Source: Parcubacteria group bacterium
GTDB taxonomy: Bacteria; Patescibacteriota; Minisyncoccia; Phycocordibacterales; DATDWN01
DNA length: 64,000 bases
Reading direction: 5' to 3'
Assembly (NCBI GenBank): GCA_038327915.1
Contig: JBBQLO010000001.1
Location: 20,407-84,406, forward strand
Shown: positions 1-64,000 of the stretch, one piece after another
How positions within the stretch are numbered: the first letter of the stretch is position 1
How the letters are laid out: the number at the start of each line of letters is the position of its first letter
Program-made: the position numbers and the translations under genes
Notes under the pieces: model-generated
What the model was told of the DNA's origin: nothing
What the model saw: the letters and a program-made list of their open reading frames with translations, nothing else
Database searches by the model: none

Positions 1-63
1 ATTTTGTAGACCCAGACAGAGGCAGGCACTACTTCATTAGGCATATGATAGTCGAAAAATATA

Positions 64-1389
64 ATGCATAAAAAAATATTTATATTTCTTGTTATTTTCA
101 CCACGATTTTTAGCATAGGTGGCGCAGGTTATTGCGTTTACAGAAAATACACCACACACGTTGTCGAAAAAGTTGTGTATAAAACTCTGCAGGAAAAAGA
201 TTCGTATGTACGTTTTGACATGGAAGCATATGATCAAATTTCTCAAAATTATTGGGTCTCTCCAAAAAATTATAAAAATTATAATTTACCAGATTTGCCC
301 GAGATGTTTCATCTCTCACTTCAAAAAGTAACTAATGTAAACCAGGCTCTCTCGACTTCTACACGAAGTGGTGTGGCAGAAATGCTTGCTCATGCTTTTT
401 CTCTTGCTACAAGTACGGATGCTAAAAAACAAATAGCTCTCAAAACTGTCACTGTTGTTTTGTATAATCTCATACCAATACAACGAAATGGATTACTTTC
501 TGATTTACAAGAAACAGCACTTCGACAAAATGTTAGCAATATTAATCCGACGACTGACTTGTACGGAGACCTCGGCCTTCAAAAAGGAGCGAGTGCAACG
601 CAGGTGGCTCTGGCATACACACAAAAAAAAGCTCGGCTTGAAAAATCCTCAGCCATAATGACTCAAGTGGAAATTAAAACAGAAATTAAAAAAATATCAT
701 ATGCGCAAAATGTTCTCACTAATCCCCAGAATAAAGATTTATACGACCAAGGTCATATAGAACCAACACTCGCTCGCCATATAGACGGCACAACACTTTA
801 TGTTGACATGCGGAAAATATCGCCATCAACTCTTATCGAATTTGCTCACAGTATTGACACTGCGAGTACGACACCAAAACTTTCAAGTATGATTATTGAT
901 GTACGAGGAAATGTTGGCGGGTCATTGGATTTTTTGCAAGGTTTTCTCGGGTTGTTTGTAGGAATAAATCAATATGCATTTGATTTATTTCACCAAGAGG
1001 ACTATCAGGTGCAACGGACAACTCAGAATAATTTTCCAGAACTTGTACGATATGGCGAGATTGCTTTTTTGACTGACAAAATGACACAATCTACTGCAGA
1101 ATTGACGACTGCAACATTCAAGAAATTTCACTTGGCTCGTGTTGTTGGTACAACAAGCCGAGGATGGGGAACTGTTGAAAACACATACCCCCTCATGTCG
1201 CCCATTGATAATGGAGTAAAATATTCTCTTTTGCTAGTCAATAGTATTACGTTGCGTGACGACAACGAACCCATTGAAACACGCGGTGTTAGTCCAGATG
1301 TGGATACACAGGATCCTCATTGGAAAAGCAAACTCGGTAATTTCTTTCATTCTACAAGCCTCATACAGGCCATACAAAAAGAAATATAA
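64..1389 (+). CDS. S41-like peptidase domain protein (C-terminal processing protease-like), N-terminal membrane anchor
   Basis: N-terminal hydrophobic segment. 'IIDVRGNVGGS' resembles the S41 DLRxNxGG motif and 'TQSTAELT' resembles the Ser-containing GSASAAE region. The expected catalytic Lys in the TFGKG-like segment appears as 'SRGWG', so activity is uncertain. Confidence 0.45.
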   Translation: MHKKIFIFLVIFTTIFSIGGAGYCVYRKYTTHVVEKVVYKTLQEKDSYVRFDMEAYDQISQNYWVSPKNYKNYNLPDLPEMFHLSLQKVTNVNQALSTSTRSGVAEMLAHAFSLATSTDAKKQIALKTVTVVLYNLIPIQRNGLLSDLQETALRQNVSNINPTTDLYGDLGLQKGASATQVALAYTQKKARLEKSSAIMTQVEIKTEIKKISYAQNVLTNPQNKDLYDQGHIEPTLARHIDGTTLYVDMRKISPSTLIEFAHSIDTASTTPKLSSMIIDVRGNVGGSLDFLQGFLGLFVGINQYAFDLFHQEDYQVQRTTQNNFPELVRYGEIAFLTDKMTQSTAELTTATFKKFHLARVVGTTSRGWGTVENTYPLMSPIDNGVKYSLLLVNSITLRDDNEPIETRGVSPDVDTQDPHWKSKLGNFFHSTSLIQAIQKEI

Positions 1390-1805
1390 TGTTGTATACT
1401 AGGTATATGAATTTTCTCATCATTATGCCGTATTACATAGTGTGGCATTATGGACAAGCTCTCTCGGATATACGTGGTATATGGAAAAATTTTCTTGTTT
1501 TCATATTTCATCTCTTTTCTATTCCGGTCCTTTTTTCCACACTTTTTTCTCCGTGGCAAAGAATTGTTAATGATCCGAATGCAGTCACGGCCGTGAGTAG
1601 TTTTGCCGATACTCTTATTGTTAATACAATTATGCGAGTCTTCGGAGCCTGTATTCGACTTGTGACCATCCTCATTGGCTTTATGTGTCTTGCAGCAATG
1701 TTTGTCACTGGAATTATAGTTTTCATGTTCTGGTTGGTACTCCCAGCGCTTCTGCTCATGGGGGTAGTGTGGGGGTTTGGTCATTTATTTTTGAATGTAG
1801 GTTAA
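1389..1805 (+). CDS. small polytopic membrane protein, hypothetical
   Basis: 138 aa ORF with several hydrophobic helices, directly downstream of the peptidase. No recognisable motif. Confidence 0.35.
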   Translation: MLYTRYMNFLIIMPYYIVWHYGQALSDIRGIWKNFLVFIFHLFSIPVLFSTLFSPWQRIVNDPNAVTAVSSFADTLIVNTIMRVFGACIRLVTILIGFMCLAAMFVTGIIVFMFWLVLPALLLMGVVWGFGHLFLNVG

Positions 1806-1824
1806 TTTATTTACGCATATCTGT

Positions 1825-4317
1825 ATGAATTTTATCGAAATACAAAAAAATGCTCGTTCTCTCTACTACCCAGTATTTCTTTTGGAAGATACTTTTTCTC
1901 ATACCCGTCGAAAAAATGTAAGATTTTGGGTGGGTATTTTGTCTCTCGTTTTATTTGTCGTCTCGGTAGCACTTTCTGGAGTTCGGTCTGTTTTCGGCGG
2001 TTACGGTTTGCTCGGAAATGAAGTGTTTTCGTCTACAGTTATTTTTTTCTGTATCTGGATATTTATTGGATTGTTAGAGGCATTTTATTATTCGTACTTT
2101 TATATTGAATATAGCGAAAATAGTAAAAAAAAATCTTTAGAGGAAGTGGTTTTTATTGATTTTGATGTTGCCTACGCTTTTTTTCATGTTTCATCAGACG
2201 ATGTTACTGGTACATTCTTTACAAAAACTAGTGTAAAAAATAGTGGCGGAGAAATTGGTTTGGAGTTCCTCTTGCGAGCTGGAGTGTCACAGGTAGACTT
2301 CGATAGATTTATATCTACGCGCAGTGTTCTCCTAAGAGGAGATCAGGTTAATTGTGATCTCACTGAAGGTCGTGTCACTCTGACCAACTTTCTTCTCGCT
2401 TTATGCACATCTGACAAAGGTCTTGCGGATTTTCTTTTCACGTACGGTATTCAAGAAAAAGAGATTATTGGTATTGGGGAGTGGATTTCTGAGCGTCTTA
2501 TGTCTACTCAGTCGAGAAATCACTGGTGGTCGAGGGATTCTCTCAGTCGTATTCCAGGTATCGGTCAAGATTGGTCTTACGGCCAAATATATACACTTAA
2601 AAAGTACGAACGGTATCTACCAGCTGTGACGAGTACACGATATGAAGTCCATTCGTCCTATGGAGTTGATGAACTTAAAGAAATAGAAGCAGTTCTTTCT
2701 CGGAGTCGGGAGGCCAACGTCATATTGGTAGGTAATGACGAGGGAGGTAAACTTTCTCTTGTTGCACATTTACGCAATATGATTGGAGAAGGTGTAGTCC
2801 TCTCAGCACTTCGACACAAGCGTGTCATTGTTCTTGACTCGGACACACTTGTCTCCCATAATAGTTCCAAAGAACTTTTTGAAGCCGAATTTGCGAAGGT
2901 AATGAATGAATCGATTATGGCGGGCAATATTATTCTGGTCATTGAAAATTTTCCTTCACTCATCGCTTCTGCATCGCTTCTTGGTTCGGATGTGCCAACG
3001 CTTCTCGAATCATATCTCCATTCACCGAGTCTCCAAATTATTGCTCTTTCAGATATGGAACGTTTTCATGAAGTACTCGAAAAAAATACCGCACTGATGC
3101 AGTACTTTGAGTACACACTTGTTAAGGATGTAAATAATACAAATAATATAAAAGTGTTGGAGAATGAATCGGCTCAGTTTGAGTCCATACTTATTTTTAC
3201 ATATCCCGCTCTCGAAGCTATTGTTGAGTCTGCAGAAAGGTATTTTCCGAACGCTGTCATGCCTGACAAGGCTATTGATCTTCTTCTAGAAATTGTTCCC
3301 AAGCTAAAAGCAGAGGGAAGAGATTTTGTTTTCAAATCCGACATTAATACACTTGTTCAAACCAAAACTGGTATTCCAGTAGGGGAAATACATGTGGAGG
3401 AAAGAGAAAAGCTACTTCATCTTGAAGATTTGTTGCGTAAACGTATTGTTGGTCAAGAAGAAGCCATTGTCTCTGTTTCAAATGCTGTCAGGCGAGCGCG
3501 GTCTGGCGTTGTCAGTGCCGATCGTCCAATGTCTTCGTTTCTTTTTCTTGGTCCGACAGGAGTGGGAAAGACTGAAGTGACAAAAGCACTGTGCGAAGTA
3601 TTTTTTGGAGGCGACAATCATATTATGCGTCTCGATATGTCGGAATATTCGGCACACGATGCTACATCTAAACTCATTGGATCTTTCGAAAGCCGACAAG
3701 CAGGGATACTTTCCTCACTTCTTCGTGAACACCCGTACGGAGTTTTGCTTTTGGATGAATTTGAAAAAGCAAATAAAGAAGTTATGAATTTATTTTTACA
3801 AATTCTTGATGAAGGATTTTTCGCAGATCAGACAGGTAAACGAGTCAATGCTCGCAATCTAATTATTATTGCAACATCGAATGCTGGGAGTGATCTTATT
3901 TGGCAAGCTGTTAAAGCGGGAGAAGATTTGTCAGGAAGTAAAGACAAAATACTAAATAGTATTATTAACTCTGGAATGTTTAAACCAGAACTCCTCAATC
4001 GCTTCGACGGAGTCATTTTATTCCACCCACTTACAAGTGAACACGTGAGAGCTATTGCTAAAATTAAATTAGGTATTTTGCACGAACGCCTTGCTGGCAA
4101 AGGTTTGAATCTAGTTATAGACGATGCGCTAATTGATTTTGTCGCTAGTCATGGTACAGATCCAACTTTCGGTGCCAGGCCAATAAATCGTGCAATTTCT
4201 GACACTGTTGAGCAGTTGGTGGCTAAAAAAATTATCGACGGCTCTATCTCTCCTGGTTCAAAAATAGTTTTGAATACCACGGAATTAGAACAAAATGGAA
4301 TAAAAATAGGGCTGTAA
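1825..4317 (+). CDS. membrane-anchored Hsp100/Clp-family double AAA+ ATPase (ClpA/ClpB-like) with degenerate D1
   Basis: Two TM helices at the N-terminus. D1 aligns to ClpB D1 but Walker A is 'GNDEGGKLS' (Thr replaced by Leu) and Walker B is 'ILVIEN'. D2 is canonical: 'LFLGPTGVGKTE', 'VLLLDEFEKA', sensor region 'IIIATSNAGS' and 'LLNRFDGVILFHPL'. No ClpP-docking IGF-like loop and no long M-domain. Confidence 0.7.
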   Translation: MNFIEIQKNARSLYYPVFLLEDTFSHTRRKNVRFWVGILSLVLFVVSVALSGVRSVFGGYGLLGNEVFSSTVIFFCIWIFIGLLEAFYYSYFYIEYSENSKKKSLEEVVFIDFDVAYAFFHVSSDDVTGTFFTKTSVKNSGGEIGLEFLLRAGVSQVDFDRFISTRSVLLRGDQVNCDLTEGRVTLTNFLLALCTSDKGLADFLFTYGIQEKEIIGIGEWISERLMSTQSRNHWWSRDSLSRIPGIGQDWSYGQIYTLKKYERYLPAVTSTRYEVHSSYGVDELKEIEAVLSRSREANVILVGNDEGGKLSLVAHLRNMIGEGVVLSALRHKRVIVLDSDTLVSHNSSKELFEAEFAKVMNESIMAGNIILVIENFPSLIASASLLGSDVPTLLESYLHSPSLQIIALSDMERFHEVLEKNTALMQYFEYTLVKDVNNTNNIKVLENESAQFESILIFTYPALEAIVESAERYFPNAVMPDKAIDLLLEIVPKLKAEGRDFVFKSDINTLVQTKTGIPVGEIHVEEREKLLHLEDLLRKRIVGQEEAIVSVSNAVRRARSGVVSADRPMSSFLFLGPTGVGKTEVTKALCEVFFGGDNHIMRLDMSEYSAHDATSKLIGSFESRQAGILSSLLREHPYGVLLLDEFEKANKEVMNLFLQILDEGFFADQTGKRVNARNLIIIATSNAGSDLIWQAVKAGEDLSGSKDKILNSIINSGMFKPELLNRFDGVILFHPLTSEHVRAIAKIKLGILHERLAGKGLNLVIDDALIDFVASHGTDPTFGARPINRAISDTVEQLVAKKIIDGSISPGSKIVLNTTELEQNGIKIGL

Positions 4318-4485
4318 TGTATTATAAATGTGGTCGTCTTATATCTCGGTTGTGTTACACGACACAGGTAACTACGGAGCGTGTTTATAACACAATCTAC
4401 ACATTATCAGCTTAATTTCTATGTATTGTTTTTGTTTTTAGCCGACAATTACTGCTCACTTATTAAGTATATATTAAATTATCAT

Positions 4486-5352
4486 ATGAATAAAAAAATT
4501 ATTTCTCTTGGTTCTGTTCTTATGTGTGTGTTTCTTTTTGGTGCACAAGGTGCGTCTGCACTGAGCCTCAACCTCGATGCACAGTCTACTGCAGGTGCGA
4601 ACACAAGTTCAAACGGTGACGCGATGCACGCCACGGTCACTGCTGACATGGGTGTACACGCAACAACTAGTCCAGCTCGTATTGCAAAAAACAAAGCTCG
4701 GGCTGAGCGGGAAATTGACCAACGCGTTACCGCATTAACAAAACTCGAGACTCGAATTGCTGCTATGAAAAGATTGTCTTCTGATCAGAAAACAAGTCTG
4801 ACTGCGACATTAAGTGCTCAAGTTTCGGCAATGAGTGACTTGAAATCAAAAATCGATGCAGATACGGATACAACTGTGCTCAAAACTGACATTCAGTCAA
4901 TCACTAAAGCCTACCGTATTTTTGCACTCGTGTTACCTCTCGAGCGAATAGTTGAGTCAGCAGACACACTTGCTACACGATCAGATACAATGACGACCCT
5001 TTCAGCAAAACTCCAGGTTCGCATTGATGCTGCTCATACAGCAGGTAAAGATACGACTGTGGTCGCGGGATTGATTTCAGATATGAATACAAATTCAGCT
5101 GACGCAAAAGTGCAAGCCAATGCCGCTGTTGCACTCATAGTCAATCTCAAGCCAGATAATGGAGACAAAAGTATTGCGAAATCAAACACCCAAGCTATTT
5201 TTTCCGCTCGAGCTAAAATAAAAGTAGGGGAAATGGATATACGAACTGCGAGACGAGATGCTTCAAAAATCACTTCCGCTCTCAGAGCAATGCACCTCAA
5301 TGCAAGTATGAATGCAGGTGTCACAGCTTCTTCAACCACAACGGTTCGTTAA
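4486..5352 (+). CDS. secreted coiled-coil protein, hypothetical
   Basis: The internal Met 'MNKKIISLGSVLMCVFLFGAQGASA' gives a typical signal peptide. The remainder is Ala/Thr/Lys-rich with heptad-like repeats. The ORF-track start at 4381 is probably upstream read-through. Confidence 0.5.
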   Translation: MNKKIISLGSVLMCVFLFGAQGASALSLNLDAQSTAGANTSSNGDAMHATVTADMGVHATTSPARIAKNKARAEREIDQRVTALTKLETRIAAMKRLSSDQKTSLTATLSAQVSAMSDLKSKIDADTDTTVLKTDIQSITKAYRIFALVLPLERIVESADTLATRSDTMTTLSAKLQVRIDAAHTAGKDTTVVAGLISDMNTNSADAKVQANAAVALIVNLKPDNGDKSIAKSNTQAIFSARAKIKVGEMDIRTARRDASKITSALRAMHLNASMNAGVTASSTTTVR

Positions 5353-5453
5353 TCAACTAAATAGTGTAGGTCGTTTCTCTTTAGAGAGATACAAAAACAA
5401 ACTGCGCATAATACGCAGCTTGTTTTAATAACATAATTTGTTACTATTTTAGT

Positions 5454-6002
5454 ATGTTAAACTATCTTATTGCAATGACTGATCTAAAAAATACTGGCTT
5501 GGTATTTTCTCAGCATGAAATTATAGAAATAGGTCTTGTTGTTTTTGAATCAGCAACGGGCAAAATACACGATACATTGGATATAAAAGTGTAACCTACT
5601 CATGTTGAAAATTCTATGTCCGAAGCTTTAGAAGTCAATGGTTACAACGAAGAGAGATGGTTGGATGCTGTCGACTTACACACAGCAATAGAAATGTACG
5701 CATCAAAAACCAAAGACTGTGTATTTTGTGCTTATAACGTTGCGTTTGATTGGGGATTTATTTCTGAAGCATTTGTAAAAACGGGAATAGTGAACCATAT
5801 GAATACAGAAGAAAATCATGATCGTCTCGACCTTCTCACTATGGCGTGGATGGCGAGTCTCAAAAATAGTGAAAAGAGAAAATTCAATTTTCAGCGTGCA
5901 TGCGCGGTTTTTGGTGTTCCAATTGAGCCTGATCCCCATACAGCACTAAATGGAGCGATGACTGCGTATGCTCTGTATAAAAAGATAAACAGTATAAAGT
6001 AG
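5454..6002 (+). pseudogene. DnaQ-like (DEDDh) 3'-5' exonuclease, disrupted by in-frame TAA and with degenerate catalytic motifs
   Basis: The frame starting at ATG 5454 (MLNYLIAMTDLKNTGL...IIEIG, an Exo I-like motif with DxK instead of DxE) hits TAA at 5592-5594. It then continues in the same frame into ORF 5616..6002, which carries Exo II 'YNVAFDWGFI' and Exo III 'HTALNGAMTAYALYKK' with the catalytic Asp replaced by Gly. Confidence 0.5.
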
Positions 6003-6006
6003 TGGC

Positions 6007-7155
6007 ATGAATAATATATTTACTCACGTACGTGACTGGTATGGACGCTTTGAGAGGCCCATTTCCTCGCTCTCACTTGTTGGAGGTTTCGTTTTTGATG
6101 CATTTACTTTGCGTCGAGTGGATCAGTTTTTGGAAAACTTTTTTGTGCTGGTTCACATTGTTGTTGTCGCTATATGTATTGTGTGGATTAATCGTCTTGA
6201 TAATATTGTACACAGCGATGTGCAAGGCGAAGTTGAAAATGAAAAAAAACCAAGAACCATGCATTTTTGGCTCGTGAATATTTTGCAATTTTTCTTTGGA
6301 GGACTGCTGTCAGTTTATCTCGTCTTTTATTTCCGAAGTGCTGACTTTTTTGTCTCTTGGCCTTTTATTTTTGTCCTCGCTCTCACATTTTGGGCCAATG
6401 AGTCTTTGAAACGACATTTTACTCGCCTTATCTTTCAAGTTTCTCTTTTTTTTATATCTCTGTTTTCATTTGCTATTTTTGTTTTACCAGTCTTGCTTCA
6501 CTCTATAGGTCCGAGAATTTTTGTTCTTTCAGGACTTGTCAGCATTATCGTTATCGCTATTTTTCTTGTTATTCTCCATTATGCGAGTCGGGAAAAATTT
6601 CGTCACAGTAGCAAATTAATTTTTATTTCTATTATAAGTATTTTTTCTATTTTCAATATATTATATTTTGCCCATCTCATACCACCTATTCCGCTTTCTC
6701 TTCAGAAAGGAGGCGTGTATCATTTTGTCGAGAAAAATCTAATAGGAAATTATATAGTAACGACCGAAGCAGCTAATTGGAAAGGTCGAGTTATTTTATT
6801 TTTTAATTTTTTTCCTTCTGTTCATGTGAGTAGTGTGAGTGGTGGTAGCTTGTATGCATACAGTGCTATTTTTTCTCCGACAGATTTGAATACGACTATC
6901 ATCCACGAGTGGCAACAGTACACAGAGTCCACTCGCACGTGGAAGACACGTAGTCGGGTGGCTCTTCCTGTCGTTGGGGGTCGAGAGAAAGGGTTCCGCA
7001 CCTATTCTACGTTGTTTTTTAGTCCTTCTAATCTCACAGCAGGTAAATGGCGAGTAAATGTTGAAACGACCGACGGACAGGTTATTGGCAGTTTACGTTT
7101 TACACTTGTTCCAAGTAAGGTGGATGTCTCGTTACAAAAAGAAGTTAGATCCTAA
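6007..7155 (+). CDS. polytopic membrane protein with C-terminal extracytoplasmic domain, hypothetical
   Basis: 382 aa with about 7 hydrophobic helices followed by a roughly 150-aa soluble domain. No motif recognised. Confidence 0.45.
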   Translation: MNNIFTHVRDWYGRFERPISSLSLVGGFVFDAFTLRRVDQFLENFFVLVHIVVVAICIVWINRLDNIVHSDVQGEVENEKKPRTMHFWLVNILQFFFGGLLSVYLVFYFRSADFFVSWPFIFVLALTFWANESLKRHFTRLIFQVSLFFISLFSFAIFVLPVLLHSIGPRIFVLSGLVSIIVIAIFLVILHYASREKFRHSSKLIFISIISIFSIFNILYFAHLIPPIPLSLQKGGVYHFVEKNLIGNYIVTTEAANWKGRVILFFNFFPSVHVSSVSGGSLYAYSAIFSPTDLNTTIIHEWQQYTESTRTWKTRSRVALPVVGGREKGFRTYSTLFFSPSNLTAGKWRVNVETTDGQVIGSLRFTLVPSKVDVSLQKEVRS

Positions 7156-7271
7156 AATATTGAGTATTGGGGGGTAAGACCTTATTTTTGTATAAAATTA
7201 TTTTGAGTTTTTATAGATTGAAAAACAGTAAAATTTCCCAAATGCTGCCATTTCAGTTATAGTACCAACCT

Positions 7272-9056
7272 ATGAATAAGAAAGTTTTATTTGCAGTTGT
7301 TTTTACCGTATTTGTAGATTTGCTTGGGTTTGGAATCCTTTTGCCAGTTATACCACAACTTTTGGCAAACCCTGCTTCACCTTTTTATCTCCTACCACAC
7401 GGGGTAAGTCTTAAAATGGGCTATATCATACTTGGTTTTTTGACTGCAATTTTTCCTTTTATGCAGTTTCTTGCTACGCCGATACTCGGTGAACTTTCTG
7501 ATCGTTTTGGGCGTAAACCCGTCCTTGCTTTTTCTCTTTTTGGTACAAGTCTTTCGTATGTTATTTTTGCAATGGGTGTCCTGACTCGAAACTTGCCACT
7601 ACTTTTTATTGCACGTGCATTTGACGGACTCACGGGTGGCAATATCGCCGTCGCTCAGGCTGCTATTGCTGACGTATCTACCCCAGAAAATCGTGCTAAA
7701 AATTTTGGTCTTATAGGAGCTGCTTTTGGTGTCGGATTTATTCTAGGTCCATACTTGGGTGGTAAACTTTCTGATCCAACATTTGTTTCTTGGTTTAATG
7801 CATCTACACCTTTTTGGTTTGCAGCGGGTCTTGCATTTGTAAACACACTGTCAGTTATTTTCCTCCTGCCGGAGACACTCAAAGAAAAAAGTAAAACTCT
7901 TGCGCTTCACCTTGGCAAGTCTTTTCAAAATATTCGCAAAGCTTTTAGTCTTCCAAATATTCGTGCCGTGTTCAGTACCGTGTTTCTTTTTCAGGGTGGT
8001 TTTACATTTTTCACTACATTTTTTAGTGTCTTCCTTATTACGAAGTTTGCCTTTAATCAGGGCGATATAGGTAATTATTTTGCATATGTTGGATTGTGGA
8101 TCGCTTTCTCTCAGGCAGTTATTACTCGCCAAGTGACGAAGCGTTTTAATGAACAGGCTATCCTCCGTGTTTCTCTTATTGGTACGGGTATTTTTGTTCT
8201 TGCTCAGTTTATACCATCGGCATCGTGGGGACTCTTGCTCGTGGTACCATTTTTTGCAATGTTCAATGGACTGTCTCAAGCCAATCTTACATCATTAGCC
8301 AGCCGCTCAGCTGGATCAGAAATGCAGGGAGAGATTCTTGGTATCAATGCTTCGGTTATGGCTCTCGCTCAGTCTATACCACCAATTCTTTCGGGGTTTC
8401 TAGCCGCGTCTATTGGTGCGAGAGTTCCTATATTTGTTTCTGGGATCGTTATAATTCTTGCGGGCATCGTCTTTATATTTGCTTATAGTAAGACTTCCTC
8501 TGTAATTTTGCCTTACACAACATCTCACAAAAATAAATATATGAAAAAATTACTCATTGTTGCTGGCGTTCTTATCATTGTGTTGATTGGAGAAGTGACG
8601 TATTTCACTAAAATACGCACTCCTGCAAGTATATTCAACAGCGTAAACATTAGTGTCACACATCCACTACCGGTGACCGAAAACGCAGGCGTATCTTCGA
8701 CCACTACTGCTCATGCTGGGACAACTGGACAAGTAACGCCTTTGACACCGCCCGCAATACTTACGTACACCCCTATGATAATAACTCAAGCCAATAATAA
8801 CAGTATTGTGCATGTGAAAGTAGGATCACGTTTTACTCTTCAGCTCGGAGACATGCGGTGGAATATTTCTTTGAGCGATCCTGGCATCGTCAATCGCGTA
8901 CCTAATTTCGCTATGATTCGTGGTGCTCAGGGAATTTATTCAGCAGACAAACAAGGGGTGACTACACTCTCTGCCGAAGGACGTCCCACTTGTAATCCTG
9001 GGGAAATGTGTGCCCAGTACATCATTATATTTTCGATAACCATTGTAGTTGAATAA
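7272..9056 (+). CDS. MFS transporter fused to, or overlapping, a C-terminal membrane-anchored beta-rich extracytoplasmic domain
   Basis: MFS signature 'GELSDRFGRKPV' after TM2, with 12 TM-like segments up to about residue 420. An internal Met at 8541 (MKKLLIVAGVLIIVLIG) begins a signal-anchor and a roughly 170-aa domain in the same frame with no intervening stop. Confidence 0.7.
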   Translation: MNKKVLFAVVFTVFVDLLGFGILLPVIPQLLANPASPFYLLPHGVSLKMGYIILGFLTAIFPFMQFLATPILGELSDRFGRKPVLAFSLFGTSLSYVIFAMGVLTRNLPLLFIARAFDGLTGGNIAVAQAAIADVSTPENRAKNFGLIGAAFGVGFILGPYLGGKLSDPTFVSWFNASTPFWFAAGLAFVNTLSVIFLLPETLKEKSKTLALHLGKSFQNIRKAFSLPNIRAVFSTVFLFQGGFTFFTTFFSVFLITKFAFNQGDIGNYFAYVGLWIAFSQAVITRQVTKRFNEQAILRVSLIGTGIFVLAQFIPSASWGLLLVVPFFAMFNGLSQANLTSLASRSAGSEMQGEILGINASVMALAQSIPPILSGFLAASIGARVPIFVSGIVIILAGIVFIFAYSKTSSVILPYTTSHKNKYMKKLLIVAGVLIIVLIGEVTYFTKIRTPASIFNSVNISVTHPLPVTENAGVSSTTTAHAGTTGQVTPLTPPAILTYTPMIITQANNNSIVHVKVGSRFTLQLGDMRWNISLSDPGIVNRVPNFAMIRGAQGIYSADKQGVTTLSAEGRPTCNPGEMCAQYIIIFSITIVVE

Positions 9057-9059
9057 AAG

Positions 9060-9105
9060 TTATTCTTTCTATATTTTTTAGTTTTTTTTACTGTATAATG
9101 AAATA
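9060..9105 (+). promoter_or_regulatory. extended -10 promoter candidate (TGtATAAT) upstream of the ECF sigma gene
   Basis: 'tttactgtataatg' at 9089-9100 sits about 40 nt upstream of ATG 9143. Confidence 0.35.
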
Positions 9106-9142
9106 TTAGCCGGCGATTACTGTAATAATCTCGATACACCTC

Positions 9143-9736
9143 ATGGATGACAACACAGAGTTACGTGATGAAGTGTTAGCAGAACTTGTCCAAAAAGGTG
9201 ACAAGGAGAAGTTTGGTGTATTGATGCATCGTTACGGGGAAAAGCTTTTTCGGTACGGTCGTCGGTTTCTGTCTGAAAGGGAGTCTATCGAGGACATTGT
9301 CCAAGACGTTTTTATGAACACATATAAAAATATCCAAAGCTTCGATACATCACAAAAATTTTCTTCTTGGATATATCGCATTGCTCATAATGCTTTTGTG
9401 AATGAACTCAAACGCAGTTCAAGAAATCCACTGACTTTTTTTGATTTTGATTTTGACACACTTATATCTTACTCCGGCAGAGATCTTCATGAGGCAGATG
9501 GAGCCGTACACGACATTGAACAGAAAGAAATGAAAACAATGGTGGATCGAGGACTTGAAAAACTGTCGCCAAAATACAAAGAAATAATCATTCTTCATTA
9601 TGTCGAAGATCTGAGCTACAAAGAAATATCAGATGTTTTGGCAATTCCTGTCGGTACCGTTGGTATTCGCCTCAAGCGTGCCAAGGACTCCCTACGCAAG
9701 ACATATGAAAAACTCGATCTCACATTCACTGTATGA
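9143..9736 (+). CDS. RNA polymerase sigma-70 factor, ECF subfamily
   Basis: Region 2 'SWIYRIAHNAFVNELKR' and region 4 HTH 'LSYKEISDVLAIPVGTVGIRLKRAKDSLRK'. 197 aa. Confidence 0.8.
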   Translation: MDDNTELRDEVLAELVQKGDKEKFGVLMHRYGEKLFRYGRRFLSERESIEDIVQDVFMNTYKNIQSFDTSQKFSSWIYRIAHNAFVNELKRSSRNPLTFFDFDFDTLISYSGRDLHEADGAVHDIEQKEMKTMVDRGLEKLSPKYKEIIILHYVEDLSYKEISDVLAIPVGTVGIRLKRAKDSLRKTYEKLDLTFTV

Positions 9737-10455
9737 CTCAAGAAAAATTTATAACAAAAGAAGAAAAAATTCAGGAGACGGTTCTCGAAAAGATTCGATG
9801 TAATGAGATAACCATGCGTCCGAAATTTTATCATTTCATGAAAGTCGTGGTATTTATTCTTGTAACTTTTTTAATTTTAGTTATTTCCGTATTTATTTTT
9901 AGTTTTATTCTTTTCAGTATTCGTGCTTCAAGTCAGTTGTTTTTACTCGGATTTGGACTGCGTGGTATCGTTGTGTTTTTTGTGCTTTTTCCGTGGTTTC
10001 TTTGTATTTTGGATATTGTATTGATTTGTGTTCTTGAACTTCTACTCCGACATTTTCGATTTGGTTATAGACGCTCTGCAATCTACCTTCTTGGGGGTAT
10101 TCTCGTGGTCATGATTTCCCTGGGTTTTCTTTTGGAGCGTGTCCGTTTTCATGAAGGATTACTTGATATTTCTGAGCATCATCGTCTTCTTTTTCCCCTT
10201 GGTGAAATGTATGCACATACGCGTGCCCTGCCTGCTCACGAGCAAGGACTCTGTCGGTGCGTTATAACGGCTATTTCGGTGGATTCCCTTATACTCAGAG
10301 ATGATGATTCTTCCTACGGGACCACTACTGAATTTGTTGTGGCGCTGCCACTTTCATTTGTTACAGACACATTTGTGGTAGGTGATCGGGTTTTTGTAGC
10401 AGGTACAGTGATTGACGGAAAAGCTCAAGCATTTGGGATTCAAAAAATGAAATAA
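9733..10455 (+). CDS. putative anti-sigma factor / membrane protein
   Basis: Overlaps the sigma gene by 4 nt (ATGA). Has a cytoplasmic N-terminus, then multiple TM helices, then a C-terminal domain. The call rests on position only. Confidence 0.4.
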   Translation: MTQEKFITKEEKIQETVLEKIRCNEITMRPKFYHFMKVVVFILVTFLILVISVFIFSFILFSIRASSQLFLLGFGLRGIVVFFVLFPWFLCILDIVLICVLELLLRHFRFGYRRSAIYLLGGILVVMISLGFLLERVRFHEGLLDISEHHRLLFPLGEMYAHTRALPAHEQGLCRCVITAISVDSLILRDDDSSYGTTTEFVVALPLSFVTDTFVVGDRVFVAGTVIDGKAQAFGIQKMK

Positions 10456-10532
10456 AAACTCTTTTGTGGGTGTATGAATATGCATAGCAACTGTAATCAT
10501 AGCTGTGTACAAGGAATACACATATAATACAT

Positions 10533-10946
10533 ATGAAAAAAATCATCAGAAAGTCACTTAAGGGGTCACTACGAAGATATGGTAAAATTAAAAATACACT
10601 GTGGGCGAGTGCTCGAGCGGGTTTTGTTACATCCATGATGCTTGTTGGTACTAGTACTGCCTTTGCCCAGCCTTACACTCTATATCGAGGGGGTATGACT
10701 TCATCCCCCCAGTCTGTCTTTGACCAAGCGGACCAAGCGGATTATATTCCTTTTGTTTCCTCAACTGATGCCAAAGTAGACTCAAAGATGCACACAATGC
10801 ACCGCTTTAATTCTCGTTCTCGAGCTAGGGGACTGGCTAAGGGTCTCGGTGTGTCAGAAAGTGACATGAGTCGGGCACTCAGTGCAGGTAAACCAGTCAA
10901 ACAGATGTTAATAGAAAAAGGAATTATGCCGTCGGAATTGAAATAA
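10533..10946 (+). CDS. small secreted protein, hypothetical
   Basis: Basic N-terminus followed by a hydrophobic core ending 'AFAQP', which is signal-peptide-like. 137 aa. Confidence 0.4.
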   Translation: MKKIIRKSLKGSLRRYGKIKNTLWASARAGFVTSMMLVGTSTAFAQPYTLYRGGMTSSPQSVFDQADQADYIPFVSSTDAKVDSKMHTMHRFNSRSRARGLAKGLGVSESDMSRALSAGKPVKQMLIEKGIMPSELK

Positions 10947-10972
10947 AACTAATTTACTTTAAAATTTAATTC

Positions 10973-11527
10973 TTGACTAATGGTATGGAACTAAAAGCAA
11001 AAAAAAATATAGGTATTATTGTTGGATCAATCGTTGTTGTCATGATCTCAGTGGCGGTATACATTTTAGTTAAATCTTCAAAAAAAATGGAAGTAGTGGT
11101 ATTGGATCATATAGATACAACACAGACACAGGCAGGTGTGACAATTAATGCGACAAGTAGTGTTGCAACTACAGAACGTGTCAACTCACACGGATCAATG
11201 ATGGGAAGTGGGGGTGGTATGATGGCACCTACTTATAAAAACGGCACATATACTGCAGTGGGTTCGTACAATTCTCCCGGAGGTTTAGAAAAAATAAAAG
11301 TATCACTCACTCTTCAAAATGACACTGTCGTGGAGGCGATCACTGTTGGTGAAGCGTCTTCTCCAACGTCAAAAGAATATCAGGCACAGTTTATATCAGG
11401 TTTCAGGCCGAGTGTTGTTGGTAAAAATATAACAGCCATTTCTCTTGATGTTGTATCCGGATCTTCACTGACATCTCAAGGCTTTAACGATGCTGTACTA
11501 AAAATTAAGACACAAGCGAAAGGTTAG
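10973..11527 (+). CDS. membrane-anchored FMN-binding domain protein (flavinylation substrate candidate)
   Basis: N-terminal TM anchor. 'YKNGTYTAVGSYNSPGGLEKIKVSLTLQNDTVVEAITV' and 'DVVSGSSLTSQGFNDAV' match the FMN_bind domain pattern, including an [ST]G[AS][ST]-like flavin attachment motif. Confidence 0.55.
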   Translation: MTNGMELKAKKNIGIIVGSIVVVMISVAVYILVKSSKKMEVVVLDHIDTTQTQAGVTINATSSVATTERVNSHGSMMGSGGGMMAPTYKNGTYTAVGSYNSPGGLEKIKVSLTLQNDTVVEAITVGEASSPTSKEYQAQFISGFRPSVVGKNITAISLDVVSGSSLTSQGFNDAVLKIKTQAKG

Positions 11528-11536
11528 AACCGGACT

Positions 11537-12511
11537 ATGCGGTTACCAACTTTTTCATTTGAAGCCATTGGTACGCAGTGGGCAATATACATCGGAGATG
11601 AGGATGGAGAAGTTTCTTCCGATTTAAGTTTAGAATTGTCTGAAAAAATTCAAAAGAGGATCGCTGTATTTGATCTGCACTACTCGCGTTTCAGATCAGA
11701 TTCTCTCGTGTCTGAAATGTCTCGAGTTGCTGGAGTGTATACGTTGCCAGCTGATGCAGAAGCATTGTTTGACGTGTATAAGAAAACATACGACGTGACT
11801 GGGGGTCTTGTCACTCCACTCATCGGTCAGGCTCTCGTTGATCTTGGATACGATGCACAATACTCCCTTGTGCCAAAGACGGTTATCGGAAAAGTACCCC
11901 AATGGAAAGACGTTCTACACTATGATTACCCACTTCTCACTGTGAAGACTCCCGTACTTCTTGATTTTGGGGCTGCGGGTAAGGGCTATTTGATTGACAT
12001 TATAGGGAAGATACTCAAAGATAGCCTGAGAAACAGTAAAGTATTTTCTTTTACCGTCGATGCTGGTGGAGATATTTTGCACGCAAAATGCGAAAAGCAT
12101 ATTACTTCCCCTAGGCAGCGCCTAGGGGTGATGAAAATAGAAAAAAAACTACGAGTTGGACTCGAGAATCCCGAAGACACCACTCAAATAATTGGTGTGG
12201 CAGAAGTTTGCAATGAAAGTATTTGTGGCTCTGCGGGCAATCGTCGCACGTGGCAAAAGTTGGGAAACAAAGGAGAAATAAAAAAACTTACACACATTAT
12301 TCACCCCGAAACGCATTCATCTCCGAAAGGAATATCTGCCATTTGGACTATTGCTTCGACCGCGTGTGTTGCCGACATGCTCGCCACTGCACTTTCTTTT
12401 GTTTCTCCTGAAATACTCAGACCACATTTTTTATTCGAATACCTCATTCTGAACACCGACTACAGTATCAATAAATCAGAGGGTTTTGTGGTTGAATTAT
12501 TTACAGTATAA
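11537..12511 (+). CDS. apbE: FAD:protein FMN transferase, ApbE family
   Basis: ApbE blocks are present: 'AIGTQWAI', 'LLDFGAAGKGYLID', 'FTVDAGGDIL', 'GSAGNRRTW...HIIHPETHSSP' and 'ADMLATALSF'. Confidence 0.75.
   Translation: MRLPTFSFEAIGTQWAIYIGDEDGEVSSDLSLELSEKIQKRIAVFDLHYSRFRSDSLVSEMSRVAGVYTLPADAEALFDVYKKTYDVTGGLVTPLIGQALVDLGYDAQYSLVPKTVIGKVPQWKDVLHYDYPLLTVKTPVLLDFGAAGKGYLIDIIGKILKDSLRNSKVFSFTVDAGGDILHAKCEKHITSPRQRLGVMKIEKKLRVGLENPEDTTQIIGVAEVCNESICGSAGNRRTWQKLGNKGEIKKLTHIIHPETHSSPKGISAIWTIASTACVADMLATALSFVSPEILRPHFLFEYLILNTDYSINKSEGFVVELFTV
12108..12128. repeat. palindrome CCCCTAGGC-AGC-GCCTAGGGG inside apbE coding sequence
   Basis: Perfect 9-bp arms. It shares the core CCTAGGCARCGCCTAGG with the intergenic palindrome at 14541-14573. 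Confidence 0.5.
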
Positions 12512-12569
12512 TGTGATGAGTAATAAAATCTTTTTTGTGAAAAGAAATATTTTTTAATAATAAATTTTT

Positions 12570-14180
12570 ATGGAAAAAATCGATAATTTTTTAAATGACA
12601 TCACTATGTATAGAGTAATGCTTTACGGTCTTTGCATTTTAGCCGTTATTGCGATTATCTTTGGATTTTTGGGGGTTATTTCCTATTCTGGGTTTTCACT
12701 TTTTTTAAGTCTTGTCGTTATTATTTTTGCTTGTTTTACAACAAATCTAATTTTTGCAAAAATATTTCGAGCGCCAACAAACGTTGAGTCGTCGTGGATT
12801 ACTGGTTTTATTTTATTTTTTATACTTTCACCGATCACTATTTCTTCTATCTTTCCCTTTCTTTCTCTTTCCACTTTTTCAAAAATTTTGATATTCATTT
12901 TAGTTGGTACGATAGCAATGGCTTCTAAGTATATTCTCGCCATTGGCAAAAAACATATTTTTAATGCAGTTGCTATATCACTTTTTGTGATTGGTTTATT
13001 TGGTTTAGGCATAGGTATATGGTGGATAGCGAGTCCGGCGATGCTTGGACCAGTCGCTTTTTTGGGTTTTTTTATTTTACGCAAAACTCGTCGCTTCTCG
13101 CTCTTTTTTGCTTTTTTGGTACCGGCATATATTGCTATTTTAGTTTTTGCATTTTTAAATCACGTAGTATTGTCTAGTCTTTTTCTTCAAGTTTTTACTT
13201 CGTGGCCGATTATTTTCTTCGGCACCATTATGCTGACAGAACCACTCACCACTCCTCCATATCTTCGAATGCAGGTTATATACGGAATTTTGGTCGGAGT
13301 TCTTTTTGGCTCACAATTTTCTTTTGGACCAGTTTACTCCACTCCAGAATTTGCTTTGATTGTTGGAAATATTTTTGCTTATATAGTCAGTCCAAAACAA
13401 AAATTGATGTTAGAGCTTACAGAGAAAAAGAAAATTGCTTCAAATATTTTTGAATTTATTTTTACGTCCCCTCAAGTTGCTCTTCGAAAATTTTATTTTA
13501 AACCAGGACAATATTTAGAATGGACACTTGCACACAGTCACCCAGACACTCGTGGTAACAGGCGTTATTTCACTATTGCTTCTTCGCCGACCGAAGACAC
13601 TATTCGCCTCGGCATACGTACTGACCCGCTTGAGTCTAGTTCATTTAAGAAAAAATTAGTGTCGATGAAAAAGGGTGATCTGATAGTAGCATCTCAACTT
13701 GCAGGAGAGTTTACTATGCCGATAGATCATCACATCTCGATGGTTTGGATTGCAGGAGGTATTGGGGTAACACCTTTTCGTAGTATGCTTATGTATTTAT
13801 TGGACAAAAATGCAGAACAGAAAGAGAATAATATAAAGAAAAATAAAAACCAAGAAGAAATACATAACATCACTCTTTTTTATTCCAACAAAACTTTTAT
13901 AGATATTGCATATGCAGACATTCTTGATCGTGCCGAGAGGGAACTAGGAGTGAAAGTTGTGGTAACACTTACCGACATGGCTTCATTGCCCCCAGACTGG
14001 CAGGGCGAAACAGGATTTGTTGATCGAAGAATGATTGCGCGCCACGTCGTCGACCCTACCGTCTGCATGTACTATATTTCCGGTCCACACAACATGGTCA
14101 CTGCATATGAAACTGTACTTGCAGCCATGAATGTACGTTCTTCGCACATAAAGTCTGACTTCTTTCCTGGATTTGCATAA
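12570..14180 (+). CDS. membrane-bound NOX/FNR-like oxidoreductase (polytopic TM domain plus FAD/NAD(P)-binding domain)
   Basis: Roughly 280 aa of TM helices with only 2 His, so not a classical bis-heme ferric reductase domain. The C-terminus carries 'RRYFTIASSP' (the RxYS FAD motif), 'GGIGVTPFRSML' (the NAD(P) GGxGxxP motif) and 'CMYYISGPHNMV'. Confidence 0.65.
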   Translation: MEKIDNFLNDITMYRVMLYGLCILAVIAIIFGFLGVISYSGFSLFLSLVVIIFACFTTNLIFAKIFRAPTNVESSWITGFILFFILSPITISSIFPFLSLSTFSKILIFILVGTIAMASKYILAIGKKHIFNAVAISLFVIGLFGLGIGIWWIASPAMLGPVAFLGFFILRKTRRFSLFFAFLVPAYIAILVFAFLNHVVLSSLFLQVFTSWPIIFFGTIMLTEPLTTPPYLRMQVIYGILVGVLFGSQFSFGPVYSTPEFALIVGNIFAYIVSPKQKLMLELTEKKKIASNIFEFIFTSPQVALRKFYFKPGQYLEWTLAHSHPDTRGNRRYFTIASSPTEDTIRLGIRTDPLESSSFKKKLVSMKKGDLIVASQLAGEFTMPIDHHISMVWIAGGIGVTPFRSMLMYLLDKNAEQKENNIKKNKNQEEIHNITLFYSNKTFIDIAYADILDRAERELGVKVVVTLTDMASLPPDWQGETGFVDRRMIARHVVDPTVCMYYISGPHNMVTAYETVLAAMNVRSSHIKSDFFPGFA

Positions 14181-14221
14181 AAGCTTTGTTTCTAGATCCA
14201 TTTTTGATTTTTGGATAGCAA

Positions 14222-14251
14222 TTGACAAAATACATTTTACTGTTGTAAAAT
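14222..14251 (+). promoter_or_regulatory. sigma-70-like promoter (TTGACA-18-TAAAAT) upstream of small ORF
   Basis: TTGACA at 14222-14227 and TAAAAT at 14246-14251. A strong SD 'AAAGGAG' lies at 14286-14292. Confidence 0.4.
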
Positions 14252-14297
14252 ACAGTGGAAAGCTGAAAACAAGCTAAAGTTTTTAAAAGGAGAAAAT

Positions 14298-14516
14298 ATG
14301 ATCTGTATTAATTTTCGGAGTCACCAAATTACTATTAACGTAGAGGACCTTGATTGTGGGAGTAGACCAGGCAATAGTTCTTCTTTGGTTGTGTCTAAAG
14401 AAGGTCAGGGTCACACCTGCAAATTTGTAGGCATGAACAATACCTACAGTAGTGGAAATTTCGAACTCGAAGGTCAAGCTCTATTTTATCTCATGCAAGC
14501 GATTGTGAATGTATAG
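14298..14516 (+). CDS. small protein (72 aa), hypothetical, with consensus promoter and SD
   Basis: ATG preceded by AAAGGAGAAAAT. No signal peptide or known motif. Followed by a 15-bp palindromic hairpin. Confidence 0.3.
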   Translation: MICINFRSHQITINVEDLDCGSRPGNSSSLVVSKEGQGHTCKFVGMNNTYSSGNFELEGQALFYLMQAIVNV

Positions 14517-14540
14517 TTTGATTGGAAGGACGGGCTAAAT

Positions 14541-14573
14541 CCCTCAGCCCTAGGCAACGCCTAGGGCTGAGGG
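14541..14573. repeat. 15-bp-arm perfect palindrome CCCTCAGCCCTAGGC-AAC-GCCTAGGGCTGAGGG
   Basis: Seen directly in the sequence. No T-run follows on either strand, so it is not a classical terminator. Confidence 0.6.
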
Positions 14574-14658
14574 ACGGATTAATCAAGCGGCGTCACTAAG
14601 ACTCCGAGAAATCGGGGTCGTCTTATATATACAAAATATTTCATGCTACAATTGTCAC

Positions 14659-16362
14659 ATGACTCAAGCCGAAGCACTCGACATATTGAAAATGGGTAAG
14701 AATGTTTTTCTTACTGGGCCAGCTGGTAGTGGAAAGACGTTTGTCTTGAATTCCTATGTTGAGTATCTCAAATCAAACGCGGTGGATGTCGCAGTAACTG
14801 CTTCGACGGGTATTGCAGCGACACACCTGGGAGGTATGACCATACACTCGTGGTCTGGTCTTGGTATACGGAGTACGCTGACGGACTACGATATCGAAGA
14901 CATGATGAGTAAACAATATTTGTACAAACGCTTTGAGCGGACAAAAGTACTCATTATCGACGAAGTTTCTATGCTTCATCACTTTCGTCTCGACTTAATC
15001 GAGTGGATTTGTAGGCAGTTTAAACACAACGACTCGCCTTTTGGTGGTATGCAAATTATACTTTCCGGAGATTTCTTTCAGCTACCGCCGGTGACGCGGG
15101 GTGACGTTTTAGAATCTGAATTTGCTTACAAGGCAGACTCGTGGGCACGCTCTGATTTCACCATCTGTCATCTTTCGGAACAACATCGACAGAAAGACGA
15201 CGTATATCTCGAAATTCTTAACCAGATTCGTCAAAATAATGTGAGTAAAAAAACTCTAGCTCTTTTACAGAGCAGAATAAATCAGGATCCTGAATCCGGA
15301 GCAGAACCGACTAAACTTTTTACACATAATGTAGATGTCGATGTCATCAATCACCGCCATCTCGATCTGATAGAAGGGGATATTAAAAAGTTTATTATGA
15401 CTTCTCGGGGTTCTCCGGGACTTGTTGAGAGTCTTAAAAAAAGTTGTCTTTCTCCGGAAACACTTGTGTTGAAATTGGGCGCACGGGTAATGTTTACTAA
15501 AAATAGCCAGCAGAATCAATATGGCGAAGATTACCAGCACAGCTACGTTAACGGCACACTAGGTGTGGTCAGTGATTTTAATTCATTTGGCGACCCCGTT
15601 ATTCGCACTATTCAAGGAAATACGTTCAGCGTTTCGCCTGCAAGTTGGAAAATAGAAGAGGAGGGAAAAATAAAAGCAGAGATTTCACAGTTACCGCTAC
15701 GTCTTGCGTGGGCCATTACGGTACATAAAAGTCAGGGCATGTCTCTCGATGCTATGGAGGTTGATTTGTCAAAGTCTTTTGTACGGGGGATGGGCTATGT
15801 TGCGCTTTCTCGGGTGCGATCCCTCGGTGGGATGAAACTTCTTGGTTATAATGCAATGGCTTTGCAAGTAGATACCGAAGTTCTTGCACAAGACGCACTT
15901 ATGCGCGACATGTCCGAGGACACTGGAAGTGATTTGAAAGAAATGACTCGCGGGGAAATAACGGCGGTGCAAAATGAGTTTATGAAAAAAATTGAACCGG
16001 ACGAAAAAAAGAAAATAAAAATAAAAGAAGGGAAAATAAAAAAAGAGCAAAATAAATCGACGCATGACATCACGGCTGATTTGCTGGCAGAGAAAATGTC
16101 AATCGGAGAAATGGCTGAGACTCGAAAAATGACACAAGAAACGATAATTTCGCATATCGAAAAACTAATTGAATTAAAAACAAATCCAGACTTTGCATAT
16201 TTACGAGATGAATTAGGGCGTGGAGAATTTAAAGATATGTTAGAAGCCTTTGCCAAAGCTAAGACAAAGACTCTCGCTCCTGTTTATAATATTTTAGACA
16301 AAAATAAAAAAAATCCAAGTTACCTCAAACTTCGACTGGCACGGCTTTTTTTGGAGAAATAA
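14659..16362 (+). CDS. PIF1/RecD-like SF1B 5'-3' DNA helicase with C-terminal HTH-like domain
   Basis: Walker A 'LTGPAGSGKTFVL', motif II 'LIIDEVSM', 'ITVHKSQGMS', and a Lys/Glu-rich linker leading to a C-terminal helical domain. Confidence 0.75.
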   Translation: MTQAEALDILKMGKNVFLTGPAGSGKTFVLNSYVEYLKSNAVDVAVTASTGIAATHLGGMTIHSWSGLGIRSTLTDYDIEDMMSKQYLYKRFERTKVLIIDEVSMLHHFRLDLIEWICRQFKHNDSPFGGMQIILSGDFFQLPPVTRGDVLESEFAYKADSWARSDFTICHLSEQHRQKDDVYLEILNQIRQNNVSKKTLALLQSRINQDPESGAEPTKLFTHNVDVDVINHRHLDLIEGDIKKFIMTSRGSPGLVESLKKSCLSPETLVLKLGARVMFTKNSQQNQYGEDYQHSYVNGTLGVVSDFNSFGDPVIRTIQGNTFSVSPASWKIEEEGKIKAEISQLPLRLAWAITVHKSQGMSLDAMEVDLSKSFVRGMGYVALSRVRSLGGMKLLGYNAMALQVDTEVLAQDALMRDMSEDTGSDLKEMTRGEITAVQNEFMKKIEPDEKKKIKIKEGKIKKEQNKSTHDITADLLAEKMSIGEMAETRKMTQETIISHIEKLIELKTNPDFAYLRDELGRGEFKDMLEAFAKAKTKTLAPVYNILDKNKKNPSYLKLRLARLFLEK

Positions 16363-16474
16363 TGTTGTCAGTAATAATGCATACATCGGGCGTATGATGG
16401 AATGTGGGGATTACTGTCTGGATTACAAATTATAAATAAAATATAATAATGTAATTATAATTAGTTTTAATAAT

Positions 16475-19400
16475 ATGACTAAGAAAATACATGTTCGACT
16501 GCGCTGTCCTCCATTATTATTTTCATTAGTTATAATATTTGTTTGTTCTATTTTTTTCAGTCTTCCTTTTGGTATTTTTAGTAAAGTGGCATATGCCACT
16601 TTTTTTCCGCCCTTTCCCCCACCTCCTCCCGGTAATCTTGATCTCAGTATAGATTCTCAGGGTAATATTCCATCAGTTTCTATATCTTGTACGGTAGGCC
16701 ATGACTATACACTGGCACTCGTTCACGAAGAAGATGGTGTTGTTTCGTACAGTCCCGGTGTTAAGCAAAGAATATATTGTCTCACAGGCGTGATAACATT
16801 TGATGGTTTCAATCTTAATGAGCAATTAAAACTGTATGTAGATATACATTACCCTGTATATTATTACATTCGTTCACCACTCGAGTATGTTATAAAAGAT
16901 ACAACAGGATTGGGTTCGGGGATTGGGTGCAACCAAAACAGTTGCCCACTTATAAATGAAACGGGAGATTTTAATAGTTATAACTATTCTTCATATCTCC
17001 CATCGTCAAGTTATTGGCCGACTGTTGCTGCCGGACCGACTTTTGTTACTTATAATTATGTGACGTGGTTTAATCGTACAAATGGAAATGGGGTCGCAAA
17101 TGTATACCCACCCTCAGGAAATTCGAGTGTTCTTTTCTTGCCTGGGATTGAAGCAAGTCGTTTATATGTGGCAGCCCAGCCGAGTGCGGGAATTCCAGAA
17201 AGAAGACTGTGGGAGCCAAGTAATGACCAAGACGTAGAGCATCTATATCTCGATTCAAATGGCAAACAGCCCGTGTCTGCATTTCCCGTTTTCAACAACA
17301 TTTACACTCGTGATGTTATTAATAGTGCATACGGAACGATAGGTATTTATGGATCTTTCCTTTCTCAGCTAGAAAAAATGAAATCGACCGACCATTCTAT
17401 CGCCGACTATGCCGCAGTGCCTTATGACTGGCGCCTGTCGCTTGACGATATTTTGAACGGGGGCGTTAAGAGTGGCGAAGGAAGTAATGTCCAAATTTCA
17501 TTTATCTCAACAACTTTTGATCCGTACATTATTTCTGAATTACGTCGTCTGGTTCTCGGCTCAAAGTCAGGAAATGTAACTATCGTGGCACATTCAAATG
17601 GTGGGCTGGTAGCAAAAGCTTTGCTCAAAAGACTTTCGGACACGCACGACCCACTTTTAGAGAAAATAGATAAGCTTATATTGGTTGCGGTACCTCAACT
17701 TGGAACGCCGGAAGCAATCGCCGCAACTTTGCATGGTAAAGAACAGGGTATTCCGCCCGCTTTCCCTGTAATTCTCAATGAAAATACCGCAAGAGGTTTT
17801 GCTCAAAATAGTCCGATGGCATACAACTTATTGCCGGATAACAATTACATTACTTATGTAGATACACCTGTGGTAACATTTGATTCTACTCTACCTGACT
17901 GGAGTGCAAAATATGGTAGTACGATTCATTCCACCGGAGGTCTGCATACGTTTCTCACTGATACATATGGAAGAGTGGAGGCAACAAGTGTTGATGTCAG
18001 TAAACCAGATACACTTAACGCTTCGCTTCTGACTGCATCAGAAGACATGCATGCATCTCTCGATGCGTGGCCAATTCCTGAAAGTATTGATGTGACAGAA
18101 ATAGCAGGTTGGGGAGTGCCTTCGACCATGAGTGGAATTGTATATACAAAGAAAAAACAATGCGCCGAGGTTGTGTGTGCAAACCTGCTAGCGCCAACTG
18201 TTGAGCCTAATCCAACGTGGACTATAGATGGTGATGGAACGGTAGTCACTGCGAGTGCTCTGTGGGCAAATGGCAGTACGACCATGAAGAGATATTGGGT
18301 GGATATGAAGGGATATAACAATGATCATAAACTTCAAACATTAGGAGGATTAAATAATTTTGATCATAAAAATATTCTGCAAATTTATGAATTAAATAAT
18401 TTTATTTCAGATATTGTTTTAGGCTCTCCACATCCTCTCACCAGTTATACTTATTTGTCTATCGAAGCTCCTGCAAGTAGAGAAAATCGTTTAATGTATT
18501 CTCTCCACTCGCCCCTCACTCTCAACCTTTACGACACTAAAGGTCGTCACACAGGTATTTCCACTACCACTGGCCGGATCGAAGAACAAATTCCTGACAC
18601 CTACTACACCCAGTTTGGAGATGTCAAATATATTTTTAGTGACGACGCCACGACAAGTGAGGTAGTAATGAACGGCTATGCCACAGGGACTTTTACATTT
18701 AACATCAATCAATTGCAGGGTGATACACTCATTGCGAGCACCACATTCAAAGATATTCCGACAAGTACGACCACTCAAGTGACTTTAAATATTGGAGGCT
18801 CAGTGAGTACACTCTCTCCTATGAGCATAGATAAAAATGGTGACGGCATTATTGACACAGTGCTCGCTCCCAAACTCAATGGTGTGGTCACTCTCGACAC
18901 TACTCCGCCAGTGACTACCGCCACGACAACAGGAACGAGAGGTAAAAACGGCTGGTATACGAGCGATGTATCAGTTCAACTTGGCGCAACCGATACTGAA
19001 AGTGGAGTTGCGACCACATGGTATTCAATAAACGGAAAGACGTGGCTTGCGTACAGTACGAGTAGTCCAATTATTGTAAATATAGAGGGAACTACCACTG
19101 TTTCATATTATTCTACCGACATTGCTGGCAATAGCGAAGCGACAAATACGCGTGTCATTAAAATAGACAAGACTACTCCCGAGGCTCTAATAACTTTTGA
19201 CCCTGTCTCCCAGCAGTTAACTGTTTTAGGTACAGATGCAATTTCCAGCACAACAGTTTTCACTACTGCAACCTCATCACTCATTACCGACACGGCAGGG
19301 CACACTCTCCAGATTTTCTTTACTCAATTACAAAAAAAAGTAAAATCACATATTATTAATCTTGTCGTTACCAAACTCAGCTACGATGGGGTTGCAACTA

Positions 19401-19669
19401 CTACATCCAGTGTGATGAAGTACAAATGGATGACAGATGCAATAAATCATTTTAGACTTTTTACCCTCCACGCCGTTGCTTCAGGCACTGAAATGGAATC
19501 GCACTATCGGCCAAAAAAAGATGTGACAGTTATCATGACTAAACCCAGTGATTTTGATGACGGTACTACTGATGACGATGTTGATTTACGACCGATAAAG
19601 ACAAAAATAAATGGTATGGTTGTGCCGGGACTAAAAACAAATAAAGGAAATATTATGATTAATTATTAA
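16475..19669 (+). CDS. large secreted alpha/beta-hydrolase (PGAP1/LCAT-like lipase motif) with Ig-like/beta-sandwich domains
   Basis: Signal anchor. 'VTIVAHSNGGLVAKALL' is a GHSxGG-type nucleophile elbow. The later block 'TTPPVTT...GKNGWYTSDVSVQLGATDTESGVATTWYSINGKTW...YYSTDIAGNSEA...IDKTTPEA' matches a common bacterial Ig-like surface module. Confidence 0.6.
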   Translation: MTKKIHVRLRCPPLLFSLVIIFVCSIFFSLPFGIFSKVAYATFFPPFPPPPPGNLDLSIDSQGNIPSVSISCTVGHDYTLALVHEEDGVVSYSPGVKQRIYCLTGVITFDGFNLNEQLKLYVDIHYPVYYYIRSPLEYVIKDTTGLGSGIGCNQNSCPLINETGDFNSYNYSSYLPSSSYWPTVAAGPTFVTYNYVTWFNRTNGNGVANVYPPSGNSSVLFLPGIEASRLYVAAQPSAGIPERRLWEPSNDQDVEHLYLDSNGKQPVSAFPVFNNIYTRDVINSAYGTIGIYGSFLSQLEKMKSTDHSIADYAAVPYDWRLSLDDILNGGVKSGEGSNVQISFISTTFDPYIISELRRLVLGSKSGNVTIVAHSNGGLVAKALLKRLSDTHDPLLEKIDKLILVAVPQLGTPEAIAATLHGKEQGIPPAFPVILNENTARGFAQNSPMAYNLLPDNNYITYVDTPVVTFDSTLPDWSAKYGSTIHSTGGLHTFLTDTYGRVEATSVDVSKPDTLNASLLTASEDMHASLDAWPIPESIDVTEIAGWGVPSTMSGIVYTKKKQCAEVVCANLLAPTVEPNPTWTIDGDGTVVTASALWANGSTTMKRYWVDMKGYNNDHKLQTLGGLNNFDHKNILQIYELNNFISDIVLGSPHPLTSYTYLSIEAPASRENRLMYSLHSPLTLNLYDTKGRHTGISTTTGRIEEQIPDTYYTQFGDVKYIFSDDATTSEVVMNGYATGTFTFNINQLQGDTLIASTTFKDIPTSTTTQVTLNIGGSVSTLSPMSIDKNGDGIIDTVLAPKLNGVVTLDTTPPVTTATTTGTRGKNGWYTSDVSVQLGATDTESGVATTWYSINGKTWLAYSTSSPIIVNIEGTTTVSYYSTDIAGNSEATNTRVIKIDKTTPEALITFDPVSQQLTVLGTDAISSTTVFTTATSSLITDTAGHTLQIFFTQLQKKVKSHIINLVVTKLSYDGVATTTSSVMKYKWMTDAINHFRLFTLHAVASGTEMESHYRPKKDVTVIMTKPSDFDDGTTDDDVDLRPIKTKINGMVVPGLKTNKGNIMINY

Positions 19670-19682
19670 TTAATATAAATAA

Positions 19683-20105
19683 ATGAGTAAAAAAATAGTT
19701 TTAGGTATTGGATCTATCTGTATATTTTATTGGGTTATTTTATTTTTACTAAATTCATCATTGTTCTCTGCGGGTAGACAGTGCTACATGAATTATGTGG
19801 GAATGTGTGGAAATATTTCCGACTTGATTAGCCATACAGCTTCATTTGTGAGACCTTTTTTTATAATCTTTATCCTCTCTCTTATCACATATAGAATGCG
19901 AGAAGAAATTTTTCAAGCGTGGATTAAGTTTGCTTATGTATGGGTACCGCTTACTTTATTTCTAGTTTTTATTGTTCCAGAATATGATTCTTCTCTTCTT
20001 CCTATTGTAACTAAAGGTCCTATTTCATTTTTCTTTTCTTTTCTTTTTCTCATTATTTCTCTCATCATCATTATTTCTAAATCACATTCTTTAAAAAAAC
20101 ATTAA
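19683..20105 (+). CDS. small polytopic membrane protein, hypothetical
   Basis: 140 aa with 3-4 hydrophobic helices. Confidence 0.4.
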   Translation: MSKKIVLGIGSICIFYWVILFLLNSSLFSAGRQCYMNYVGMCGNISDLISHTASFVRPFFIIFILSLITYRMREEIFQAWIKFAYVWVPLTLFLVFIVPEYDSSLLPIVTKGPISFFFSFLFLIISLIIIISKSHSLKKH

Positions 20106-20177
20106 TTTTTGCGTGTGCGAATTCCAAAAATAAGTAGCTTGTAAACTGAAAAATTAAATTTCTGTTACACTAATCAG

Positions 20178-20603
20178 ATGTCTTTTTTTACATTTGATAT
20201 TATTCGTATTGCCCGCCGTCGTATTCGTCGACGTTCTTCTTCACGACACTCAGTTTCAAAAACATCTGTTGCTCATTACGCACTGTACAAAGAAGCTGCT
20301 CGAATTTTAGTCCATAAAAAAATATTGAAGTTTAATAGCATGTATCATTTTAAAGTGGGTAGGGTAGCTATCCGAAACACGCGGTCGCGATGGGGTAGTT
20401 GTTCCTCGAAAGGTAACCTCAATTTCAACTATAAAATAGCACTTTTGCCAGAGCAAATGGCTGACTACATTGTTATCCATGAATTGTGTCATTTGGGCGA
20501 GTTTAATCATTCAGAGAATTTTTGGAATCTTGTTTTGCATGCTATGCCAGAATACAAAGTAGTGCGGGATGAGTTGAAAAAGAAAGGTATGAGTTTTTTT
20601 TAA
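20178..20603 (+). CDS. YgjP-like (DUF45/M48-family) metal-dependent hydrolase, short form
   Basis: 'RSRWGSCSSKG', 'YIVIHELCHLGEFNHSENFW' (HExxH...H) and 'AMPEYK' match the YgjP/WLM-like consensus. Confidence 0.65.
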   Translation: MSFFTFDIIRIARRRIRRRSSSRHSVSKTSVAHYALYKEAARILVHKKILKFNSMYHFKVGRVAIRNTRSRWGSCSSKGNLNFNYKIALLPEQMADYIVIHELCHLGEFNHSENFWNLVLHAMPEYKVVRDELKKKGMSFF

Positions 20604-20707
20604 ACATTCTGTTTTTGTATATATTTTGCCTATGTTTTAATATGCAAGGATCTTCTATATTTTTTGACAGGATACTAATATATGCCAGCCTGGAGTAGGA
20701 GGCTGTC

Positions 20708-21205
20708 ATGCAAATTGTTCAAAAGTATTTCGCAGGTCCTTCGGATTATAAAGATGGTCTTGTATCAGCGATAAAACGTGCACACAATTCCATATCCCCA
20801 TTTTGGAGTGATAGGGGTCCCCTCTGTCGAGTAATTTTAACAAGTGATCCAATTGAATCATTTCTTAAGAGGGTCACTGTTTCTTCTCCATGGGATAGTA
20901 TCATTATGTCTCTCCCCCAAACGGGTGTTTTAGAAAAGAATGTGCAAGAATATTTTTTCGCTTGTTTTGCAACGTTTCTCATGGTTCAAAATCCTGCATT
21001 AGAAAGAGTTATTGATGAAGAAGGGGTGGATCTTGTGCTCGCGTGGGTTGTTGAAGGGGGATTAAGAAAAACAACTATTCTAGTCCCTAATTCTGAAGTT
21101 TTTGTTGCGAGTTTTGGTCGCTACACAATCAACAAAAAAACTCTACCGAAACCCATTTTAGATTTTATGGAGTGTGTCACCATACGAGTCATGCTCGGAG
21201 AATAA
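20708..21205 (+). CDS. hypothetical protein
   Basis: 165 aa ORF with no recognisable motif. A terminator follows. Confidence 0.35.
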   Translation: MQIVQKYFAGPSDYKDGLVSAIKRAHNSISPFWSDRGPLCRVILTSDPIESFLKRVTVSSPWDSIIMSLPQTGVLEKNVQEYFFACFATFLMVQNPALERVIDEEGVDLVLAWVVEGGLRKTTILVPNSEVFVASFGRYTINKKTLPKPILDFMECVTIRVMLGE

Positions 21206-21229
21206 ATTTGAAATGAGGAAGGGCAGAGA

Positions 21230-21270
21230 GCCGGCACAGAGTGTGTCTGTACAGTGTCCGGCTTTTTTTA
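21230..21270 (+). terminator. rho-independent terminator candidate
   Basis: GC-rich imperfect hairpin gccggcacagagtgtg/tctgtacagtgtccggc followed by T8. Confidence 0.5.
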
Positions 21271-21444
21271 TTTTATCTGTTATACTATGTGTATTACAAA
21301 ATAACAAAAAAATGTATGTCAAAAGGAGACGGGCACCGAAAAGAAAAAAAGAAACCAAAGAAAAAGAAATAGTGAGTAACACTATGTGTAATCTACAAGT
21401 GACGGGGATTAGCAAATGATAAGCAATTTAAATATAAAAGTAAC

Positions 21445-21729
21445 ATGAAATCCTTTACAAAAAAGGTGAGAGAGGCTGTTGCTAAAATTCCGGCGGGCAA
21501 AGTGTTAAGTTACGGTGAGGTGGCTCGACTGGCAGGCAGTCCACAAGCAGCTCGAGCTGTCGGAGCTGTTATGCGCAATAATTTTGATCCTGCTATTCCA
21601 TGCCACCGAGTAGTCCTTTCTTCTGGTGTGGTGGGAGAGTATAACCGTAATGGTTCAAATAAAAAAATGGAAATTTTAAAAAAAGAAGGTGTGAAGTTTA
21701 TGCGAGATAATAGAGTGCAGATGAAATGA
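21445..21729 (+). CDS. MGMT-family protein (methylated-DNA-protein-cysteine methyltransferase DNA-binding domain only)
   Basis: 'VLSYGEVARLAG...PCHRVV' places the active-site Cys in a PCHR motif. 94 aa with no N-terminal domain. Confidence 0.75.
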   Translation: MKSFTKKVREAVAKIPAGKVLSYGEVARLAGSPQAARAVGAVMRNNFDPAIPCHRVVLSSGVVGEYNRNGSNKKMEILKKEGVKFMRDNRVQMK

Positions 21730-22193
21730 AATACTGGCTTTTCAAAAGTGATGCGGAGTGTTATTCAATGGAGGATTTTGTGTTAGAAAGTAAACAGACA
21801 AAAAGCAAAGTACCATGGGTGGGTGTGCGCAACTATCAAGCTCGTAATTTTATGAGAGAGATGGGTATCGGAGACGGCATTCTTTTTTATCAATCGGGAA
21901 AAATACCGGCGGTGATCGGTGTGGCCACTGTTTCGGGAAAAGTTCATGCAGACATGTCAGCACAAGACCCGAAAGACGAGCATTTTGACCCGAAAGCGTC
22001 ACTAGAAAATCCTATCTGGCAATGTGTTGATATTTCATTTGCTAGAAAATTTAAAAACCAAGTAACTTTGGCAGACATTAAATTTCGCGCAGACCTCTGT
22101 GAAATGCTCGTAGCCCAACGCGGAGGTCGACTTTCCATTCAGCCCGTATCAAAAAAGCATTTTAAACGAGTGGTGGAAGTTGGGGGAAAATAA
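21726..22193 (+). CDS. EVE (PUA-like) domain protein
   Basis: 'KYWLFKSD...WVGVRNYQARNFMREMGIGDGILFYQSGK...VIGVATV' matches the EVE domain. Its start overlaps the MGMT stop (ATGA). Confidence 0.7.
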   Translation: MKYWLFKSDAECYSMEDFVLESKQTKSKVPWVGVRNYQARNFMREMGIGDGILFYQSGKIPAVIGVATVSGKVHADMSAQDPKDEHFDPKASLENPIWQCVDISFARKFKNQVTLADIKFRADLCEMLVAQRGGRLSIQPVSKKHFKRVVEVGGK

Positions 22194-22223
22194 TGTGGAT
22201 AACTTCCTTGCAATATTTGCATT

Positions 22224-22252
22224 TGACAAGTGATAGGCTCTTCATATATACT
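22224..22252 (+). promoter_or_regulatory. sigma-70-like promoter candidate (TTGACA-17-TATACT) upstream of rpoB
   Basis: Motifs seen at 22224-22229 and 22247-22252, about 180 nt upstream of the rpoB ATG. Confidence 0.3.
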
Positions 22253-22430
22253 ACATCTTAATTCACACGATTGAGTCCTGGCCTGGGGAAATGGAAAATA
22301 AGAAGGGGAAATAGGGGAATGTTTTAATATATAAGTTAAAAGAAAAATAAGTCTTTGAAGGAAGGGCTTATCTTCGTTTTTGCGTTTTTTATTAACAAAG
22401 GAAATTCCAAAATCCTAACTATATTTTTCT

Positions 22431-25400
22431 ATGCAACACACACACGAAGAAAAAGTAACTAACAAGTCAACAGCTCGTCCTCAGAAATTTTTCGGACGAT
22501 GGAAAGCCCCACTTATAACTACACCAAATTTTGTTGAGCCTCAGCTCAATTCTTTTGCATGGCTTATAGAAAAAGGGTTAAAAGAAGTATTTGAAGAGTT
22601 TTCGTCAATCAAAGATTATTCAGAGAAAAAATTTACACTCGATTTTACGGGTTTTGAACTTTCGCATGCTAAATACGATGAGTATCATGCAAAGGACAAT
22701 AAACTCTCATATGAAGCGCCACTTAAAGTCAAGGTAAGATTAAAAAATCACATTCTCGGCACAGAAAAGGAACAAGAGATTTTTATGGCAGATTTTCCAC
22801 TTATGACTTCTCATGGAACTTTTATCATTTCTGGAGTTGAGCGTGTTATTGTCCCTCAGCTTGCGCGCTCATATGGAGTTTTTTTCACCGATCAGGAAGT
22901 AAAGGGGCGTAAGATTTTTGGTGCAAAAATAATTCCATCTCGCGGAGCATGGGTTGAGATTGAATCAGACGCCGACGGCATGCTTTTTGTTCGTATAGAT
23001 CGCAAACGTAAATTTCCTGCTACAACTCTCCTTCGTGTTCTTGGTGCTCGAGATGATCAAGCCATTAAAAAGCTTTTTGCAGACGATGAATTTGCCACAG
23101 CTTCTATAGCTAAAACATTGGTCAAAGATCATGACAAATCTATTGAAGATGCATATATCGAAATCCACAAAAGACTTCGAGACGGTGATTTGGCCACAGC
23201 AGAAAACGCAAAGGAATTTGTTAATTCGATTTTTGAGGCAGAACGTTATGACCTTTCTCCTGTTGGAAGATTTAGTTTCAACAAGAGATTTGGGCTTAAA
23301 ATGGATGAAAAAGAACTTAAACGTAAAACACTGACTATTGAAGATGTTGTCATCATTATGAAGCATATCGCTTTGCTTAATAATACACCTCTCGCTGTCG
23401 CAGACGACATTGACCACCTTGGCAAGCGCCGTGTGCGTTTTGTAGGTGAACTTTTTCAGCAAAATATTCGTAAAGGTATGGCTCAGATAAAGCGTAATAT
23501 TCAAAACCGTATGTCGACTATCGACACGGATGTTACTCTCCCCGTACAGTTTATTTCTCCAAAACCACTTCAGGCTCGCATCAAAGAGTTTTTTACAACG
23601 AACCAACTTTCGCAGTTTATGTTGCAAGAAAACCCTCTTGCCGAAATCGAACACATGCGAACACTTTCTGCACTCGGCGCCGGTGGACTTAATCGTGCCC
23701 GAGCAGGATTTGAAGTTCGAGATGTTCACACATCACACTACGGAAGAATTTGCCCGATTCATACTCCGGAAGGTCCAAACATTGGTCTCGTTTTGCGTTT
23801 AGCTGTTTACGCTCGTCTCAATAATTTTGGAATGATCGAGACCCCATATGCAAAAGTAAAAAATGGCAAAATCACAGATGAAATATCTTATCTTAATGCC
23901 TCAGAGGAAGAAAGTTTTGCTATTGCTCACGCGGCGACTCCGTATGATGCTGAAGGTAAAATCACAATAGATGAAGTCGAAGTTCGTATTGAGGGTAACC
24001 CCTCAACAGTTTCTCGAGAGAAGGTTGACTATATTGATGTTGCTACAAATCAAGCATTTTCTATTGCAACCTCAATGATTCCCTTTCTTAATCACGACGA
24101 AGCAGCTCGAGCTCTCATGGCATCCAACATGCAAAAGCAGGCAACCCCATGCATTATTCCAGAAGCACCACTTGTGGCGACTGGAATGGAGAGTGACGCT
24201 CTGAAAGACACAGGACGACTTCTCATTGCTACTGAAGAGGGAGTTATCACCCATGCTGATGGCGGTAAAATTACTGTCAAAAACACAAAAGGCAAAGAAA
24301 CTACACATAAACTGGTGTCTTTTTCTCGAACTAATGGTTTTACGGCATTTCATCAACGACCGTCAGTTTCTGTTGGAGAAAAAGTCACAAAAGGACACGT
24401 CTTGGCTGATACTTCTGCGTCAGAAAATGGTCAGACTGCTATCGGTCAAAACATGCTCGTAGCTTTCATGTCGTGGAGTGGTAGCAACTACGAGGATGCA
24501 ATTATACTTTCTGAGCGCGTAGTAAAAGATAGTAAATTTACTTCAATTCATATCGAAGAATTTGTGGTCAATGTTCGTGATACGAAGCTTGGGCCAGAAG
24601 TTACAACGTGTGACATTCCAAATGTCGGTGAAGCAAAGTTAAAAAACTTGGCTGAGGACGGTATTATTCGTGTTGGTGCAGAAGTTCGCTCTGGAGATAT
24701 TTTAGTTGGAAAAGTAACACCAAAAGGCGAGACACAACTTACCCCCGAAGAGCGTTTGCTCAGATCACTCTTTGGTGAAAAAGCAAAAGATGTTAAAGAT
24801 ACATCAAAGAGAATGGAGGGTGGCAAACGAGGGCGTATTATTAAAGTACAAGTTTTTTCTCGAGAAAAGGGTGATAAATTAGAATCTGGAATTATCAAAC
24901 GAATTCATATTGAAGTAGCACAACTCCGTAATGTGTCTGTTGGAGATAAGCTGGCAGGACGACACGGAAACAAAGGTGTTATTTCAAAAATTTTACCTGA
25001 GGAAGATATGCCGTATATGGCAGACGGAACTCCTATCGATGTTATTTTGACACCACTTGGAGTGCCATCTCGTATGAACTTGGGACAGATTCTCGAACTC
25101 CATCTCGGACTTGCTGCACACACACTCGGCTATCAAGCAATCGTACCTCCATTTGCAGGAGCAACGGGAGACGAGATCAAGACAGAATTGAAAAAAGCAG
25201 GATTTTCTGAGACAGGAAAAATGAAACTGTTTGACGGGCGAACGGGTGATGCCTTCGATCAGGATATTGCTGTGGGATACATGTATATTTTGAAATTACA
25301 TCACATGGTAGAAGACAAAATTCACATGCGTTCCATTGGACCTTACTCTCTCATCACTCAGCAACCACTTGGAGGAAAGGCTCAAAACGGAGGTCAGCGA

Positions 25401-25694
25401 TTTGGAGAAATGGAAGTCTGGGCACTTCTCGGTCATGGTGCAGCCCATACATTGCAGGAAATTCTTACTATTAAGTCAGACGATATTACGGGACGATCTG
25501 CTGCCTTCGACGCTATTGTTAAGGGATTGCCAATTACAGAACTCAATACCCCTGCTTCATTCAATGTACTTCTTAATAACCTGAGAGGTTTGGCTCTTGA
25601 TGTTCAGATTAAAAATACAGGTGGAAACCTAAACTCTGGCCAGAACACTAGTCAAAATACAAACGAACAATCGAATAATTATCAGGCACATTAA
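22431..25694 (+). CDS. rpoB: DNA-directed RNA polymerase subunit beta
   Basis: 1087 aa. Conserved blocks include 'SHYGRICPIHTPEGPNIGL', 'NMQKQA', 'RHGNKGV', 'GGQRFGEMEVWAL'. Confidence 0.95.
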   Translation: MQHTHEEKVTNKSTARPQKFFGRWKAPLITTPNFVEPQLNSFAWLIEKGLKEVFEEFSSIKDYSEKKFTLDFTGFELSHAKYDEYHAKDNKLSYEAPLKVKVRLKNHILGTEKEQEIFMADFPLMTSHGTFIISGVERVIVPQLARSYGVFFTDQEVKGRKIFGAKIIPSRGAWVEIESDADGMLFVRIDRKRKFPATTLLRVLGARDDQAIKKLFADDEFATASIAKTLVKDHDKSIEDAYIEIHKRLRDGDLATAENAKEFVNSIFEAERYDLSPVGRFSFNKRFGLKMDEKELKRKTLTIEDVVIIMKHIALLNNTPLAVADDIDHLGKRRVRFVGELFQQNIRKGMAQIKRNIQNRMSTIDTDVTLPVQFISPKPLQARIKEFFTTNQLSQFMLQENPLAEIEHMRTLSALGAGGLNRARAGFEVRDVHTSHYGRICPIHTPEGPNIGLVLRLAVYARLNNFGMIETPYAKVKNGKITDEISYLNASEEESFAIAHAATPYDAEGKITIDEVEVRIEGNPSTVSREKVDYIDVATNQAFSIATSMIPFLNHDEAARALMASNMQKQATPCIIPEAPLVATGMESDALKDTGRLLIATEEGVITHADGGKITVKNTKGKETTHKLVSFSRTNGFTAFHQRPSVSVGEKVTKGHVLADTSASENGQTAIGQNMLVAFMSWSGSNYEDAIILSERVVKDSKFTSIHIEEFVVNVRDTKLGPEVTTCDIPNVGEAKLKNLAEDGIIRVGAEVRSGDILVGKVTPKGETQLTPEERLLRSLFGEKAKDVKDTSKRMEGGKRGRIIKVQVFSREKGDKLESGIIKRIHIEVAQLRNVSVGDKLAGRHGNKGVISKILPEEDMPYMADGTPIDVILTPLGVPSRMNLGQILELHLGLAAHTLGYQAIVPPFAGATGDEIKTELKKAGFSETGKMKLFDGRTGDAFDQDIAVGYMYILKLHHMVEDKIHMRSIGPYSLITQQPLGGKAQNGGQRFGEMEVWALLGHGAAHTLQEILTIKSDDITGRSAAFDAIVKGLPITELNTPASFNVLLNNLRGLALDVQIKNTGGNLNSGQNTSQNTNEQSNNYQAH

Positions 25695-25718
25695 TTATAA
25701 TCTAATTGTCATACTCTT

Positions 25719-28700
25719 ATGCAAAACTATAAAACAAAGACACAAAATTCCAATGATTTTGAGACAATTACATTAAAACTTGCCTCGCCTGAACGTATTC
25801 GGGAATGGTCATTTGGCGAGGTTACAAAGCCAGAAACTATTAATTATCGAACTCAACGCTCAGAGAAAAGTGGTTTGTTTGATGAAAAGATTTTTGGGCC
25901 AGACAAGGATTACGAATGTTATTGTGGAAAATACCGTGGTATTCGCTATAAGGGAATAGTGTGTGAAAAGTGTGGTGTGGAAATTACACGTTCTATCGTG
26001 CGTCGTGAGCGGATGGGTCACATAGAGCTCGCGTCACCCGTTTCCCATATCTGGTTTTTGAAATCGATGCCATCTCGCATTTCACAAGTGCTTGGTATAC
26101 CCACAGCGGACCTCGAAAAGGTAATTTATTTTGCTGGATATATTGTGACCAATGTTTCAGAGGAAGACCGCACACGATATTTGAAGGATCTCGATTCAGA
26201 ATATAAAGCAAAAATAAAATCGTTGCAGGATGAAAAAACAAAAGAAGCCGTCAAAGAAATGCTTCTCAATGCAAAACGTGAAATTGAGTCTATTCAGGAG
26301 GGAACGGTTTTGGATGAGGTATCGTATCATAACTTTGGAATGAAGTATGGGTCTATGTTTGAAGCGGGTATTGGTGCAGAGGCAATTTATACAATTTTTA
26401 AAAAGATTGACCTTGCAAAACTACTTACTCATCTCGGAGCAGAACTTGAAAAAGCAAGTTCACTTGAGTCTGTTCGTATTGCAAAGCGTATTGCCACAAT
26501 CCAAGCCATGATTCACGCGGGGGTCCGTCCAGAATGGATGTTCCTTACTTCTATTCCTGTTATTCCGCCTGCTCTCCGTCCGATGGTTCCGCTTGATGGG
26601 GGACGATATGCAACGTCTGATGTAAACGATTTATATCGACGCGTGATTAACCGCAACAATCGTTTGAAGAAACTAAAAGACATTCACGCTCCCGATGTTA
26701 TTTTACGTAATGAAAAAAGAATTTTACAAGAAGCTGTTGACGCACTTATCGATAACTCTATCCGTCACGGGGGAGCAGGTAACGCAATCAATCCTTCACA
26801 AAGGAGACCACTTAAGTCACTTGCCGACAACCTTAAAGGAAAACGTGGAATTTTCCGTCAGAATCTGCTTGGTAAGCGTGTCGACTATTCAGGTCGCTCA
26901 GTTATTGTCGTTGGTCCTGATTTAAAATTGTCCCAATGTGGTTTACCAAAGCATATGGCACTTGAGCTTTTTAAACCATTTGTTATTTCTCAGTTATTAC
27001 AGAAGGAACTTTCTTATAACATTAGAGGAGCAAGTAAATTGATTGAAGACGGTATTCCAGAAGTATGGGCAATTCTCGAAGATGTTATTAAAGACCGATA
27101 TGTGTTACTTAACCGCGCTCCAACATTACACCGCCTTGGTATTCAGGCTTTTCAACCAATTCTTATCGAAGGTAATGCAATTCAGTTACACCCACTCGTG
27201 TGTTCGGCGTTTAACGCTGACTTCGATGGTGACCAAATGGCTGTGCATGTGCCACTTTCCGACGAAGCTCAAATGGAAGCACGAGAGATTATGGCTTCTG
27301 ATAAGAATATCTTGAAACCAGGTAGTGGTGATCCGACTGTATCTGCAAAGATGCTCGACATCGTCCTTGGGTGTTACTGGATGACTAAAATTGTTGAGGG
27401 TGCCAAAGGCGAGAATAAAATATTTTCTTCTCCGAATGCCGCTATCACAGCCCACGATTTTGGAGCTATTTCATTTCGTTCAAAAATAAAAGTTTTGCCG
27501 ACTGAATCTTCCAAATACGCACAGTTTGACGGAAGTATGTTTGAGACGACGGTTGGCAGATTGCTTTTCAACTCGGTTTTGCCAAATGACTATCCATTTA
27601 TGAATACCGAGATAGATTTGAAAAAAATTGCTTCTCTCATTGATGAGCTTATTGAGCGGTATGGTATTGAACAAGTTCCGCCTATTATTGATAAGATAAA
27701 AGCTTTTGGATTCAAGTATGCTACATATTCAGGAACTACATGGGGCATCGATGATATTATGATTCCAGAAGGTAAAAAAGAAATTATCACTCGAGCAAAA
27801 GCGGAAGCCGCACAGAACATTGAACACTTCAATGGAGGACTCATCTCAAAAGAAGAGCGTCTCCGACAGAATATTGAAATTTGGCACGGAGCAAAAGCAG
27901 AAGTAGAAAAGTTAATGCCTGCAACATTACCAAAAAATGGTTCTGTTTCCGATATGGTACTTTCTAAAGCCCGAGGATCAATGGGAAATATTACCACCAT
28001 GGCTGGTATGAAAGGACTTATTACCAACACTGCTGGAGAGACAATTGAATTTCCTATTCTCTCATGCTCTAAAGAAGGATTGACTCCGCTTGAGTATTTT
28101 ATTACTACTCACGGTGCCCGAAAAGGTTTGACAGACACTGCTCTTAACACTGCTAAGGCGGGTTATTTGACACGTAAACTGTTCGTCGTAGCTCAAGATA
28201 CTATTATTACTGAAGAAGATTGTGGAACAAAAGAGGGAATTTTCATTGATAAAAAAACCGCGGACGGCATGGAGATTTCTGTAGCAAAACATATTAAAGG
28301 GAGATTCCTTGCAGCAGACGTCGTGTCTGCTGACGGGGCGATATTGTTTAAAAAAGATGCATTACTCAGTAAAAAGGATGCGCTAGTTATAGAAAATGCT
28401 GGAGTGACAAGAGTCTCTGTCCGATCACCTCTTGCTTGTCGAACTTTGAACGGCATTTGTATTAAATGTTATGGAGTGGACTTGGGTAAAAATAAAATTA
28501 TTGAACTCGGTGAGGCGGTAGGTACTGTCGCCGGACAAGCTATTGGCGAGCCAGGAACGCAGCTCACTATGCGTACTTTCCATGCCGGAGGTACAGCATC
28601 GCAAACTGGAGATATTACAGCGGGACTTCCTCGTGTTGAAGAACTCTTTGAGAAACGAAAACCAAAAAACCCTGCTGTTGTTTCTTCTGTTTCTGGAACT

Positions 28701-29381
28701 ATTACTGATATTAAAATTACAGACAAAGAAAAAATGATATTTGTTACTCCCGTCATTGAAGACCGAAGTAAAAATAAGACAACACTCGAATACACTGTTT
28801 CGTTTAATCGCGTTATTCTCGTTAAGGTAGGAGATGAAATCAAAAAAGGCGATATCATCACAGATGGTTCTGCCGACATTGACGAACTATTTGAGTATGC
28901 GGGGAAAGATAAAACCATTGATTACATTATTCGTGAAATCAACAAGCCATACGAATTGCAAGGAGAAACAGTGTCGAGAAAGCACATTGAAACAATCGTT
29001 CGACAAATGTTTGCTCGAAAGAAAGTCAAAGATGCCGGAGATACTATTTTTTCACCTGGAGACATTGTGGAGACAGCATTTCTCGCAGAAGAAAACAGTC
29101 GAGTCAAAGCTCTCGGTAAAGATGAAGCTAAAACCGAAGGAGTGGTTATGGGTATTACAGACGTGTCCCTTTCTCGCAAGAGTTTCCTAGCCGCTGCTTC
29201 TTTCCAGCACACTACTCGAATGCTCATCTCTTCTTCTATTCGTGGTAACGATGACGAACTTTCGGGACTTATGGAAAATGTTATTCTTGGGCGACTTATC
29301 CCGGCTGGTACTGGATTCAAAGGGAGTAAGAAAGCTGAAATGATTGCTGGTATGAAAGCAAAACGCGACTACTCGGCATAG
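25719..29381 (+). CDS. rpoC: DNA-directed RNA polymerase subunit beta'
   Basis: 1220 aa. Zn finger 'CYCGKYRG...CEKCGV', catalytic '[14 protein letters not shown]', 'RFGEME'-equivalent blocks. Confidence 0.95.
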
Positions 29382-29566
29382 TAACTTTAATTTTGAACCA
29401 CGAAACTCCTTTCGTCACATGCTTTTTGAAACCAGAATAATTTCTTGCTAGAAATTTTCTTCACGCTGGACAATCAAGAAAACAATGTCCTCCTCGTGTG
29501 CATGAGTGTTCCCTCACACTCGTCGTCCTTGTTTTCTAATCGTCTGCGCGATGTTTCAAAAAACAT

Positions 29567-31435
29567 ATGCCTTCAATGAAGTTTCTTGTTTCAAAAACAC
29601 TTACGCATATGTCAACCTCCGTCGAACAAATTAAATCCAAGCTCGACATTGTCACTCTCATTTCCTCGTACATACCGTTGGAACGGGCAGGAGTCAGTTT
29701 CAAAGGTAAATGCCCGTTCCATAATGAGAAGACACCTTCCTTTTTCGTCTCGCCTGAGCGAGGAAATTATTATTGTTTTGGTTGTCATGTGAAAGGAGAC
29801 ATCTTTACTTTTGTTCAGGAGTTTGAGGGTATAGATTTTCGCGGAGCTCTAAAAATGCTTGCCGACCGCACTGGCGTGGTTTTGTCACAGCATTCACCTG
29901 ATGAAATAAATGAGAAGGAGGTGGTGTATTCTCTTTTAGAACAGGCAGTTTTCTTCTACCAAAAAAAGTTATCCGAAAACGGACAAGCTCGAGAATATAT
30001 TGCAGGTCGAGGCGTGGGAGAAAAAAGTATTGCACAATTCCGAATCGGTTTTGCTCCCTTAGAATGGAGAGGTCTCTTCGAATTCCTCAAACTCAAAGGC
30101 GCCACAGAAAAAGATATGCTTCGGGCAGGACTTATTAAAAGAAAGGAAGTTGATCCTGTTGGAGACAGAGATGTGGTCGAAACGTACTATGACACCTTCC
30201 GCGGGAGAATTATGTTTCCTATCAACGACTCGTCTGGAAGGACAGTTGGATTTTCTGGACGTATTCTTGTGCCAGACCTAAGATCACCAAAATATCTCAA
30301 TAGTCCAGAGACAGAAGTATTTAAAAAATCAGAAGTACTTTTCGGACTTGATAAAGCTAAAACAGACATTCGATTAAAAGACTATTCTATTTTGGTAGAG
30401 GGCCAAATGGATCTTGTCATGATGCACCATGCGGGTATAACGAATACAGTGGCTTCTTCAGGAACTGCTTTGTCTCTCGAACATTTGACCAAACTTCGCC
30501 GTTTGTCGTCAAGAATCATTATGGCATTTGACGGTGATGGCGCAGGGTTTCGGGCCGCAGATCGGGGGGCCACCTTAGCATTGTCCCTTGGTATGGAACT
30601 CAAAATTGCCGAAATGCCAAAAGGTAAGGATCCGGCAGATCTGGCCAAAGATGATGTGGCTCTACTGACACTTTGTATTAAGTCAGCTAAGCACATTATT
30701 GACTTTTACACTGATTCACTTCTTAAGGAAGGCCTTCTTCCCCGTGAAGTAGGGCAAAAGATAAAAGAGCATGTGCTTCCATACGTTGCGATCCTGCCGA
30801 GTGCAATTGAACAAGCACATTTTGTACGTAGAATATCCCAAGTTGCTTTTATAAAAGAGGAAGCTCTGTGGGAGGATTTAAAAAAAGTGTCACGCCAAGG
30901 AGTTTCAAAAGAAGTGGTATTATCACAAATATTTCCTGTAGCTTCAGTGGGTAGGCTTGAAATAATTGAAAGAAGACTCATTGGCTTTGTGATGTGGCAA
31001 CGGGAGAGCAATAAGTTGGTGGAGTCAAAAACAGTTGCTTTAGTTGCACTACCAAATATTAATATACAAGAGATAGAGGAAAAAATACGTCAAATTTTGG
31101 GAGAGCGGCTCGATATGCTCATTGACCAATTGAATAATGAAAAAGAAGGAGAGAAGGAAATATTGTTGTTTGAAACTGAAAACTATTATACTATACGAGA
31201 TACGACAAAGGGCACCACTGGAGGTCCCGACAATAGCTATATTTTTAGAGAAGTGGTAGAACTACTTCAAGCACTAGAGGAGGGGTATCTCAAAAAAAGC
31301 GCTGAGCGCTTGCGGACAGAACTCCAAAGAGCCGAGCAACGTGGTGATCATGTTGAGAGAGATCGACTGACGGGAGAGTATCAAATTATTTCACAAAAAA
31401 TCAATCACATTAAAAATAAAAAGGATATAATATAA
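29567..31435 (+). CDS. dnaG: DNA primase
   Basis: Zn ribbon 'CPFHNEKTPSF...CFGCHVKGD' and TOPRIM 'EGQMDLVMMHHAGI...MAFDGDGAG'. The true start may be the internal Met at 29609. Confidence 0.9.
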   Translation: MPSMKFLVSKTLTHMSTSVEQIKSKLDIVTLISSYIPLERAGVSFKGKCPFHNEKTPSFFVSPERGNYYCFGCHVKGDIFTFVQEFEGIDFRGALKMLADRTGVVLSQHSPDEINEKEVVYSLLEQAVFFYQKKLSENGQAREYIAGRGVGEKSIAQFRIGFAPLEWRGLFEFLKLKGATEKDMLRAGLIKRKEVDPVGDRDVVETYYDTFRGRIMFPINDSSGRTVGFSGRILVPDLRSPKYLNSPETEVFKKSEVLFGLDKAKTDIRLKDYSILVEGQMDLVMMHHAGITNTVASSGTALSLEHLTKLRRLSSRIIMAFDGDGAGFRAADRGATLALSLGMELKIAEMPKGKDPADLAKDDVALLTLCIKSAKHIIDFYTDSLLKEGLLPREVGQKIKEHVLPYVAILPSAIEQAHFVRRISQVAFIKEEALWEDLKKVSRQGVSKEVVLSQIFPVASVGRLEIIERRLIGFVMWQRESNKLVESKTVALVALPNINIQEIEEKIRQILGERLDMLIDQLNNEKEGEKEILLFETENYYTIRDTTKGTTGGPDNSYIFREVVELLQALEEGYLKKSAERLRTELQRAEQRGDHVERDRLTGEYQIISQKINHIKNKKDII

Positions 31436-31439
31436 AAAA

Positions 31440-32717
31440 ATGCCTACACATATACACAAAAAAATATCCGGAAAAGTTGGTAAAAAAACGCCTAGTAAGA
31501 CGGTTACTAAAAAACCACAAAAGAAAGTAAAAAAAATAAAAGCTGTATCCGCACCTGCTCCCCGGAAGAAAAAGAAAAATAAATCGTCATTGGCTATGAA
31601 CGCTGAACGGACTCAGCCAACTCGCGTTGTAAAAAAAGCTGATCGACAACAAGAAGGTCTTTCAAAACTTTTGAGTAAAGGTAAAGAGCGAGGGTATGTA
31701 ATATACGATGAAATTTTGAAAGAATTTCCAACCATTGAAGATGATATTCTATTTCTAGAAGACTTGTACGAAAAACTTTCGAGCGCGGGAGTTGATATTC
31801 TTGAAGGTGGTGGACTTTTGGAAACCGCACCTCTCGATGATCTTGTTAATAAAAAATACTCGTATGGTAAAAGTGATGCTACATACGACTCTATTCAAAT
31901 GTATTTGAAAGAAATCGGTCAGTACCCCCTGATCTCAGGGACAATGGAAAAAGAGCTCGCCCGACGTATTCAGGCTGGAGATAATGAAGCAAAAACACTT
32001 CTCGCCCGCGCCAACCTTCGCCTTGTTGTTTCTATTGCTAAAAAGTATGTTGGCCGTTCTGCAGATTTGACACTCCTCGATTTAATTCAAGAAGGTAACC
32101 TCGGACTTTTCAAAGCCGTCGACAAATTTGATTGGACAAAAGGTTATAAGTTTTCAACGTATGCGACGTGGTGGATTCGTCAGGCCATTACTCGTGCTCT
32201 CGCGGACCAGTCACGAACCATACGTGTGCCAGTGCATATGGTAGAAACCATCGCTAAATACAAACAAGTCGTACGTCGTTTGTCTCAGGACCTTGGTCGC
32301 GACCCACTGCCAGAAGAAATTGCTACTGAGATGAACCTCACTGTGGATAAAATTTATACTATCGAAAAAATCGACCAGTCCACAGTCTCTCTCGAAGCGC
32401 CTATTGGTAATGAAGGTGATGAAGATAAAAGCAAACTTGGTGATTTCCTTGCAGACGACAAAATTCTTTCTCCAGATCAAGAAAGTGCACGAAGAATTAT
32501 TTCCGACCAGGTCAAAGAAATTTTGAATGACTTACCGGAGAAAGAGAGGAGAATTTTAGAGATGCGACATGGGCTGACTGACGGTGTGACACATACACTT
32601 GAAGAAGTGGGGCGTGAGTTTGGCGTGACCCGCGAGCGTATTCGCCAGATTGAGGCAAAAGCACACGAAAAAATCCGCCAGCATGATAAAATCAACCGCT
32701 TGAGGAATTATTATTAA
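31440..32717 (+). CDS. rpoD: RNA polymerase sigma-70 factor with Lys-rich N-terminal extension
   Basis: Regions 2-4 are present: 'YATWWIRQAITRA', 'LEEVGREFGVTRERIRQIEAKA'. A dnaG-rpoD pairing is the conserved MMS-operon core. Confidence 0.9.
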   Translation: MPTHIHKKISGKVGKKTPSKTVTKKPQKKVKKIKAVSAPAPRKKKKNKSSLAMNAERTQPTRVVKKADRQQEGLSKLLSKGKERGYVIYDEILKEFPTIEDDILFLEDLYEKLSSAGVDILEGGGLLETAPLDDLVNKKYSYGKSDATYDSIQMYLKEIGQYPLISGTMEKELARRIQAGDNEAKTLLARANLRLVVSIAKKYVGRSADLTLLDLIQEGNLGLFKAVDKFDWTKGYKFSTYATWWIRQAITRALADQSRTIRVPVHMVETIAKYKQVVRRLSQDLGRDPLPEEIATEMNLTVDKIYTIEKIDQSTVSLEAPIGNEGDEDKSKLGDFLADDKILSPDQESARRIISDQVKEILNDLPEKERRILEMRHGLTDGVTHTLEEVGREFGVTRERIRQIEAKAHEKIRQHDKINRLRNYY

Positions 32718-32816
32718 ATGCAGCGTTTGAAGTTTACTGTTCAAGTAGAAAACTTCACCTTATGTAGGTGAAGTTTTTGATATTTTACTCTGTATAATTT
32801 GTGGTAGTATTGTCGT

Positions 32817-35800
32817 ATGAAAAAAAATTCAGAGACTATTTTTATCACTCGTTATAACAAGCTCAATCCTGAGCAGAAAAAAGCAGTTGATGCTATTGAA
32901 GGTCCTGTGCTTGTTATCGCGGGGCCTGGTTCCGGTAAGACAGAAATTTTGTCGTTACGAGTAGCCAATATTTTAGAAAAAACGGACACAGCGCCGGGCT
33001 CTATTCTTTGTTTAACCTTTACGGATTCTGCATCGCTAAATATGCGTGAGAGGCTTGCTGGACTCATAGGTACTGCAGCATATCGTGTTCAAATTCATAC
33101 GTTTCATAGTTTTTGTACGTATGTTATCGCACGATATCCAGAGTATTTTTTTGGTTCAGCTGATTTTAATCCCGCAGATGATGTTACTCGGCTCGAGATT
33201 ATTTCTACTATTTTTCGTACATTGTCGCACGAAAATCCACTTCGTTCTGAGCATCCTGACCAAGGTTTTGTTTTTTTGCGACCGACACTCAAGTCAATTT
33301 CAGACTTGAAAAGAGCTGGTATGTCACCGGGTGAATTTCGTCAGGTTGTTCTGCACAATGAAACTATACTGGGTCTCCTCAATCCTCTTGTGGCTCGTAT
33401 GCTTCCTGAACGCATAACTAAAAAAGAGATTTCTACGTTGCAAAGATTATACACGGCCATGAGCCAAGTCCCATGTCTGCCACTGCCTCTCTTGCACATC
33501 CAGTGTCTCCGTGATACGACAACTGCCGCTTTAAACGTTGCCTTGAGTACTGCCGAAGAAAGTGGAACTTCTACACCGCTATCCGACTGGAAGAAAGAAA
33601 ATATTACTCGAGATGTTAGTGGAAATTTTGTATTGAAAGATACTGAACGTGCACCTAAAATGCGAGCCCTTGCCGACATGTATGATGCATATCAGAAAGA
33701 AATGTACACGGAGGGTTATTTTGATTTCGACGACATGATTCTTGAAGTTATTCAAGCTGTTGAGAAAAACCCGATTCTTGCTCTTGAGCTACAAGAAAGT
33801 TTTCAGTACATACTTGTTGACGAATTTCAGGATACCAATGATGCTCAAATGCGACTCATCCTTGCCCTCACAGGGGCAGAGGTTCACGAAGGCAGACCAA
33901 ATGTCATGGCAGTAGGGGACGACGATCAATCTATTTATAAATTCCAAGGTGCAGAAGTCGCAAACATAATTTCATTTAAAAAAAATTTTAGAAACCCAGA
34001 TGTTATCACACTTACTACAAATTATCGCTCTACACCAGAAATTTTAGATATTTCGGAAAAAGTAATAAATCAAGGAGTTCGAGGTTTGAAATCTTTATTA
34101 CCAGAAATAGAAAAAACAATTACTGCAGGAAACACAAACTTACCGACGGGGAGGGTTTATTTTAAGTCGTTTGAAACGGAATTACACGAATATGATTTTA
34201 TTGCCAAAGAAATTTTCCGGCTTATTAAGGAGGGTCAGTTACCAGAGCAAATAGCTGTTATTGCCCGTACTCACAAAGGTCTTCAAAATATTGTACCTTA
34301 TTTTAAAGCTCTTGGAATTGATGTTCGATATGAAAAACGTCACGATGTTTTACGTGATGAATTGATTCGAGAAATCATTACTCTTATCAAATTTGTATCC
34401 ACTATTGGGCGCGGCAATATGGACGAAGCCGACGAGTATATGCCAGAAATTCTCTCGTTTCCATTTTGGAAAATTTCTCGAAAACTTGTGTGGGAGATTT
34501 CTCTTACCGCCCGTACAACAGTATCGCATTCATGGATTGCCACCATGCAATCACATGAAAATTCTTCTGTTCGGGATATTGCAGACTTTCTTATCGATGT
34601 CGGAATTCGTTCCCAGTCTCTGCCTCTTGAACGTGTTATCGATGTACTCATCGGCAGTGAGGTCCTTCTTGTTTCTGATTCCGAAGATAATGAAGATAAT
34701 GAGGAAGGTGAGAGAGAAGAAAGTAGAAAAGAAAACAAAGAAGAAGACAAAGTAACATCAACACCCGTATTTCATAGTCCATTTCGACAGTATTATTTTA
34801 GCCAAGAAACTTTTACAGAAAGAAAGCCGGAGTACATTTCTTTTCTTTCTTCCCTCAAAGTTTTTATCGGTGCGCTTCGTGAATATCGACAAGGAAAAGT
34901 TTTGTCGGTTGGTGATTGTGTTTCTTTCGTTGAGGTTCATGAAAAAAATAATATGGAACTTTTAGACCAGAGCCCGTTTGTGGGAGGAAAACACGCTGTC
35001 TCTTTTCTCACTGCACACAAAGCCAAAGGTTTGGAATTTGACGTGGTATTTATTCTCTCTGCCAATGATGAAATATGGAGTGGGAGAGGAATTCCTGATA
35101 AATTGCCGTTTCCAAAAAATATTACCGCTAGACCAAGTGCCGACTCGATTGATGATAAAATTCGTCTCTTGTATGTGGCTCTTACCCGCGCCCGGCACAC
35201 TCTATACGTCACACACTATGAACGTCGCGAAGATGGGAGAGCTGTTTTGCCGTTAGAGTTTCTTTCTCCCTTTTCTCATCAAATTGAAAAAAGTGAAAAT
35301 ATTTTTGATCCTCACCCTATTGAGGTACATGTTAACTCTCTTGTCGCCTTACCTTTTACAGGAGATGAGGAAAGTATGTTGCATAGCACTCTTTCCGAAT
35401 ACTGTATGTCAGTGACGCACCTGAACAATTTTCTTGATGTTTCTCGTGCTGGTCCGCATGTATTTCTTGAGCAAAATCTTTTGCGATTTCCCCAGGCTAA
35501 AACTCCCTCTAATGTGTACGGTACCTCCATGCATTCTTCCCTTCAGTACATCTATACGTATTTTCGACGAGAGACAACATTACCACCTGTTGACCAGGTA
35601 CTTACTTTTTTTGAAAAATCGCTCAAGTCGGGTAGGCTTCACCCGACAGATCACCTTGTGCAAGTAGAGCGTGGTCGTCAAGCATTGGCATTGTACATAA
35701 AGACACATGCTGATGATATTCGAAGTGAAGACAGAATTGAAACTGATTTTAAACATCAAGGCGTTGTTCTCGATTCAGAAACAGGCATGGCGTGTATTCA

Positions 35801-36221
35801 ACCTGTCCATATTACAGGTAAAATAGACAAAATGCGCATCGAAGGTAGTGAAATAGTTGTCACTGACTGGAAGACCGGCAAGCCAAAGACTTCATGGGAA
35901 GGAAAAAGTTTGGAAGAAAAAATACAACTATATTCTTATCGTCGCCAGCTTCTTTTTTATGCTATTTTGATTGCTGGGTCAAAAGATTTCTCTGATTTCG
36001 GCGTCTCCCGTGGAAATTTAGAATTTCTCGAGCCGGTTAATAATACGTTTCTTGCTCTTTCACTTGAAATTGAATCAAGTGAAATTTCTCGTTTAAAGTC
36101 TCTTATTATTGCTGTGTACTGCAAAATAGTCGCTTTGGATTTTCCATCGACGGAAAAATACAGCCCAGACTTTGCAGGCTGTATTGAATTTGAAAACGAT
36201 TTGATAGAAGGAAAAATTTAA
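32817..36221 (+). CDS. UvrD/PcrA-like SF1A helicase fused to C-terminal PD-(D/E)xK (RecB-family) nuclease domain, with acidic insert
   Basis: Motif I 'VIAGPGSGKTEIL' and motif II 'ILVDEFQDTN'. The C-terminus has 'GKIDKMRIEGSEIVVTDWKTGKP' followed by 'QLLFY', a RecB-nuclease-like motif. There is an acidic low-complexity insert 'SDSEDNEDNEEGEREESRKENKEED'. Confidence 0.8.
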   Translation: MKKNSETIFITRYNKLNPEQKKAVDAIEGPVLVIAGPGSGKTEILSLRVANILEKTDTAPGSILCLTFTDSASLNMRERLAGLIGTAAYRVQIHTFHSFCTYVIARYPEYFFGSADFNPADDVTRLEIISTIFRTLSHENPLRSEHPDQGFVFLRPTLKSISDLKRAGMSPGEFRQVVLHNETILGLLNPLVARMLPERITKKEISTLQRLYTAMSQVPCLPLPLLHIQCLRDTTTAALNVALSTAEESGTSTPLSDWKKENITRDVSGNFVLKDTERAPKMRALADMYDAYQKEMYTEGYFDFDDMILEVIQAVEKNPILALELQESFQYILVDEFQDTNDAQMRLILALTGAEVHEGRPNVMAVGDDDQSIYKFQGAEVANIISFKKNFRNPDVITLTTNYRSTPEILDISEKVINQGVRGLKSLLPEIEKTITAGNTNLPTGRVYFKSFETELHEYDFIAKEIFRLIKEGQLPEQIAVIARTHKGLQNIVPYFKALGIDVRYEKRHDVLRDELIREIITLIKFVSTIGRGNMDEADEYMPEILSFPFWKISRKLVWEISLTARTTVSHSWIATMQSHENSSVRDIADFLIDVGIRSQSLPLERVIDVLIGSEVLLVSDSEDNEDNEEGEREESRKENKEEDKVTSTPVFHSPFRQYYFSQETFTERKPEYISFLSSLKVFIGALREYRQGKVLSVGDCVSFVEVHEKNNMELLDQSPFVGGKHAVSFLTAHKAKGLEFDVVFILSANDEIWSGRGIPDKLPFPKNITARPSADSIDDKIRLLYVALTRARHTLYVTHYERREDGRAVLPLEFLSPFSHQIEKSENIFDPHPIEVHVNSLVALPFTGDEESMLHSTLSEYCMSVTHLNNFLDVSRAGPHVFLEQNLLRFPQAKTPSNVYGTSMHSSLQYIYTYFRRETTLPPVDQVLTFFEKSLKSGRLHPTDHLVQVERGRQALALYIKTHADDIRSEDRIETDFKHQGVVLDSETGMACIQPVHITGKIDKMRIEGSEIVVTDWKTGKPKTSWEGKSLEEKIQLYSYRRQLLFYAILIAGSKDFSDFGVSRGNLEFLEPVNNTFLALSLEIESSEISRLKSLIIAVYCKIVALDFPSTEKYSPDFAGCIEFENDLIEGKI

Positions 36222-36223
36222 AT

Positions 36224-36952
36224 TTATTTCGAGAGTAATGTGTCGATTGTTGACTTGAGAGCCTCATACGACTCTGCACCGACAACTGGTATTTGTGAAC
36301 CGTCTTTTGTGATAAGAACTGAGTATGGTGTTCCTTGGGCGCCCGCTTTCACCGCTTCGTCATAGCTCGCTTGAATTTTAGCTGAATATTTTCCTGAATT
36401 GAGACAGGTTGTGAAATTTTTAGTGTTGATTCCTATTGTTGAAGCAAAGGTTGTGAGTTGCGCGGGGTCGAGACCATTGTTACCCGGAGTCTGGTCGTAA
36501 ATCATGTTGAGATATTGCCAAAATTTAGCCGGACCACCTATTTCATTGACACATTCAGTTGCCTCTGCTTCTTTTGGTGCTTTGGAATGAAGTTGAGCGA
36601 TAGGAAAGTGGCGATATACCCACGCAACTTTACCATCTTTGCCATATTCGGTCATAAGCCGATTGAGCGTTGGGTTAAAAAGTTTGCAGTACGGACATTC
36701 AGTATCAGAATATTCAACAATTACAATATCTGCGTTCGGATTCCCGAGAATATGGTCGCTTGCGGATATAGAAGGAATCTGGTGAGGTGCTGTTGGTGTT
36801 GTTGTAGTTGTGACTGCTTGATTTTTGATTGTTTCTTTTTTTGCATTGAGGTTGGAAAAATATAGTGCACCAGCAATGATACCTCCGGCAACGATGATAG
36901 CAATAGGAATGGCGATTTTGTTTGTGTCCATGGTGTGTATTATACCTTTCAA
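36224..36952 (-). CDS. DsbA-like thiol:disulfide oxidoreductase (thioredoxin fold), membrane anchored
   Basis: N-terminal TM helix and a CxxC active site 'TECPYCKLF'. Confidence 0.7.
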   Translation of the reverse strand: MKGIIHTMDTNKIAIPIAIIVAGGIIAGALYFSNLNAKKETIKNQAVTTTTTPTAPHQIPSISASDHILGNPNADIVIVEYSDTECPYCKLFNPTLNRLMTEYGKDGKVAWVYRHFPIAQLHSKAPKEAEATECVNEIGGPAKFWQYLNMIYDQTPGNNGLDPAQLTTFASTIGINTKNFTTCLNSGKYSAKIQASYDEAVKAGAQGTPYSVLITKDGSQIPVVGAESYEALKSTIDTLLSK

Positions 36953-36986
36953 ATTTTCAAAAGCAAATTATTATTGCAACAGAAAC

Positions 36987-37161
36987 CAGTCACTCTCGCA
37001 TGCTTGCTTTTTTAGAACATCGCGCAGGAGCTTAGAAAACAACAGCGATCGAGTGCGCGGCATACGAGGAGCTGATTGTTTTCTTGAGCGACGAGCGCTG
37101 AAGAAATTTTTCAGCAGAAAAATATTCTGGTTCTAAAAAAGCAAGCATGCGAGAGTGACTG
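36987..37161. repeat. 32-bp perfect inverted repeats (36987-37018 and 37130-37161) flanking a 111-bp GC-richer core: MITE-like element or invertible segment
   Basis: The left arm cagtcactctcgcatgcttgcttttttagaac is the exact reverse complement of the right arm. It lies 35 bp upstream of the dsbA-like start and directly after the exonuclease stop. Confidence 0.7.
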
Positions 37162-37167
37162 AAATCA

Positions 37168-37749
37168 CTAAAACAAACTTTGAGTTTTCATCTCCTCGAC
37201 GGGTTCCCAATGTTTGGTATCAAGCTTAATTTCTTTAACGTTTGGCCCTTCTTTAAACATCAACTTTTTATTTTTTAGTGCGTACTCATAGACATCTTTT
37301 GTGATGCGTACGTCGTCTGTACAGTACTTTCTAATTTTTTCGATTTCCCCCTGCTTCCACCATACGATAGCATCAAGGCCGTTACCGCTTTTTTTTATTC
37401 CAAGCGTCCCTTCAGCCACTTGGTCGAGTTTCATTCTCCTGCCGTAGGCGTTTCTGATTTCCTTCAATATGTCGAGTGAGCGAATGTGAGAGAGGTCATG
37501 TCCTCGGGATTTTATATAGTATTTATTAAGTATTGGAATATCAAAATGGTCTCCGTTGTACGTGATGAGCATGTCGGCGGTATCGAGTAAATCCCACAGG
37601 CGTGGAAAATCCTCTTCGAGAAAACTGTCGTACGTGCGTGTCTCGCAATCATATGTACATACCATCGACACATCGAGGGCAACTGGGTCCGTCGATCCCA
37701 CATCCTGAAAGATATTTTTTGTTTCAATATCGAAGACAATTTTTTTCAT
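37168..37749 (-). CDS. DEDDy-type 3'-5' exonuclease, RNase H-like fold (YprB/PolB-exo-like)
   Basis: Exo I 'IVFDIETKN', Exo II 'YNGDHFDIPIL' and Exo III 'YCTDDVRITKDVYEY'. Confidence 0.65.
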   Translation of the reverse strand: MKKIVFDIETKNIFQDVGSTDPVALDVSMVCTYDCETRTYDSFLEEDFPRLWDLLDTADMLITYNGDHFDIPILNKYYIKSRGHDLSHIRSLDILKEIRNAYGRRMKLDQVAEGTLGIKKSGNGLDAIVWWKQGEIEKIRKYCTDDVRITKDVYEYALKNKKLMFKEGPNVKEIKLDTKHWEPVEEMKTQSLF

Positions 37750-37878
37750 ACAAAGAGTATAGCAAAGTAGAGAATTTTGACTAATATTGATACAATATAT
37801 TTGAAATTAGTCTACTTGACAAAGAAATATAATCGTATATTGTTATTTTTAGATTTTGTAATTTGAAAGGAGGTTTAA

Positions 37879-38631
37879 ATGGATAATGAAAGAATTGAAA
37901 TATTTCGAGAGCACTTCGAGGAATGTCTCAGACATTTCGGAAAGACTTTCAGTGCTAACTATCCTCCTGGAAGCAGGAATCGATGCAAGCTACTCAAGCC
38001 TTTAATTGATTTTTGTGGAGTTGGCAGACAAACCGCTCAGAAATGGATAGACGACATGGGTATTCCAAGAGGGGAACTCATGATGAAACTTAGTTGTTAC
38101 CTTGACTTGAATGGATATAGAATCATTGAGCTCGAAAGAATGCCGAGAGTAATTCGAGGTGTTCTGGAGCTTATTGGTTTTAGTATACTCAGTGCCAACG
38201 ATATGGCAGTCGCTCTGGGTTATGAAGTCCAGAGTCTGTATGACATTTTTCTCAGGGAAGCAGGGACAAGTCAAGAAAAAGAAGCGATGATGTTTGAACT
38301 CTGGAAGGGTAAGAAGACGGAACTTGAAACAAAGAATCATGAGGCTTTTGAATCAATCCATCTAGCAAGAGTTTCTAGAGCAACTTCAGAGTCAGAAGTA
38401 ATCGGACAGCAAGTTTTGTCCCTTATGAAATCTGGTGAAGACATTTCTGCTCGGCGAAACGCTACACTGGCAATCATACGAGGTTTGCGGCTTCTTTTGG
38501 ATGAGGGTTTGTTTTCAAATCTTACCTCAAAGGAAATTTCAGGCATAAGCAATGATGAGCGTCTTGATGTTCTTCAGCTTTTGAATCATTTTACCGCTCT
38601 GAGCTCAAAACTCATACAAGTAAGGGACTAG
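37879..38631 (+). CDS. hypothetical protein, first gene of higher-GC strong-SD island
   Basis: Perfect SD AAAGGAGGT sits 5 nt before the ATG. 250 aa, no recognisable catalytic motif, possible HTH near 'GRQTAQKWIDDMGIPRGE'. Confidence 0.45.
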   Translation: MDNERIEIFREHFEECLRHFGKTFSANYPPGSRNRCKLLKPLIDFCGVGRQTAQKWIDDMGIPRGELMMKLSCYLDLNGYRIIELERMPRVIRGVLELIGFSILSANDMAVALGYEVQSLYDIFLREAGTSQEKEAMMFELWKGKKTELETKNHEAFESIHLARVSRATSESEVIGQQVLSLMKSGEDISARRNATLAIIRGLRLLLDEGLFSNLTSKEISGISNDERLDVLQLLNHFTALSSKLIQVRD

Positions 38632-38633
38632 TC

Positions 38634-38897
38634 ATGGAAGATCATAGCTTTATCTGTATTGTTGAGAAAGTAGTTACTGAGGGTAAACATGGACCCTACG
38701 CGGCGGTCAGCTCAAACGATTTAGGACCAATTACTTTTGCCCTCACCTTACAGGTGTGGAAAGAAGAAATATGGCCCGAACCTGGAACGTATGTTGTACT
38801 GTCTCAGGTAATCAAAAAGCGTGCCGGATGGCGTGCAAAACTGGGTCGGTTTTTACAACCGTCCGACGAGAAAAAAGGAGAAACGAATGAGAGTTAA
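38634..38897 (+). CDS. small hypothetical protein (87 aa)
   Basis: Tightly packed between the flanking genes and on the same strand. No known motif. Confidence 0.35.
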   Translation: MEDHSFICIVEKVVTEGKHGPYAAVSSNDLGPITFALTLQVWKEEIWPEPGTYVVLSQVIKKRAGWRAKLGRFLQPSDEKKGETNES

Positions 38898-39711
38898 GAG
38901 AACGCAGACTGTAATGTTGAGCGGACTGAAAGCCAACTTGTTTGTCAGGAAAGAATTGGATCCGGATCATGTATTCGTGCTTGCTGAGCTCATGGAGGCT
39001 GGCGTTCCGATGAATGATCGGATGAAAGTCACTGAGACGGATCATATCATCGTTGATGGACGTCACCGTAAAGAAGCATATGAGCTCGCTAAGTATAGAG
39101 AGGTTGAAGTCGATATTGTTGCAGACATGAGTGAGATCGAGATGATATCGGAGGCATATCGGTCAAACACAGGTGGTTCTAAACCACCAACAACAGACGA
39201 CACCGAACACACCATCATGCTTCTTTGGCAACGGAATGAAAACATGAGGCGGATTGGGGAGTGTCTCGGAATTCCGAGTGGTCTTGCTCGAAAATACGTG
39301 ATGGCGATCAAATCGCGTATGGCTAGGGTTGCACTCCAACAAGCTATTGCTGCGGTTACCAACAACAATGTGAAGATTCAGGATGCTGCAGAACTTCATG
39401 GAGTAGATATCGAAATGTTGAGGACGGTGATGTCCGGTAAACGTAAAAAGCATAAGAACGGTGTGGGCGATGTTCAGCGAACGTTAACCAATACCCACAG
39501 AACTCTTGGGTTGAAAAATGCGGCAACAATCCGTGCATTGTTTATGCAGTTCGCAGATGGTGATATTACGGAAATGCAAATGAAAGAGATTCTTGATCAA
39601 CTCGAATCACTTCAAAAGCGTCATACTCGGTCAATCGTTGATTGGAGGGCGCGTTTTGAAGGGATTGTTAAGGGGAACAAGAATTCTCAAGAATGTGCAA
39701 AATCCGCTTAA
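38887..39711 (+). CDS. ParB/Srx-like nuclease-domain protein with HTH
   Basis: Start chosen at ATG 38887, preceded by AAAAAGGAGAAACGA. The ParB N-terminal domain pattern is 'LFVRKELDPDHVFVLAELMEAGVPMNDRMKVTETDHIIVDGRHRKEAYELAKYREVEVDIV', followed by an HTH-like 'RRIGECLGIPSGLARKYV'. Confidence 0.6.
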   Translation: MRVKRTQTVMLSGLKANLFVRKELDPDHVFVLAELMEAGVPMNDRMKVTETDHIIVDGRHRKEAYELAKYREVEVDIVADMSEIEMISEAYRSNTGGSKPPTTDDTEHTIMLLWQRNENMRRIGECLGIPSGLARKYVMAIKSRMARVALQQAIAAVTNNNVKIQDAAELHGVDIEMLRTVMSGKRKKHKNGVGDVQRTLTNTHRTLGLKNAATIRALFMQFADGDITEMQMKEILDQLESLQKRHTRSIVDWRARFEGIVKGNKNSQECAKSA

Positions 39712-39724
39712 TTGTTTTTTACCG

Positions 39725-39753
39725 CCAGGGTGCATATGCACCCTGGTTTTTTT
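39725..39753 (+). terminator. rho-independent terminator
   Basis: Perfect 22-nt palindrome ccagggtgcatatgcaccctgg followed by T7. A T-run also sits upstream. Confidence 0.75.
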
Positions 39754-41059
39754 ACTTCCTCACCACATTTTCCACCTCTTCCGCCTTCACTTTTACTTCC
39801 TCACCAGTTTGCATATTTTTGAGTGGGTATTCACTTGTTTTGACTTCGTCTTCACCGACAACAATGACAAAAGGGATGTTGTGTTTGTGAACAATTTTTA
39901 TCTGGTCTCCTACTTTTTTACCAGAGAGGTCGATAGCTACGTTAAGACCTTGTTTGTTTTTTGTTTCATCTTTTGTACGAAGTTTCTCCGCTAGTGTGCG
40001 AGCATGGTCAGTGAATTCGGAACTCAGCGTAGCGATGTATACTTGTGCACTTGGAGTGTATTTTGGAAGGAGATTGTGGCTTTCGAGGAAATCTCTCGCG
40101 GTGACATCGCCGGCGCCGAAGCCGACTGCTGGAACTTTTTTTGCACCAAAAATATCAAGAAGGTCGTCGTATCGCCCGCCGCCAAAAACAGAGCGGGGGT
40201 TGTCTGGGTTTGCATCAAAGACTTCAAAGACGGTGCCGGTGTAATAATCAAAACCTCGCATGAGAGTTGGATCAAAAACTATATTTGCAATACCTATTGA
40301 TTGGAGTTTTTCAATGAGTTCAATCAGTTCTTTTGAATGTAGATTTTTTTCACCAAGTAAGGTCAGAAGAGTTTCATTTGAACTCAAAAGTGCAATGAGT
40401 TCTGGGGCTTTTTCACCAAGTATGGCTTCAACACTGTCGAGAAAAGCGTCAGGAGTGATTTTTAATTTTTTGTCTATTATTTTTGAGAGTGTATGACTCT
40501 GCTCACTGTCGAGTTTAAAATAGGTATAGAGGTCTGTGAGGATTTTACGACTATTTATTTTAATAACAAAGTCTGCGTCATGTGCGCCAAAATTTTTCAT
40601 AATTTGGTGAGCAATTGTGATGATTTCTGTATCTGCCTCGCTACTGTCGACCCCAAAAAGATCTACATTGAGCTGCCAGTGCTCTCGCAAGCGACCGCGT
40701 TGAGGTTTTTCATATCGAAAAAGATTGGGAATAGAGTACCAGCGAAGCGGAAAAGCGAGTTCTTGGCTCCGAGCAGCCACCATCCGGGCAACTGTCGGTG
40801 TCATTTCGGGACGCAAAGTAACCTCCCTGTTTCCGCGGTCGGTAAAAGTGTATGTTTCGTTTGTTATAATTTCCTCCCCAGATTTAGCACGGTAGAGTTC
40901 TGCTGGTTCGAGGAGGGATGCGGAATATTCGACATAGCCAAATTTTTCGACTGTTTCTTTCCACGTCTTGAAAATATGATTTTGTATAAACATATCTTCA
41001 GGATAAAAGTCTCGTACCCCTTTATAGCTTTCCGTTGATAGTTTCATTTTGTCAGACAT
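39752..41059 (-). CDS. hisS: histidine--tRNA ligase
   Basis: Start chosen at the internal Met 'MSDKMKLSTESYKGVRDFYPEDM'. Class II aaRS motifs and the C-terminal anticodon-binding domain are present. Confidence 0.88.
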   Translation of the reverse strand: MSDKMKLSTESYKGVRDFYPEDMFIQNHIFKTWKETVEKFGYVEYSASLLEPAELYRAKSGEEIITNETYTFTDRGNREVTLRPEMTPTVARMVAARSQELAFPLRWYSIPNLFRYEKPQRGRLREHWQLNVDLFGVDSSEADTEIITIAHQIMKNFGAHDADFVIKINSRKILTDLYTYFKLDSEQSHTLSKIIDKKLKITPDAFLDSVEAILGEKAPELIALLSSNETLLTLLGEKNLHSKELIELIEKLQSIGIANIVFDPTLMRGFDYYTGTVFEVFDANPDNPRSVFGGGRYDDLLDIFGAKKVPAVGFGAGDVTARDFLESHNLLPKYTPSAQVYIATLSSEFTDHARTLAEKLRTKDETKNKQGLNVAIDLSGKKVGDQIKIVHKHNIPFVIVVGEDEVKTSEYPLKNMQTGEEVKVKAEEVENVVRK

Positions 41060-41079
41060 ACTGCTAGTGTATATAAAAA

Positions 41080-41847
41080 ATGAATAATCCACAAGAAAAA
41101 GAGGTTCATGTTTTATATAAAAAACTTGGGGAGACGCCACTTGAGTGCGTGGAGCGGTATCGAAGCGACAAGCTGGAATTGGCTGGAACCCCTCTCACAT
41201 ATGCTGGACGGCTCGACCCTCTGGCAGAGGGTGTGCTCATTGCATTGTCCGGAGAGGGTGTCGCCCAAAAAAGTGATTTTTTAAAATTGTCGAAGACATA
41301 TGAGTGTAAAATCTTGTGGGGATTTCATACGGACTCACTTGATATTTTGGGAGTGGTTTCTCTACAGAGACATACACCTCTTCCAAGTTCGGAGGATGTC
41401 GAAAAAATCATTCAAAAATCCGTCGGGATATTCCACCAGAAATATCCGCATTATTCCTCACGAACAGTTGGAGGTAAGTCTCTTATTGAGTGGTCTCGTT
41501 TAGGGAGAATAGGAGAAATAGAAATTCCGTCACATGAAGTAGAAATTTTAAAAGCGGAATATGTGTCGCGAATACAGATAAATGGTGAAGAATTGCAAAA
41601 AGAAATTATTCGTCGGGTTGGTTTGGTGAGTGGGGATTTTCGTCAGAAGGAAATTAAAAATAAATGGAGAAAAGCTTTTTCGCAAGATGTAAAAACCACG
41701 TACACCATTGACACAGTGAGACTCGAGGTTTCAAGCGGATTTTACGTTCGGCAATTTGTGGCGGATCTCGCACACACACTTGAGACCCAAGCCACTACTT
41801 TTCATATACTCCGCACACAGGTAGGAAAATATAAAGTTAAAAAGTAA
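41080..41847 (+). CDS. truB: tRNA pseudouridine(55) synthase
   Basis: 'YAGRLDPLAEGVLIAL' is the catalytic-Asp motif GxLDPxAxGxL. 255 aa. Confidence 0.75.
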   Translation: MNNPQEKEVHVLYKKLGETPLECVERYRSDKLELAGTPLTYAGRLDPLAEGVLIALSGEGVAQKSDFLKLSKTYECKILWGFHTDSLDILGVVSLQRHTPLPSSEDVEKIIQKSVGIFHQKYPHYSSRTVGGKSLIEWSRLGRIGEIEIPSHEVEILKAEYVSRIQINGEELQKEIIRRVGLVSGDFRQKEIKNKWRKAFSQDVKTTYTIDTVRLEVSSGFYVRQFVADLAHTLETQATTFHILRTQVGKYKVKK

Positions 41848-41913
41848 TTTGCATTTTTTAGTGAGTATGGTTGAATAGTAATAGAGTAGTTAAATTTAGC
41901 GCAGGAGTGAATT

Positions 41914-42102
41914 TTGGAAAATTTCAATGCACGTACGCGTGAGGTTCACCTTCATGATCTTTTTGCTGGCAATGGACTCCAACCTTTGAGGAATAAAAGA
42001 AGGAAGCGAGGTATGGAGAGTCCGAAGAGGTCCTTCAAGAAGGCAACCGTGAAGAGGATTGCAGGCAAGAAGACCCGCCCACGCGCTGCAAGACAGAGAT
42101 AG
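41914..42102 (+). other. GC-rich segment encoding a possible small highly basic peptide or ncRNA, ends at a strong terminator
   Basis: ORF with R/K-rich tail 'MESPKRSFKKATVKRIAGKKTRPRAARQR'. Its composition is unlike the flanks. The terminator lies at 42113-42160. Confidence 0.25.
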
Positions 42103-42112
42103 GTGACATAAT

Positions 42113-42160
42113 GCCCCGACTGCAGATATCGCAGTCGGGGCTTTGCTTTGCAATTTTTTA
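42113..42160 (+). terminator. rho-independent terminator
   Basis: 11-bp GC stem gccccgactgc/gcagtcggggc with loop agatatc, then tttgctttgcaatttttt. Confidence 0.7.
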
Positions 42161-42171
42161 TCGGGAGTGCT

Positions 42172-42528
42172 ATGAGCCCGTCTAAATTAAAGAGAGTATT
42201 TGGAAAAGTGTTAATGGGGGTAATGGAGGAGGAGAGAATAAGCCAAACTTTTTTGGCCAAGAAGGTAGGAATTCCAAAACATGAATTAGGAGAGATTGTA
42301 TTGGGGAGGCGTTCAATCGCACCAAGTAAGGAATGTAGGAGCCTGCATGCAGTCGTTTATGCTCTTCGTCTAGAAAAAGGTCTTCTCAGAAATTCTCTAT
42401 TCGGTATCCTTGAGAAATTATGCACACTTCGCAGGGAAAATAAGAGGAGATATAAAAGACTTTTCAGAAGAGGAGTCCATGGCGTAGCCGATGCAGAAAG
42501 GCTACAACGTCTCTTGAGGTCATTTTAA
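42172..42528 (+). CDS. XRE-family helix-turn-helix regulator (putative)
   Basis: 'ISQTFLAKKVGIPKHELGEIVLGRRSI' has an HTH_3-like pattern. Start chosen at Met 42172. Confidence 0.45.
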   Translation: MSPSKLKRVFGKVLMGVMEEERISQTFLAKKVGIPKHELGEIVLGRRSIAPSKECRSLHAVVYALRLEKGLLRNSLFGILEKLCTLRRENKRRYKRLFRRGVHGVADAERLQRLLRSF

Positions 42529-42565
42529 ACAGTACTTTTTTTATGAACATTCAAATCCCCGAGCA

Positions 42566-42605
42566 GTTGCTTCGGGGATTCTCTTTTTGTTTCATATTTC
42601 TGCAC
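42566..42605 (+). terminator. rho-independent terminator candidate
   Basis: Stem atccccga/tcggggat, then tctctttttgttt. Confidence 0.5.
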
Positions 42606-42621
42606 ACCCCCATGTATGTAA

Positions 42622-44397
42622 TTATTTTTTCATCAATTTTTTGCGAAGTCGTACAGACTTTGGAGTGATCTCAATGTATTCATCTTCAGACATAATTTCC
42701 ATTGATTTTTCAATATCGAGTGCGTAAGTGGCTGCAAGATAGACAGAGTCGTCTGAACCAGAAGCACGCATGTTTGTCAGCTGTTTGCCTTTAGTAGGAT
42801 TTACGAGCAAGTCTTCACCTTTTGAGACATTGCCAATAACCTGACCCTCGTATACTTCTGTTCCAGGTTCTATATAGAGAGTTCCACGTTGTTGCAAGTT
42901 GTCGAGAGCAAAAGCAAGTACCTTACCTTTCATCATCGAAACCATCGAACCGTAGTGGGTGCGTTTTATTTCACCCACATATTCACGAAATTCAACAAAA
43001 CGAGATGAGAGAATACCCTTGCCTCTGGTATCAATGACGAATTGCCCCCGATAGCCTAAAAGTCCTCGAGTAGGGATTTCAAATATGATTCGCTGGGCAC
43101 CGTTTTCTTGTTTGATGCTTGTTAATATTCCACGACGTTCAGTTAGTTTAGAAATGACAGCACTCGCGACATCGTCAGAAACATCAATAATAACTTCTTC
43201 AAAAGGTTCCATTTTGACACCATCTACTTCTTTTATAATAACTTGAGGTTGTGAGACTTGGAGTTCGTAGCCTTCACGTCGCATGTTTTCGAGGAGTATT
43301 GCGATGTGTAATTCTCCACGACCAAATACTGTCATAGTATCGCCGGTGAAATCTACTTTGAGTCCGACGTTAATCTCCAATTCCTTTTCCAGTCGTTCAC
43401 GAATTTGCCGTCCGGTCACGTATTTGCCTTCTCGCCCAGCGAACGGAGAGTCATTGACCAGAAAATTGAGAGAAATAGTTGGCTCGTCTATATTGATACT
43501 TGGCAAAGCTTTGGCATTTTCGTCTTTACAGAGAGTGTCGCCGATGTAGACTGTGGGCAGACCAGCTACCATAACAATGTCACCTGCGATAGCTTCGGCC
43601 ACTTCAACACGTTCGATACCTTTAAATGTAAACAGTTTGGTGATTTTGCCCGCCACTATATTTGTAGTATCGTGCTGTTTTACAAAAACTTGCTCGCCAA
43701 CTTTAATAGTACCCTCGTAAATTCGACAGACAGCAAGTCGTCCAAGAAAGTTATCATATCCGAGGTTAAATGTTTGAGCTCTGAGTGGGAGTGATGGATC
43801 ACCGGACGCTGCTGGCACTTCGCGAAGAATGGTTTCAAGAAGTGGAGTGAGGTCGCTTGATTCATCAGACAATTTCATTTTGGCAATACCTTGACGACCA
43901 ATGGCAAAAACGGTAGTAAAGTCAAGTTGAGCGTCATTGGCACCAAGTTCGAGAAATAATTCCAAAATCATCTCGTGTACATCGTCTGGTCGCGCAGCTG
44001 GTTTGTCTATTTTATTGATAACAACAATTGGCTTGATACCAAGTTCCAAAGATTTTTTTAATACAAAGCGTGTCTGAGGCATAGGTCCCTCTTGAGCATC
44101 AACAACAAGTAGCACAGTATCGATAGAACGGAGTACACGTTCTACCTCTGATCCGAAGTCGGAGTGGCCTGGAGTATCCACGATGTTGATTTTGGTCGTA
44201 GGTCGATCGCCTCCAGCTTTCGGGTAAAAGACGGATGTGTTTTTTGCATAGATAGTAATACCGCGTTCCTGTTCGAGGGCGTTACTGTCCATCGATACTC
44301 CTTCGACTGTCATACCGGTTTGGCGCATGAGTGCGTCAGTGAGTGTTGTTTTGCCGTGGTCGACATGGGCTATAATCGCTATATTTCTAATTTCCAT
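42622..44397 (-). CDS. typA: translational GTPase TypA/BipA
   Basis: 'IRNIAIIAHVDHGKTTLTDALM', the G-domain motifs and a length of 591 aa are typical of BipA. Confidence 0.9.
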   Translation of the reverse strand: MEIRNIAIIAHVDHGKTTLTDALMRQTGMTVEGVSMDSNALEQERGITIYAKNTSVFYPKAGGDRPTTKINIVDTPGHSDFGSEVERVLRSIDTVLLVVDAQEGPMPQTRFVLKKSLELGIKPIVVINKIDKPAARPDDVHEMILELFLELGANDAQLDFTTVFAIGRQGIAKMKLSDESSDLTPLLETILREVPAASGDPSLPLRAQTFNLGYDNFLGRLAVCRIYEGTIKVGEQVFVKQHDTTNIVAGKITKLFTFKGIERVEVAEAIAGDIVMVAGLPTVYIGDTLCKDENAKALPSINIDEPTISLNFLVNDSPFAGREGKYVTGRQIRERLEKELEINVGLKVDFTGDTMTVFGRGELHIAILLENMRREGYELQVSQPQVIIKEVDGVKMEPFEEVIIDVSDDVASAVISKLTERRGILTSIKQENGAQRIIFEIPTRGLLGYRGQFVIDTRGKGILSSRFVEFREYVGEIKRTHYGSMVSMMKGKVLAFALDNLQQRGTLYIEPGTEVYEGQVIGNVSKGEDLLVNPTKGKQLTNMRASGSDDSVYLAATYALDIEKSMEIMSEDEYIEITPKSVRLRKKLMKK

Positions 44398-44719
44398 AAA
44401 TTTTAATTAAAAACCGGCAGTCTCGCCGGAAGAAAGGTAATTAAAGCAAATTTTATATAGAGAGTCAAATTGGAAATTTCTTTCGCGAAAGTTATAGAAT
44501 AAAATTATTTTTGTACATTCATTCCTACTTCATTGACCGTTGTTATAATGAGTGCCGATCAGGTCGATAGTCGTGCAAGTACACTTAAATATTTAAAATA
44601 TTTTTTTACTAGTATGACTTTGAGTGCGTATACCGCATGCTTCATTGCATCAATAATTAGTTCAGTATAATTTATTACGTTTCGTTTATATTATTTATTA
44701 AATTTTACACCCAAAAAAT

Positions 44720-45730
44720 ATGAAAATATCTAAACTCGGATTTCTTGCTCCAGTTCTCGGCGTTCTGCTTACTGCATCGCCTGCGTTGGCAGCTTCGTCT
44801 ATCACTGTAACGAACACCAGTGATGCAAATGTTTCAAATACAGTTAATGCAAATGCTAATACTGGTGGTAACAGCTCAACTGCCGGTATGGGCTCACATG
44901 GTGGTATGGGAGGAAGTGTAACAGGAAGTAATACTCATGGATCCAATACGGCAGGTAGTGGAGGTATTGGAGGGGATGGTGGCAAGGGGGGAAATGTAAC
45001 AAGTGGGGATGCAACTGCCATAGCAATGATTTCTAATGATGTGAATACAACTAATACACACATTGAAGCCAATGATCCATCAGTTAACCAATATACGGAG
45101 ACTGTAGACTTGAGTACTCAAAAAGGTTCATCTGCACAGTCACTTGATGCAACTTATATGCATGACATGACTCATGCAGGTGCACAAAATAACCAGAGTA
45201 ATTCAAACGTAGACAGTACCCAGCACTCAACGTCAAGTGCTGATACACACTCAAATCCAAATTCAACATCAAATAGTAATACCTCATCTTCAACAAGTAA
45301 TAATGATCAGGCTAAATCTTCAAACAGCACTGATAATTCAAGCTCGACAAAAAAATCGACCTTAAGTGTAGCTGCAAATGAAAATCATGACAATCTCGAT
45401 ATTCACACAACACATGTGTATGTAGGAGGTGATAACGCAATTTCAACAAACAATCATTCTTCTGCAACAGTTGGAGGAGTGCTTACTGTAAATGCAACAA
45501 CCGGTGATAACCACTCAATGGCTGGAAATGCAGGTAAGGGTGGAAACGCTGGAGATGTTACAACATCCGGCAATATGAACTCAACTCAAACTACTTCAAA
45601 TATAAGTGGAATGGGTGGTAATGGCGGATTCGGCGGTAACGGCGGCACCGTGATGAGTGGAAACACACAATCAGGTACTGCTCTAGTGAATGTCGTTGGA
45701 CGTTCAATTACACGCATTACACGAATGTAA
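44720..45730 (+). CDS. secreted Gly/Asn/Ser/Thr-rich low-complexity protein
   Basis: Signal peptide '...LLTASPALAASS'. Repetitive GGNGG / NTxSN composition. Confidence 0.5.
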   Translation: MKISKLGFLAPVLGVLLTASPALAASSITVTNTSDANVSNTVNANANTGGNSSTAGMGSHGGMGGSVTGSNTHGSNTAGSGGIGGDGGKGGNVTSGDATAIAMISNDVNTTNTHIEANDPSVNQYTETVDLSTQKGSSAQSLDATYMHDMTHAGAQNNQSNSNVDSTQHSTSSADTHSNPNSTSNSNTSSSTSNNDQAKSSNSTDNSSSTKKSTLSVAANENHDNLDIHTTHVYVGGDNAISTNNHSSATVGGVLTVNATTGDNHSMAGNAGKGGNAGDVTTSGNMNSTQTTSNISGMGGNGGFGGNGGTVMSGNTQSGTALVNVVGRSITRITRM

Positions 45731-45842
45731 TAAGTAGGAAAAACAGGACTCTCCTGTTTTTGGATAAGATCTGGATTATATTTCCATGTTTTGTTTGAAA
45801 ACAGAAGATATTTACTCAATAAAAAAATTGAAACAAATCTGT

Positions 45843-48503
45843 ATGAAAATAAAAAATTTTTCACGTGCTGGAACATACTTTCTATTCATTGCGTTTTTTC
45901 TCAGTCAAAGCACGTACCCATTACTTCTTCAAGCGGAAGTAGTGGGGGATACCGCGAGCTCTTCTCCGCATGTTATAGAATCAAGTGTTCCTGAAATTAT
46001 CGCAAGTACAACGACAAGTATAAATGTATCTACGGGGACTCAACCAGATGTTCTTGCTTCAACAACCAGTCCACTCGATTCAACTTCCACTTCTTCCACC
46101 TCGGTTTTAAATATTGCGAGCTCTACATTTACTGGACAAACCTTGTCAGGTTTTGAAAAAACTCAAATTATCGCCACAAGTACAGATGTTGCTTCAACAA
46201 CCCTTGCATTTGCTTCAAGTACACTTAGTCTTGCCTCAACTTCTCCAGTTTCGATTTTTACTAATACTTCAAATCCGAGTGAAGGAAGCACTACATCTCT
46301 CAACAATATTGCAACAACAAGTGACGCAACCTCGACAGCGCTGGTTTATCCGACTATTCTTTCTGGTTCGGCAGTTGCGATGGCCAATGTGTTCAATATT
46401 CTTAATTCTAATTTTATCAATTCAATTGGTTCAATAATTTTTTCAAATTTTATAGATCAGGTTACATCAGTCGATCTTAGAAATTCTTCCTCTACATCCT
46501 TTAATTGTGGTACAGCCCTCTGTGGAGGAAATCAACCTATCAACTGGAACTTATCTGATACCGGAATTGCTACCAATACTATTCAAGTTGATGCGGGCAG
46601 TGGCAATAATACAATTTCCCAAATCAAAGACGGAGTTATCGCTACTGGAAATGCATACGCGGGGGTAAACTTAGTAAACTTAGTAAACACAACCTTCGCA
46701 GATTCGCATTATTTAATAGCAACATTGAATGCATTTAAGGGAGTCAGCGGAGATATTATTTTTCCAAATTTTACCAGTAATTCGTCAGAAACCGCTAGTA
46801 TTTTAACTCCAAATAGTGGCGATTCACAGACAGTAAATACTTTTCAAAGTTCAGCTACAATAAAAAATACAGCAAGTACTTTTTCCGACACGGGAAATAA
46901 CGGTATTGACGCATCGAGTAGTGCGCTGATGACGGGAACAGGAGAAGCATATACAAATATTTTTAATCAGGTTAATTCTTTGTTACCCGGAAACGGCATG
47001 ACGGTGTTACTTCGACTTTCGGGAAAATGGAACGGTCAAATTTTCAATCCTCCGGCAGGTATGCAACTTATTCACGGCGTAGATGGAAGCTTGTATTTAT
47101 ACGGAGTAAATACACATCTTCCAAATGTCCTTTCTTCTAGTTCAATCATTGATACTTCAACATCGACGATTAATAATAACGTCAAAGTGACCGCAGTGAC
47201 AGGTCGTAATCAAATTATCGGCGCTCAGACAGCACTCATTTCTACTGGTAATGCATATGCGGGTGCAAACATTGTCAACATCGCAAACCAACACGTAGTT
47301 GGAAAAAACTGGTTACTTGCCGTTATAAATATTTTTGGAGATTTCAATGGTAATATTTCTTTTGGTAGACCTGATTTGTGGATTGGAGATAAAGTTACGG
47401 GACCTGCATACATTGCTGACGGATCGATTCTTACTTACAATTTGACCATTATTAATAATGGAGATGCAGATGCGAGTGAAGTCTTTCTTTCGGAAATGCC
47501 AGATACACAGCATATAAATATTTCTACATCTTCACTTCCGTATAAAACAACTTCAGACGGGCATCTCCGCTGGAATATCGGTAATCTTCCAAAAGGAAAG
47601 GCGGTAGAAATCACATATTCTGGAACTGTAAAAAATGCTCCGTCTGGGACTCATATTATAAATAATACACAGGTCACAGAACACGAAACAGATAATAATA
47701 CTACGGATAATACTGACAGTGCTTCAATTCAAAGCACGATTCTTACACAAAACGGTGGAATCTATGTTTATACACCTTCACAGCAAACAAATGCGCCATT
47801 AAATAAACTTGCTGAGGTACCACTTCCTGTGAATCAGTTTCCAATTATTAGGGTAACGCGAGTTATTCCCCATGCTTTAATTTCGGAAAGTAATTCAACT
47901 ACCACCGAACAACTTGTTATAAAAAACGAGAGTAACGTAGATGCACCGAACGTAAGATTGGTAGATATTCTTAAAAATTCAACAGGAAATATTTTTCACC
48001 AGGAAGATTGGAACCTCGACACGGTCCGTGCACATGAAGAAATCACTGTTGAATACAGCTTTGTTTTTTCGACAAGCACGCCTGCTGGAATCTACACCCT
48101 TTCAAGTTTTGTTGAAGGAGAGAATATTGCTTCACGAACAACTCAAAACGGAGAAATTGTTATTAAATTCCCTGAGATTATTCCAAGTATAGTAGATACA
48201 CCTATTTCAATTACGGAAAATTTTACCGTACCACATATTGTATTTCCTTCGATAGTTTATAAGCCGACACAAGTAGTCAGTATAAAGCCAATTTCTAAAG
48301 TTGATCCGTTTGAGAATGCAACCTCAAGTACTACTTTTGTTCCGCATATTCCTCCAACAATTGGTTCAACAGAAAATTTGCTTGCAAATACTTCGACTTC
48401 TTCTGGGTCAATTCCATTTTCGATGAGTATTTTGGGATTTCTTTCTCTTCTAGCAACTGGAGTGTACACTTCAAAAATATCTTTTATAAAAAAACCATTC
48501 TAA
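45843..48503 (+). CDS. large cell-surface protein with S/T-rich stalk, DUF11-like repeats and C-terminal TM anchor
   Basis: Start chosen at Met 'MKIKNFSRAGTYFLFIAFF' (signal). Repeated blocks 'TGNAYAGVNLVNLVN...' and 'STGNAYAGANIVNIAN...'. 'YNLTIINNGDADASEV' is DUF11-like. The C-terminus 'ILGFLSLLATGVYTSKISFIKKPF' is a TM anchor. Confidence 0.6.
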   Translation: MKIKNFSRAGTYFLFIAFFLSQSTYPLLLQAEVVGDTASSSPHVIESSVPEIIASTTTSINVSTGTQPDVLASTTSPLDSTSTSSTSVLNIASSTFTGQTLSGFEKTQIIATSTDVASTTLAFASSTLSLASTSPVSIFTNTSNPSEGSTTSLNNIATTSDATSTALVYPTILSGSAVAMANVFNILNSNFINSIGSIIFSNFIDQVTSVDLRNSSSTSFNCGTALCGGNQPINWNLSDTGIATNTIQVDAGSGNNTISQIKDGVIATGNAYAGVNLVNLVNTTFADSHYLIATLNAFKGVSGDIIFPNFTSNSSETASILTPNSGDSQTVNTFQSSATIKNTASTFSDTGNNGIDASSSALMTGTGEAYTNIFNQVNSLLPGNGMTVLLRLSGKWNGQIFNPPAGMQLIHGVDGSLYLYGVNTHLPNVLSSSSIIDTSTSTINNNVKVTAVTGRNQIIGAQTALISTGNAYAGANIVNIANQHVVGKNWLLAVINIFGDFNGNISFGRPDLWIGDKVTGPAYIADGSILTYNLTIINNGDADASEVFLSEMPDTQHINISTSSLPYKTTSDGHLRWNIGNLPKGKAVEITYSGTVKNAPSGTHIINNTQVTEHETDNNTTDNTDSASIQSTILTQNGGIYVYTPSQQTNAPLNKLAEVPLPVNQFPIIRVTRVIPHALISESNSTTTEQLVIKNESNVDAPNVRLVDILKNSTGNIFHQEDWNLDTVRAHEEITVEYSFVFSTSTPAGIYTLSSFVEGENIASRTTQNGEIVIKFPEIIPSIVDTPISITENFTVPHIVFPSIVYKPTQVVSIKPISKVDPFENATSSTTFVPHIPPTIGSTENLLANTSTSSGSIPFSMSILGFLSLLATGVYTSKISFIKKPF

Positions 48504-48595
48504 ACACTCAGCATAGTATTCCTCTCGTTCGTGTTAAAATATTATTCACAATTATTTAAAAAATGTGATACAATTTATGTCATTGTTAGAATGCC

Positions 48596-49606
48596 GTGAA
48601 TACTATTATGCTTAATGAAGCTCAAAAATTAAATCCAAAATTGTGGAATAAAGATGTCGAACAGATTGCCATTCGCCGTGGCTTTGGAGAGGGCTTACTT
48701 GCTGCAGGAAAAAAAAATACTGACATTGTTGGGTTGTGTGCCGATCTTACGGAATCCACTAACATGCATTTGTTTCGAGATGCATTTCCTGAGCGTTTTA
48801 TCGAAATGGGGGTGGCTGAACAAAACCTTGCATCAGTGGCTTCTGGGCTTGCTGCCATGGGCAAAATCCCATTTATTTCAAGCTATGCAATGTTTAGTCC
48901 GGGTCGCAATTGGGAACAGATTCGTACGACAATCGCCTACAATAACCGAGCTGTTATTATAGTAGGTTCTCATGCAGGAGTGTCGGTAGGACCAGATGGT
49001 GGCACGCACCAAGCAATCGAAGACATTGCACTTATGCGAGTCATACCGAAAATGGTAGTCATTTCTCCTTGTGATTATATTGAAGCTCGCAAAGCTACAG
49101 AAGCTGCAGCAGAACTCGGACACCCTGTGTACATTAGGCTTTCTCGAGAGAAAACTCCTGTTATAACGACCGAAATAACACCCTTTGAAATAGGTAAAGC
49201 ACAATTATATTATGGACTCGAGGGCGAGCATGCAGACGTTGGAATTATTGCTACGGGGGCTCTTCTGTACCGTGCACTTAAAGTTGCCGAGACTCTCAAG
49301 AAAGAACATATTTCTGCTAAAGTTTTAAACATCACCACTATTAAGCCACTCGACAGAGAATCTGTCATTGCGCTTGCTCGTGAATGTGGGGCATTGGTTA
49401 CGGTAGAAGAACATCAAATTGCTGGGGGTTTGGGTAGTGCTGTTTCTGAATGTATCTCAGGAAACTTTCCTGTACCGATTGAATTCATCGGAGTGAGAGA
49501 CCAGTTCGGACAATCTGGTACTCCAGACGAGCTTCTAGAACACTATGGCATGGGTGAAACTCACATTCTTGTGTCAGCAAAGAAAGTGACAGGAAGAAAA
49601 AAATAA
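48596..49606 (+). CDS. transketolase, C-terminal (pyrimidine-binding) subunit of split enzyme
   Basis: 'FIEMGVAEQNLASVASGLAAMGKIPF' and the C-terminal domain are present. No N-terminal TPP subunit is adjacent. Confidence 0.8.
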   Translation: MNTIMLNEAQKLNPKLWNKDVEQIAIRRGFGEGLLAAGKKNTDIVGLCADLTESTNMHLFRDAFPERFIEMGVAEQNLASVASGLAAMGKIPFISSYAMFSPGRNWEQIRTTIAYNNRAVIIVGSHAGVSVGPDGGTHQAIEDIALMRVIPKMVVISPCDYIEARKATEAAAELGHPVYIRLSREKTPVITTEITPFEIGKAQLYYGLEGEHADVGIIATGALLYRALKVAETLKKEHISAKVLNITTIKPLDRESVIALARECGALVTVEEHQIAGGLGSAVSECISGNFPVPIEFIGVRDQFGQSGTPDELLEHYGMGETHILVSAKKVTGRKK

Positions 49607-49644
49607 AATTATAGAAGAATATTATTAAAATATATATTAATAAT

Positions 49645-50652
49645 TCAGATTTTTCTTGGTGTGTAGTCTGCGGGAGCATTTTTCAAATATTCTTCTATTT
49701 TTTCGGCAGAGAGTAGGCCTTCTTGTGCGCCGATTTTTTGGACGACTGACATCGAGTTAATAGGACCTCGTAGGAGGGCTTCCTGAAGAGTCCTTCCCAT
49801 TGCGAGATATGACACGACAGTCGAGAAAAATGCATCACCGGCGCCAGTTCGCTCAAAAGGTACGTGAGGGTACACAGGCATATACCAAAAATTTTCAGGA
49901 CTTGCACTTTCATATGCATATGCACCATCGATTCCATCTGTGATAAGAACTATTTTTGGACCGAGCTTTGATATTTTTTGTGACAGAACTTTTACATCAT
50001 GACTTTCTTCTTTCAAAATAACTTGTGCTTCTTCTACATTGCAACAGAAAATGTCAGTCCTTTCGTATATTTTTTTTAATACATCAGTCCCAAACTTGAT
50101 CTGAAAGATGCCCGGTTGAAATGCCATTTTGACATCTTTATTTTTTTCTAAAAAATCTCCGATCTGAGTATGAAATTCGAGAGAGCTCTCTCCAAGAGAA
50201 GTAAGATATATCCATTTTGGGTCGCCGATCTGTGGAAAATTATATGGGAACTGCGTGTGTTTCTGGAGAATAGTACGGTCTTTGTCAAACCATAGTATGT
50301 AATGATAGTTAGTAGTTTGGTTTTTGTGAGCGCGTATAAATTTTGGATCAACACCGTCTTTTTTGAGTGATGACAGGCATTTGTTACCATTTTCGTCTGC
50401 ACCGATATTTGCTACCAGAGCAGATTTGAGCCCGAGTCTACTTGCAGATACAGCTGCATTACCGGCGTTTGCCACTCCAGCAATTTCGTTTACAGATGCA
50501 TACGGTATTTTGGTGGCAAACGGTAAACAGAGTGTGGCACCTGTACCGGCACCTTCTATACGTATACCGTTATCTTCTAAACGAATAAATGCATCCACTG
50601 CGAGTTCTCCAATTGCAACGAAATCATACGCGGTTTTGAAAAACATATACAT
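49645..50652 (-). CDS. PfkB-family carbohydrate kinase
   Basis: PfkB signature 'GAGDAFFSTVVSYLAMG' and an N-terminal GG dipeptide region. Confidence 0.8.
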   Translation of the reverse strand: MYMFFKTAYDFVAIGELAVDAFIRLEDNGIRIEGAGTGATLCLPFATKIPYASVNEIAGVANAGNAAVSASRLGLKSALVANIGADENGNKCLSSLKKDGVDPKFIRAHKNQTTNYHYILWFDKDRTILQKHTQFPYNFPQIGDPKWIYLTSLGESSLEFHTQIGDFLEKNKDVKMAFQPGIFQIKFGTDVLKKIYERTDIFCCNVEEAQVILKEESHDVKVLSQKISKLGPKIVLITDGIDGAYAYESASPENFWYMPVYPHVPFERTGAGDAFFSTVVSYLAMGRTLQEALLRGPINSMSVVQKIGAQEGLLSAEKIEEYLKNAPADYTPRKI

Positions 50653-50681
50653 ATAGTATCATGATGTTATACTAAAGGTCT

Positions 50682-51566
50682 ATGAATCAAAAAAATATGC
50701 AGACATTGCGAGAATATGTGAGAGATGCACAGGAAAAGAAAATAGCCATCGGACATTTCAATATTTCTAATCTTGAGGGACTATGGGGAGTGTTTAAGGC
50801 AGCGCAGAAACTTTCCGTGCCAGTCATTATTGGAGTTTCTGAGGGAGAGCGTGATTTTGTCGGTGTGCGACAAGCCGTAGCACTCGTAAAAAGTCTTCGG
50901 GAGGAATTCGATTATCCTATTTTTCTCAATGCTGACCACACGTATTCGTTTGAGAGAGTGAAGGAAGCAATTGACGTAGGTTTTGACTCGGTTATTTTTG
51001 ATGGTGCACAACTGCCTCTTGAAGAAAATATTAAAATAACTCAACAGTGCGTAGAGTATGCGCGTAATTGTGGGAGAGACGTTTTGGTAGAAGCAGAAAT
51101 GGGTTACATCGGAGTATCTTCAAAAATTCTCGACGATATCCCAGAGGGAGTCAAACTCGATTCTGCTTCTCTTACTGATCCTCTTGTCGCTAAAGAATTT
51201 GTCAAAGCAACTGGTGTTGATATGTTTGCGCCAGCAGTAGGAAACATTCACGGTATGTTTCGTGGGGGAGTGGATCCTGCTCTCAATATTGAAAGAGTAA
51301 AGGAAGTATCTGAATCAACTCGTGTACCACTTGTTCTTCATGGTGGTTCAGGCAACTCCGAAGATGATTTTAAGCAAGCGATAGCAAACGGTGTGACGAT
51401 AGTACACATTAATACCGAAATCCGTATTGCGTATAAACAAGGCTTGATGAAAGGTATTTCCGAAAACCCTGACGAAGTAGCCCCGTACAAATTCCTCCGC
51501 CCCGCTGTACTGTCAGTCCAAGACGTCGTGGAAAAAAAATTGAGATTGTTTAATAATCTATCATAA
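50682..51566 (+). CDS. class II fructose/tagatose-bisphosphate aldolase
   Basis: 'HFNISNLEG', 'LNADHTYS', 'LVLHGGSG' and a length of 294 aa. Confidence 0.8.
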   Translation: MNQKNMQTLREYVRDAQEKKIAIGHFNISNLEGLWGVFKAAQKLSVPVIIGVSEGERDFVGVRQAVALVKSLREEFDYPIFLNADHTYSFERVKEAIDVGFDSVIFDGAQLPLEENIKITQQCVEYARNCGRDVLVEAEMGYIGVSSKILDDIPEGVKLDSASLTDPLVAKEFVKATGVDMFAPAVGNIHGMFRGGVDPALNIERVKEVSESTRVPLVLHGGSGNSEDDFKQAIANGVTIVHINTEIRIAYKQGLMKGISENPDEVAPYKFLRPAVLSVQDVVEKKLRLFNNLS

Positions 51567-51606
51567 AATATACGTGCTATATTATATTTAATATATAAAA
51601 AATAAT

Positions 51607-52575
51607 ATGAAAATTTACATTACACGGAAGATTCCAGAAATAGGAATAAAAATGTTGCAGGACGCTGGCCATGAAGTCGACGTAAACCCTGCGGATCGTA
51701 TTTTAACCAAGCAGGAACTAATGGAAATTCTCAAGGCAAAGCCGTATGACGCAGTCCTGCCTCTTTTAACTGATACTATTAACGCTGAAATATATGATGC
51801 AGTACCCACAGCCAAAATTTTTGCAAACTACGCAGTCGGAACAAACAATATTGATGTCGCTGAAGCTACTAAGCGTGGCATCACTGTAACCAACACACCT
51901 GGCGCCCTTACTAACACAGTTGCTGAACACGCAGTGGCACTACTTTTGGCACTTTCTACTCGTCTTGTAGAAGCAGATGCGTACACACGATCGGGTGCGT
52001 ACAAAGGCTGGGAACCTATGGGTTTTTTGGGAGTAGATCTTGCGGGGAAGACTCTTGGTATCCTCGGAGCGGGTCGAATCGGTTTTCGTGTAGCTCACAT
52101 TCTTGTTCACGGATTTGATATGAAAGTTGCGTATTATGACGTTAAAAATAATTCTGAATTTGAAGCAGACTATAATGCTACTTTTTGTGCGACTCCAGAG
52201 GAATTATTAAAAATATCTGACGTGGTCTCTGTTCACGTGCCACTTTTACCCGAAACTTATCATTTACTGAATGCAGAACGACTGGGTATGATGAAAAAAA
52301 CTGCTTATCTCATTAACACTTCTCGTGGGCCAGTAGTAGATGAGGTCTCACTTGTTGCAGCTCTACAAAATGGAGTGATTGCCGGAGCCGGTCTTGATGT
52401 GTATGAAAATGAGCCGGCACTTGCCCCAGGTCTTGCTGAACTTCCTAATGTAGTCCTTACCCCACACACTGCTTCTGCCACCATGAAGGCTCGCGGGGAG
52501 ATGGCAGAGCTCGCAGCACAAAATATTATTGATTTTTTTGAGGGCAAGGAACCGAAGAATAAAGTTGTAATATAG
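51607..52575 (+). CDS. D-isomer-specific 2-hydroxyacid dehydrogenase (glycerate/hydroxypyruvate reductase-like)
   Basis: NAD-binding 'GILGAGRIGFRVA' and the catalytic region 'NTSRGPVVDE...GAGLDVYENEP...HTASAT'. Confidence 0.8.
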   Translation: MKIYITRKIPEIGIKMLQDAGHEVDVNPADRILTKQELMEILKAKPYDAVLPLLTDTINAEIYDAVPTAKIFANYAVGTNNIDVAEATKRGITVTNTPGALTNTVAEHAVALLLALSTRLVEADAYTRSGAYKGWEPMGFLGVDLAGKTLGILGAGRIGFRVAHILVHGFDMKVAYYDVKNNSEFEADYNATFCATPEELLKISDVVSVHVPLLPETYHLLNAERLGMMKKTAYLINTSRGPVVDEVSLVAALQNGVIAGAGLDVYENEPALAPGLAELPNVVLTPHTASATMKARGEMAELAAQNIIDFFEGKEPKNKVVI

Positions 52576-52593
52576 GATAATTAAGAATAAAAC

Positions 52594-52821
52594 ATGATTA
52601 AATTTGTACACAAAAAACATTTTACCAAAGTAAAAGGTACTGCCAAAATAATTATCACATACAGTGCTTTTGATATTATTCTCGGTATATTTCTTTTGGT
52701 AACCAATATTATTGTCATAATGACACTCTACCACTATCAGAATCCTTCATATAAAAATGGGATGATGAATTCGCAAGTTCCATATCCGTTACGTTTGCAG
52801 ACCTCTCACTCACGTCTATAA
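52594..52821 (+). CDS. small single-TM protein (MIKFVHKKH...), paralog of 54597..54779, pilin-cassette associated
   Basis: 75 aa with one hydrophobic helix. About 60% identical over the first 50 aa to ORF 54597. Confidence 0.45.
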   Translation: MIKFVHKKHFTKVKGTAKIIITYSAFDIILGIFLLVTNIIVIMTLYHYQNPSYKNGMMNSQVPYPLRLQTSHSRL

Positions 52822-52850
52822 TGCATGGTTTTGTCTTTCATAATAAAATA

Positions 52851-53342
52851 ATGCCTCATTATAAAGACAAAGGATTCACCCTTATCGAACTTCTTGTTGT
52901 TATTTCTATTATTGGCTTACTCTCGAGTGTTGTGTTGGCTAGTCTCAATACTGCTCGTGGGAAGGCTCGAGATGCGTCGATTAAGGAAGAAGTACAACAA
53001 GTTACTCGACTTATGGCACTTAATTATAGTGAGACGGGAACATACGTCCAACTCCAAGATTGGACGTGGAAATATACTGTGGCAGATTGCGCAGCGTCCA
53101 CAGTGTCTGGTAATTATGCCAGTCAGTTTATAAATATATGTAAAAGTGTTGTTTTATTGAATGGAGGAGTAGGTGGTTTTTTCAGTGGCAACTCGGTCGA
53201 TGGTAACAATCTTTTTTCTGTTTTTGCGTATTTACCATCCGTAGGTCAGTTCTTTTGTGCTGGTAGTAGTGGTGCAAACTCTGCTGGAACACCGGGAACG
53301 TATTCGTATTGGTCTGGTCCCGGGTGTTATGGTAACCCTTAA
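52851..53342 (+). CDS. type IV pilin-like protein (prepilin)
   Basis: Class III signal 'MPHYKDKG|FTLIELLVVISIIGLLSSVVLASL', with Cys pairs near the C-terminus. Confidence 0.75.
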   Translation: MPHYKDKGFTLIELLVVISIIGLLSSVVLASLNTARGKARDASIKEEVQQVTRLMALNYSETGTYVQLQDWTWKYTVADCAASTVSGNYASQFINICKSVVLLNGGVGGFFSGNSVDGNNLFSVFAYLPSVGQFFCAGSSGANSAGTPGTYSYWSGPGCYGNP

Positions 53343-53422
53343 ACTGGGTGGTGTAAATGAAGTAGCTACTGAGCATCTTACAAAATTGAATGTGATACAA
53401 TGAAGTAAATAAAATTAACACT

Positions 53423-53713
53423 ATGTCCGACGTTCAATTTGATGAAGAAAATGCTCTAGCAAGCTATTCAAACTCTTTTCGTAGAACACAAGAGGAAACA
53501 TTGAGTACACTTCAAAACCTAGTTATTAAGACCGGATTAATTTCAAGCAAAGTTCAAGCCGATTATGTACTCGGTGCCATAGCCCTTATTTGTTTTTTAG
53601 CTACGTGTTTCGTATTTTTTTCCTCTAGTGGTATTTTATCGTCTGGTTCAGTTCCAGTTTCGAAAGAAAAGATGATAGAGGCTTTACATCAATTACCACA
53701 GGGACGCCCATAA
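53423..53713 (+). CDS. small single-TM protein, MSDVQFDE family (copy 1)
   Basis: Conserved N-terminus 'MSDVQFDEEN', one TM helix. Own TTGAAT-18-TAAAAT promoter-like sequence at 53376-53405. Confidence 0.5.
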   Translation: MSDVQFDEENALASYSNSFRRTQEETLSTLQNLVIKTGLISSKVQADYVLGAIALICFLATCFVFFSSSGILSSGSVPVSKEKMIEALHQLPQGRP

Positions 53714-53725
53714 TTTGTCCTTTAT

Positions 53726-54283
53726 ATGTTCAATATACTTAAAAATAAAATAAAGGTTACAAACAAAGGCTTCACACTTATCGAACTTTTAGTCGTCATT
53801 GCCATTATTGGTTTACTGTCGAGTGTTGTTCTTGCAAGTCTCAATACTGCTCGAGGGAAGGCTCGAGATGCCAAAAGGGTTGCCGAGTTATCTTCATTAT
53901 AGAGTGCAATTGAGTTGTACCATGACAGCACTGGTCATTATCCGAATGATGGTGGGGGTGGAACATATGCTGATTGTTGGAAGGTAGGAAGTAATTGGAT
54001 TCCTGATAGCGGTAACTATAACTGGTCGAGTACATATATTCCTAAACAACCACGCGATCCGATCGATACGTGTTGTTGGCCATGGGGTAACTGTGGAAAC
54101 CCCGGAGATGCAGGAACGTACGAATATTGGAGTGATGGCAACAAATATCTCCTTGTCGCCCGCTTGGAAAATACTTCTAGCCCGCTTCGGGCAGAAATAA
54201 CACGGATTATTGACCCAAGGAGTGGTCAACCATACGCTAACAATAATCCACTTGGAAAATATTGTTTTGTTATTAGTAATTAG
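53726..54283 (+). pseudogene. type IV pilin-like gene interrupted by in-frame TAG (53900-53902)
   Basis: 'MFNILKNKIKVTNKG|FTLIELLVVIAIIGLLSSVVLASLNTARGKARDAKRVAELSSL*SAIELYHDSTGHYP...'. The frame stays open and conserved, with 4 Cys, through to 54283. Confidence 0.55.
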
Positions 54284-54314
54284 ATATAATTGTAGTTCAT
54301 TTAAATCAACTTAT

Positions 54315-54500
54315 ATGTCCGACGTTCAATTTGATGAGCAAGATCTCGCTTCATATACTCAACCGAGGAAAATAGGAGAGAAATCTACCTTGGTGAAGTT
54401 TGTGGAGAAAATGGGTGTGCCAGAGGAGTATGTAAATTACGTATTTATTGGAGTAGTATCTGTGTGTATTTTTTTTGCGGTACTCATTGTTATTCGTTAA
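54315..54500 (+). CDS. small single-TM protein, MSDVQFDE family (copy 2, short)
   Basis: 'MSDVQFDEQDLASY...' with a C-terminal TM helix. The 5' nucleotide block is near-identical to copies 1 and 3. Confidence 0.45.
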   Translation: MSDVQFDEQDLASYTQPRKIGEKSTLVKFVEKMGVPEEYVNYVFIGVVSVCIFFAVLIVIR

Positions 54501-54596
54501 TCTAGTCACTCCTCTCCCCAAATTCCCCAATCCATTATGGATGCTATGAAGTCGGGAGGACCTGCACGTTTGAAATAATTTAAAATTTAAAATATT

Positions 54597-54779
54597 ATGA
54601 TAAAATTTATTCACAAAAAGCATCATGACGAGCTAAAAGGAACAGCGAGGATAATTATTACCTATACTCTCACTGACATTATACTGGGATTTTTTCTTTT
54701 ATTTGCCAGTTTTCTTGTTATTGTGACTTTGTATCAGTATCAATCAACCATGTATTCCTCAGGTGTCAAGGGTTCGTAA
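54597..54779 (+). CDS. small single-TM protein (MIKFIHKKH...), paralog of 52594..52821
   Basis: 60 aa, same architecture, located upstream of a pilin gene. Confidence 0.45.
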   Translation: MIKFIHKKHHDELKGTARIIITYTLTDIILGFFLLFASFLVIVTLYQYQSTMYSSGVKGS

Positions 54780-54833
54780 GAACATTTGATGAAAATGAAC
54801 GCACCTCATATGCCCACTTTTTACTAACAGACT

Positions 54834-55355
54834 ATGAATAAAAAAAATTTACATTTACGCAAAGGCTTCACCCTGATCGAACTCCTCGTGGTCATTGCTA
54901 TTATTGGTCTTTTATCGAGCGTTGTATTAGCAAGTTTGAATACTGCTCGGGGGAAGGCGAGGGATGCAATAAGAAAACAAGAAATGCGAGAAATACAAAG
55001 TGCACTCAACCTCTATTATTCTGATTTTGGTTCCTACCCACTTCCAAATCCTGGTTCGTGGGGTGGAATTAGTACAGTACCATGCGGACCAGGAAATGGA
55101 CAAACAGGCGGCGCGAATGCATATATTTTAGGGTTAACTCCAAAATACATGGGCACTCTCCCTGTTGATCCTGGTCCTGCTGGTTCTTGCAATGGTATTA
55201 TGTATGCTTCTGATGGCATAAATTATAAATTATTAGATCATCAGTCGTATGAGGGAACATATCCCACTGCTGGGCAGGAATTTTATGATCCACTTCGAAA
55301 AACATGGTCGATCATGCTTTGTAGTGGAGATTTGACAACGTGTAATACATGGTAA
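54834..55355 (+). CDS. type IV pilin-like protein (prepilin)
   Basis: 'MNKKNLHLRKG|FTLIELLVVIAIIGLLSSVVLASLNTARGKARDA' with Cys pairs in the C-terminal half. Confidence 0.75.
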   Translation: MNKKNLHLRKGFTLIELLVVIAIIGLLSSVVLASLNTARGKARDAIRKQEMREIQSALNLYYSDFGSYPLPNPGSWGGISTVPCGPGNGQTGGANAYILGLTPKYMGTLPVDPGPAGSCNGIMYASDGINYKLLDHQSYEGTYPTAGQEFYDPLRKTWSIMLCSGDLTTCNTW

Positions 55356-55379
55356 TATAATAAATGTAGTTATTTTTAT

Positions 55380-55670
55380 ATGTCCGACGTCCAATTTGAT
55401 GAAGAAAATAGTCTCGCGAGTTATACACGTTCTGCTGTGCGTAAACCTGACGAAGTAGCGGGTGGTTTTGTTATGAAAACTGTGATGAAAACAGGGTTTG
55501 TCAAGACTTCAGCACAAGCGCAATACGTACTTATGGCACTCGCAACGTTATTTTTTCTTACAGCGACGTTTATTATTTTTCACGATTCAGGAGGTAGATT
55601 TTCTTCGAAAGTTGTTCCAAGGGAGACCGTTGATGAAATGATGAAAAAAATTTCTAATCATGGCCAATAA
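55380..55670 (+). CDS. small single-TM protein, MSDVQFDE family (copy 3)
   Basis: 'MSDVQFDEENSLASY...' with a TM helix 'YVLMALATLFFLTATFIIF'. Confidence 0.5.
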   Translation: MSDVQFDEENSLASYTRSAVRKPDEVAGGFVMKTVMKTGFVKTSAQAQYVLMALATLFFLTATFIIFHDSGGRFSSKVVPRETVDEMMKKISNHGQ

Positions 55671-55683
55671 TTCGATATACTTT

Positions 55684-56202
55684 ATGAAAAAATATAATCG
55701 AGGTTTTACTCTTATCGAGCTCTTGGTCGTTATTTCAATTATTGGTTTGTTGTCGAGTGTTGTTCTCGCAAGCTTAAATACTGCGCGATCTAAAGCCCGT
55801 GATGCAAAGACTTTGGAAGATATACACCAGATTACACTTGCACTCCAGTTGGTGCGTTCAAATGATCCAAATTTTCTTTTTCCTGGAAATTCAGGGAGTT
55901 GGCAATGTCTCAAGTCAAGTGGCACATGTTGGGGTGGAGGTTATTCAGCGAACGCGGGAGTTATTACAGCGCTAGCCCCATATATGTCCAATGTTCCGAG
56001 ACCATCACCCCCATCAGGTACAGAAATGTACGATGCATATTTATATTTACCAAATTACACCGCTTATATTGGATCTTCTCCTCCCGGCACATATATTATA
56101 TATGCTCTAGAACGTCCTTTTCCAGGATCATGTAATGGATACTACGCTGGTGCATACGATGTTGGCTATTACTATTGTTACTCTTTTATTGATGGATTGT
56201 AG
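55684..56202 (+). CDS. type IV pilin-like protein (prepilin)
   Basis: 'MKKYNRG|FTLIELLVVISIIGLLSSVVLASLNTARSKARDA' and a Cys-rich C-terminus. The ORF-track start at 55660 overlaps the upstream gene. Confidence 0.7.
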   Translation: MKKYNRGFTLIELLVVISIIGLLSSVVLASLNTARSKARDAKTLEDIHQITLALQLVRSNDPNFLFPGNSGSWQCLKSSGTCWGGGYSANAGVITALAPYMSNVPRPSPPSGTEMYDAYLYLPNYTAYIGSSPPGTYIIYALERPFPGSCNGYYAGAYDVGYYYCYSFIDGL

Positions 56203-56289
56203 TTGTTGCTAGCTAGTTGTAGTTAACAAAAGTTGAGATAAAAACCAAAGGTTGAGACCATTTGCTTGATTCTTATCACTACTTAAGGT

Positions 56290-56961
56290 ATGCTTGCCTA
56301 CATGAATATATTACAAGCACAAGAAAGAAAAGCGGGAGACAATCTTTTTGATCTGCGCAAAAAAGGCGGAATGCCCGCAGTTTTTTACGGTAAAAAAACT
56401 ACTTCTACACCAGTGTCTCTTATTCTCAAGGATTTTATAAAAGTATGGAAAGTGGCTGGTGAGTCTGGTGTGGTAACAATCAAAAGCCCAACTGGCACTG
56501 TCGATGCTCTTATTCACGAAGTCTCTCTTGATCCCGTGACAGATATTCCTCGACATGTTGATTTTTATGTGTTTGAAAAAGGAAAGAAAATCGAAATTTC
56601 TGTACCACTAGAATTCGTAGGCATTTCTCCGGCAGTTAAAGATCTGGGAGGAAGTTTGGTCAAAGTTCTTCATGAGCTTAAAATTTCAGCTGATCCCCAG
56701 AATATTCCTCACGAGATTGCAGTAGACATATCTTCCCTCGTTACATTTGAAAGCCAAATACTTGCTTCGGAGATTGTATTACCCCAGGGAGTTGTTTTGG
56801 AAGAACTGCCGAGTGAAGTGGTGGCTTCAGCTACTCCTCCAAAGGAGGAGGAATTAGAAGAGTCTGCTCCTGTTGATCTTTCTTCTATTGAAGTAGAAAA
56901 GAAGGGCAAGAAGGATGAAGAGGGTGCAGATGCAACTTCTCCGAAGGCAGACGACAAATAA
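56290..56961 (+). CDS. rplY: 50S ribosomal protein L25 / general stress protein Ctc
   Basis: N-terminal L25 domain 'LQAQERKAGDNLFDLRKKGGMPAVFYGK' and a C-terminal acidic extension. Confidence 0.8.
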   Translation: MLAYMNILQAQERKAGDNLFDLRKKGGMPAVFYGKKTTSTPVSLILKDFIKVWKVAGESGVVTIKSPTGTVDALIHEVSLDPVTDIPRHVDFYVFEKGKKIEISVPLEFVGISPAVKDLGGSLVKVLHELKISADPQNIPHEIAVDISSLVTFESQILASEIVLPQGVVLEELPSEVVASATPPKEEELEESAPVDLSSIEVEKKGKKDEEGADATSPKADDK

Positions 56962-57001
56962 ATACTCATACAAAATAGACCCTAAATAAATACGTAAGAC
57001 A

Positions 57002-57027
57002 AGACGGATCCAATCCGTCTTTGTTGT
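57002..57027 (+). terminator. rho-independent terminator
   Basis: agacggat-cca-atccgtct followed by ttgttgt. Confidence 0.6.
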
Positions 57028-57043
57028 ATACTTATTTACACAC

Positions 57044-58450
57044 ATGTTTTTTTTATTTTCCAGAAAATACAAACCTATTAAGGATTCAACAGTGGTTTTT
57101 TCTATACTCGTGTACGTGCTTCAATTCGCTTTGTGGGGATTCCCTTCTGTCAGTCTTGCCCTGACTCCGGCTGAACAAAAAGTAGAGTGGGAAGCAGAGC
57201 TTTCTCAAACCGAAGCTGATATTACTAAATGGCAGTCCATTCTCGACCACAGCAAAGCTGGTACTGCATCTCTACAACACGATGCGTCCGTCCTCAATGC
57301 AAAAATCCAACAAGCAAAGCTTTTTATTAAACGTAAAAACATTGCAATTGCCCAGCTTGCGTCAGATATTGCGGACAAAAACACTCATATTACTCAGCTG
57401 GAAAACAGAATACGTACAGGGCATGATTCTCTCGCACAGCTTTTGCGTAAGACCAATGAGATTGACCAGTATAGTTTGCCCGAAGTGGTTCTGGGTGAAC
57501 AAAATTTATCTGATTTTTTTGGAGATATTGAATCGTTTCAATCCGTGAACAAGTCACTCTCTAGTCTTTTCGTAAAGATTAGAGAAACAAAAGATTTGAC
57601 CGTAAAAGAGAAAGTGGCACTTGATGCCCAAAAGACAAAAGAGGCAGACACTCGTGCGGCAGCAGTTGTACAGCAACAGCAAGTCCAAGCTAATGAAAAA
57701 CAAAAAGAATATCTCATTCAGGTAAATAAAACACAAGAGAAGACGTATTCTCAAGTACTGTCTGACCAAAAAGCCAAAGCAGCTAAAATCCGCGCAGCTC
57801 TTTTTGCACTTGCCGGAGGTTCTGCCGCGATTCCTTTTGGGGATGCTTTCAAGTTTGCACAAGAGGCTTCAGTTAAGACAGGTGTCCGTCCGGCATTTCT
57901 TCTCGCTATTTTGACGCAGGAATCTAACCTCGGAAGTAACGTGGGAACGTGCAATAAGCCAGGAGGCCCCAGTTCAAAAGACTGGCACCATATTATGCCA
58001 GGACCGGATCAAATATCCGCGGGACTTTCAAGACGTGACGATCAGTCAGCTTTTGTTCGCATCACTTCTGCTCTTGGACTTAATCCTGATATACAAAGAC
58101 TTTCATGCCCAATGGGTGGAGGTGGGTGGGGAGGAGCTATGGGGCCATCACAATTTATTCCAACTACATGGGAAAATTATCAGAGTAAAATAGCTCGTGC
58201 TGTCGGTAAGTCGGTCGTTAATCCGTGGAATGCCGAGGATGCTTTTATGGCTTCCGCCATCTATCTTTCAGAACTTGGAGCGGGGGGTGGAAATGGAGGG
58301 GGAGGAGGATATACAGCAGAACATACAGCAGCCCTCAAATATTATGCGGGAGGTAACTGGAACAAGCGATCAAATGCATTCTACGGAGATCAAGTCTTAG
58401 CGAAGGCAACATCTATTCAGACAACCATGATTGACCCTCTTAATCTCTAA
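57044..58450 (+). CDS. coiled-coil protein with C-terminal MltB-like (family 3) lytic transglycosylase domain
   Basis: Signal anchor followed by a long heptad-rich region. 'AILTQESNLGSN' and 'GGAMGPSQFIPTTWENY' resemble the Slt35/MltB motifs (ES...G...QFMPxT). Confidence 0.55.
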   Translation: MFFLFSRKYKPIKDSTVVFSILVYVLQFALWGFPSVSLALTPAEQKVEWEAELSQTEADITKWQSILDHSKAGTASLQHDASVLNAKIQQAKLFIKRKNIAIAQLASDIADKNTHITQLENRIRTGHDSLAQLLRKTNEIDQYSLPEVVLGEQNLSDFFGDIESFQSVNKSLSSLFVKIRETKDLTVKEKVALDAQKTKEADTRAAAVVQQQQVQANEKQKEYLIQVNKTQEKTYSQVLSDQKAKAAKIRAALFALAGGSAAIPFGDAFKFAQEASVKTGVRPAFLLAILTQESNLGSNVGTCNKPGGPSSKDWHHIMPGPDQISAGLSRRDDQSAFVRITSALGLNPDIQRLSCPMGGGGWGGAMGPSQFIPTTWENYQSKIARAVGKSVVNPWNAEDAFMASAIYLSELGAGGGNGGGGGYTAEHTAALKYYAGGNWNKRSNAFYGDQVLAKATSIQTTMIDPLNL

Positions 58451-58478
58451 AATGGTTTAACCTTTTTAGAGATTAAGA
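58438..58478. repeat. 15-bp perfect inverted repeat (tcttaatctctaaaa / ttttagagattaaga) with 11-nt spacer
   Basis: Overlaps the stop codon of the upstream gene. The stem is AT-rich with no T-run after it, so it may be an operator-like site upstream of rpmE. Confidence 0.5.
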
Positions 58479-58541
58479 ATTCACTAATCTTTAGATGCTA
58501 TATTTGCTAAAATATCCCTCTTCTGCTACATTATATACTCA

Positions 58542-58898
58542 ATGAAAAAAGACATACATCCAAAAGACTATCGAAAAGTACTTTTTCTCGACAATAGTAG
58601 TGACTCTCAATTCGTCATTTCTTCTACTGTGGTGACATCAGAAAAAGCAAGACTTAAGGGTAGCGCAGTAGATAGTAAAGAATATCCTGTATATCGCGTA
58701 GAAATTTCTTCTGCTTCTCACCCTTTCTACACTGGTACAGATAAAATCCTTGATGCCGCAGGTCGAGTTGAAAAATTCAAAGCAAAACAAGCAAAGGCAA
58801 AAACTACTGTAAAAAAAGTTTCAAAAGTTGCAAAGACGGAAGAAAAAGAAAAGGAAGAGGTAATGGAAGAAAAAAACGAACAAGAAGAAATCATGTAG
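58542..58898 (+). CDS. rpmE: 50S ribosomal protein L31 (type B-like) with Lys/Glu-rich C-terminal tail
   Basis: '[13 protein letters not shown]...SHPFYTG...GRVEKF'. Confidence 0.85.
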
Positions 58899-58914
58899 TA
58901 GATAGGACAGAAAG

Positions 58915-58937
58915 GCGGGCAAAAGGCTCGCTTTTTT
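58915..58937 (+). terminator. rho-independent terminator candidate
   Basis: gcgggc-aaaag-gctcgc (with one G-U pair) followed by T6. Confidence 0.4.
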
Positions 58938-58969
58938 GCTATACTTGTTTTAATTTTTTAGATATATAT

Positions 58970-59917
58970 ATGGACATCGAAAAATATACACAAAATCAAA
59001 AGACTTCTTATTTGGCTGAATCCTATAAAAAACTTGATATTCAGGAAAAAGCTACTCAAGAAATGGTGGTTGCCGACCCATCGCTCCTAGAACTCGCGGC
59101 AGGTGAGATTGAATCTTTACATATGCAAAAAGAGGAAATTAGGAAACAAATGGAAAACATTTTAGCTGAGGATGAAAAAGAAGAAGAATCTCCGAATGAA
59201 GTGATACTCGAAGTGCGTGCGGGAGCTGGTGGGGAAGAAGCGTCACTTTTTGCTGAAGAGCTTGCACATATGTATAGCATGTATGCTGAGAAACGAGGGT
59301 GGTCTGTTTCTACCATCAATGAATCACGATCTGCTGTTGGTGGCTATAAAGAAGCAAGTTTTGAAATTCGCGGGAGAGATGTGTATATAGACTTACGTTA
59401 TGAAACAGGTGTACATCGTGTCCAAAGGATTCCTGCGACAGAAAAAATGGGGCGAGTTCACACGTCTACTGCGACGGTAGCAGTGTTGCCTGTACGTAAA
59501 AAAACTTCGGTTGTTATTGTCCCGAGTGACTTAGAAATCGAGACTTCTCGATCTGGCGGGGCGGGGGGACAAAATGTAAATAAAGTGGAAACAGCTGTGC
59601 GAATTGTTCACAAGCCGACAGGTATTGATGTTCGCTCGACAGCACAGAGAAGTCAGCTAAAAAATCGCGAGATGGCGATGTCTATTCTTATTGCTAAACT
59701 TGAAGAAAAAAAGGAGACGGAAGAATCGGCAAAATATTCAGCTGACCGCAAAGGTCAGATAGGCACCGCAGATCGTTCGGAGAAGATACGTACGTACAAT
59801 ATTCTCCAAGACCGCATAACGGACCACCGTATAAAAGAAAGCTGGCACAATATTGAAAAAATAATGGCAGGGGAGATAGAGCCTATTGTAACTGCCATGC
59901 GACTTGCAGACAAGTAA
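58970..59917 (+). CDS. prfA: peptide chain release factor 1
   Basis: GGQ motif '[16 protein letters not shown]' and the PxT tripeptide 'RIPATEK', which indicates RF1 rather than RF2. Confidence 0.85.
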
Positions 59918-59939
59918 TCTTTCTGATAAGCTTATCCGT

Positions 59940-60707
59940 ATGGAAACAACTAGTATGAAAAATGACATAAAGTCTGGGGTAGAAGCACAAGAAGCGGTAC
60001 AGGCTCTTTTTTCTGTTGGAGCACATTTTGGCTTTGTGAAGTCTCGTAGACACCCATCTGTAGAATCTTTTATTTTTGGAGTTAAAAATAAGATTGAGAT
60101 TTTTGATTTGGAAAAAACAAGCGGAGCTTTGGCAAAAGCCCTTGCCTTTATTGAATCACTCGGAGAGAGACATGCTACTATTCTTTTTGTTGGTGGCAAA
60201 GAGGAAGCTAAAGGGTCGGTGACATCTGTGGGAGCGTTAATAAACCAGCCATATGTGGCAGGACGTTTTATTGGCGGTACACTAACCAACTTTTCTGAAA
60301 TTCGTAAACGCGTCGATCGACTAGAGCGACTGACTTCTGAAAGAGAGAAAGGTGAGCTCTTAAAATACACTAAAAAAGAGCGACTTCTTATTGACCGCGA
60401 AATCGCAAAGCTTCATGAATTTTTCTTCGGTATTTCAGTTATGAAGCAACTCCCTCATGCAGTATTTGTTGTCGACGCAAAAAAAGAATCGATTGCAGTC
60501 AAAGAGGCTCAAAAAATGGGTATTCCTCTAGTTGGCCTATGTGGGTCAGATAATAATCTTTATGATGTTGACTACCCGATTCCCGGTAATGATTCATCTC
60601 GGGCCAGTATTGAGTATTTTCTTAAAAAAGCAGCTGAAGCTTATAACGTAGGCTTAAATAAGGCAAAAGCTCCTGCACATGTAGCGACGGATACTGAAAC
60701 AAAATAA
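59940..60707 (+). CDS. rpsB: 30S ribosomal protein S2
   Basis: 'LFSVGAHFGFVKSRRHP...IFGVKNKIEIFDLEKT' and 'VFVVDAKKESIAVKEAQKMGIPLVGL'. Confidence 0.85.
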   Translation: METTSMKNDIKSGVEAQEAVQALFSVGAHFGFVKSRRHPSVESFIFGVKNKIEIFDLEKTSGALAKALAFIESLGERHATILFVGGKEEAKGSVTSVGALINQPYVAGRFIGGTLTNFSEIRKRVDRLERLTSEREKGELLKYTKKERLLIDREIAKLHEFFFGISVMKQLPHAVFVVDAKKESIAVKEAQKMGIPLVGLCGSDNNLYDVDYPIPGNDSSRASIEYFLKKAAEAYNVGLNKAKAPAHVATDTETK

Positions 60708-60770
60708 ATCGGTGGCTAATCGATTCATTCGATTTTATTTTAGCAGTGTCTATAATATAATATATTATCT

Positions 60771-61355
60771 ATGGAAATAACCACTCAAAGCATTAAAGAA
60801 TTAAGAGATAAAACTGGCATATCTGTCATGCAGTGCAAAAAAGCACTTGAAGAAGCAAAGGGTGACATGGAGAAAGCCATAGTGATTCTCCAAAAGAAAA
60901 GTACAGAGGCGGCAATTAAAAAAAATAATCGCACTTTGGGAGCTGGGGTAGTAGAGGCATATGTGCACAGTACACACACAGTAGGTGCTCTCGTGGAGCT
61001 TTTGTGTGAGACTGATTTTGTCGCCAAAAACGATGAATTCAAGGCTCTGGCACGCGATATCGCAATGCATGTTACAGCCACTTCTCCTCAATTTCGAGTG
61101 AGGGGAGACATAGACGAGCAGGCACAAGCACGAGCAACAGAAATGTTTACTAAAGAAGTAGAGGGTAAACCTGAAGAGATAAAAGCCAAAATTCTAGAAG
61201 GTAAACTTTCTGCATATTGGAGCGAACGAGTGCTTCTGGAGCAAGCCTTTATTAAAAATCCTGATATTACTATCACCAATTTGATTGAGTCGGCAATCCA
61301 AAAATTTGGAGAGAAGATAGAGCTTTCGCGCTTTGTTCGCTACACTATTTCTTAA
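60771..61355 (+). CDS. tsf: elongation factor Ts (short form)
   Basis: 'IKELRDKTGISVMQCKKALEEAKGDMEKAI' N-terminal UBA-like domain, immediately downstream of rpsB. Confidence 0.85.
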   Translation: MEITTQSIKELRDKTGISVMQCKKALEEAKGDMEKAIVILQKKSTEAAIKKNNRTLGAGVVEAYVHSTHTVGALVELLCETDFVAKNDEFKALARDIAMHVTATSPQFRVRGDIDEQAQARATEMFTKEVEGKPEEIKAKILEGKLSAYWSERVLLEQAFIKNPDITITNLIESAIQKFGEKIELSRFVRYTIS

Positions 61356-61385
61356 ATTATTTATTGATACTGTATTACATCATTT

Positions 61386-61751
61386 ATGACTATATTATTT
61401 TTTACTACTTCTTTGGTCGTCATCTGTGTCATGTTAGCTTCACGGGTATTTCAGATAAAGGTACGTCAAATACATTTTCTTTCCCACATGTTTGCGCGGG
61501 GAGATAGTGTTATTCAAGGTTGGATAGAAAAAGGTTTTGGTAAATATAATCTGTATCGTAAAATAGCTCGATTATTCATTTTTGATTTTTTACCTTCATA
61601 CTTATACGAACAAGTTGTTAAAATAAAAGACTATATCGCAAAAAAATACTACGGGATGGGCGATGAATTCCGGGGCCGCCGCATCCTTCGGACTACCGGT
61701 TCAGTATCTTTTTTTCTAAAGCGTCTTGCGGAAGATAGGATGAAAAATTAA
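61386..61751 (+). CDS. hypothetical protein
   Basis: 121 aa ORF with an N-terminal hydrophobic segment and no motif. Confidence 0.3.
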   Translation: MTILFFTTSLVVICVMLASRVFQIKVRQIHFLSHMFARGDSVIQGWIEKGFGKYNLYRKIARLFIFDFLPSYLYEQVVKIKDYIAKKYYGMGDEFRGRRILRTTGSVSFFLKRLAEDRMKN

Positions 61752-61827
61752 GCAATTGCTTTATGGTTTTGTATCGAGTATAGTATTTTTGGAAAAAGAA
61801 ATCAGTTTATTTAAAACTTTCAACAGT

Positions 61828-61903
61828 GCCACCCTAGCTCAGTTGGCAGAGCGCCACTTTTGTAAAGTGGATGTCGTCAGTTCGACTCTGACGGGTGGCT
61901 CCA
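61828..61903 (+). tRNA. tRNA-Thr (anticodon UGU), CCA encoded
   Basis: Folded by hand. The 7-bp acceptor stem GCCACCC/GGGTGGC is perfect. D-arm GCTC-AGTTGGCA-GAGC, anticodon stem CCACT/AGTGG with loop TTTGTAA, T-arm GTCAG-TTCGACT-CTGAC, 3' TCCA. Confidence 0.85.
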
Positions 61904-62218
61904 GAATCAGACAAAAAGGTTTTGAAGAAGCAGGAATGTGAGACGCACGGAAGGTTTGCCGTCCCCCCCCGGCCACTGATATGCTCAAGAATTTTTGATA
62001 AAGTATGTTCTAGCAGTGTTATAAAGAGACTCCAAATATGATTTGAGAAAATATTAAAACTATTTAGTTATCAATAATTATTTTTTGTTACTTGATAATT
62101 TTAAGTATATGTAAGTTGCCACATCGCAAGAATGATTCACACAATTACGTGTAGAATATATTCCCAAATCATTAAAAGAGTATCCGGAAAACAAAAATTA
62201 AAATTATTTTGCCTAAAC

Positions 62219-62995
62219 TTAGTGTTGCTTGCTACTTGATGATGTTTTTGTTGTAGAGCTTGCGTTTTGAAAAGCGGCAAGAGCTACGAGTGGTGGTAAA
62301 GAGTTCAGTGCTTCGAGGCTCTGGTAGCCATAATATGCTTTGCCATTAATAAACAGCGCTGGTAAATTATTTTTGACTTTGTTTATTGAAATCAGTGTTT
62401 TAACTGCTGAGAGATCCATGTCGTAGTCAAACGAATAAACTCTGAGAGTGGGATATGTTTGACGGAGGCTTGTGAGAACGTAGCCTTCGCGAGTGCAATC
62501 TGTACAATTGCTTTTATTTGAGTAAAAGTAAATTATTGAGACGGGAGTCTTTTTGCATTCTTTACTGATTTTTTGCATGAGCAAGTAGTCTTTTATCTCA
62601 AGGAGTGAGTAATATTGTTTGAGTACAAGTACCTGCGAGTCAGTGGCACCGCGGTCTTTTTCTGTATATGAAAGTTTGTCTTCTAGGTCGCCAAGTGCTT
62701 GGGATAGTGCATTCGCACCACCAGCGTCAGCACATGAGGATTGCTCAAGGAGAGTAAATTGAGTTTCTGATGAAAGAATATCAATGGAGATTTTATCTTG
62801 GATAGAATGAATCTCGTCTATTTTTTTCTGGTTAAAGTAGTTGGAAAGGTAAATGGCTGTAGCAAAAATAGCAACAGTAATCAGGAAGGCAAATATATAT
62901 TTTTTCCAGTCTATATTTTGGTTTGTATTCATATTTTTTAGCGCCACGACGTTTTGACAGAAAATACAGCATTCCAAATTGCACTTCCAAGCCAT
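62219..62995 (-). CDS. membrane-anchored hypothetical protein
   Basis: A probable start at the internal Met 'MNTNQNIDWKKYIFAFLITVAIF' gives an N-terminal TM helix. Cys-containing extracytoplasmic domain. Overlaps the end of the upstream GT2 gene. Confidence 0.4.
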   Translation of the reverse strand: MAWKCNLECCIFCQNVVALKNMNTNQNIDWKKYIFAFLITVAIFATAIYLSNYFNQKKIDEIHSIQDKISIDILSSETQFTLLEQSSCADAGGANALSQALGDLEDKLSYTEKDRGATDSQVLVLKQYYSLLEIKDYLLMQKISKECKKTPVSIIYFYSNKSNCTDCTREGYVLTSLRQTYPTLRVYSFDYDMDLSAVKTLISINKVKNNLPALFINGKAYYGYQSLEALNSLPPLVALAAFQNASSTTKTSSSSKQH

Positions 62996-64000
62996 AGTGG
63001 AGCTATAAAGGCGTAGAGGGCAAGATAGTACACCAAGTCCATGCCGAGTCGAAACTTGCCCTCAGCCATTCTGCGGGACAAGAAGACAAGAGTCAAGGTA
63101 CCCATAAATGTAATGATACTCGCGATTGCTATAAATTGAGTATTGATATAAAACCAGTCAAAACCAAGATGTGAGAAATGAAAACCCACAGTTTTTATTT
63201 TCACGTACGCATTGATGAGTGAAGTGAGAAAATGAAAAATGGAAAGAGAAAGTACATAGAGTCCTGAGCCAACCGATATGGAAGCCATAGGTAGAACAAA
63301 AATTCCTAGGTTTCCATATTCTTTTCTAAAAAGCATTTCTCGATAATCTACTACATTTTTAATAAATCCGTACGACCATCTTAGCCGTTGTCTGTAGAGT
63401 TTTCTTAGTGTGTCCGGAGTCACTGTATAGACGTGAGCACTATGAGAATTAGCCATTTTATAGTGGTTTTTCTGCATTCGGAGAGCCATTTCCATGTCTT
63501 CTGTTTGGTGGGCATAACGATAGCCGCCGAGTTGTATAAAAACTTCTCGCCTAAAAATAGAAAATGGTCCAGGAGTCACGTACATAGCATCAAGATATGA
63601 AAACATTTTTCGTATAAGAATTCCCCAGCCATATTCTACTTTCTGAATGAGTTGAATGATGCCTTTTGGTTTCCATACTTTGACCGAAGGCGTGACGGCC
63701 ATTATTTCAGGGTCTTCAAAGTAGGGGATTATGTTGAGCAGCGCTTTACTGTCAACGTATGAGTCCGCATCGAGACACCCAACAAATTGACTCGTTATGT
63801 GTGTCAGGCCAAAATTTAAGGCAGAGTGTTTGCCACCATTTTCTTTGTGAAAAACCTGAATTTGGGGGTTGTTTTCAAATGCGCGAGCTTGTGCCAAAGT
63901 TCCATCTGTCGATCCATCATCAATGATAAGTATTCGTAATAAGTCGTGAGGATACTCTAGCTCGAGAAGTGAAGTAATTGTCTTAGCGAGAGTTTTTTCT
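62938..64000 (-). CDS. family 2 glycosyltransferase (processive GT2-like, QxxRW motif), 5' end beyond window
   Basis: 'GCLDADSYVD' (DxD region), 'QRLRWSYG' (QxxRW) and C-terminal TM helices. The reverse complement of 63897-64000 still encodes the GT-A N-terminal region ('DDGSTDGT'), so the gene is partial. Confidence 0.75.
   Translation of the reverse strand, partial: EKTLAKTITSLLELEYPHDLLRILIIDDGSTDGTLAQARAFENNPQIQVFHKENGGKHSALNFGLTHITSQFVGCLDADSYVDSKALLNIIPYFEDPEIMAVTPSVKVWKPKGIIQLIQKVEYGWGILIRKMFSYLDAMYVTPGPFSIFRREVFIQLGGYRYAHQTEDMEMALRMQKNHYKMANSHSAHVYTVTPDTLRKLYRQRLRWSYGFIKNVVDYREMLFRKEYGNLGIFVLPMASISVGSGLYVLSLSIFHFLTSLINAYVKIKTVGFHFSHLGFDWFYINTQFIAIASIITFMGTLTLVFLSRRMAEGKFRLGMDLVYYLALYAFIAPLWLGSAIWNAVFSVKTSWR

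Follow-up and report, generated by a model that had tools for sequence, protein, structure and literature searches.

A probable NQR/RNF-like flavin module with a leaderless ApbE in a Parcubacteria group bacterium

The window, a stretch of 64,000 nucleotides from a Parcubacteria group bacterium, carries on its forward (+) strand three tightly packed open reading frames (ORFs) at 10973-11527, 11537-12511 and 12570-14180, which are separated by gaps of 9 and 58 nt. They code, in this order, for a membrane-anchored FMN_bind protein, an ApbE-family FAD:protein FMN transferase and a fusion of a polytopic membrane domain to an FNR-type domain. The presence of the trio is confirmed, and the three identities given in the original prediction hold by ORFs, Pfam matches and motif positions. 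Possible regulatory genes lie directly 5' of the trio on the same strand (9143..10946). These are an ECF sigma factor gene (9143-9736) with Sigma70_r2 and r4 matches, an overlapping gene (9733-10455) for a polytopic membrane protein of 240 aa, a possible anti-sigma factor, and, upstream of the FMN_bind gene, a gene (10533-10946) for a 137-aa protein bearing a signal peptide; the last two proteins gave no Pfam match. This six-gene order has been found only in the two nearest relatives (loci L003 and L014), and the sigma/anti-sigma genes may be functionally tied to the module. Neither RnfA/E (NqrD/E), RnfB, RnfC nor NqrA turned up in the genes around the trio or in the window ORFs scanned with Pfam (38 out of the 45 that reach 150 aa), and these subunits were also absent from the recurrent neighbours in 80 related loci. 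The window showed no quinone-related gene and no sign of a respiratory chain.

The first gene (10973..11527, +) codes for an NqrC/RnfG-like FMN_bind subunit, as indicated by the ORF, an independent gene call, Pfam and a family profile. Read from a TTG start the protein has 184 aa; the independent gene call takes the ATG at 10985 and yields 180 aa, and this ATG is the likelier start. The Pfam search for FMN_bind (PF04205) gave a mixed answer: at 21.8 bits the window protein falls 0.2 bits short of the cut-off (22), four close relatives give no match, and six more distant family members reach 31-42 bits. The family profile matches the solved FMN-binding domain 8p2a (E=1.6e-18) and, more weakly, 8p2b and 3o6u. 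An N-terminal membrane anchor (NIGIIVGSIVVVMISVAVYILV) can be read in the translation of 11006..11071 (+). By a count of charge bias alone, the charge difference across this helix (+3) favours an N-in/C-out orientation, as net charge does in 51 of 63 homologues, the other 12 being neutral or opposite. The typical anchor of these proteins consists of MKK plus a hydrophobic stretch, a signal anchor, followed by a linker rich in Ser, Thr, Pro and Asn. Near the C-terminus stands a putative ApbE flavinylation motif of the form D-x-x-[ST]-G-[AS]-[ST], namely DVVSGSS (residues 159-165; 11447..11467, +), found by position check and homologue alignment just as originally quoted. It aligns to VSGAT of 8p2a and FTGAT of E. 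coli RsxG, and D-x-[VI]-S-G-[AS]-[TS] is kept in 75 of 78 homologues, with Thr in the acceptor position in 47 and Ser in 31. In the window protein, Ser165 (codon 11465-11467) is the predicted FMN acceptor.

The second gene (11537..12511, +) codes for a leaderless ApbE of 324 aa. The ApbE domain (PF02424) scores 92.2 bits, above the cut-off of 25.6, and all of the hallmark blocks claimed for it were located in the translation of the + strand: FEAIGT (11558-11575), GAAGKGY (11969-11989), CGSAGNRR (12224-12247), HIIHPET (12293-12313) and ADMLATA (12371-12391). The GKGY, S/T-x-G-x-x-R, H-[IV]-I-x-P and D-x-x-x-T blocks all align with E. coli ApbE, and by this alignment the FAD, Mg and catalytic motifs are intact. 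The protein begins 10 residues ahead of the conserved GT motif, 9 nt after the preceding gene, and its residue 11 aligns with chain residue 23 of mature E. coli ApbE; inspection of the sequence revealed no signal peptide, lipobox or hydrophobic N-terminal anchor. Across about 70 syntenic loci there is no N-terminal extension either. Among 120 database homologues, F-x-A-I-G-T starts at residue 3-13 in 115 and F-E-G-I-G-T at residues 3-6 in 4 more, only one homologue being clearly extended, and none has a lipobox. The extracytoplasmic ApbE of the original prediction is therefore not predicted for the window, the syntenic loci or the database homologues. A cytoplasmic location of both ApbE and its substrate had been named as evidence against the proposed outward route, and half of this picture applies: the ApbE is cytoplasmic by its sequence, and an outward-facing FMN_bind substrate is still the prediction.

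The third gene (12570-14180) codes for a fusion protein of 536 aa, with the membrane domain at the N-terminus and the FNR-type domain at the C-terminus. The former (residues 1-275; 12570..13394, +) has about 10 helices and is NqrB/RnfD-like by profile and fold match. PF03116 reaches 18 bits on the window protein (cut-off 27.7, E=0.002); many homologues have a recorded PF03116 match, the family profile matches RnfD 8ahx_D (E=0.002), and the best 15 PDB fold matches of the AlphaFold model (pLDDT 83.8) are all RnfD or NqrB chains, with TM-scores of 0.51-0.63. The domain is a trimmed NqrB/RnfD homologue, and the proposal of a membrane component different from those of NQR and RNF has to be abandoned. 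It is collinear with E. coli RsxD except for RsxD residues about 143-218, a segment that includes the SQAT187 site (T187) and has no counterpart in the alignment; the membrane domain sequence contains no [ST]G[AS][ST] motif. The missing loop agrees with the report that the membrane domain of such systems is devoid of the flavinylated Thr conserved by NqrB and RnfD (Huang 2024, PMC11334425). In NqrB, the riboflavin pocket residues are N200, N203, T345 and D346 (PMC9293633). By alignments to RsxD and NqrB, the KKHIFNA motif (12948..12968, +) offers H129 and N132 as the putative counterparts of N200 and N203, and MLTEPLTTPP (13230..13259, +) offers T223 and E224 as those of T345 and D346 (TDP motif of RnfD), the residue mapping depending on a low-probability global alignment anchored on short motifs. 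H129 and N132 are invariant among 28 family members, M221, T223, E224, P225, P229 and P230 are likewise invariant, and the invariant polar or charged residues inside the membrane are N59, N71, E73, S74, K120, K128 and E224. Exactly two His residues occur in the domain, 129 and 198, and H129 alone is invariant, so the earlier remark that this is not a classical bis-heme domain was correct. A NOX/FRE-type ferric reductase was considered and rejected, as there are no two heme-ligating His pairs and the fold search returned RnfD and NqrB and no ferric-reductase domains.

The cytoplasmic part of the fusion (residues 279-536; 13404..14180, +) is an FNR/NqrF-type FAD and NAD(P)H-binding domain by Pfam and fold. 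The expected C-terminal FNR/NOX-type module is borne out by NAD_binding_1 (PF00175; 53.8 bits, cut-off 22, residues 394-513), by the motifs RRYFT (13560-13574, +) and GGIGVTPF (13755-13778, +) in the translation, and by sequence similarity to NqrF FAD domains of known structure. The NCBIfam models for flavohemoprotein, flavin reductase and NqrF give weak matches that stay well under their cut-offs. Structural matches of the full-length model include flavohemoglobin, NqrF and SpNOX dehydrogenase domains (E about 1e-16).

Co-occurrence of the three genes is far above chance. In 63 of the 75 related genome loci with enough upstream DNA, from Patescibacteria, Chloroflexota and Actinomycetota, the FMN_bind-ApbE-fusion order is kept; the FMN_bind gene adjoins the fusion gene in 69 of the 75, and the intergenic gaps are tiny or overlapping. 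The cultured Ktedonospora formicarum is among the carriers of the canonical trio. Five loci have no ApbE (L012, L018, L019, L023, and L070), and four have neither ApbE nor FMN_bind partner (L024, L053, L055, and L077). The ApbE subtype tracks the substrate motif, FEAIGT-type enzymes going with SGSS and IMGMPITVE-type enzymes with SGAT. No acceptor gene is conserved beside the trio in a recurrent-neighbour survey of 80 loci. Altogether, at least 585 species-level genomes were matched, and the membrane-domain family falls into 615 clusters at 50% identity (E<=1e-30), most of which are fusions 480-510 aa long.

A flavinylation-associated system named NQR/RNF-like has been described by bioinformatics only (Méheust 2021, eLife, PMC8238504; Huang 2024, mSystems, PMC11334425), and no experimental report on any of its members was found in the literature. 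According to Méheust 2021, Actinobacteria and the candidate phyla radiation are the main sources of these clusters (PMC8238504), and their fusion gene has a C-terminal NqrF-like PF00175 domain and is clustered with an ApbE and/or FMN_bind gene. The window fusion protein has this domain, and both partner genes lie directly upstream. Its NqrB/RnfD-like membrane domain is recognised through the PF03116 matches of homologues, 8ahx_D and the fold, its own PF03116 score being sub-threshold, and the absence of a flavinylated Thr is the feature given by Huang 2024. A canonical RNF or NQR complex was rejected, as RnfA/E (NqrD/E), RnfB and RnfC/NqrA are missing from the neighbouring genes and from the ORFs scanned with Pfam. 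The trio is therefore probably the published NQR/RNF-like system, a two-subunit, cut-down relative of NqrB-NqrC-NqrF and RnfD-RnfG with its own ApbE, and since the gene set has already been described in print, the locus would be a new member of a known system. The electron path of the original prediction, which leads from NAD(P)H via a membrane reductase to a flavinylated outward protein, is the same as the published cluster model (PMC8238504, PMC11334425). The earlier claim that the module would be notable in a fermentative, reduced-genome lineage is weakened, the candidate phyla radiation having already been named as a main carrier (PMC8238504). Thus, gene identities, FNR module, absence of a bis-heme domain and route survive from that prediction; the membrane component, ApbE location and novelty do not.

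With regard to mechanism, we infer cofactors and a direction of flow from family membership and residue mapping. The FAD of the FNR-type domain would be reduced by NAD(P)H on the cytoplasmic side, and electrons would then pass to a non-covalent flavin in the NqrB-type pocket (H129/N132/T223/E224) and from there to an FMN linked by a phosphoester to Ser165 of the FMN_bind subunit. This subunit would dock at the outer face, where NqrB/RnfD would hold its own covalent FMN, and deliver the electrons to an acceptor beyond the cytoplasm. In the published AlphaFold-multimer model of the Ktedonobacter racemifer pair, the FMN_bind subunit docks on the outside, adjacent to the site vacated by the missing covalent FMN (PMC11334425). 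The covalent FMN would be attached by ApbE with FAD as its source, and, because this ApbE has no export signal, flavinylation would most likely occur in the cytoplasm, ahead of translocation of the FMN_bind domain. On balance, the module would export electrons from NAD(P)H in one direction only, which might serve to balance the redox state, to reduce iron or to maintain the redox state of the envelope.

That the whole flavin chain is cytoplasmic appears unlikely. Under this alternative, the FMN_bind domain would face inward (N-out/C-in or peripheral), be flavinylated there by ApbE and either act between the FNR and membrane domains or work as a cytoplasmic NAD(P)H:acceptor reductase tethered to the membrane; the NqrB-like domain alone would carry electrons outward, or only anchor the rest. 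The want of an export signal on ApbE, seen at about 70 loci and in nearly all of 120 homologues, is consistent with this arrangement, as is the neutral or reversed charge bias of 12 of the 63 homologous anchors, but most anchors are of the classic signal-anchor type and 51 of the 63 are N-in/C-out by charge. In solved NQR/RNF structures, the NqrB/RnfD loop with the flavinylated Thr faces the periplasm, and the deletion of this loop here argues for an outward FMN_bind domain. The published AlphaFold-multimer docking also puts this subunit outside (PMC11334425). In favour of a cytoplasmic chain, PMC12052999 has the leaderless ApbE of Klebsiella pneumoniae acting on a cytoplasmic fumarate reductase, and ApbE specificity reportedly governed by localisation.

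Less probable still is a minimal redox-driven ion pump, in which the NqrB/RnfD-like domain would still translocate Na+ or H+, perhaps reversibly, so that NAD(P)H oxidation by an external acceptor would build a gradient of either ion. NQR and RNF themselves pump ions, and the membrane domain has their NqrB/RnfD fold and the seven invariant polar or charged residues inside the membrane (N59 to E224), but flavin binding accounts better than ion transport for the conservation of the pocket (PMC9293633). Moreover, the module lacks NqrD/E and RnfA/E together with their Fe-S centre, and because of this the semicircular electron pathway is lost; pumping by NQR reportedly needs conformational coupling of several subunits. 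Finally, it is very unlikely that an unrelated flavin reductase, an ApbE for another target and a small membrane protein lie together by chance. The five loci without ApbE, the four without both partners and the want of a conserved acceptor or further partner nearby would fit such a coincidence, but not the gene order, which 63 of 75 loci from distant phyla retain with gaps that are tiny or overlapping, the co-variation of ApbE subtype and substrate motif, or the deletion of the FMN site in the membrane domain, complemented by a partner with a flavinylation motif.

Within the preferred NQR/RNF-like reading, the localisation of ApbE is the awkward point. As summarised in PMC12052999, the cytoplasmic Klebsiella ApbE serves a cytoplasmic target and a Salmonella ApbE without leader failed to complement, and an outward-facing substrate is therefore difficult to accommodate. 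No mention of the leaderless ApbE of the cluster was found in Méheust 2021 or Huang 2024. The FMN_bind subunit might be flavinylated in the cytoplasm and then translocated, or it might face inward, the published model being wrong; as a bolder extension, the module might still pump cations. We hold this proposal to be doubtful. If flavinylation preceded translocation, it would be a route to outward-facing flavoproteins without described precedent, and flavin-scavenging organisms would need no FAD exporter. A cation-pumping two-subunit NqrB-type module, if real, would represent a minimal form of redox energy conservation for candidate phyla radiation bacteria.

Candidate phyla radiation bacteria are regarded as fermenters without electron-transport chains, and this widespread module is therefore one of few candidate links between them and redox chemistry outside the cell, for instance in balancing redox state, reducing iron or repairing the envelope. 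Having two subunits and, as predicted, flavins as its only cofactors, it ranks as the simplest NQR/RNF relative known and is for this reason an attractive minimal model for flavin-only transmembrane electron transfer. Since the system has already been published, the window locus adds little to it: a divergent subtype, and a clear view of the ApbE localisation problem, with its consequences for the assembly of the system.

Compared with Na+-NQR (NqrA-F), the module shares the NqrB fold, the putative riboflavin-pocket counterparts, an NqrC-like partner with a covalent-FMN motif and a cytoplasmic domain resembling the FAD/NADH domain of NqrF, but NqrA, NqrD/E and the NqrF 2Fe-2S domain are absent. 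Its NqrB-like domain is also without a covalent FMN site, no quinone-related gene accompanies it in the window, its ApbE is no lipoprotein, and its electron path would be one-way, that of NQR being semicircular. With RNF (RnfABCDGE; E. coli RsxD/RsxG as reference) it has in common an RnfD-collinear membrane domain, an RnfG-like partner and the motifs NPFNPA (here HIFNPxA), WW and LTDPVT (here LTEPLT); RnfA/E, RnfB and RnfC are missing, the RnfD loop of about 75 residues with T187 is deleted, and an FNR-type domain provides the NAD(P)H site in place of RnfC. The module would follow the same logic as the Listeria FmnB/PplA/Ndh2/EetA/B system, in which NADH electrons reach an ApbE-flavinylated external protein in a fermentative organism, although the Listeria membrane machinery (Ndh2 plus quinone) is unrelated and the route proposed here would be quinone-independent; FmnB and PplA are lipoproteins fed with exported FAD, whereas the ApbE described here is leaderless. 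Another point of comparison is the ApbE/NADH:fumarate reductase pair of K. pneumoniae (Bertsova 2014, as cited in PMC12052999), with a similar absence of a signal peptide and a similar FMN_bind-type target, but there the substrate is a soluble cytoplasmic enzyme and here it is N-terminally anchored and predicted to face outward. NOX/FRE and MsrQ-like reductases also have an FNR-type FAD/NAD(P)H domain at the C-terminus of a polytopic membrane domain, and the full-length model matches the SpNOX dehydrogenase domain; they differ in that the bis-heme His set is lacking here and the fold is that of NqrB/RnfD and not of a ferric-reductase domain. Closest is the NQR/RNF-like system, with an NqrB/RnfD-like domain fused to PF00175 beside an NqrC/RnfG-like FMN_bind protein and ApbE, the flavinylated Thr missing from the membrane domain, and the same taxonomic range (candidate phyla radiation, Actinobacteria, and the Ktedonobacter example). 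Nothing essential sets the window copy apart from this system, in which it represents a divergent subtype. This subtype uses Ser as the acceptor in an SGSS motif, its FEAIGT-type ApbE is longer, and its FMN_bind domain does no better than reach the Pfam cut-off or falls below it; the window copy also has two insertions specific to its lineage and, upstream, the ECF sigma/anti-sigma pair.

Three consecutive, co-oriented genes form the module, with intergenic gaps of 9 and then 58 nt, and all the motifs quoted for them in the original prediction are present at the expected positions. The first, coding for the FMN_bind subunit (10973–11527, forward strand), is an ORF of 184 aa counted from a TTG codon, which an independent gene call, made on a public contig of identical sequence, starts at the ATG at 10985 (180 aa). 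By its sequence, the product of the second gene (11537–12511, forward strand; 324 aa) is a clear ApbE with the hallmark blocks attributed to it: it scores 92.2 bits in Pfam against a cut-off of 25.6, and can be aligned to E. coli ApbE over the FAD-binding, metal-binding and catalytic blocks. The third gene (12570–14180, forward strand; 536 aa) codes for a fusion of a membrane domain (residues 1–275) with the anticipated C-terminal FNR-type module (residues 279–536). This module matches NAD_binding_1 in Pfam with 53.8 bits, is similar to solved FAD domains of NqrF both by sequence and by fold, and shows a weak, sub-threshold likeness to the NCBIfam models for flavohemoprotein, flavin reductase and NqrF.

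When the full-length model of the fusion protein was compared with the PDB, the matches were mostly to the FNR domain, and for this reason the membrane domain was modelled alone (AlphaFold; pLDDT 83.8, pTM 0.82). The 15 best PDB matches of this model are RnfD/NqrB chains only, with TM-scores of 0.51–0.63; the next fold matches are urea transporters, with E ~1. PF03116 (NQR2_RnfD_RnfE) matches the fusion protein weakly (E = 0.002), and a profile of the membrane domain matches RnfD of Azotobacter vinelandii (8ahx_D) over the TDPVT region, also with E = 0.002. The databases hold more than 7,600 relatives of the fusion protein, many of them with recorded PF03116 and PF00175 domains and some named RnfD. 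A global profile alignment with RsxD, the RnfD of E. coli, is collinear and pairs four motifs of the two proteins: NxES, KHIFNPxA with QNPFNPAM, WW with WQW, and MLTEPLTTPP with ILTDPVTAST (membrane domain given first). As had been noticed, the membrane part has no more than two His residues, which are H129 and H198. The claim that it differs from the membrane components of NQR and RNF must be withdrawn: several lines of evidence agree that it is of the NqrB/RnfD type. In the same alignment, the membrane domain has no counterpart of RsxD residues ~143–218. Since this stretch includes the flavinylated T187 (sequence SQAT), the domain is a shortened NqrB/RnfD without a covalent FMN site of its own.

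Mutagenesis of NqrB in V. cholerae has defined a riboflavin pocket lined by N200, N203, T345 and D346 (PMC9293633). Numbered through the RsxD–NqrB alignment and transferred across that between RsxD and the membrane domain, these residues correspond to H129, N132, T223 and E224 in the fusion protein, each of which is invariant in 28 family members. Conservation of the pocket supports, without proving, the idea that the membrane domain binds a flavin non-covalently. Two insertions in the fusion protein are absent from 27 homologues; one (window ~12834–12884) falls at residues ~89–105, in a loop on the outer side of the membrane domain, and the other (~13842–13889), rich in Lys, Asn and Glu and modelled with low confidence, in the NAD domain at residues ~425–440.

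The FMN_bind assignment, borderline when the window protein is taken alone (21.8 bits in Pfam against a cut-off of 22), is sustained by its family. An iterative search connects the protein to 73 of 81 related loci, and six of ten tested homologues pass the same cut-off, with 31–42 bits. Seeded with the window protein, a profile of the family matches the solved FMN-binding domain 8p2a (E = 1.6e-18) and, more weakly, 8p2b and 3o6u, with the VSG[AS][ST] motif aligned. This PDB profile search was more informative than a local HH alignment of the family with E. coli RsxG (RnfG), which covers the motif region alone. Of 78 homologues, 75 carry the motif D-x-[VI]-S-G-[AS]-[TS]; at the acceptor position 47 have Thr and 31 have Ser, the predicted acceptor of the window protein being Ser165.

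A scan in which each species was represented by a single genome yielded at least 585 confirmed relatives, the best 80 of which belong to many classes of Patescibacteria, to Chloroflexota (among them the cultured Ktedonospora formicarum) and to one Actinomycetota metagenome-assembled genome. Co-occurrence of the trio in related genomes had been suggested as a check, and it is observed: among the 75 loci with sufficient upstream DNA, the order FMN_bind–ApbE–fusion is kept in 63, and the FMN_bind gene adjoins the fusion gene in 69. A search of 1.84 billion cluster representatives with the membrane-domain profile gave 615 proteins at E ≤ 1e-30, mostly of 480–510 aa. Across the related loci L002–L081, the type of ApbE and the substrate motif co-vary, defining one subtype, that of the window, with an FEAIGT-type ApbE of ~290–324 aa paired with SGSS, and another with an IMGMPITVE-type ApbE of ~250 aa paired with SGAT. 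A tandem pair of FMN_bind genes lies upstream of the fusion gene in L010, L018, L060 and L070 (and in L045), and in L012, L018, L019, L023 and L070 the FMN_bind gene is present and ApbE is absent from the 6-kb flank.

Directly upstream of the module, on the same strand, are genes for an ECF sigma factor (9143–9736), for a 240-aa polytopic membrane protein without a Pfam match (9733–10455, overlapping the sigma gene by 4 nt), which may be an anti-sigma factor, and for a 137-aa protein with a signal peptide (10533–10946). The order of these three genes and the trio is common only to the nearest relatives, L003 and L014; thus, any regulatory link between the upstream ECF sigma genes and the module would be lineage-specific. 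A scan for promoters and terminators over 8900–14800 gave counts equal to those of shuffled controls. No conserved acceptor or partner gene was found near the trio in 80 loci, where the recurrent neighbours are all generic (ABC ATPase in 21, histidine kinase in 13, HlyD-like protein in 13 and ECF sigma factor in 11). MsrA/MsrB were considered as partners and rejected: they occur in 5–6 loci at 3–5 kb from the trio, and being mostly leaderless, distant and confined to close relatives, they reflect shared ancestry and not a functional link. There are other neighbours on the forward strand. An MFS transporter (7272–9056) is extended at its C-terminus by ~200 residues that lack a Pfam match and comprise a Thr-rich linker and an additional hydrophobic segment. 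Directly downstream of the module comes a PIF1-family helicase (14659–16362), which carries an HTH_40 domain at its C-terminus; farther on are a 1064-aa protein (16475–19669) and an EVE-domain protein (21726–22193). The 1064-aa protein combines an LCAT-like lipase/acyltransferase domain with a hydrophobic segment at the N-terminus and a long C-terminal region rich in Thr. A DsbA-like thioredoxin-fold protein is encoded on the reverse strand (36224–36952), 22 kb from the module, in a region without sign of quinone genes. The rest of the window includes housekeeping genes (rpoB, rpoC, dnaG, rpoD and hisS) and glycolytic or fermentative ones (class II aldolase, PfkB kinase, a split transketolase and D-2-hydroxyacid dehydrogenase), and no genes for cytochromes, quinone or RNF/NQR subunits were found among the 38 ORFs scanned with Pfam. 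Such content is consistent with a fermenting member of the Patescibacteria, a lineage assigned here from the nearest homologues and from gene order shared with Minisyncoccia genomes.

An extracytoplasmic location had been predicted for both the FMN_bind and the ApbE proteins. For the former the prediction agrees with the net charge across the anchor, which supports an N-terminus inside and a domain outside for the window protein as well as for 51 of 63 homologues; by sequence, the subunit looks like a signal-anchored protein facing outwards. ApbE, on the other hand, lacks an export signal in the window, in ~70 syntenic loci and in 120 database homologues, except for one of the latter with room for a leader. 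The window ApbE starts 10 residues ahead of the conserved GT motif (residue 23 in the E. coli chain), and the upstream stop codon is only 9 nt away. In the database homologues (286–312 aa, called by independent pipelines), F-x-A-I-G-T begins at residues 3–13 in 115 and the variant F-E-G-I-G-T at residues 3–6 in four more, so that a leader could not be accommodated in 119 of them; a lipobox occurs in none of the 120. A review of ApbE reports that in Salmonella the enzyme had to be periplasmic, and that in Klebsiella an ApbE without a leader acts on a fumarate reductase of the cytoplasm (PMC12052999).

A leaderless ApbE and an outward substrate would be compatible if the flavoprotein were exported by Tat in folded form, but this is unsupported, because the twin-basic pair ahead of the anchor is RR in only 1 of 63 homologues (KK in 34, RK in 5, KR in 4). 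The simplest reconciliation would be that the motif is flavinylated in the cytoplasm and the FMN_bind subunit is translocated afterwards; short peptide tags can be modified by ApbE (PMC12052999). Less probably, the FMN_bind domain may face inwards, against the charge distribution of most anchors. Two apparent gene fusions were discarded. A 755-aa ApbE–RnfD/FNR fusion in locus L061 (5161–7425) arises from a masked N run in the public record; had it been real, it would have placed ApbE on the cytoplasmic side. What looks like an anchor–FMN_bind–ApbE fusion in L045 comes from reading through, out of frame and from stop to stop, in a genome rich in GC. No discussion of the leaderless ApbE was found in Méheust (2021; PMC8238504), where "signal peptide" refers to filtering, or in Huang (2024; PMC11334425), where the term does not occur. 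What it implies for topology or complex assembly is the one aspect of the finding that may merit further work.

The system itself has been described bioinformatically in these two papers, and no experimental work on it was found in the literature. The "NQR/RNF-like" type was defined as a PF03116–PF00175 fusion within a flavinylation gene cluster, in which electrons were proposed to flow in one direction only, from NAD(P)H to an FMN-binding domain that faces outwards (Méheust, 2021; PMC8238504). Later, the two-subunit complex of Ktedonobacter racemifer was modelled; its membrane domain lacks the NqrB/RnfD flavinylation site, and it was suggested that the partner brings its covalent flavin to the site where the membrane subunit has its non-covalent one (Huang, 2024; PMC11334425). 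The present independent analysis reproduces the conclusions of both studies, and therefore the route originally proposed, from NAD(P)H through a membrane reductase to a flavinylated acceptor, is right in outline and not new. The architecture of the window fusion is exactly that of the published definition, and the locus adds to the NQR/RNF-like system a member whose subtype is somewhat divergent.

Follow-up and report, generated by a model that had tools for sequence, protein, structure and literature searches.

The perfect 32-bp inverted repeat lying between an exonuclease gene and a dsbA-like gene of the 64-kb window (the whole stretch of DNA that was analysed) belongs to one copy of a dispersed family of intergenic hairpin elements, as the stem that closes it. 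The elements are probably structure-dependent and similar in kind to MITEs, REPINs and ERIC sequences. The fold of this family is conserved by covariation, its stems being maintained by compensatory changes, and the family, which occurs in Paceibacteria-type Patescibacteria, is apparently undescribed so far. Its spread would be that of a mobile element, non-autonomous and dependent on structure, in the wide sense that covers MITE, REPIN, ERIC and Correia sequences, and what is recognised and selected would be the fold of one single strand, as DNA or as RNA, not a terminal sequence. The copy that contains the repeat (copy 1) would be part of the 3′ UTR transcribed from the exonuclease gene and would precede the promoter that dsbA has of its own. 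Judging from this position, its hairpin probably serves to end, process or insulate the transcript of the exonuclease, and it is not a switch for dsbA.

The inverted repeat and its genomic context

The arms of the repeat (36987-37018, with the sequence CAGTCACTCTCGCATGCTTGCTTTTTTAGAAC, and 37130-37161) are complementary at 32 of 32 positions and enclose 111 nt, in agreement with a preliminary description of this DNA. That description had also considered the repeat to be far beyond chance, and this view was confirmed: the 32-mer arm was matched in none of 100 shuffled sequences and occurred at only two sites of the 64-kb window, even with three mismatches allowed, and the repeat was the longest inverted repeat of the window, the next perfect ones being of 16 nt. 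The enclosed core was indeed richer in GC (46.8%) than its flanks (40.5%) and the window (40.0%), and the short palindrome reported within it, GCTGAA-GAAATTT-TTCAGC, was located at 37097-37115. The complete copy 1 (36987-37161) gave folding z-scores of −11 to −12 on either strand.

Both flanking genes are on the minus strand. The upstream one (37168-37749) encodes an exonuclease of 193 aa, of the RNase_H_2 / PolB-exo-like 3′-5′ type, and the downstream one (36224-36931) a DsbA/Thioredoxin_4 protein of 235 aa counted from the ATG at 36931. Between the element and the exonuclease stop codon (37168-37170) there are 6 nt, and the element fills the gap between both genes, as had been described, but the 35 bp given for its distance to the dsbA ATG were wrong: the ATG at 36931, which was also the start chosen by the gene caller, is 55 nt away, and 35 nt is the distance to an upstream in-frame TTG at 36952. 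The wider context in the window includes rpoC, dnaG, rpoD, a UvrD-like helicase gene, hisS, truB and typA, and the closest genomes to the window are Patescibacteria/Paceibacteria MAGs.

Concerning the reality of the repeat, two Logan contigs from run SRR19962015 carry an exonuclease gene and a DsbA gene identical to those of the window, one contig (L001) on the exonuclease side and the other (L111) on the dsbA side, and each of them breaks exactly 30 nt inside the arm. A perfect inverted repeat of at least 31 nt forces a break in a k=31 graph, so the repeat is not the artefact of one assembler. It is true that chimeric reads can give rise to perfect long inverted repeats, but the same architecture was present in homologous elements from dozens of independent metagenome and MAG contigs, and the contigs of the second assembler break where a genuine repeat of that length would force them to do so. 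An assembly or amplification artefact, such as a fold-back chimera, can be considered practically discarded. The exact 22-mer of the arm had no match in the genome or metagenome contig collections, which means that no identical copies exist there.

The dsbA promoter

One of the three explanations offered earlier was an invertible promoter switch controlling the expression of DsbA. In a promoter scan of the region 36600-37600, no promoter-like site was found inside 36987-37161 on either strand, i.e., in either orientation of the core. A −10 box of dsbA's own, TATAAT, can be read in the sequence of the minus strand at 36939-36944; it precedes the ATG by 7 nt and is not part of the element, and a conserved TGnTAYAAT is present in the short exonuclease/dsbA spacer of relatives without the element. 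As the core is promoterless and the conserved −10 box is outside it, the element neither supplies nor flips the dsbA promoter. No recombinase or invertase was found among the neighbours (exonuclease, DsbA, UvrD-like helicase and three ORFs without Pfam or PHROG matches) or among ten further ORFs of the window.

A family of related elements

Loci of relatives were gathered for comparison (80 metagenomic loci via the exonuclease and 29 genome loci via the helicase). By blastn, part of the core, CAGAATATTTTTCTGCTGAAAAATTTC on the gene strand, was found to recur beside the orthologous exonuclease gene in relatives, each of these occurrences being enclosed by its own, different, long inverted repeat. 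Two covariance models were then available, R1, built from 12 relatives, and R2, which covers the full structure and was built from 21 relatives; the window sequences were left out of both. With R1, copy 1 was matched at 37005-37146 on the minus strand (56.6 bits), as was a second site of the window, 29416-29566 in the rpoC/dnaG spacer (59.7 bits), and these matches were unchanged with the filters off. With R2, copy 1 was matched at 36988-37161 on the plus strand (58 bits, E ~1e-9) and the second site, or copy 2, with 71.2 bits (E ~6e-13), while 42 matches were obtained in ~800 kb of related Patescibacteria loci. Six loci of at most 10.5 kb (L033, L046, L050, L051, L053 and L061) contained 2–4 copies each.

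Copy 2 extends over 29402-29584 on the minus strand, keeps the internal loop described below, and has an imperfect stem (arms 29416-29432 and 29553-29569). It is 78% identical to copy 1 over ~150 nt and has in common with it an expanded P3 hairpin, which is also present in copies of L055, L033, L046 and L051.

An Rfam 15 scan of the window at gathering level detected only tRNA-Thr and nothing at the element, and with permissive E-values copy 1 and three short-P3 relatives gave only spurious matches to plant miRNA precursors, far below threshold. A degenerate P2 pattern had no match in viral contigs, nor had the element itself in plasmids by distant-mode blastn. The literature on MITE, REP, structured or noncoding RNA in Patescibacteria or Parcubacteria yielded nothing relevant on such an element; the TIGR-Tas arrays that came up in that search are unrelated, as they are tandem guide arrays.

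Architecture and covariation of the fold

The elements, of ~115–185 nt, are described here on the strand that carries CAGCAG, which is the plus strand of the window for copy 1 and the minus strand for copy 2. They consist of an outer stem P0, an internal loop, a long stem P1 and a three-way junction with the hairpins P2 and P3, in the 5′ to 3′ order P0, internal loop, P1, P3, P2 and finally the 3′ strands of P1 and P0. The consensus of P0, which is often longer, is AAAUCUC/GAGAUUU, and that of the internal loop is GUUGAG on the 5′ side and GAGAAA on the 3′ side. P1 has a length of 8–20 bp. P3 varies in length between ~25 nt and over 100 nt and contains a bulge, GAGC/GAGA, that is conserved. 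P2 has ~10 bp with one bulged A, and its tetraloop is AGCA or ACCA with C-G or U-A as the closing pair; the AGCA loop of one strand is UGCU on the other. In copy 1, a branched hairpin of 175 nt supported by R1, R2 and the folding z-scores, the expanded, variable P3 domain with its UUAGAAAACAA ... UUGUUUUCUUGA helix occupies 37021-37098 (+), and the conserved P2 hairpin, AGAAAUUUUUC-AGCA-GAAAAAU(A)UUCU with one bulged base, occupies 37101-37128 (+) with its loop at 37113-37116.

The pairing was evaluated on alignments of two kinds. By RNAalifold on plain MAFFT alignments, double changes were observed in 23 of the 26 pairs of P1 and in 8 of the 10 pairs of P2. In the model-derived alignment of 37 distinct sequences, compensatory changes affected 32 of 33 pairs, and standard pairs filled 83.7% of the cells, a figure that fell to 61.3% when columns were shuffled and to 56% or less when the partners were slid; since this alignment was fitted to the model, pairing is somewhat inflated in it, and the slid controls use the same alignment. 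The covariation score was 0.508 versus 0.177 in the shuffles, a value reached by none of 500. Family-wide, 10 of the 11 pairs of P2 covaried, with 93% of its cells paired and its sequence conserved in relatives. The branched core is what the copies conserve best; the long arms differ most from copy to copy, and they covary. The earlier idea of a long RNA stem is plausible in so far as covariation conserves the fold, be it of RNA or of single-stranded DNA.

Several known structures were considered and rejected. Ribosomal, tRNA-like, SRP, 6S and Y RNAs and retron ncRNA either have the wrong architecture or do not fit a multi-copy element or one with no associated gene. The core motifs of hammerhead, twister and twister-sister ribozymes are absent, with no Rfam match, and the 3′ strand of the internal loop is too long for a K-turn. 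A pseudoknot between the P2 loop and the internal loop (CAGC with GUUG) was discarded as the loop variants CAGCAG, CACCAG and UAGCAA do not covary with the internal loop, and an EcoP15I-type CAGCAG site was discarded as the loop is not invariant.

The perfect stem of copy 1

An internal loop separates P0 from P1 in copy 2 and in most relatives, and it is absent in copy 1 and in the L033 copy named L033a. The left arm of copy 1 (36987-37018) corresponds to P0 plus P1 with the internal loop closed, and the right arm (37130-37161) keeps the GAGAG motif of the family. The 5′ stretch ...CACUCUC followed by GCAUGC... pairs directly with ...GCAUGC followed by GAGAGUG..., the left arm being the exact complement of the GAGAG-bearing right arm at the place where the family has GUUGAG. 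With the internal loop lost in this way, P0 and P1 would stack as a perfect 32-bp duplex. A stem selected as RNA alone would probably show some G-U pairs, so the 32 Watson-Crick pairs out of 32 point to recent homogenisation of the arms or to a young copy. Quasi-palindrome correction is a DNA-level process by which one arm is homogenised on the other, and it seems reasonable to interpret, from the sequence of both arms, that the perfect stem most likely arose by such a templated arm-to-arm correction (quasi-palindrome conversion) or by recent origin of the copy.

Position relative to genes and the strand that folds

About 20 copies start 0–31 nt after the stop codon of exo, rpoD, rpoC, dsbA or hisS, or overlap it slightly. 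In co-directional spacers, the CAGCAG strand was antisense to the genes in 12 cases and sense in 3, these copies not being independent events. In convergent spacers, the other gene's own canonical terminator sits between that gene and the element, in some loci with only ~17 nt between terminator and element. Within the window, canonical terminators were found for rpoD and hisS but not for rpoC and exo, the two genes followed by a copy. The position after stop codons, the 12:3 orientation bias and the terminators of convergent genes together suggest that the RNA normally made would be that of the CTGCTG strand, as a 3′ UTR.

The folding data favoured the opposite strand. The CAGCAG strand was lower in folding energy in 24 of 27 copies. 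In copy 1, it is the better-folding strand and is antisense to both exo and dsbA, and in copy 2 the minus strand folded with −73.6 kcal/mol (z −8.1) and the plus strand with −45.2 kcal/mol (z −3.6). Watson-Crick stems are equally stable on both strands, so the differences between strands come from transitions, which produce G-U on one strand and A-C on the other. Among the transition mismatches in local arm alignments, with all mismatches scored alike, there were 41 G-U versus 8 A-C on the CAGCAG strand, counts that come from copies not phylogenetically independent. This asymmetry held for copies either sense or antisense to their neighbours, and it was weaker in the model-fitted alignment (69 versus 48, p=0.06). 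The conserved unpaired motifs are, likewise, purine-rich on the CAGCAG strand.

So, the strand expected to be transcribed (CTGCTG) conflicts with the strand favoured by the wobble asymmetry (CAGCAG). One reconciliation would be that the CAGCAG fold is selected at the level of the element, through a single-stranded DNA or RNA intermediate of its spread that all copies inherit, and that the host tolerates mainly those insertions that are transcribed as the other, less stable strand. A single-stranded DNA signal specific to a replication strand was rejected on account of the opposite orientations of the two window copies under a monotonic GC skew.

With respect to termination, a terminator scan found none at the element, in a kind of scan that cannot model branched hairpins. 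On the gene strand, the stem of copy 1 is followed by GUUUCUGUU. Family-wide, T is mildly enriched in the tails of either strand (7.5 and 6.8 T of 16), which does not distinguish between directions, and P0 reads 5′-AAAAUCUC...GAGAUUUU-3′ on both strands. No promoter, either internal or at a fixed distance, was found conserved among copies on the CAGCAG strand.

Distribution, turnover and inversion

The gene order typA-truB-hisS-exo-dsbA-helicase is conserved in the host clade, and across genomes the elements occupy the hisS/exo, rpoC/dnaG and truB/hisS spacers, the 3′ sides of exo, dsbA and rpoD, and a place upstream of typA. Filled and empty sites were found in close relatives. The exonucleases of L078 and L104 are 91% identical; the hisS/exo junction of L078 is filled by a 119-nt element and that of L104 is empty, with the hisS stop overlapping the exo start codon, as it does in L073, L080, L085, L095 and L107. 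A solo-arm remnant, AAAATTTCTTTCTCG, follows exo in L031, and in L033 a remnant arm is followed by a complete copy. At one and the same site, close relatives may carry different subfamilies (L033a versus L046b), while L033a and L033b, at different sites of one genome, have an identical P2-junction sequence. A copy 3′ of exo was nonetheless found across hosts whose exonucleases are only 65–80% identical, a persistence that could mean long-term selection in situ for a host function rather than turnover.

In the group of copies named clade B, the hisS-proximal arm is formed by the last 7–9 codons of hisS (...NF(L/I)KN(V/I)*), codons conserved also in element-free relatives, and the distal arm is an imperfect inverted complement of these codons. 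The use of hisS coding sequence as an arm does not fit a simple cut-and-paste element of fixed ends. Moreover, the same element is present in opposite orientations between hisS and exo in L078 and L094 versus L079 and L075. The members of this inverted pair are ~85% identical, arms and internal loop included, and the tail of HisRS changes with the inversion from KNV* to KNIR* or ENIH*. The simplest reading of these sequences is an evolutionary inversion through the inverted repeat.

The ends of the elements were also compared. Clade A copies share only termini of ~7 bp, AAATCTC...GAGATTT, which copy 1 lacks. The preliminary description had proposed looking for target-site duplications, and no consistent direct one appeared in the flanks of 35 copies; in several copies, the flanks just outside the conserved termini are instead reverse-complementary for 4–7 bp. 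No larger element bounded by the family termini, and no ORF enclosed by them, was found in the ~800 kb of related loci, where the search yielded only noise, two extra small copies and remnants. Neither was any transposase or mobilising enzyme found there or among the sampled ORFs of the window.

Nature of the element

Among the three candidate explanations offered earlier, a MITE-like element is the closest. Its multi-copy, dispersed character, the filled and empty spacers and the remnants were observed; a target-site duplication, a common arm sequence and a transposase were not. A classical MITE in the strict sense, i.e., a deletion derivative of a DNA transposon whose terminal repeats are recognised by a transposase in trans with duplication of the target site, would explain the multiple intergenic copies, their presence/absence variation and the short termini common to clade A. 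It is nevertheless improbable when it is considered that flanks are often reverse-complementary rather than directly duplicated, that the long arms are the least conserved, covarying part and the core the most conserved, that copy 1 is devoid of even the 7-bp termini, that one arm can be host coding sequence, and that the search for a transposase or for a larger element with these ends found neither. Still less probable, to the point of being barely credible, is a phase-variable segment on whose 32-bp repeats a site-specific recombinase acts to switch dsbA expression. Perfect inverted repeats around a short core upstream of a gene are what such an inverton would look like, and the spacer between hisS and exo does contain the homologous element in one orientation in some genomes and in the opposite one in others, but that inversion takes in the arms and is not the flip of a core between fixed arms, and the same type of element is found after rpoC, rpoD, hisS and dsbA, where a switch makes no sense. 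Added to the absence of promoter-like sites from both strands of the core, to the dsbA −10 box kept between element and ATG, also in relatives without the element, and to the lack of an invertase or recombinase among the neighbouring or sampled ORFs, this goes against the inverton proposed in the preliminary description.

A more serious alternative, although an unlikely one, is a family of host-functional structured RNAs, kept at each site by selection instead of spreading selfishly. It could act in cis, as a 3′-UTR or intercistronic element (a complex terminator that possibly works in both directions, a site of processing by RNase III or a stabiliser of the mRNA), or in trans, as a trans-acting or protein-binding small RNA. 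In its favour are the strong covariation of all helices, the conservation of unpaired motifs (AGCA loop, GUUGAG/GAGAAA internal loop and GAGC), the persistence of the copy 3′ of exo despite the divergence of the exonucleases, the start of copies so near the stop codons of five different genes, and the location of both window elements after genes, rpoC and exo, for which no canonical terminator was found; besides, the AAAAUCUC...GAGAUUUU of P0 on both strands resembles the A-tract and U-tract of a bidirectional terminator, but no short GC-rich stem is immediately adjacent to the U-tract. Close relatives have the elements at different locations, a single site can have them in either orientation, and there are remnants and replacements, all of which is contrary to maintenance in place. 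Also against this alternative are the lack of a conserved promoter at a fixed distance, the ~17-nt gaps to terminators in some loci, where a promoter of the element would find no room, the mostly antisense orientation of the strand favoured by G-U pairs and the loss of the conserved internal loop in copy 1. There is, further, some chance, rather a small one, that the family represents a new class of functional single-stranded structure specific to Patescibacteria, either a structured RNA or a structure-guided mobile element. As an RNA it might be protein-binding or self-cleaving, with the purine-rich internal loop, the AGCA tetraloop and the GAGC junction as the active core. As a mobile element it might propagate via the folded single strand, copy flanking host sequence inverted into its own stem and invert in place; the idea of stem extension comes from the clade B arm that is the 3′ end of hisS.

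Significance

The genomes of Patescibacteria (CPR) are very small and dense in genes, and they are generally considered poor in repetitive or regulatory non-coding DNA. A family of branched hairpins supported by covariation would notably extend their known non-coding content. It fills many of the few spacers of these genomes, directly after the stop codons of core genes (rpoC, rpoD and hisS). Even close relatives differ in their copies, which can be inverted in place, and the end of an essential gene may itself be part of an element. The result also removes the attractive but unsupported idea of a phase-variable switch of DsbA and pilin. The covariance model can be used on closed genomes and metatranscriptomes to seek the partner protein and the active strand.

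Comparison with known systems

In integron attC sites, a stem, an unpaired central spacer, a second stem and a variable terminal structure are folded from one strand, and structure is conserved over sequence. The present elements share with them the stem-spacer-stem architecture, the folding of one specific strand and the conservation of structure over sequence. They differ in that the outer stem, AAATCTC/GAGATTT, has no R″/R′ boxes (RYYYAAC / GTTRRRY), GTTGAG occurring within the unpaired internal loop; in that there is no cassette array or integrase, the copies being located between housekeeping genes (rpoC/dnaG, hisS/exo); and in that the terminal structure, variable in attC, is the conserved part of the element. 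Invertons share the inverted repeats around a short segment upstream of a gene, and a homologous element is inverted in relatives, but the element has a promoterless core, no recombinase among the neighbouring or sampled ORFs and no tie to any gene class, and dsbA has a promoter of its own. The ends of IS200/IS605 were rejected as a model, as that family is without long terminal repeats. With MITEs, the elements share the small size, the inverted-repeat ends and the multi-copy, non-autonomous condition; unlike MITEs, they show no target-site duplication, their terminal repeats are only partly conserved, and no autonomous partner was found in ~800 kb.

ERIC/IRU sequences of enterobacteria and Correia/NEMIS of Neisseria are imperfect palindromes of 100–160 bp, intergenic and transcribed, often located directly after genes, and their transcripts fold to long hairpins that affect the processing, stability or termination of mRNA. 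Their size, their position after stop codons and their presence or absence between relatives are shared by the present elements, with which they have no sequence similarity, and a branched core that is conserved and has covarying stems is not among their features. The terminal repeats of Correia elements are conserved over 26 bp and accompanied by a TA duplication, while the ends of the present family vary and no duplication was seen. A REPIN, in turn, is made up of a pair of short REP palindromes and is associated with a RAYT (Y1 transposase) gene present in single copy. REP sequences and REPINs are, like the elements described here, short, non-coding, extragenic and multi-copy, occur in either orientation and maintain a long imperfect hairpin on one strand rather than an exact sequence. 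They are hosted by Proteobacteria and not by Patescibacteria, no RAYT/Y1 transposase was found among the sampled ORFs of the window, and the arms of the present element are not self-palindromic, its centre being an asymmetric three-way junction with conserved loops. What makes the family distinctive is this asymmetric three-way-junction core with covarying stems, together with arms made of host coding sequence, inversion in place and its occurrence in a phylum of minimal genomes.

Further copies of the element, remnants and effects on neighboring genes

The window contains a second copy of the branched hairpin family, located at 29402-29584 in the spacer between rpoC and dnaG. The first ATG of the mechanically delimited dnaG ORF (29567) falls within an arm of this copy, and the genuine start of dnaG is probably the ATG near 29609 (MSTSVEQIK...).

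Among the related Patescibacteria loci, a remnant consisting of a solo arm was found after the exonuclease gene exo (L031:1755-1780), while another remnant arm (L033:5585-5615) lies immediately upstream of a complete copy. The latter arrangement suggests that insertion or replacement occurred repeatedly at one site. In the copies located upstream of typA (L033:111-249 and L035:6-204), the variable hairpin P3 holds an additional insertion, conserved and about 80 nt long (…TACAGGA.C.GTACACCTTTCACAT…AAGGTCTTGCGAAA…), so P3 is a hotspot of large, partly conserved expansions.

In one clade, the 3′ coding end of hisS itself serves as an arm of the element (L078:1440-1610, L079:4850-5005, L075 and L094). 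The hisS-exo junctions of these four loci were set against those of L104, L073 and L080. Inversion of the element alters the C-terminus of HisRS from KNV* to KNIR* or ENIH*, while the palindromic stretch still encodes F(F/L)KN in either orientation. In another locus (L045:1-300), the hisS ORF stops early (…DFLETHNLLTQ*), precisely at the element, and the anticodon-binding domain at the C-terminus is apparently missing. Either an element-associated truncation or rearrangement or a contig artefact could account for this.

Other features of the window and of related loci

Concerning the surroundings of the studied copy, exo and hisS are adjacent or overlapping in every relative examined; in the window, about 2 kb are inserted between them (37750-39751), with three plus-strand ORFs of 250, 87 and 296 aa that gave no matches in Pfam or PHROG. 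This may be an integrated foreign segment. A canonical GC-hairpin/T-run terminator, bidirectional and common to hisS and the inserted segment, follows hisS (39724-39747), and another follows rpoD (32748-32778), which shows that the genome employs ordinary intrinsic terminators. On the minus strand ahead of dsbA (36932-36986), a TATAAT ends 7 nt before the ATG, an arrangement that appears near-leaderless; the dsbA genes of relatives have an extended -10 some 25-30 nt upstream of their own ATG.

Elsewhere in the window, a three-gene module is duplicated in tandem (52594-56202). One of its products resembles a type IV pilin (173 aa, N-terminus FTLIELLVV); the other two are a small membrane protein and a 96-aa protein. 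Another pilin-like gene comes after the module.

Finally, a weak match to the conserved hairpin P2, probably unrelated to the family, was located within an apparent tRNA gene split by an insertion (L060:9480-9620). The insertion is possibly a group I intron; such introns have been reported in tRNAs of Patescibacteria.

Follow-up and report, generated by a model that had tools for sequence, protein, structure and literature searches.

Orphan proteins of the ParB-CTPase fold are an active topic, with KorB, BisD, Noc, VirB and toxin variants as examples. In the IncP plasmid RK2, the KorB-KorA (and TrbA) system pairs a ParB-CTPase-fold protein, which has an HTH at its centre and a domain for dimerisation, with a co-operonic HTH repressor, and partition is not their primary use (PMC11790492). 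The three-gene cassette described here has a KorB-KorA-like architecture, with a ParB fold and HTH in gene 3 and a co-operonic HTH partner in gene 1, and partition does not appear to be its primary use either. RK2 also encodes a ParA homologue, IncC, and its KorB keeps the canonical CTPase motifs, whereas Box III is replaced in gene 3 of the cassette. Moreover, KorA (101 aa) is unrelated to gene 1, and the cassette has an extra third protein (gene 2) but neither plasmid backbone nor cargo. In ICEclc, a ParB-like clamp and its obligatory small partner, BisD and BisC, are similarly encoded by neighbouring genes of a mobile element, and they regulate transcription, including their own expression (PMC12409273). 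BisD differs from the cassette by its C-terminal activator domain, the adjoining parA and shi, the 100-kb ICE and the defined bisS sites, and no homology of BisD-BisC to cassette genes 1 or 2 was detected.

Gene 3 has the fold of chromosomal ParB/Spo0J and Noc, follows their succession of N-domain, HTH and C-terminal domain, and keeps the arginine of Box I and the GxxRxxA of Box II. Unlike them, it has no ParA partner, no LG-R/K-GL motif and a divergent Box III, adds a second HTH of the psq type, ends in a helical hairpin, and is patchy and inserted. The ParB-like proteins of phage early regions (PHROG 1033 / 3264 type) are homologous to gene 3 over the full length, usually without genes 1 and 2. 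The orphan class of Kaljevic et al. 2025 (PMC12704722) resembles gene 3 in being encoded apart from parAB, in having no ParA-binding motif and in its links to mobile elements, on which such folds are frequent; most members of the gene 3 family differ from it in escaping the Pfam ParBc model. CPR/Patescibacteria terms are absent from the main text of that article, and no description of the triad was found in the literature searched, which included that article by these terms only.

The cassette lies in a 64-kb stretch of DNA (hereafter the window) from a Patescibacteria (CPR) genome and comprises three coupled genes at 37879-39711. The ORF coordinates bore out the tight operon of 250, 87 and 274 aa proposed in a first-pass annotation. 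Its features are as follows.

37750-39751, no strand: inserted segment, from the exonuclease start codon (37749, minus strand) to the hisS stop codon (39752-39754, minus strand)
37816-37843, plus strand: cassette promoter, TTGACA, 16 nt, TATTGT (10/12 by consensus scan)
37866-37874, plus strand: SD of gene 1, AAAGGAGGT, belonging to the conserved leader motif (c)TTTGAAAGGAGG
37879-38631, plus strand: gene 1, 250 aa, two HTH domains
38634-38897, plus strand: gene 2, 87 aa, starting 2 nt past the gene 1 stop
38872-38880, plus strand: SD of gene 3, AAAAAGGAG, within the 3' end of gene 2
38887-39711, plus strand: gene 3, 274 aa, ParB-CTPase fold by structural model, ATG start as in homologues
39724-39753, plus strand: intrinsic terminator, perfect 22-nt palindrome CCAGGGTGCAT/ATGCACCCTGG, then T7

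The surroundings of the cassette were compared with related metagenome loci. In 56 of 67 such loci, hisS was followed directly by the exonuclease gene on the same strand within 600 nt (overlapping or abutting in 15 loci and with gaps of 1-100 nt in 31), while the distance in the window was 2002 nt with the cassette in between. No cassette gene was present anywhere in 79 of 80 related loci, and the cassette was present only here and in L050. Elsewhere the junction held other accessory genes, which encoded a PemK toxin, Bro-N, a pilin-like protein, a histidine kinase or VanY. These results show the insertion of a roughly 2-kb accessory cassette into a variable hisS-exo junction, and they support the suspicion of the first-pass annotation to the extent that the operon is horizontally acquired or accessory; the source was probably a mobile element or phage. 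The annotation had also suggested a search for flanking att sites or direct repeats, which yielded short chance repeats only and no convincing direct repeats, att sites or terminal inverted repeats, and no tRNA gene was found near the cassette. The divergent gene at 37168-37749 does encode an RNase_H_2 / PolB-exo-like exonuclease, as annotated, and its own promoter probably still lies within the left ~60 nt of the inserted segment. Since its adjacency to hisS holds in the 56 cassette-free relatives, the exonuclease is a host gene outside the system. It was considered as a partner of the cassette and rejected on the same ground, and because L038 is the only other locus in which it adjoins the cassette.

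The expression signals of the cassette were conserved across hosts. Of 34 cassettes, 28 had an exact TTGACA 20-140 nt upstream of gene 1, compared with 6% of 242 background genes, and 28 had an SD before gene 1, compared with 19% of the background genes; the leader was 35-70 nt long. The SD match was 8 nt for gene 1 and 6 nt for gene 3. Among the 51 other genes scanned in the window, 39 had no SD-like match and only 2 had a match of at least 5 nt, in agreement with the earlier description of textbook SDs that are rare in this DNA. The reading frames of genes 2 and 3 share 11 nt. The terminator palindrome was likewise perfect as described, with 11+11 nt at 39725-39746 followed by T7, and the T-run overlaps the stop codon of hisS, which lies on the opposite strand. 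The cassette is a self-sufficient operon with promoter, leader, strong SDs, translational coupling and its own terminator. The -35 hexamer lies within GTCTACTTGAC, an imperfect copy of the palindrome GTCAAcTTGAC that was seen in a few of the closest relatives only, and, judged from the sequence, GTCTACTTGAC is a candidate operator. Among palindromes with arms of at least 10 nt and a short spacer, the terminator was the only one in the cassette. Rfam gave no match in 36000-44000 at the gathering threshold and no credible one in 41800-42650 at E up to 1.

The base composition of the cassette deviated only modestly. Genes 2 and 3 had the highest GC of the 54 genes (0.447 and 0.452; mean 0.404, sd 0.026, z 1.6-1.8), and the GC3 of gene 3 reached a z of 2.8. 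The codon-usage log-likelihood gave a z of about -1.6 for each cassette gene. However, the GC of gene 1 was ordinary (0.414), and other 1-kb windows of the 64-kb stretch reached the same GC, so the compositionally distinct island of the first-pass annotation was upheld only in part. Synteny is the stronger proof of island status.

Genes 1, 2 and 3 stood in this order on one strand in 36 of the 41 other loci, or in 34 of 39 once redundant loci were set aside, which answered the question of conserved synteny raised by the annotation. The carriers were nearly all Patescibacteria/CPR MAGs. A pattern-based scan found the cassette in 34 of 185,579 species representatives, a count that is an underestimate of prevalence and carries the taxon labels given by the depositors; in metagenomes, the gene 1 family comprised 240 to 978 clusters at 50% identity. 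Unrelated housekeeping genes flanked the triad in ~35 loci, with 132 Pfam families among 119 neighbours, and mobile-element or defence genes were not enriched among these neighbours (3 Phage_integrase matches and 1 serine recombinase match). Gene 3 was disrupted by one frameshift in L038, which could be an assembly error, and was present only as fragments in L040. Gene 2 was missing from L011 and L043, in both of which gene 3 was intact, and genes 1 and 2 were fused in L021 and L022. The three ORFs, their order, the promoter, the SDs and many invariant residues were kept in proteins of only 30-55% identity in 34 of the 39 non-redundant loci, which calls for purifying selection.

The AF2 model of gene 3 (pLDDT 86) had its best Foldseek matches in ParB-CTPgammaS (7bnr), ParB-CDP (6sdk), KorB (8qa9, a co-complex with KorA) and Noc, with an E of 1e-6 and a probability of 1.0, and it also matched PadC and Srx structures. 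The protein aligned to the N-domain and HTH of ParB, KorB and Noc across ~195-230 columns. The model thus places gene 3 in the ParB/Srx (ParB-CTPase) fold superfamily, and the ParB/Srx-like protein with an HTH that had been read from the sequence, which contains the motif DHIIVDGRHRKEAYELA, was confirmed. The N-domain (residues 1-100) carries FVR21, DGRHR57-61 and AYxANxGGSKPPTxxDTEHT, and it is followed by a GerE-like HTH (103-153), a psq-like HTH (~160-185) and a predicted C-terminal helical hairpin (193-263). HTH_psq was detected in 17 of 31 family members. In the profile-to-PDB alignment, R21 fell on the (Q)PR arginine of Box I, and VDGRHRKEA fell on the Box II sequence IAGERRxRA, with G58/R61/A64 as GxxRxxA; R21, G58, R59, H60 and R61 are invariant in the family. 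The catalytic and Mg-binding residues of canonical ParB lie in Box III (ENxxR). This box is replaced in gene 3 by (E/Y/A)AYxANxGGSKPPT, a correspondence drawn from sequence only, and the HMMER alignments to ParB end ahead of it. Therefore, CTP hydrolysis or even NTP binding may differ or be lost. According to the survey of orphan ParB-CTPase folds, their NTP specificity is not predictable from sequence or AF3 (PMC12704722). Pfam ParBc (PF02195) did not match gene 3 of the window at an E of 0.1 or better; a precomputed match existed in 11 of 57 homologue clusters, and none of the 31 members reached an E of 0.01.

Gene 1 is a lambda-repressor-like double-HTH protein, with XRE-like domains at about residues 35-77 and 90-144. 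C16/H19/C46/C73 are near-invariant, the linker is poorly conserved and the C-terminal helix is conserved. It matched no Pfam family and only BrxC in PADLOC (E 0.014). Gene 2 is the best conserved of the three proteins, with GWRA, G17, G20, W42, P48 and others invariant (alignment A3), and it had no match in Pfam, PDB, PHROG or PADLOC. A weak WYL match in 1 of 30 (E 0.015) was set aside. A cold-shock/OB domain was considered for gene 2 and rejected, as hhalign against a CspA sequence gave a probability of 0.6% and the profile had no PDB match. Genes 1 and 2 are linked: they are fused in two loci, and the genes overlap or abut. Overall, genes 1-3 gave nothing significant against Pfam, PHROGs, NCBIfam and PADLOC.

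We tentatively propose, with a probability of about 0.45, that the cassette derives from a mobile element and encodes an NTP-gated DNA-clamp regulator together with a site-specific partner, similar to KorB-KorA. In favour of this are the insertion, the conserved triad with its own expression signals, the folds of genes 1 and 3, the link between genes 1 and 2 and the full-length relatives of gene 3 in phage-like contigs, with KorB-KorA, BisD-BisC and the orphan ParB-CTPase folds of mobile elements as precedents. The three proteins would most likely cooperate on DNA. Gene 3 would be a dimeric clamp or spreading protein of the ParB type, probably nucleotide-gated, while gene 1, being CI/XRE-like, would supply sequence-specific binding, with the promoter of the cassette probably as its first target, and gene 2 may be a small adaptor working with gene 1. 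As in KorB-KorA or BisD-BisC, the site-specific partner would capture or load the ParB-like clamp, which would lead to silencing (or activation) of transcription. The cell may benefit because phage or MGE DNA that enters it is silenced or kept out, or the cassette may persist by addiction alone. Several observations speak against the clamp-regulator model: Box III is replaced, gene 1 shares no homology with KorA or BisC, there is no cargo in the cassette that could be regulated, and beyond the terminator it has no parS-like palindrome with arms of at least 10 nt. A wider form of this proposal, that the triad is an unrecognised, widespread class of DNA-clamp immunity or exclusion in CPR bacteria and phages, a minimal portable kind of xenogeneic silencing that brings universal expression signals with it, is distinctly unlikely. 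There, gene 1 with gene 2 would serve as a CI-like sensor that tags DNA which is incoming or specific, and the Box III-divergent clamp would spread from this tag and silence the DNA.

The likeliest rival, though still rather unlikely, is a tripartite toxin-antitoxin or abortive-infection-type addiction module. Its HTH autoregulator would be gene 1 and its small antitoxin gene 2, while the ParB fold of gene 3 would serve as a toxin, either by consuming NTP or by blocking DNA transactions. In hipBST the gene order is HTH, small protein and larger protein, which the cassette resembles. The patchy distribution, the insertion between housekeeping genes and the PemK/MazF toxin in the hisS-exo junction of L052 are consistent with it, as are the strong promoter, the possible palindromic operator, the overlapping genes and the gene 1-gene 2 fusion, which recalls ordinary two-domain antitoxins. 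A precedent exists in a 2026 preprint, which reports that a ParB-CTPase fold has been converted into an ATPase toxin (10.64898/2026.05.05.722872). However, gene 3 has the full clamp architecture of two HTHs and a helical hairpin, unlike a compact enzyme toxin, and it stays intact in both loci without gene 2; furthermore, the phage relatives carry gene 3 alone, and PADLOC models were unmatched.

It is improbable that an orphan ParB and two accessory proteins replace or supplement ParABS in a non-canonical organisation or segregation of CPR chromosomes. The fold and domain order of gene 3 are those of chromosomal ParB and Noc, the cassettes are chromosomal and often amid core genes, SMC is a neighbour in 3 loci, and orphan ParBs are known where lineages lost parAB (PMC12704722). 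On the other hand, the cassette is missing from most related loci and rare in the species scan, its genomic position varies, gene 3 is fragmented in L040 and frameshifted in L038 (unless by assembly error), and phage relatives exist. The ParA Walker A motif KGGxGK[ST] was absent from every frame of the 64-kb window, so that the lack of a parA partner reported earlier held true, and in 36 of 41 loci it is genes 1 and 2 that precede gene 3. The canonical ParB Box II was also absent from the whole window, and the ParA-binding motif LG-R/K-GL from both the window and the family consensus (alignment A1).

A functionless, hitch-hiking remnant of a prophage regulatory region is quite improbable. Full-length relatives of gene 3 with 25-28% identity were found in phage-like contigs, with the DGRHR and N.GG..PP motifs common to both. 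One of them directly follows an integrase and a CI/Cro pair, and such distant relatives sit in temperate-phage early regions. They carry gene 3 without genes 1 and 2, except for L043, which has gene 1. The tblastn search of gene 3 against INPHARED and PLSDB gave no match. The damaged gene 3 in L038 (possibly an assembly error) and L040 and the loss of gene 2 in L011 would fit decay, whereas the selection seen across 34 of the 39 loci argues against it.

The least probable reading is the restriction-like phage defence of the first-pass annotation, a GmrSD-like ParB nuclease with the neighbouring DEDDy exonuclease: the cassette is an accessory element with its own signals, the ParB/Srx fold occurs in some defence nucleases, and the exonuclease adjoins it here and in L038, but the exonuclease link is largely refuted by its place after hisS in cassette-free relatives, the nearest structures are ParB/KorB/Noc clamps, the C-terminal half of gene 3 is made up of HTHs and the helical hairpin, Pfam searches of the cassette proteins and 31 gene 3 members showed no DUF262, DUF1524, HNH or other nuclease domain, and the neighbours in ~35 loci are non-defence housekeeping genes. 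A role in defence or addiction is conceivable, though nothing positive in its favour emerged. In PADLOC-DB v2, genes 2 and 3 had no match, and the 31 gene 3 homologues gave nothing credible, one ZorA match being judged spurious.

The gene 3 family has a rewritten Box III, lies mostly outside Pfam ParBc and is accompanied by two obligatory partner families without a Pfam model. A three-protein system of 2 kb is suited to asking how the ParB fold can function when the canonical catalytic box is missing. Its main carriers are CPR bacteria, about whose gene regulation, mobile elements and dealings with phages little is known, and the cassette is useful for asking which portable modules their genomes exchange. 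In addition, a strong SD together with TTGACA, set against mostly SD-less host genes, is a handy marker of foreign operons in CPR genomes.

The order typA, truB, hisS, exo, dsbA, addA, in which exo encodes a DEDDy exonuclease, was conserved in loci related to the window, as sampled by 80 metagenome loci with a HisRS of 50-70% identity. In 56 of the 67 loci with enough downstream DNA, exo lay no more than 600 nt 3' of hisS on the same strand; the two genes overlapped or abutted in 15 of these 56 and were parted by gaps of 1-100 nt in 31. In the window, the distance was 2002 nt, and the gap was filled by a cassette of three genes (g1, g2, and g3) on the opposite strand.

Features of the cassette and of the adjoining exo gene (window coordinates)
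37168-37749, - strand: exo, RNase_H_2 / PolB-exo-like exonuclease (PF13482, 3.9e-14; PF10108, 3.3e-8), divergent, upstream of the cassette
37816 (TTGACA), + strand: sigma-70-like cassette promoter (TTGACA, 16 nt, TATTGT), upstream of g1
37866-37874, + strand: Shine-Dalgarno (SD) site of g1, AAAGGAGGT
37879-38631, + strand: g1, ORF of 250 aa
38634-38897, + strand: g2, ORF of 87 aa, 2 nt from g1
38872-38880, + strand: SD site of g3, AAAAAGGAG
38887-39711, + strand: g3, ORF of 274 aa, 11-nt overlap with g2
39725-39746, downstream of g3: terminator palindrome, perfect 11+11 nt, then T7

Only one other related locus, L050, carried g3 at this position; its 3' end faced the hisS stop, and with roughly 50% identity it represented another variant. 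The cassette has been inserted, and exo belongs to the host. Relatives carry other accessory genes at the hisS-exo junction, which makes this site a hot spot of accessory DNA. Neither att-like direct repeats nor terminal inverted repeats marked the borders of the cassette, nor did any tRNA gene.

Other occupants of the hisS-exo junction in related loci
L052:7019-7405: PemK/MazF toxin (match 1.2e-13)
L102:8334-11516: Bro-N protein and beta-propeller protein
L091:8290-9132: pilin-like protein
L092:8331-9899: histidine kinase
L109:8314-9219: VanY

Since the insertion parted exo from hisS, exo must now be driven from the region 37756-37822. Two promoter-like sites on the - strand of this region face exo, and one exo-facing -35 hexamer overlaps the cassette TTGACA on the opposite strand. 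Between the exo stop and the start of the dsbA-like gene, an inverted repeat was observed whose 32-nt arms (36987-37018 and 37130-37161) match perfectly across a spacer of 111 nt. The whole repeat (36987-37161) folds to a 175-nt hairpin with a dG of -93 kcal/mol (z -11.4); it had no Rfam match, and its arms had no further copy in the window. The inner part of the hairpin, CAAGAAAACAAT ... TTGTTTTCTAA ... CTGCGCGATGTT, recurs as an intergenic element, which may represent a MITE-like element or a family of small structured RNAs.

Copies and homologues of the inner hairpin element
~29440-29580, + strand: second copy in the window
37034-37085, - strand: copy within the hairpin
L053:8356-8457: homologue in a hisS-exo spacer
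L054:8332-8432: homologue in a hisS-exo spacer

The first-pass annotation had described strong SD sites in an otherwise SD-poor window and a palindromic terminator, and both descriptions held. The SD match was 8 nt long for g1 and 6 nt for g3, compared to no SD-like match in 39 of the 51 other genes and a match of at least 5 nt in only 2 of 51. The T7 run that follows the palindrome runs into the stop codon of hisS, which converges on the cassette. When the g1 upstream regions of 35 loci were right-aligned, a common pattern was obtained, with (c)TTGACA(aa) as the -35 element, a -10 element rich in TA some 17 nt further 3', and a leader of 30-70 nt with a frequent hairpin and the motif (c)TTTGAAAGGAGG directly 5' of the start codon. 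An SD was found in 28 of 34 cassettes versus 19% of 242 background genes from the same loci, the latter counted leniently, since a site at one of the first four start codons sufficed. Exact TTGACA was located 20-140 nt upstream in 28/34 cassettes and in 6% of the background genes. The palindrome GTCAAcTTGAC holds the -35 element in the closest relatives, and this palindrome, whose window version is GTCTACTTGAC, is a candidate operator. Among 50 genes of the window, a TATAAT-like hexamer ended 3-16 nt 5' of the start codon in 38%, compared to 22% in shuffled upstreams; together with the SD-poor genes, this is a hint that mRNAs of the organism may be leaderless or have short leaders.

The claim that the cassette is a compositionally distinct island was weaker than the SD claim and stood in part. 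The GC contents of g2 (0.447) and g3 (0.452) were the highest of the 54 genes, whose mean was 0.404 (z 1.6-1.8), and the GC3 of g3 had a z of 2.8, but g1 was average and several 1-kb windows elsewhere were as GC-rich as the cassette. The codon-usage log-likelihood was about -1.6 sd for each of the three genes. The top GC3 in the window (0.474, z 3.5) belonged to the host exo gene at 37168-37749 (-) despite its conserved synteny, so that composition by itself is unreliable here for recognising foreign DNA. Codon usage was far more atypical (z -4.5) in an ORF at 42148-42528 (126 aa, weak HTH_3 match) than anywhere else in the window; this ORF abuts a GC-rich stretch (0.50) in the region 41896-42528. 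Rfam gave nothing credible over this region, only a sub-threshold sar RNA (19.3 bits, E 0.52). It is possible that this ORF is no true gene, or that it masks an unrecognised RNA.

The AF2 monomer model of g3 (pLDDT 86) comprised an alpha/beta N-domain (residues 1-100), helical HTH regions (103-185), and, at the C-terminus, two long helices (193-263). The earlier assignment of a ParB/Srx-fold protein with an HTH was borne out by Foldseek against the PDB (E 1e-6 to 1e-3, probability 1.0, ~195-230 columns). The matches included ParB-CTPgammaS (7bnr), ParB-CDP (6sdk), KorB with KorA (8qa9), Noc, PadC, pNOB8 ParB, and Spo0J, and sulfiredoxin and SerK ranked below these ParB-type structures. The link to ParB was weak at the sequence level. 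Pfam ParBc did not match the window g3 even at E 0.1, and the family profile matched ParB structures at E 0.009-0.16. In profile alignments, the invariant R21 aligned to the Box I arginine and VDGRHRKEA to GERRxRA of Box II. Box III (ENxxR) was unaligned; in its stead, the family carries a nearly invariant AYxANxGGSKPPTxxDTEHT. The middle region resembled GerE/LuxR HTHs (E 0.003-0.005 against PDB chains), and HTH_psq matched 17 of 31 members. The ParA-binding motif LG-R/K-GL was absent from g3. In agreement with the first-pass annotation, parA was lacking, as no ParA-type Walker A was present anywhere in the window, and neither was a canonical ParB.

The AF2 monomer model of g1 had a pLDDT of 77, exceeding 85 for residues 1-160. 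Its best BFVD matches were CI repressors (E 0.048), and the family profile matched the XRE protein 3op9 (E 0.006). Residues C16, H19, C46, and C73 were invariant or nearly so, and may form a metal site. The best conserved of the three proteins was g2, with a mean column identity of 49% and with G17, G20, W42, P48, GWRA, and other positions invariant. It had no match in Pfam, PDB sequences, PHROGs, NCBIfam, or PADLOC, and a test for a cold-shock domain was negative.

Homologues of g3 formed 57 clusters of 260-300 aa. With a word-indexed search, g1 had 9 clusters and g2 had 11; exhaustive HMMER with the g1 profile yielded 978 clusters (50% identity) at E <=1e-3 and 240 at E <=1e-30, nearly all of ~250 aa. 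Exact look-ups, together with scanning of GTDB species genomes, gave contexts for 41 loci; the scan underestimates prevalence because it used only two peptide patterns. The synteny was conserved, with g1-g2-g3 in this order on one strand in 36 of 41 loci (34/39 after removing duplicates). Three loci (L007, L013, and L038) were cut by contig ends and compatible with the triad, g2 was deleted in L011 (L011:5235-6029), and L040 held only g3 fragments. In L038 (1-989), g3 had one frameshift, possibly an assembly error, and lay next to an exonuclease homologue. In L021:5006-5992 and L022:5006-5992, g1 and g2 were fused into 328 aa, which argues that they act together. In L017:4920-5709, g1 was split into two ORFs. 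Assembly errors are possible for the fusions, for the g2 deletion of L011, and for the split g1.

All related loci were MAG or metagenome contigs, and by the depositors' labels the hosts were almost all Patescibacteria/CPR (Parcubacteria, Zambryskii-, Lloyd-, Nomura-, Giovannoni-, Uhr-, Magasanik-, and Doudnabacteria, and Microgenomates). Four loci (L018, L026, L027, and L042) had other labels, with cassettes assigned to MAGs of Gammaproteobacteria and Methylomirabilis and, in Alphaproteobacteria, a partial and distant g3 relative; these are either mis-binned CPR contigs or cases of transfer beyond CPR. The flanks varied by locus and included ribosomal proteins, RecA, EF-P, RNase III, SMC, NusB, and other housekeeping genes. 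The 119 neighbour genes spanned 132 Pfam families, with three tyrosine-integrase matches and one serine recombinase. Tblastn of g3 against INPHARED phages and PLSDB plasmids gave no match. Five relatives were found in IMG/VR, including L043 with g1 and g3 but no g2 (37% identity) and L044-L046 with a g3-like gene alone (25-28% identity), which kept the full-length architecture and the FVR, DGRHR, and N.GG..PP motifs. L046, with an integrase, a divergent repressor pair, one unknown gene, and the ParB-like gene in this order, is clearly a temperate-phage early region. In L045, an exonuclease lies 3' of the ParB-like gene.

We consider it solid that the cassette is a ~2-kb accessory operon inserted in a variable junction, encoding a conserved triad in which a CI-like double-HTH protein is joined by a small partner and an orphan ParB fold; that g3 has the domain order of DNA-clamp ParBs; and that the triad is patchy through CPR genomes and kin to phage genes. 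Orphan ParB-CTPase folds are a known general class, reportedly often carried on mobile elements and varied in nucleotide preference (PMC12704722). g1 and g2 are without a Pfam family, and most g3 members are missed by the ParBc model. In the papers retrieved by literature searches, neither the triad, nor its motifs, nor a CPR-specific ParB-like system was described; for PMC12704722, this refers to CPR/Patescibacteria terms in the main text.

The main rival reading is a tripartite toxin-antitoxin or addiction module, which would fit the patchy distribution, the PemK toxin at the same hot spot, an operon in which the regulator is followed by a small and then a larger protein, and the fusion of g1 to g2. 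A role in chromosome segregation is unlikely, since the cassette is an insertion, is patchily distributed, and lacks the ParA interface. The nuclease-based phage defence idea of the first-pass annotation is not supported, since exo is a host gene, PADLOC gave nothing credible, either for the cassette proteins, where its sole match was BrxC to g1 at E 0.014, or for 31 g3 homologues (one ZorA match, judged spurious), and defence-gene enrichment was absent among the 119 neighbours.

In the reading that we prefer, which is drawn by analogy, g3 would work as a clamp-type ParB homologue, all three modules of which it has: an N-domain of the NTP type, an HTH, and a helical C-terminal domain that probably dimerises. 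This clamp model is far from proven, because Box III is replaced, cargo genes are absent, and a loading site was undetected. It would pair g3 with the co-encoded HTH protein, and the site-specific partner and the clamp would jointly act at promoters. Promoter control by a site-specific partner together with a ParB-like CTP clamp is known from KorB-KorA/TrbA (PMC11790492, PMC13584720) and BisD-BisC (PMC12409273), which are probably the nearest functional precedents of the triad.
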